A DNA stretch of 16,226 nt, taken from the NCBI GenBank assembly GCA_963776275.1, contig CAVZMI010000022.1, positions 1 through 16,226 of the forward strand, read 5' to 3'. Position numbers and translations under genes: made by a program. The notes below the pieces were generated by a model. That model saw only the letters and a program-made list of their open reading frames with translations. It did not search any database and was not told the origin of the DNA. Below, piece by piece: positions 1 to 16,226 of the stretch. Positions within the stretch are counted from its first letter, which is position 1. Each line of letters opens with the position of its first letter. The stretch comes from Ignavibacteriota bacterium (GTDB taxonomy: Bacteria > Bacteroidota > Ignavibacteria > UBA10030 > CAVZMI01).

Positions 1-124
1 GCTATTAACTGTAAAAGGCTTCCTTCTGCAATGTCCTTCCCCATCGGAAGGAAACCTTTTGCTACCCATATCATTCATTGCTTCTCATATACTTTTCATT
101 TATTTTTGTCGTTATGAGGTATCC

Positions 125-562
125 ATGATCGCATTAAAACCGAAAAGTTCCGGGAACCATACTATATTAGTAAATGAATTATTAGATATCTTCATGACAC
201 AGGGATTTATCATCGAAAGTGCCGCATGTGAGTATCGATTCTCATTACCAACTCCCATCAAAAATACCAAATACGGTGATCAGGAAGATAAAAGCCCGGA
301 TATCCTGGCATATGATTCCTCGGAAAAGCGGAGCATCATAGGTATGGTATGTTTGGGCGATGGCGATCTCGGGTCGGATGAAACACTGACTAAATTTAAC
401 GTTTTCTTGAATTGTCCGGTACTTCCAAAAGAAAAACCTGCACACCTCTTCATTATTGTACCGGCATCAAAAGTTATTGAAGCAACAGATGTGATTACCC
501 ATTATCTTCACCCTGAGTATTGGACGTCGATACAGATTGTCTCGTCGAAACGAATCTCCTGA
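125..562 (+). CDS. Hypothetical protein (~145 aa), possibly restriction-endonuclease-like fold
   Basis: ORF 59..562. ATG at 125 follows GAGGT (116-120), so it is the likelier start. The 'SPDILAYD' motif only weakly resembles PD-(D/E)XK proteins. Confidence 0.6.
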   Translation: MIALKPKSSGNHTILVNELLDIFMTQGFIIESAACEYRFSLPTPIKNTKYGDQEDKSPDILAYDSSEKRSIIGMVCLGDGDLGSDETLTKFNVFLNCPVLPKEKPAHLFIIVPASKVIEATDVITHYLHPEYWTSIQIVSSKRIS

Positions 563-713
563 AAGGATGTTTCCTACTCTATTCTTCTTTGCTTGCTGAT
601 TCACGGAATCAGGTGCAATAATGCTGCAAAATTTTATTATAGATTACCTGGGGGAACTCTTGAGTATCGTTCGATGTTAAACCTCAAAGGAAAAAACGTA
701 CTTTTTCACAGTT

Positions 714-1343
714 ATGATTATCATCGAACATATTACATCCGGTTCAATTGAGACGAACGGCTATGTCGTCGGCGATCCGATAGACCGTAGAGGCATTATC
801 ATCGATGCTCCGGAACATGGAGCCAGAGACATGCTCGATCTTGCAGCAAAACACGGCCTGACCATCACGCATATCGTCAACACCCACGGACACTGGGATC
901 ATATACCTGATAATACGACGCTAAAAAAGAATACCGCTGCGAAGTTGGTCATTCACAGAGACGACGCTCTCTATCTTCTGAATCCGGCGACGCTTCTCTT
1001 CCAGCTCCCGATTACGATAGAACCGATAACACCCGATGAGTACCTATCAGATAATCAAACCATTAAAGTCGGTTCCCTACAATTCGTTGTGCTCCACACG
1101 CCTGGGCATACACCGGGAAGCATTTGTCTCTACGAGCCGAATGAAAAAGTGGTATTCACCGGCGACACTCTGTTTGCAGGAAGCGTTGGACGAACCGATC
1201 TACCTGGAGGCAATTGGGAAATATTGTTGGAATCGATCAGAGAACGATTGCTGATTCTTCCGGATTCAACTATCGTTTATCCCGGCCACGGCCCCTCGTC
1301 CACGATAGGAGATGAACGGGCAGATAATCCCTTCCTCGAATAA
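714..1343 (+). CDS. MBL-fold metallo-hydrolase (glyoxalase II/YcbL-like)
   Basis: THGHWDH (HxHxDH), HTPGHT, FTGDTLF, GRTDLPGG and YPGHG motifs. Confidence 0.93.
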   Translation: MIIIEHITSGSIETNGYVVGDPIDRRGIIIDAPEHGARDMLDLAAKHGLTITHIVNTHGHWDHIPDNTTLKKNTAAKLVIHRDDALYLLNPATLLFQLPITIEPITPDEYLSDNQTIKVGSLQFVVLHTPGHTPGSICLYEPNEKVVFTGDTLFAGSVGRTDLPGGNWEILLESIRERLLILPDSTIVYPGHGPSSTIGDERADNPFLE

Positions 1344-1365
1344 TACGCTTTCCGTTTCCCCTTTT

Positions 1366-3351
1366 TCACTGTGGAATTGTTATTTGATCCCCGGGCTTGA
1401 TCTTTTTCTTCACACCACGATTTGCCTGCTGTAGTGTATTAACGGAGATATTGAATTTTTTCGAGATGCTCCAGAGCGTATCGCCTGGTTTTACCACGTA
1501 TCGATTAAGTGTTACACCTCTTTTTACCGTGCGCATCTTAAGATTACCGGACACTTTTTTCTTGGTCAATGGTTTTTGTATACCGGCGGTCTGATTTTGC
1601 GCAACATGGGAACTCCGGGTGTAGATCGTCAGGGTCTGGCCGATTCGAATTTTCGAGCCGTAGGGAATGTCGTTCCAATTCCGCAGGTCGCTGATCCGTG
1701 CGCCGTGATCAGCAGCGATTTTGCCGAGTGTATCGCCTTTCTTCACTCTATACGTAACTTGCTGACCTTTTAATGAACCTTTTACCGGTTTCGCTCTTGA
1801 TCGACGCGGAAGCTGCTCTTCATCGATATTCGAAGCGTATTCACGGCCGTCGTTCGGTACCGGAATAGTCAACACTTTACCGACCGAAATTCGCGCACCA
1901 TTTGGAAGACGATTCATTTCCCGGATGATCCCGACTGAGACTCCATAGTGCCTGGCGATTTTTGAGAGCGTTTCTCCACGGTGGATTTTATGAACTGCAA
2001 AATTTCTCCTCTGATTTTCCGGGACCGCAGCATATTTCACCGCGAACTGTTCTTTTCTTCCTGATGGAATTCGAAGCGTGTACATTTTTTTACCCGGCGG
2101 TGTTGTCCATCGGAGAAGTTCAGGGTTGAGATCCTGCAATGTATCAAGCGTTGTCGCGGCACACTGGGCTAATACTTTCAAATCTATTCCACCGCCCACC
2201 TTAACTGTATCCCAGGCCAACGGTGGTTCAATTTCGGCTAAATCGAATCCATATTCTGCCGGATTTAAACCGATAAGAGTGACAGCGATGAATTGCGGGA
2301 TATAGTTGCGGGTCTGTCTCGGTAAATATTTTCGCATCATCCAGAAATCTTCCGATCCGCTCCGGCGCTCACCTCTGTTTATCCATCCCGCACCCGCGTT
2401 GTACGCTCCGAGAACAAGGTACCAGTCGCCAAACAGTCCGTGTAAATCTCGAAGATGTTGTGCTGCAGCATGAGTTGCCTTTTCAAAGTCGCGCCGTTCA
2501 TCGTACCACCAGCAGCTCTGTAAATCGTATAACTGGCCTGTCCTCTTGATGAACTGCCAAATACCGACGGCATTTTTCCACGACCTCGCAACCGGATTCA
2601 AACCGCTCTCTGTCATTGCAAGAAATACCATTTCTTCCGGAACACCATACTCATGGAATATTCTCTTCATCAGTGGGAAATATTTGCCCGACATCCTGAG
2701 CCAGTGTTCCATATGATGCCGGCCCCGTCCCTGAAAAAAAGCAATATGCTGCTCGACGGAATAATTCATCACCAGCGGGATCGATGTCGCGGGCAATTTC
2801 GAGGGGAACTGAACACGACTGACATCCACTGTATCGATAACCTGATTGAGTTTCTCCCGAAGAGCAAAGACCGAGCTCTCGGGTCCGAGACTGTCAACCG
2901 AAGCGATGTACCGCTCATAATCTTCAATAACGCTTCGCAGCAGGTCGTGGAAATCCTGGTTCGCTTCGGTCTCAGGATAATTACTGAGCTCATCAAGAAG
3001 CAAAATTGCCTTTTCAAACTCGGCGGCGGTCTTCGCTGAATCTTCGGTACTCTGAGCATGAAGAGCGACAAGATAATGCAGACGGGCACGTTCGAGCTTC
3101 TTTGCAATGACATCGTTCGCGTCGCCGTTCAGGCTGTCAGGAAGCTCAGTCCCCGAAAGACTATCAGCCGCAACATCATATGACAGCGCCGTTGAATCCG
3201 GTGCATCCACAGTGAGCGAATCGGGAACAACAGGTGACACGGGAGAACTGTTGGATGGAGACTGACGGGGAACGGATTTCTGAGACGAGCAGCCTGCAAT
3301 TACTATGATAATAACGACAGCGAAGAAACCCCAACGTGATATACCTTTCAT
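1366..3351 (-). CDS. mltD: Membrane-bound lytic murein transglycosylase D-like lipoprotein with three LysM domains
   Basis: Lipobox IIAGC. SLT motifs [18 protein letters not shown] and YNAG. LysM repeats [26 protein letters not shown] and [13 protein letters not shown]. Confidence 0.88.
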
Positions 3352-3472
3352 TCGCTCCCTTCATGTAATGACATAGTATAATATATCCCACAAAAAAAAG
3401 AAAATCAAGCTATTTTTCTTGTGAGCATTAGAACTATAAACATTTTGAGACGATTTTCTTTATTCCTCTGAG

Positions 3473-3583
3473 GGTTGCCACGACTCGCTTTTTAGAGATT
3501 ATAATCGTGGTTCGACCCCTCGATAGACTCGGGGCAGGTAAGTTCTCGACAAGCTCGACCCAAGGCTCGGCAACCTGGCTATT
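3473..3583. repeat. Degenerate copy of array unit A with nested short REP-like hairpins
   Basis: GGTTGCCACGACTCGCTTTTTAGAG...GGCTCGGCAACCTGGCTATT matches the start and end of unit A of the 174-bp array. The interior carries CCCCTCGATAGACTCGGGG and CTCGACAAGCTCGA. Confidence 0.75.
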
Positions 3584-3593
3584 GATAATTAAA

Positions 3594-3887
3594 TTAATGC
3601 CGTTTCTTTTTACTTTGACACACCGCTAATTCATGTAACTTGGTAAGGTTTTTTTCGATCAATGCATGTTTCTTATCATGGGACCAATTCTGGATCTGTT
3701 TTTCACGTAAGAATGCATCAATCACACAACGATATTTTTCATAATATACTAATTTTACAGGTAATCGATCCTTTGTATAATTTGCTCCTTGACCACTTTG
3801 GTGTTCCTTCAATCTTTTCTCAATATCCTTTGTACTTCCTGTATAGTATGTTCCATCGCAACATTCAAGAATATAAAGATAAGGCAT
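3594..3887 (-). CDS. Small GIY-YIG nuclease family protein (UPF0213-like)
   Basis: YLYILEC...YYTGST...RLKEH...ANYTK..LPVKLVYYE...AFLREKQIQ. Confidence 0.9.
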   Translation of the reverse strand: MPYLYILECCDGTYYTGSTKDIEKRLKEHQSGQGANYTKDRLPVKLVYYEKYRCVIDAFLREKQIQNWSHDKKHALIEKNLTKLHELAVCQSKKKRH

Positions 3888-3928
3888 ATTGTTTTGTAGT
3901 CAGTTCTTCCAATTTTTTGGCTTCTTGT

Positions 3929-4756
3929 GGTTGCCTCGACTCGCTTCTTAGTATGCTTTCTATATCCGCTCGGCAACCTGGCTGTTTTTTTCCCCTACAG
4001 CCAGTTCCCCGAGCGGACGTGAACGGCTATTTCAACAGCTAGTCGAGGGGAACGATCCTCAAATAAAAATTCTCAATCATAATGGTTTCCGATTCTATAA
4101 CAGGTTGCCTCGACTCGTTTTTTAGAGTGCTACTTATATTCGCTCGGCAACCTGGCTATTTTTTTCCCCTACAGCCAGTTCCCCGAACGGATGTGAACGG
4201 CTATTTCAACAGCTAGTCGAGGGGAACGATCCTCAAATAAAAATTCTCAATCATAATGGTTTCCGATTCTATAACAGGTTGCCTCGACTCGTTTTTTAGA
4301 GTGCTACTTATATTCGCTCGGCAACCTGGCTATTTTTTTCCCCTACAGCCAGTTCCCCGAACGGATGTGAACGGCTATTTCAACAGCTAGTCGAGGGGAA
4401 CGATCCTCAAATAAAAATTCTCAATCATAATGGTTTCCGATTCTATAACAGGTTGCCTCGACTCGTTTTTTAGAGTGCTACTTATATTCGCTCGGCAACC
4501 TGGCTATTTTTTTCCCCTACAGCCAGTTCCCCGAACGGATGTGAACGGCTATTTCAACAGCTAGTCGAGGGGAACGATCCTCAAATAAAAATTCTCAATC
4601 ATAATGGTTTCCGATTCTATAACAGGTTGCCTCGACTCGTTTTTTAGAGTGCTACTTATATTCGCTCGGCAACCTGGCTATTTTTTTCCCCTACAGCCAG
4701 TTCCCCGAACGGATGTGAACGGCTATTTCAACAGCTAGTCGAGGGGAACGATCCTC
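3929..4756. repeat. Tandem array, 174-bp period, ~4.8 copies; BIME-like (two inverted 50-bp hairpin units per period)
   Basis: GGTTGCCTCGACT starts at 3929, 4103, 4277, 4451 and 4625. Copies 2-5 look identical and copy 1 is slightly diverged. Confidence 0.95.
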
Positions 4757-4770
4757 TTTTTCATTGAGAT

Positions 4771-5868
4771 TCAGGGAATGATGCGATCGATAATCCCACC
4801 TCCGACAACATCGTCGCCTTCGTACAATACAATCGACTGACCCGGTGTCATGGCACGCTTCGGCTCATCAAAGAGAACCTCAAGCGATCCGTTTTCAGAT
4901 GTACGAACGACGGCCATGCTACCCGGATCCTTATAACGAATCTTTCCAGAGAGTCTTTTCCGCTCATTGATCTCTTCGTATTTTATAATATTCACATGAG
5001 ATGCTATAAGCCCGCGATGGAGAAGTTCGCCTTCACCACCGAGTATGATCCGGTTATTCTTTGGGTCGATCGATATTACATAGAGTGGAGCTGCCGATGA
5101 AATTCCCAGACCGCGGCGCTGACCGATAGTATAAAAAGGATAACCCTCATGTCTGCCGACAACTTTCCCGTCGACAACCACTTCCCCGCCGTCAACGCGT
5201 TCCTTAAGTCCCTTCACCTTCTCGCGCAGAAACCGCGCATAATCGTCATCGGGAATAAAGCATATCTCAAAGCTCTCGTCTTTCGTTGCAGGGAAGAGTT
5301 CGAACTTTGCGGCGAGTGTACGGACTTCATGCTTCGTAAGCCCGGCAAGCGGAAAAAGTGTTCTGCTCAATAATTTCTGATCCAGGCCCCAGAGTGCATA
5401 CGATTGATCCTTCGACTCGTCCTTCCCTTTTGAAAGCACATACCGGTTGAGAGTTTGATCTAATCTTATTCTTGCATAATGGCCGGTGGCTATGAATTCC
5501 GCATCGAGTTCATCGGCTTTGCGGATGAGTTCACTCCATTTAACTCCAGGGTTACATATAACGCAGGGATTTGGGGTTCGGCCGGCGAGATATTCATCTA
5601 CAAAATAATCTATCACAAGGTGTTCAAATTTTTCTGAAACATCAAGGACTTGATGAGGGAAACCAAGCTTCGAGGCAACAGTCCGGGCATCGTTGATATG
5701 ATCGGGAGAGCAACAGGTTTTCCGATTGTAGATATTTCCGTGTTGGTAGGTCTTTAATGTAATGCCGATGACATCATATCCGGCTTCAATGAGAAGAGCG
5801 GCCGCAACCGAAGAATCGACTCCTCCACTCATCGCTACAACAACTTTCTTCCGACCGTTTGATGCCAA
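4771..5868 (-). CDS. mnmA: tRNA 2-thiouridine(34) synthase MnmA
   Basis: AMSGGVDSS, TPNPCVICN, ATGHYAR, KDQSYAL, ESFEICF, YTIGQRRGLG and TPGQSIVLY motifs. Likely start is TTG at 5868 after GAGGAG. The ORF extension to 6030 runs through repeats. Confidence 0.95.
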   Translation of the reverse strand: MASNGRKKVVVAMSGGVDSSVAAALLIEAGYDVIGITLKTYQHGNIYNRKTCCSPDHINDARTVASKLGFPHQVLDVSEKFEHLVIDYFVDEYLAGRTPNPCVICNPGVKWSELIRKADELDAEFIATGHYARIRLDQTLNRYVLSKGKDESKDQSYALWGLDQKLLSRTLFPLAGLTKHEVRTLAAKFELFPATKDESFEICFIPDDDYARFLREKVKGLKERVDGGEVVVDGKVVGRHEGYPFYTIGQRRGLGISSAAPLYVISIDPKNNRIILGGEGELLHRGLIASHVNIIKYEEINERKRLSGKIRYKDPGSMAVVRTSENGSLEVLFDEPKRAMTPGQSIVLYEGDDVVGGGIIDRIIP

Positions 5869-5946
5869 AGGCTCCTCGTAACTAGTGGATGAAATTCTAT
5901 CTTCAATATATGAAATTTTTGAAGGAGATACCAAAATCCTAATAGA

Positions 5947-6474
5947 AAATATAACCACAGAGAGCACAGAGATAAATAGAAGAGGACACTGCGCCAAAGG
6001 CGCATGCGCCTCCGGCGCAAGAGGATCCACAAAGGACGCGGAATTTAAGGTCGTGTAGAATGAATCACCCTACGGATGCCGTCTTTCAATAATACTACAT
6101 TGAAATTGATTAGTAGTCCTAATTTGCATTGTGTAAGACGCAAATATGTCAGAACTTGCGCTAGATGAATATCGTTGAGAGCTTCAACTGATTTTACTTC
6201 AATGATAAGTCGATTCTCAACGAAAAGATCAATACGATAGCCACATTCGAGATATACTTTTTCATATACCAACGGCAATGGGAATTCTTTTTGAACCCAA
6301 AGACCTCCTTTTAGCATCTCATAGTACAAGCATTCCTTATAGGCTGATTCCAGAAGTCCAGGCCCAATGCCTGATGAACTTTAATCGCACAGCCAATTAC
6401 TCTTGTGGCTATTTCATTTTCTATCATCTCTCTGTGTCCTTTTTTTATTCTTTGTGTCCTCCGTGGTTATATTT
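5947..6474. mobile_element. Putative inverted-repeat-bounded element carrying a GxxExxY gene
   Basis: AAATATAACCACAGAGAGCACAGAGATAAA (5947-5976) versus the reverse complement of 6444-6474, AAATATAACCACGGAGGACACAAAGAATAAA. Confidence 0.55.
6045..6427 (-). pseudogene. GxxExxY protein (PD-(D/E)XK nuclease-like) with a 1-nt frameshift
   Basis: MIENEIATRVIGCAIKVHQALG from ATG 6427. A shift near 6362 restores (P)GLLESAYKECLYYEM...YRIDLFVE..IIEVKSVE...HLAQVLTYL...GLLINF. Confidence 0.85.
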
Positions 6475-6490
6475 AACGAAGCACAATCCG

Positions 6491-8409
6491 CTAGAAAGAA
6501 ATATCCATTTGAATATGCAGTGAATTATCGAGACCACCGTCAATTGTATCATATCCGCTTCCGAGCGACTTCACCCCGCTCTTTCGCAGTTCAGAATATT
6601 TCACACTGAATTTGCACACGTTGCCGACCGTGTAAGACGCAAGCAGATACCATCGAAATCCTTTCCCGAAAAGAGCAGGAGCCGTGAACACTCCGCTTAC
6701 ATCCCCTTCGTACTCATAAAGCGCAGACTGGTACGAATCGGTCTCATAGTACACTATCCTACCTTCGACCTTGAACTTTGGACGAATATTTACACGAACA
6801 TTTTGATATAGAAGTAATCCACTCTCGATAGATGAATCGTATACTCGAGTTAATTCGATCCGCGTATGAAATACAAATCCCGGCCAGGGTTCAATTTCCA
6901 CGTCACCGCGGGGCATCTGATGCTTCCGCTCATTAATCTCCTGCCGAGTATCAACCCGGTATCGTATTCTTAACTGAGTTGATTTTGAAAGATCGGCTTC
7001 GAGCTCCACGAGGACATCCCGGCCGTTTGTCGTGAGCGAATTCTGGTAGGTGCGCCATGGAAATTCATAAAAATCCCAGTAAGTCGAAAACCTCATATTT
7101 GAGAGAATATCCGTTCTAAATCCAATATAAACGCCGCGCTCGTTCTGCATCGTTTCGCCGTGCTCCCCAAAACTCGATCCGAAGAGCGAAACGAATCTTT
7201 CGGGATACAACCGATACCCGACAGCGCATTGGAGCGATGGCAAACGGAGCACGATTCCCGTCGTCCCGCCGATGATTCCGCTGCGATCCCTCATCCACTC
7301 TCCCGATAGATAAAGCGATTCCCGGTTTGTCTCGAGAGGAAATTCTGCATCATAATCGAACGCGAACGATGTATAATCACTTCCTGAAGGTTTGAAAGGA
7401 TCGTCCGGCGACAGCGATGGATCAAGACGTGCACTGTACCACAGGCAGCCGATGTTGGCATTCTGCAGAAAAGTCCAGCCAAGGCGGGCTCCGATAATGC
7501 TTTCCCGAGCGGCAGCATACTTGGCTTTTTCGGCATCGGCCTATGATACCCGAGATCATAGAGCGATGATATTGCGCCTGAATCGTTTAATGTGGCATCG
7601 ATGGTTTTTCTGGAGAGAAAGAAATATCCATCAACAGAGCTCGCTTTGAAATTGACTCCCCCACCCCGGAAGAAATGCGTTTCACCTGTCGACCGATATG
7701 GAACCACACCGCGCGTTGTGCGCGATAAGGGTAGAATCACGTCGCTCCCCTTTCCGAACGATGAGGAATACCCGAATGCCGCGCCATTACCGCTCTCAAC
7801 AGTAAAATCGCCTGCGACGGCTGAAGTAATGAACCCTATTTTTTTCAATAAGATATAGCCGCTCATAAAATCGGTGAACGAAGATTCCCCGGCATCCTTC
7901 TCTGTGAGAAACGAGGTTTCAATATCATCGTTCACCTTCCATGTCAAGCGATTCATCACAGCAGGGCGCGATCCTTTATACATTCCTGTTGTATATCCAC
8001 GTGATTTCTGGAAATCATACATACATCGAGACCTCAGCAGCACAGACGGCTGATGTTCCGGTAATCCAAGACCTGTAAACGTATGCAAATACGATAGGAG
8101 CCGTGGATCAAGATCTTGGATATCGTCGATTTGCGACATCGTCCGCAGCGTTCCAGCTTCTGTTTTTCTTTTCAGAATCATGTCGGCAGTGAGCGGGTTC
8201 ATTCCGGGAATAGAGAGAAGCTCTTCTTTTGTAGCGGTGTTAAGATCGACCGGTTGTTCGATTCGATCGTTTAAATCCTCAAGAACTTGCTGACCGGACA
8301 GCGACTGCATTTGGTCTTCAATGATATAATCAATATTTGTAGAATCGATAAGCGACTGCGCATAAAGGCTGATAGAAAAAATAAACCAGCACATGAAAAT
8401 TTTTTTCAA
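6491..8409 (-). pseudogene. Helix-hairpin-helix (ComEA-like) domain plus outer-membrane beta-barrel protein, split by a 1-nt frameshift (possibly a sequencing error)
   Basis: PVDLNTATKEELLSIPGM HhH motif and EKDAGE. After GYHR (~7540) the shifted frame DAEKAKYAAARESIIG... stays open and is in frame with ORF 6491..7294, which ends in Phe. Confidence 0.8.
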
Positions 8410-9269
8410 CGTGATTCGTTCCTTTCGAGTAGTCCTACGCGGGGTGAATTTGGCGGGATAGGTAAAAAAGAGATCGCGAGAGTCACGTAATGACTGATTC
8501 CAAGCGGCTGATGATATTGAATAGCATATTCAACATGAAAATACGAGAATGAGAATCCGAACCCGCCGGCGATTATCGACGGCTCGCTCGATGTACCGAC
8601 CGAGAATGAAAGCGCATTCAATGGCGTGTATTCGAGCCCATATTTCATTGAAACCGGAAATTGAAAATCTTTAAACAGCTCTGCCGATACAGAAACACGA
8701 GGCAGCAGGTCGATCGCAATGCCGATTGTTATAGTCTGCGGCAGCGGTTCGCGCGACGATCCTATGCGCGGGTTGTTAATATTTGTAACGACAAAACCGG
8801 CACGGATCGAAGAACCGAAATGTGTTATGACCCCGGCATCGAGTCCGGCAGTTCCGCCGCTTCCATAATTTTGGATGGAAAGATGATAGTACGAGAGTGA
8901 AAGGCCGATATCGAAAATCGAGCCGATAGATCGTCCCCACGAAACGCGTCCTGTGAATTCCTGATACAGCTCATAACCGAAGGCCGAAGCCGATGCGCCT
9001 AAACCTCCGACTTTTGTATCGAACGCACCGCCTGCACCGGCTTCTTTAAGCTCTGTGATTCCAAATGGGGCCGGATTAAACGAGCCGAGAAGGTATGCGC
9101 ACCCCGGTTTTGCTAGAGAGGCGGGATTTACGAGCCACTGGCCAAAACCATAAGATGCGACTCCGCTCGTTCCCATACTAAATGCTGAAGCGGGACGGAA
9201 TGATCGTTCGAATCCGGCATGGAGCGATATTGGGAGGATTAAGAACAGCAAAACCAATCGCAGCGACAT
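8406..9269 (-). CDS. Predicted outer-membrane beta-barrel protein (PorV/PorQ/FadL-like)
   Basis: Signal peptide MSLRLVLLFLILPISLHA, then SMG...NPASL, G..LDAG, V.TNIN and EYA.QYH..LG.SH motifs. Overlaps the HhH gene start. Confidence 0.65.
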   Translation of the reverse strand: MSLRLVLLFLILPISLHAGFERSFRPASAFSMGTSGVASYGFGQWLVNPASLAKPGCAYLLGSFNPAPFGITELKEAGAGGAFDTKVGGLGASASAFGYELYQEFTGRVSWGRSIGSIFDIGLSLSYYHLSIQNYGSGGTAGLDAGVITHFGSSIRAGFVVTNINNPRIGSSREPLPQTITIGIAIDLLPRVSVSAELFKDFQFPVSMKYGLEYTPLNALSFSVGTSSEPSIIAGGFGFSFSYFHVEYAIQYHQPLGISHYVTLAISFLPIPPNSPRVGLLERNESR

Positions 9270-9353
9270 AAATAGAAGTATAAAATGAGTGATAAGTGAG
9301 GCCTCATTAGTATTACCGCTATCAAATGAGATTTTGTGACAGTCGAACAAAAA

Positions 9354-9382
9354 TTGCATTTTAATTCGCAATTTTGTACAAT
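9354..9382 (+). promoter_or_regulatory. Candidate sigma70 promoter for the recombinase
   Basis: TTGCAT-N17-TACAAT, overlapped by the inverted repeat AAAATTGC-N10-GCAATTTT (9350-9375). Confidence 0.4.
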
Positions 9383-10311
9383 TACCCATCAAATCAGAAT
9401 ACATTATTAAGCAGCTCTGACTAGGTATAACGCTATATCAGGAAGGCATGTTAACTCCGCTTGTAACCCGGAATCGTTCTATTAATTGTAGAGGAACAAT
9501 TCTGGGAAAAAATGGAACAGCTTCAAAGTAAGCCGGGATTTTTCGAGACAGTCCGGCGCGAGATGCGCCTGAAAAACTATAGCTCGAAAACGATCAAATC
9601 GTATATTAGCTGGCTTCATTCCTTTGTGAGTTATTTTCGACCGCGGCACCCGCGCGATGTGACAGAGGACGATATTCACTCGTACCTGCTTTACTTGATC
9701 GAGGAACGTCAATTCCAGGCATCGAGCGTTAACCAGGTTTTTAACGCTCTACGATTACTGTATGTCGATTTATATGGAATGCCTTTTAAGATCGATTCAA
9801 TACCTCGGCCGATGAAGGAGAAAAGACTACCTGATGTATTGAATCAGGAAGAGGTTCTAAGAATATTCAGAGAAATTGATAATCTAAAACATAAAGTAAT
9901 GTTGATGATCGCCTATGGAAGCGGATTACGCGTGGGCGAGGTTGTTCGTTTGCGAACCGAAGATCTTGATGTGGTAAGGATGGTTATTCATGTACGAGAA
10001 GGAAAGCATAAAAAGGATCGATACACAATTCTTTCAAGAGCGGTACTGAGTGCTCTCCATGCTTATGTACAATTATATAAGATTACTGAGGTCGGATGGC
10101 TTTTTCCCGGTGCAAAACCGGGACGACATTTATCAGAACGGAGCATCCAGGAAGTCATTGAACGTGCAGTGAAATCAGCCAGTATCCGCAAGACGGTCTC
10201 TATGCATACACTCCGGCATTCATTTGCGACAGCTCTATTGGAACATGGAACGGATATACGGTACATTCAAGAGTTATTAGGACATGGCAGTATTAAAACG
10301 ACAGAAATTTA

Positions 10312-10618
10312 CCCCGTGAGATATCATTTCGTCTAAATAAAGAATCACATCATGATAGCAATCCAATATTACTTCGTCTATGTTCTACAATCAATGAAAG
10401 ATGGTTTTTTCTATGTCGGATTTACTCGGGATCTAAATAAAAGAATGACAGAACATGATGAAGGAAAGGTTTTTTCAACAAAGCACAGGCAACCTTTGGT
10501 CCTGGTTTACTATGAGGGATCTTTGAGTCAGAAAGATGCAACAAGGAGAGAAAAGTATCTAAAAACCGCATGGGGAAAAAGATACATAAAGAATCGATTA
10601 AAAGATAATCTCACGGGG
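10312..10618 (+). mobile_element. 307-bp TIR element with TA target duplication encoding only a GIY-YIG nuclease
   Basis: TA|CCCCGTGAGAT (10312-10322)...ATCTCACGGGG (10608-10618)|TA. Removing it and one TA restores ATT TAT ACT CAT (IYTH). Confidence 0.88.
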
Positions 10619-10735
10619 TATACTCATATAAGTACACGCACAATCGGGAAGATAAAAAGTCCACTTGATTCATTGGTAGAGGAGTTACCAAGAGAAGAAA
10701 AAGAAAATAAACTTTATCTGCCTAATACAGATTAA
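10352..10735 (+). CDS. GIY-YIG nuclease (89 codons) fused in frame to the displaced recombinase C-terminal tail
   Basis: FVYVLQS...FYVGFT.DL.KR..EH.EG...ST..R.PL.LVYYE...A..REKYLK...LTG, then YTHIST...SPLD. Confidence 0.85.
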   Translation: MIAIQYYFVYVLQSMKDGFFYVGFTRDLNKRMTEHDEGKVFSTKHRQPLVLVYYEGSLSQKDATRREKYLKTAWGKRYIKNRLKDNLTGYTHISTRTIGKIKSPLDSLVEELPREEKENKLYLPNTD

Positions 10736-10750
10736 AAAAATAATTACGCA

Positions 10751-10776
10751 ATATAGCGTCTATACAGATGTTAGTT
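10751..10776 (+). other. Putative attI-like site (crossover G|TT at 10770/10771)
   Basis: GTTAGTTGCAAGCGC (10770-10784) is 14/15 complementary to GCGCCTGCAACTAAC (12821-12835) at the first attC. No hairpin arm lies upstream of it. Confidence 0.65.
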
Positions 10777-11218
10777 GCAAGCGCCGCCAGAAAGTTATTA
10801 AAAGAGTGGTTGCGACTTGTTGGCGCGCGGCAATGCTGGAACACTTAACATGAGACCTGATAAATTCGTGGAGGATTTTTATCAAGGGCAATCAATGAAG
10901 AGACGAGTTGGTATCTCCGTGGCGACCGTTGCTTACCATGGCGCCGATGACCAAGCTGTTCCAAAGGTGTCAGTCAAGGTCATCTTTAGCCGCAGTTCCG
11001 GTCTCGGAGTAAATCAGACAGAAAAAGGCAGAATATGAAGAGAAAGTTACCGTTCCTTTTACTATTCGGTTTTCTAATCGCGGGCTGCTACTCATCGAAG
11101 TTCGCAACATATCAATCGCCGTGTGCAACTAGTGAGACTTGGCAGGTCAGAGTTGAGAAATCGGGACTATATCCAGCTATCAAGGTAATAGTCAATGATT
11201 CAACCGTAATAACTAAAT

Positions 11219-12364
11219 TGTATTATTAAGGAGATGTGTTTACACACATCAGTTAACTGTTCTTTGAAATGAAGGTCATTGGAAGGACCTTCGAGTTGTC
11301 GTATACTTGTGTCTGGATAGGACACAAGGACAACCGGGAGATCTCCAATGACCACAGACGATCTGATCATTAACCAGCGTCGATCGTTATTAATCTACGC
11401 TGAACGTCACGGTGTGAGCCAAGCATGCCGTACTTTTGGGATGAGCCGAACGAGCTTCTACAAAATAAAAGCACAGTTCATCAAAACAGGGTCATTAGCT
11501 CCAAAGGTACGACGAAAGCCTAAAATGCCCAATGAGATGGCACTGAGCAAGAAAAAACTCTTACTAGAACTCGTCCAAGAACATCCAGCATGGGGACCAC
11601 GACGATATGCCTATATTTTTCAACAGCAAGGCATTTCCGTTACTCATGTGGCGCTCTGGTACCACCTAAAGCGTTTTGGTCTGAATCGTCGCTATCAACG
11701 ATTGGTCTATCTTGAACGTGCTCGTATGGACAACCGACCATTGACCGAACAAACGTTACGCGTGATGAAACGTCAGATCAACAAAGTCAATGAAGGACTC
11801 TGGCCGGGGCATATTGTCGCTCTAGATACCTTTTACGTGGGTCATCTCAAGCGTGTTGGACGAATCTACCAGATCTCTGGTATTGATCTGTGCTCTCGCT
11901 ATGGCTGGGCAAAACTCTACACTCGTAAAGATCAATCAGCAACGATCGATTTGGTCGAAAATGTGCTTATCCCGAAGTTCTACGACAACGGTATCAATCT
12001 CGAGTATGTACTGACGGATAATGGCACTGAGTTCACCGGCAGTCAATTCCAGCGTATGCTTGCTGCTTATGATATCAAGCACAATCGAATACCCAAAGGC
12101 AAGCCGATCCTTAATGGCACCTGTGAACGTTTTCAAAGAACAATCCTGGAAGAGTTCTATCAACCAATGTTCCGTACTCGATTCTTCAATTCTCTTCCAG
12201 AGTTACAACAAGCTCTTGATAAATATTTATGGTATTATAATTTTCAACGTGCTCACTTCGGACTAGCTAAAAAAGGGGCTATTCCGATTGATGTATTTAA
12301 ATCTAAACATAGTGCTTTACGACAACAATTTCAAAAACTGTTAACTTGACTCTTTAGCAGTACA
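11219..12364 (+). mobile_element. IS481-family insertion sequence (1146 bp), 7-bp target duplication ACTAAAT
   Basis: Ends are TGTATTATTAAGGAG and CTCTTTAGCAGTACA (11/15 inverted match). ACTAAAT occurs at 11212-11218 and 12365-12371. Confidence 0.88.
11348..12349 (+). CDS. IS481-family DDE transposase
   Basis: N-terminal HTH (VSQACRTFGMSRTSFYK), then PG.IVALDTFYVG, LTDNGTEF, NGTCERFQRT..EEF and YNFQRAH. Confidence 0.9.
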   Translation: MTTDDLIINQRRSLLIYAERHGVSQACRTFGMSRTSFYKIKAQFIKTGSLAPKVRRKPKMPNEMALSKKKLLLELVQEHPAWGPRRYAYIFQQQGISVTHVALWYHLKRFGLNRRYQRLVYLERARMDNRPLTEQTLRVMKRQINKVNEGLWPGHIVALDTFYVGHLKRVGRIYQISGIDLCSRYGWAKLYTRKDQSATIDLVENVLIPKFYDNGINLEYVLTDNGTEFTGSQFQRMLAAYDIKHNRIPKGKPILNGTCERFQRTILEEFYQPMFRTRFFNSLPELQQALDKYLWYYNFQRAHFGLAKKGAIPIDVFKSKHSALRQQFQKLLT

Positions 12365-12828
12365 ACTAAATCGGTCCCTGTTTTTGATTGGAAAGGGATC
12401 AATGCAACTGGAACTTATAGCGGCCACAGCGTCGAACTGATGGTGACCTACAATAGCGGATTCCTTGGGATCGGCTCATACTACAATGCGATTGTAACGA
12501 TTGACAATAAATTCTTTGTAGGACAATTTATGCTCCCGACAATAAATCTATGCACCGACTGAAAAAATCTCACGAAAATGACCGGCCGAAATATTTGGAA
12601 CCGCGGTGGAATGAACGATGAGACTATGATATTGCGCATGGGTCGTCATCCCAAGCGTGCGGCAGTCACGAGGAAGCAGTCAATTGTTCGGAAAGTTCAA
12701 CGTGTCCTTAGCGTCTGCAGTATGCCACGATTGGCAAGAGAACTGGCAAGGCACTGCCACCATGGAGAACGCGCGCCAACTGTCCGGATTGATCCCTTTG
12801 GGAAAAGGGCAGTGGAAGCGGCGCCTGC

Positions 12829-12945
12829 AACTAACATGCGGCAACACGACGCTCGCCGTTTCATATTCAAGGTGCTCGCTCCATGCCGCCGTCATTTCAT
12901 GTTTCATGGAATGGCGGCACGGCGTGTTGCCGCAGTACGTTAAGC
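12829..12945 (+). other. attC-like recombination site 1 (117 bp)
   Basis: AACTAAC-A-TGCGGCAACACG...CGTGTTGCCGCA-GTAC-GTTAAGC. Confidence 0.8.
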
Positions 12946-13025
12946 GCAATGCCCGCGGCGAAAGCAGTCGTTGAAATGGCGCGAGTTGAAATCGTGAAGT
13001 GTAGTGAAGTGCCGCGGTCACAAGC

Positions 13026-13161
13026 GCATAACACGCAAAAACACGTCGCTGGGAATGGCGTGAAGAGAAAAGCCGCGCTCAACCCCGCGCCGGAGCTGAA
13101 AATAAATTGGTCATTTGCAATCAACCGTCGCGGGGTTGCGTGTTTTTGCGGGACGTTATGT
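13026..13161 (+). other. attC-like recombination site 2 (136 bp)
   Basis: GCATAAC-A-CGCAAAAACACG...CGTGTTTTTGCG-GGAC-GTTATGT. Confidence 0.8.
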
Positions 13162-13200
13162 GAAATGCACCTATTCAACAAACAATAAAAGGAGTAAATC

Positions 13201-14001
13201 ATGATGAAACGCATATGGCTATACGTCTGTCCCATTGTCTGTCAGCTCGTGCTGATTAGCTTTTTCGCATTCGGGCAGGAGGCGATGATCGATGTGGTGT
13301 ACCTCAAGGATGGGAGTATTATCCGCGGGGTCATCATCGAGCAGGTGCCGAACAAATCGATCAAGATCCAGACACGCGACGGCAACGTCTTCGTATATCA
13401 AATAGATCAGATCGATAGGATCACTAAAGAACGAAGCGGGGATGTTGTCGTTACTGAGAGATCGAGACCGATTGGAAATGCTGTCCTGATGAATCCATTG
13501 GGATTTCTCCAATTTGGCCCCATTGTTGATCTCGATTTCCGGGTCGGTCCAAACACACAGGTGGGCGGGCAGCTTCGCTTCTCCGGCTTGGGCCTTTTGT
13601 ACCACCTCGTCGCGTCTGGGGGATACACCGAGGCTGATGAAGTCTTGATGTCAAGCATGGCGGTTGGTGCCGGAGTGAAGTACTTCTTTGAAAACCCAGA
13701 CTCGCCACATCGCCTGTACGTCGGCGGTGTGTTTGAGTACGGGTGGGGCGGTACGAGGGGAAGTATCGGCTACACAGACGAATGGGAAGGATCACATCAG
13801 TACTGGGACATCCTGACCAACTTTGGCTACCGGTGGCGCTTCCCCTCAAACATTTTCATTAACGTTGGGATTCTCACCGGTGCTGCCAATACAACGCAGA
13901 GCGAGTGGTGGTTCATTCGGACCCCGGGTCAGAAAAAGGAGGGGACTAAGAAGATGGTGTTTGTTATTATGGCCGAAGTTTCATTCGGCTTAGAATTCTG
14001 A
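13201..14001 (+). CDS. Cassette 3 gene: exported protein with a small N-terminal domain and a predicted beta-barrel
   Basis: RBS AAAGGAG, signal peptide, a DVVYLKDGSIIRGVIIEQ domain, amphipathic strands and a terminal ...SFGLEF. Confidence 0.8.
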   Translation: MMKRIWLYVCPIVCQLVLISFFAFGQEAMIDVVYLKDGSIIRGVIIEQVPNKSIKIQTRDGNVFVYQIDQIDRITKERSGDVVVTERSRPIGNAVLMNPLGFLQFGPIVDLDFRVGPNTQVGGQLRFSGLGLLYHLVASGGYTEADEVLMSSMAVGAGVKYFFENPDSPHRLYVGGVFEYGWGGTRGSIGYTDEWEGSHQYWDILTNFGYRWRFPSNIFINVGILTGAANTTQSEWWFIRTPGQKKEGTKKMVFVIMAEVSFGLEF

Positions 14002-14153
14002 TGGTATGCAAGAAGTCGGTCGACATACCGTTATTTGAGATGGTCGAACAGATGAAGGGTTAGCAGCTAGTGTAAATTACTTTTATCAAGTAAAAGTCGG
14101 CGAAAATATTGAGACGAAGAAGATGTTGCTCATTCGATAAATAGGTGCACTTC

Positions 14154-14291
14154 ACATAACACCGAAAACTATGACGTTCACTTTTTTATATAGAAATTAT
14201 TGAGTTCACTCCACCCCGTTGCTCACGTTTTGGTTGCTTCGCTCTTTTGAGAGTTCGCAACGGGGCGGCATAGTTTTCGGAGACGTTATGC
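14154..14291 (+). other. attC-like recombination site 3 (138 bp)
   Basis: ACATAAC-A-CCGAAAACTATG...CATAGTTTTCGG-AGAC-GTTATGC. Confidence 0.8.
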
Positions 14292-14331
14292 GCAATTGCC
14301 CTTTGGCCATAAAACGAAATGATGGAGTATT

Positions 14332-16226
14332 ATGAATGCACTTCGTTTGTTCATATTTATATTTTTCTTACTGCTTCTTCAGAGAGAGACAATTCTCGCT
14401 CAATGGCGGCAAACAAATGGACCCGGTGGTAGAGCTGTTTATGCGCTTGCCGTTTCCCCCAAAGGGGCAGGCGGAACGAATCTTTTTGCCGGGACAGGTT
14501 GCGGTGTCTTTCTTTCCACCAACAACGGCAGTAGTTGGACTGCTGCGAGTACCGGCTTGACAAACACTACTTCTGTCCATGCTCTTGCCGTTTCCGGCAC
14601 GAATCTTTTTGCCGGAACCGACGGATATGGCGTTTCTCTTTCCACCAACAACGGCAGTAGTTGGACTGCTGCGAGTACCGGCTTGACGAACACTATTGTC
14701 CATGCTCTTGCCGTCTGCGGTACGAATCTCATTGCCGGGACTGATGGCGGTGTTTTTCTTTCCACGAACAACGGCACAAGTTGGACTGCGGTCAATACCG
14801 GCTTGACGAACACTACGACTGTCTATGCTTTTGCTGTCTCCGGCACGAATCTCTTTGCCGGGACTGATGGCGGTGTTTTTCTTTCCACGAACAACGGTAC
14901 AAATTGGACAACGGCGAATGCCGGCTTAATGGGTAGTGTCAATGCTTTTGCCGTCTCTGGCACGAATCTCTTTGCCGGGACTAATTTCGGCGTTTTCCTT
15001 TCCACGAACAACGGCGCGAGCTGGACTGCAGTCGGCTTAACAAACTATGCTAATGTCTATGCTCTTGCCGTCTCCGACACGAATCTCTTTGCCGGGACTG
15101 ATCGCGGCGTATATCTTTCTACCGATAACGGCATAGATTGGAGTGTCGTAAATAACGGCTTGACAAACACTACTCATGTCAATTCGCTTGCCGTCTCTGA
15201 GACGAATATCTTTGCTGGTACTGGCGGAGTTAACGGAGTTGGTGGTGTCTTTTTTTCCACGGACAACGGCACAAGTTGGACTGCGGTTAATACCGGGTTG
15301 ACGAGCACTACGGCTGTCTATGCTCTTGCCGTCTCCGACACGAATCTCTTTGCCGGGACTTCTGCCGGCGGTATTTTTCTTTCCACGAACAACGGCACAA
15401 ATTGGACTACGGTTAATACCGGCTTGACGAGCACTATTGTCTATGCTTTTGCCGTCTGCGGCACGAATCTCTTTGCCGGGACAGATGGCGGTGTTTTTCT
15501 TTCCACGAACAACGGCACAAGTTGGACTGCGGTTAATACCGGCTTGACGTACCATACAGATGTCGATGCTTTTGCTGTTTCCGGCACGAATCTCTTTGCC
15601 GGAACTGAGAGCATTCCCTCCGGTGTATTTCTTTCCCCGGACAACGGCGCGAGTTGGAGTGCAACCGGTTTAACGAACACTGCTGTCTATGCTCTTGCAG
15701 TAACTCCCTACGGCGCAGGCGGCACAAATCTTTTTGCAGGGACTCCTGGTGGCGATATCTATCTTTCCATCGACAATGGATCAACCTGGAGTGCAGTCAA
15801 TATCGGCTTGACGAACACTGCTGTCTATGCTCTTGCAGTAACTCCCTACGGCGCAGGCGGCACGAATCTCTTTGCCGGGACTAATGCCGGCGGGGTCTTT
15901 CTTTCCACCGACAACGGCACAAGCTGGACCGCAATCAATAATGGTTTGACAAACACTTCTGTTCGTACTTTTGCCGTCTCCGGCAGGAATCTCTTTGCCG
16001 GGACTACTGGCGGCGTTTTTCTTTCCACGAATAACGGCACAAGCTGGACTGATGTCAGTTCAGGATTGACCTTCATTGATCTTCGTGCTCTTGCCGTTTC
16101 CGACACGTATCTTTTTGCCGGTACTCACGGTGGAGGCGACCTCTTAACGAAATGATTACATCAGTCCGACAAGTCCCAAATGAACCACCAAGACAATATT
16201 TTCTTGCACAGAACTACCCGAATCCA
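14332..16226 (+). CDS. Cassette 4 gene: secreted Asp-box/BNR beta-propeller protein with a frameshifted T9SS-type C-terminal domain (runs off the window)
   Basis: Signal peptide and 13 S-x-N/D-N-G-x-x-W repeats with GTNLFAGT. The ORF stops at 16155, but the frame from 16131 reads WRRPLNEMITSV...YFLAQNYPNP. Confidence 0.85.

Follow-up and report, generated by a model that had tools for sequence, protein, structure and literature searches.

A repeat-bounded GIY-YIG nuclease insert in a recombinase gene: a possible minimal mobile element of bacteria

The insert at the catalytic tyrosine codon

In an Ignavibacteriota genome, a tyrosine recombinase gene is interrupted at its catalytic codon by a short segment with inverted repeats at its ends and a single GIY-YIG nuclease gene between them, which raises the question of how such a unit came to be there and whether its own enzyme could have moved it. 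The locus lies in the window, the whole stretch of 16,226 nt that we analyzed. The 5´ part of the recombinase gene (Phage_int_SAM_4 and Phage_integrase) occupies 9512-10311 and the 3´ part, (Y)THISTRTIGKIKSPLDS..., occupies 10621-10735, both on the plus strand, with the Tyr codon TAT at 10619-10621. The insertion point is directly after ...KTTEI-TA, that is, in the catalytic-Tyr codon as the preliminary description had stated, and the interrupted frame now closes as ...EIYPVRYHFV* at 10336, within the element. The same genome contains an uninterrupted paralogue (G000:C23, about 235186-236654, minus strand) reading ...TTEIYTHISTRTIGKIKSPLD, and the net insertion in the window is therefore 309 bp (10312-10620, plus strand), composed of a 307-bp core and 2 nt.

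The perfect terminal repeats previously noted around this core were recovered as a 13-nt inverted repeat, TACCCCGTGAGAT at 10310-10322 and ATCTCACGGGGTA at 10608-10620, with 100% complementary arms spaced 285 nt apart; by our own arithmetic, ~0.01 such pairs are expected by chance per 1 kb. Aligned to the family described below, the left repeat core is CCCCGTGAGATA (10312-10323, plus strand) and the right repeat core is AATCTCACGGGG (10607-10618, plus strand; TATCTCACGGGG in the family), which codes for the C-terminal nuclease residues (N/Y)-L-T-G. The left 4-nt flank, TTTA (10308-10311, plus strand; family consensus TTYA), corresponds to the host codons ATT TA, and the right flank is TATA (10619-10622, plus strand; family consensus TRAA, where TRA is the ORF stop codon). 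Because TA is present on both sides of the insert, the position of the 2 extra nt is ambiguous. The TA duplication proposed earlier is compatible with the window copy (net +2), but the paralogue, with TAC ACG in place of the window's TAT ACT, leaves it unproven, and it is not a feature of the family. For the window element modeled as single-stranded DNA, the end stem is predicted to close both the MFE and centroid structures.

The nuclease ORF (10352-10618, plus strand; 89 aa within the element) is the only ORF inside the insert, as first described, and matches Pfam GIY-YIG PF01541 with an E of 3e-14 (53.4 bits versus a cut-off of 22.6). While the ORFs of relatives have TAA or TGA directly 3´ of the right end, the window ORF is without its own stop codon; its frame extends across the tail of the recombinase and closes at 10733-10735, for a total of 127 aa. 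In the window's genome (3.7 Mb, 96% complete), the exact end 11-mer is found solely at the element's own two ends, and an end-pair scan gave one element copy and zero mini-elements. A candidate second copy from a loose pair scan (C18:82944-83197; 3 pairs observed versus 2 in the control) lies inside an unrelated open frame and was discarded. Among the holders listed in a search of public sequencing runs, two DNA runs contained 5-6% of the sampled words and none was an RNA run.

Family members keep their two ends complementary

A scan of 185,579 species genomes gave 560 relatives. The family proteins are 87-89 aa, single-domain and of the Slx1/UPF0213/Ssn type, with 23 invariant columns among 65 proteins, including Y10, Y21, R31 and E67. 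An AlphaFold2 model of the nuclease (pLDDT 91.6) has a predicted GIY-YIG alpha/beta fold, for which the best Foldseek matches were UPF0213 1zg2, Slx1 7cq2, 4xm5 and 6seh; the closest solved structures and sequences are the UPF0213 proteins 1zg2 and 1ywl, and Slx1. The nuclease is also homologous to the SRM-flanked genes of Shinella and Azospirillum. With the Azospirillum GIY-YIG gene, which is flanked by four SRM hairpins, hhalign gave a probability of 97.9% and 39% identity over 70 of 87 columns. In the comparison with SRM-flanked homologues, BLASTP gave 42% identity over 66 residues, and Y10, Y21, R31 and E67 each have their counterpart in the alignment with one of them. Peculiar to this clade are the last 17 residues of the protein (WGKRYIKNRLxNYLTG). 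In one order, 27 of 30 family ORFs are free of internal stops. Searches with tblastn of phages (5 records) and plasmids (7 records) returned distant small GIY-YIG genes only, at 42% identity or less and with the C-terminus uncovered, and there were 0 relatives on viral contigs.

The preliminary description had suggested looking for the same ends around GIY-YIG homologs. Allowing up to 2 substitutions per arm, we detected a matching end pair in 89 of the 92 ORF copies examined (87 loci); the three copies without a pair in the search span (L044, a second copy in L085, and L114) were left out. The element core is 266-385 bp long (median 284) with two 12-nt ends, CCCCGTGAGATA...TATCTCACGGGG, and conserved 4-nt flanks TTYA...TRAA, seen as TTCA/TAAA 35 times and as TTTA/TGAA 13 times. 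We considered defining the repeat as 16 nt including the flanks; the third flank position pairs in only 17 of 83 copies, however, so the flanks are conserved and yet are not a plain extension of the stem. Between copies in tandem, the junction is GGGG-4 nt-CCCC. Within the ends, the variable positions 0, 3 and 6 coincide with the third codon positions for Gly, Thr and Leu, respectively, in the C-terminal YLTG. Across 83 distinct elements these positions show four, three and two Watson-Crick pair types, respectively, and the left and right ends match in 78/83, 80/83 and 81/83. Synonymous changes in the YLTG codons are compensated in the left end, and the pairing is preserved. The nuclease gene is physically tied to the ends, since its last four codons and its stop are contained in the right end and its start codon frequently lies against the left one.

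The overlap of the ORF with both ends, together with the co-variation of the ends with synonymous changes, is best fit by a tiny element mobilized by its own GIY-YIG enzyme, one of the two possibilities raised originally. We lean, by a little over even chances, toward placing the insert in a widespread family of minimal selfish elements in which nuclease and stem are self-linked, akin to the Ssn/hairpin kind, with the mechanism inferred. In size, the insert may rank with the smallest of the self-contained mobile elements of bacteria.

Insertion sites, mini-elements and alternative explanations

Most copies interrupt genes, many of which belong to other mobile elements, and host genes otherwise vary. 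Co-oriented insertions recur at fixed motifs in tyrosine recombinases, YhcG nucleases, Bro-N and IS200-like transposases. The V|KTTMIY site is occupied in 7 copies, the YhcG site GQ(I/M)|Y.NY in 9 copies, EYD|YS is a recurrent site in IS200-like genes, and the catalytic-Tyr codon is hit in both the window and L116, two copies that do not group as sisters in the tree of elements. Independent sites and empty alleles, proposed earlier as a further check, were both found: there are more than 25 distinct sites, and presence or absence differs between paralogues and between species of the same genus. Within one genus, an IS200-like site is filled in G047 and G209 and empty in G193 and G081. At the verified empty site, GATT|ATTC becomes GATT-TA-core-TGA-ATTC without duplication, and the TA of the flank TTTA comes in with the element. 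No empty alleles of the recombinase N-terminal and YhcG GQ(I/M) sites were found in the carrier genomes G003 and G061-G066.

A fixed insertion rule was rejected, as the number of nt beyond the core varies between sites from +2 (window, L110) through +3 and +4 (L050, L086, L100, L043, L107, L068 and L082) to +5 (L025, L121 and L047), most of these figures being derived from conserved protein motifs and not from true empty alleles. We read the variable junctions as a probable overlap of 0-4 nt between the flanks of the unit and the target. Near-identical ORF-bearing copies were found solely where the host genes are paralogues or homologues and the site is identical (L089/L093, L090/L095 and L067/L083), and thus no recent jump of the ORF-bearing form to unrelated sites is seen, which counts against the selfish-element reading.

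We also detected ORF-less mini-elements of 32-140 bp with the ends of the family, some nested inside others, at many non-homologous and often intergenic sites. Genome G018 has four near-identical minis at different loci along with one ORF copy, and one mini found in two Verrucomicrobia is missing from a third.

Homologous genes from different lineages carry insertions at the same codons, as would be seen if the nuclease cut empty alleles of conserved genes and recombinational repair copied the element, with the ends irrelevant to movement. Such homing-type spread, which we regard as unlikely, shares with homing endonucleases (I-TevI, phage Seg) the GIY-YIG fold and the repeated insertion at one position of conserved genes. 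On the element tree, copies cluster by insertion site (35 label changes versus 46-56 in 500 shuffles, with labels assigned manually from flanking peptides and 20 of 85 rows unlabelled), and other copies in the same genome have diverged to 71-78% likeness. In the window, a divergence patch relative to the paralogue begins at the first base after the insert (10621-10767, plus strand), with 35 differences in 147 nt compared to 4 in the 250 nt preceding the insert and 1 in the 451 nt beyond the patch. This one-sided tract, which resembles an allele remnant in a same-genus genome, could be a co-conversion tract. A second patch (9449-9589) is far from the insert, however, so that patches in this gene pair have other causes too. 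Both the patch beside the insert and the clustering by site also fit spread by homologous recombination, which counts against the selfish-element reading. Terminal repeats are superfluous for homing, but the complementarity of the ends is preserved by compensated synonymous changes, and homing sits poorly with the nested and intergenic minis and with the spread of sites over at least six unrelated gene families. Additionally, the protein is without a DNA-binding domain of the I-TevI or Seg enzyme kind, and there is no intron or phage context.

It is quite unlikely, in our estimation, that the nuclease and dispersed hairpins form a domesticated system of the Ssn/NTS kind that serves the cell, for example by restricting incoming ssDNA, with the copies as immobile relics. 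The homology to SRM-flanked Ssn-type proteins is in line with this proposal, as is the low ORF copy number (1-3 in each carrier of the order), and in Chenal et al., 2025 (PMC11893778) the Neisseria Ssn is described as a modulator of transformation. Genes interrupted in the sense orientation in 63 of 85 copies, many of them in mobile elements, are nevertheless an unlikely home for a host function. The family ORF is patchy, occurring in 22 of 201 genomes of one order, and yet reaches many phyla at 61-71% protein identity, although the NCBI phylum labels of the MAGs behind this spread may be loose. Its presence also varies within a genus.

The preliminary description had likened the insert to IS630/Tc1-mariner elements and offered, as its second possibility, a MITE whose ends are moved in trans by a DDE family (IS630/Tc1-mariner-like or other) with the GIY-YIG gene as a passenger. 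The short terminal inverted repeats, the TA on both sides of the window copy with a net +2 that fits TA duplication, and the occurrence of minis in nine genomes without the family ORF are all in keeping with a MITE. However, TA is present on both sides in 16 of 84 copies versus a shuffled mean of 21.3, direct repeats of 1-8 nt beside the core or outside the 4-nt flanks were not above those of shuffled pairs, and the verified IS200-like site has no duplication. No DDE transposase with the same ends was found, the end-pair scan of the window's nearly complete genome, which has no other exact copy of the end, yielded nothing else real, and no other gene recurs next to 89 elements. In addition, the right end contains the C-terminus of the ORF and is immediately followed by its stop, and synonymous changes in the ORF are mirrored in the left end. 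The IS630 comparison thus did not hold for the family, and we consider the MITE very unlikely.

Finally, action of the paired ends in the transcript, as a splice-like, processing or translational control stem on the host gene, is suggested by the co-orientation with the host gene, by a stem that brings the host-gene halves together and by a 63-nt mini in frame within a YhcG-like gene, but is extremely improbable given that the number of nt to be removed for restoration of the host frame varies by site, that unpaired sense-strand positions are A-C as often as G-U (7 versus 4 at position 4), that no Rfam family matched at E up to 1 in 9400-11300, and that Ssn relatives are reported as inactive on RNA (PMC11893778).

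Proposed mechanism and relation to known systems

For the preferred element, we envision that the two ends pair in single-stranded DNA to give a stem with a short 5´ leader, and that the encoded nuclease would recognize this stem and cut adjacent to it, in the manner of Ssn nucleases at their hairpins. Host repair might then copy or join the break or the released unit at sites sharing 0-4 nt with the flanks (TT/AA-type), which would produce no target duplication. ORF-less minis with the same ends would be non-autonomous derivatives. Copies would ride along with mobile host genes and may pass between homologous alleles by recombination; the window copy could have reached the catalytic-Tyr codon in one member of the recombinase paralogue pair either by landing there or by recombination. 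To our knowledge a hydrolytic GIY-YIG nuclease is incapable of strand transfer, and host functions must therefore be invoked, which counts against this reading. Also counting against it are the paired ends without the family ORF in nine genomes of the order. On the same side, the copy in the window's genome is single and has lost its stop codon, and the junctions are irregular, with 2 to 5 nt beyond the core.

A bolder form of this reading, which we put forward tentatively and at less than even chances, is that the family represents autonomous DNA transposons of a new class, smaller (~280 bp) than any other known, in which a sole 87-aa hydrolytic GIY-YIG protein recognizes the ssDNA stem of its own ends and leaves joining to host repair, with REP-like minis across at least a dozen phyla and residence mainly in the genes of other mobile elements. 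If the nuclease does move its own 280-bp unit, the lower size limit of autonomous mobile elements would move down to this length. If true, a transposition chemistry would be added, a hydrolytic GIY-YIG cut plus host repair, outside the accepted bacterial IS families, and Ssn nucleases, so far ssDNA cutters with hairpin partners, would gain a natural history as selfish elements. The many enzyme/stem pairs with compensated variants (G/T, C/T and A/C/G/T at three stem positions) would then be available for engineering sequence-specific ssDNA cutters.

The earlier statement that no bacterial element with bounding repeats is known to have a GIY-YIG gene as its only gene no longer holds. Chenal et al., 2025 (PMC11893778) described small GIY-YIG genes with hairpin repeats on either side, in a layout likened to IS, and in that paper the Ssn enzymes cleave ssDNA beside their hairpin and mobility of Ssn/hairpin units is raised only as a hypothesis. 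The Ssn criteria given there are a single GIY-YIG domain of 150 aa or less and either a top CDD match of cd10448 or a blastp match to N. meningitidis SsnA (CAX49033.1) with E<1e-10 and 75% cover; the family proteins, at 87-89 aa with one domain, are within the size limit. Both groups are single-domain and ~90 aa with the same catalytic spacing (Y6/Y17/E64 in Nm SsnA and Y10/Y21/E67 here), and both have genes bounded by inverted-repeat DNA capable of forming stems with extra ORF-less repeat copies in the genome. The repeats are unrelated in sequence, however, and the SRM/NTS motif HGTCWY... is absent near the elements: the SRM pattern matched 6 times across the 3.7-Mb genome and nowhere in the window or in the 111,315 nt surrounding 89 elements, compared to 4 matches each at the Shinella and Azospirillum control loci. 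The gene here is inside one long stem-loop between half-sites, whereas the Ssn gene is between complete hairpins. Copies here also sit within genes, with presence or absence and nested insertions documented. In the literature, we found no CCCCGTGAGATA-type or other terminal-repeat bacterial GIY-YIG elements besides those of PMC11893778, whose supplementary tables might already include this clade.

With IS200/IS605 and REP/REPIN-RAYT systems, the family has in common DNA stems instead of protein-bound flat ends, the lack of target duplication, a short conserved motif 5´ of the left end, and a single enzyme gene linked to many short non-autonomous hairpin copies. The enzyme differs, being a hydrolytic GIY-YIG nuclease here and an HUH Y1 transposase there, and some of the TTYA/TRAA flank sequence is brought in by the element itself. 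Unlike in IS200/IS605, there is no subterminal hairpin at each end; the ends of the element pair with each other. Stand-alone Slx1-like/UPF0213 (YhbQ-type) proteins are described as the minimal GIY-YIG domain in Dunin-Horkawicz et al., 2006 (PMC1564403). The gene here is part of a repeat-bounded insert, while the stand-alone proteins are encoded by ordinary single-copy genes. We know of no bounding repeats for stand-alone genes of the Slx1-like/UPF0213 (YhbQ-type) kind.

The inserts also matter for annotation, as the codons at which they disrupt recombinase, YhcG, Bro-N and IS200-like genes are fixed, and in-frame peptide insertions or fusions are possible that would otherwise be mistaken for pseudogenes or odd gene variants. 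As judged from its reading frames, the window copy is predicted to truncate the recombinase after the Tyr and to fuse the nuclease to the recombinase tail.

An insert at the catalytic tyrosine and its empty allele

The insert in the window is bounded by two 13-nt arms, TACCCCGTGAGAT (10310-10322) and ATCTCACGGGGTA (10608-10620), which are perfect complements of each other, and the sole ORF between them, starting at 10352, matches the Pfam GIY-YIG model with 53.4 bits (cut-off 22.6). The nuclease ORF of the window copy lacks its own stop codon, and a 38-residue recombinase tail is read in frame to 10735. The interrupted gene starts at 9512 and carries Phage_int_SAM_4 and Phage_integrase domains; its top-scoring models, integron-integrase and Xer, both fall under their cut-offs. 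The break (...KTTEI-TA|) lies in the codon of the catalytic tyrosine. Arms, Pfam match and break position thus bear out the preliminary description of inverted-repeat arms around a lone GIY-YIG ORF, inserted at the catalytic-Tyr codon. A whole-genome search of G000, the window's own genome, for the ends or end pairs found no second element.

An empty allele, which that description had proposed to look for, was found on contig C23 of the same genome, which has a ~2-kb duplicated segment in common with C22, the contig of the window. The C23 sequence over the insertion point is GAAATTTAC|ACGCATATAAGT, encoding TTEIYTHIS..., and that of the window is GAAATTTA[core]TATACTCATATAAGT, a net gain of 309 bp. 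The C23 segment also lacks the IS found at 11219-12367, indicating that the window segment received two insertions. This IS encodes an rve-type DDE transposase (ORF 11348-12349) and has three more copies, on C21, C23 and C24, with 99.6-99.9% identity.

The two segments show 4 differences in the 250 nt ahead of the insert, 35 in the 147 nt from the first base past it (10621-10767) and 1 in the 451 nt beyond. In the window's version of the divergent patch, the distal end exactly matches a recombinase-tail remnant from another genome of this genus, and the patch looks like a one-sided exchange tract that arrived with the insert, a reading that is only suggestive because a second patch (21 differences in 9449-9589) is remote from the insert.

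A conserved unit of gene and complementary ends

In a DNA search of 61 related genomes, ORF homologues with ~70% nucleotide identity were detected whose similarity ends at the right end, and six had the same ends. A profile built from seven proteins was then scanned against one genome per species (185,579 species), matching 591 stretches, 560 of which encode a relative. We examined the best 80 of these 560 (61-71% protein identity to the query), the six DNA-search relatives and the window. Records of the best 80 are labelled Ignavibacteria, Chlorobiota, Bacteroidota, Planctomycetota (including Brocadia), Verrucomicrobiota, Nitrospirota, Acidobacteriota, Chloroflexota, KSB1, Calditrichota, Atribacterota, Cloacimonadota and several candidate-phyla-radiation groups. 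A matching end pair, as had been anticipated around GIY-YIG homologues, was present for 89 of the 92 ORF copies, with a core of 266-385 bp (median 284). At L114 the sole matching left end lies ~1.6 kb upstream of the right end, and at L044 motifs resembling the ends are located downstream of the ORF; both loci may represent elements that have received an insertion or been rearranged. The final residues, Y-L-T-G, are encoded by the right end, with TAA or TGA directly after, and the ATG of many copies extends into the inner edge of the left end, so the unit is nearly all gene. Among 201 sampled genomes of the window's order, 22 contain 30 family ORFs (at least 118 bits; next score 95), 27 of them with no internal stop.

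Ends and gene make up a conserved unit in which end complementarity is maintained. Across 83 distinct elements the 12-nt core of the ends, CCCCGTGAGATA, is nearly fixed except at positions 0, 3 and 6 from the outside, which correspond to the third bases of the Gly, Thr and Leu codons in the right end. Left and right ends agree at these positions in 78, 80 and 81 of the 83 elements, with 4, 3 and 2 Watson-Crick pair types, respectively; changes common by descent mean that these counts are not independent events, but there are nonetheless several distinct compensated states. Examples are CCCCGTTAGAT/ATCTAACGGGG, CCCTGTGAGAT/ATCTCACAGGG and, at the outer position, T-, G- or A-CCCGTGAGAT with ATCTCACGGG-A, -C or -T. 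The confinement of variation to third codon positions, matched in the left end, indicates that the peptide is under purifying selection and that the left end tracks silent changes in the right. To judge from the aligned ends, this co-variation points to pairing of the ends, or copying of one from the other, and does not point to a protein reading one fixed sequence. When the window element was folded as single-stranded DNA, the stem of the ends closed both the MFE and the centroid structure.

Many loci also contain mini-elements, in which the same paired ends enclose a loop of 8 to ~120 nt and no ORF; some are in tandem with only TTCA or TGAA as spacer. In the 201 sampled genomes of the order, minis with variant ends (GGGATA, GTGATA, TGGATA) are nested in other minis, between TTTA and TRAA. 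Presence also differs between species as well as between paralogues: in two Verrucomicrobia a YhcG-like gene carries, in frame, a 58-nt mini plus 5 nt that the orthologue of a third lacks. The in-frame minis at L048 (1337-1394) and in the G065 orthologue occupy the same site with perfectly conserved ends and ~80% identical flanks, and their loops, both 34 nt, are almost wholly unlike in sequence. The 12-mer end occurs 150 times in the 201 genomes of the order, compared to ~28 for the reversed control. One comparison genome, G018, has one ORF copy and 24 end copies, among which are those of four near-identical minis at separate loci (L153, L155, L156, L160). Beyond the 12-nt ends these four have a left stretch of ~7 nt (TGGTTTA) and a right stretch of ~10 nt (TGAAT-TGGTTAA) in common, which reads like a direct repeat around core+TGAAT and may represent a favoured target, a duplication or a piece of a longer unit.

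Insertion sites and junctions

Copies are co-oriented with host genes and return to a small set of conserved gene motifs. For 63 of 85 elements the longest open frame next to the element (at least 100 aa) runs on the same strand as the element; for 6 it runs on the opposite strand, and for 16 neither strand has a qualifying frame. Upstream, 53 frames reach at least 100 aa, and among them are 13 tyrosine recombinases of the window's type, 12 DUF1016/YhcG nucleases, 7 Bro-N proteins and 3 SLFN_AlbA_2 proteins; more copies lie close to the start or end of IS200-like genes. Recombinases alone have more than 10 distinct codon-level sites. The catalytic-Tyr site is also filled at L116, a Saprospiraceae record, where the Tyr codon is TAA, the element's stop; since L116 and the window are not sisters on the element tree, this codon was hit twice. 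The stop directly past the right end is missing in about 10 of 84 copies, among them the window, L051, L053, L089, L093, L111 and L119. At the Bro-N site (L051, L053) the nuclease frame continues into the C-terminal part of the host gene, as it does into the recombinase in the window, and thus nuclease-host fusions recur.

The core is flanked by TTYA on its left side and by TRAA on its right, with the two T's and the A retained in 77-79 of 83 elements. No target duplication accompanies the unit: in 84 copies compared with shuffled pairs, no flank repeat of 1-8 nt rose above chance. The TA duplication of the preliminary description is not a family feature, and the flanks as target duplication were ruled out, as 16 of 84 copies have TA on both sides, versus 21.3 in shuffled pairs. 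The cleanest true empty site is in an IS200-like transposase gene of one genus, which reads TATGATT|ATTCTTCTCC (EYDYSS) in G193 and G081 and TATGATT-TA-core-TGA-ATTCTT in G047 and G209, with 293 nt added and zero duplicated. Other increments beyond the core, derived from conserved host motifs, are +2 in the window, +4 as CA...TA into GTT|AAA (the V|KTTMIY site of recombinases and the RE...|N.I.H.DY site of SLFN_AlbA_2 genes), +4 as ...TAAA past host TTCA or TTCT at RHS|FATH, and +5 at some other sites. These irregular junctions are among the weakest points of our account. The final flanks are TTYA...TRAA in every junction case, and we infer that the eight flank bases are part of the unit, which would join via a target overlap of 0-4 nt per side.

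Relation to Ssn nucleases and a candidate mechanism

An AlphaFold2 model from a 65-sequence alignment (pLDDT 91.6) has a GIY-YIG fold with two C-terminal helices, and Y10, Y21, R31 and E67 are invariant in the 65 proteins. Among solved structures, the protein is nearest to UPF0213 proteins (1zg2, 1ywl) and to the nuclease domain of the structure-selective enzyme Slx1. Of the systems described so far, the Ssn family (PMC11893778) comes closest. Its members, GIY-YIG enzymes of 94 aa, bind to a hairpin repeat (SRM) in single-stranded DNA, which they cut a few bases upstream of the repeat; the genes are flanked by their own hairpin repeats, a layout the authors find IS-like. As stand-ins for SsnA we took Shinella and Azospirillum plasmid genes, found by tblastn with the window protein and each flanked by four SRM hairpins; the family profile aligned to them with an hhalign probability of 97.9% (39% identity, 70 columns). 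The SRM pattern was absent around all 89 elements. The clade is therefore an Ssn relative with another DNA partner and layout: Ssn genes lie between hairpin repeats, whereas here the gene is inside the stem-loop. A possible descent of small, hairpin-flanked GIY-YIG genes from IS-like elements has already been raised in print (PMC11893778). The clade with its terminal-repeat layout was not found in the literature searched, though the supplements of that paper may list it; nor, in that literature, was a link between variation in the ends and silent codon changes, or within-gene sites, empty sites and nested minis of such elements.

The ends would pair in single-stranded DNA, the nuclease would, by analogy with Ssn and Slx1, cut beside the stem on either strand, and host repair would copy or join the unit at TT/AA-like sites via short overlaps, with spread between genomes aided by host-gene mobility and recombination between alleles. 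We lean slightly towards this package as a whole. Pure homing is unlikely, though the best placed of the alternatives. With 65 rows of the element tree hand-labelled in 25 site classes, 35 label changes were counted (minimum possible 24; 46-56 in 500 shuffles), so lineages tend to keep a site yet do switch. We saw no ORF-bearing copy that had recently jumped to an unrelated site, which is a further weak point of the pairing-and-repair account. Domestication as an Ssn-like host function, to be set between the homology to the stand-ins and the differing presence of copies, seems less probable again. Mobilisation in trans of a MITE with the nuclease as cargo is improbable; paired ends do occur with no family ORF in nine of the 201 genomes, and the right end is itself coding sequence. 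A role at the RNA level, for which co-orientation with host genes might speak, we regard as very improbable.

The other 12 GIY-YIG matches of the window's genome form a separate subfamily (29-43% identity) without the window element's ends, and most are located within or next to tRNA genes that have duplicated tRNA segments (C10:40699-41970; C21:75510-75737; C20:153737-153973; C37:15655-15888 and 20839-21072). The C10 locus comprises four tandem 349-bp units, each with a GIY-YIG ORF and a tRNA-Met-like copy that has a GC hairpin in place of the D-loop, and an intact tRNA-Met precedes them. In a relative, L040 of G048, the order is a duplicated 5´ 25 nt of the tRNA, hairpin, ORF and intact tRNA. 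From their arrangement, these units look like a second, tRNA-targeting kind of cassette. The window itself carries a second small GIY-YIG gene of another subfamily (3565-4161, match 3681-3881, minus strand), which is flanked by tRNA D-arm-like repeats (agccaggttgccgagcgg) and has 84% DNA identity to G000:C26:29229-29833.
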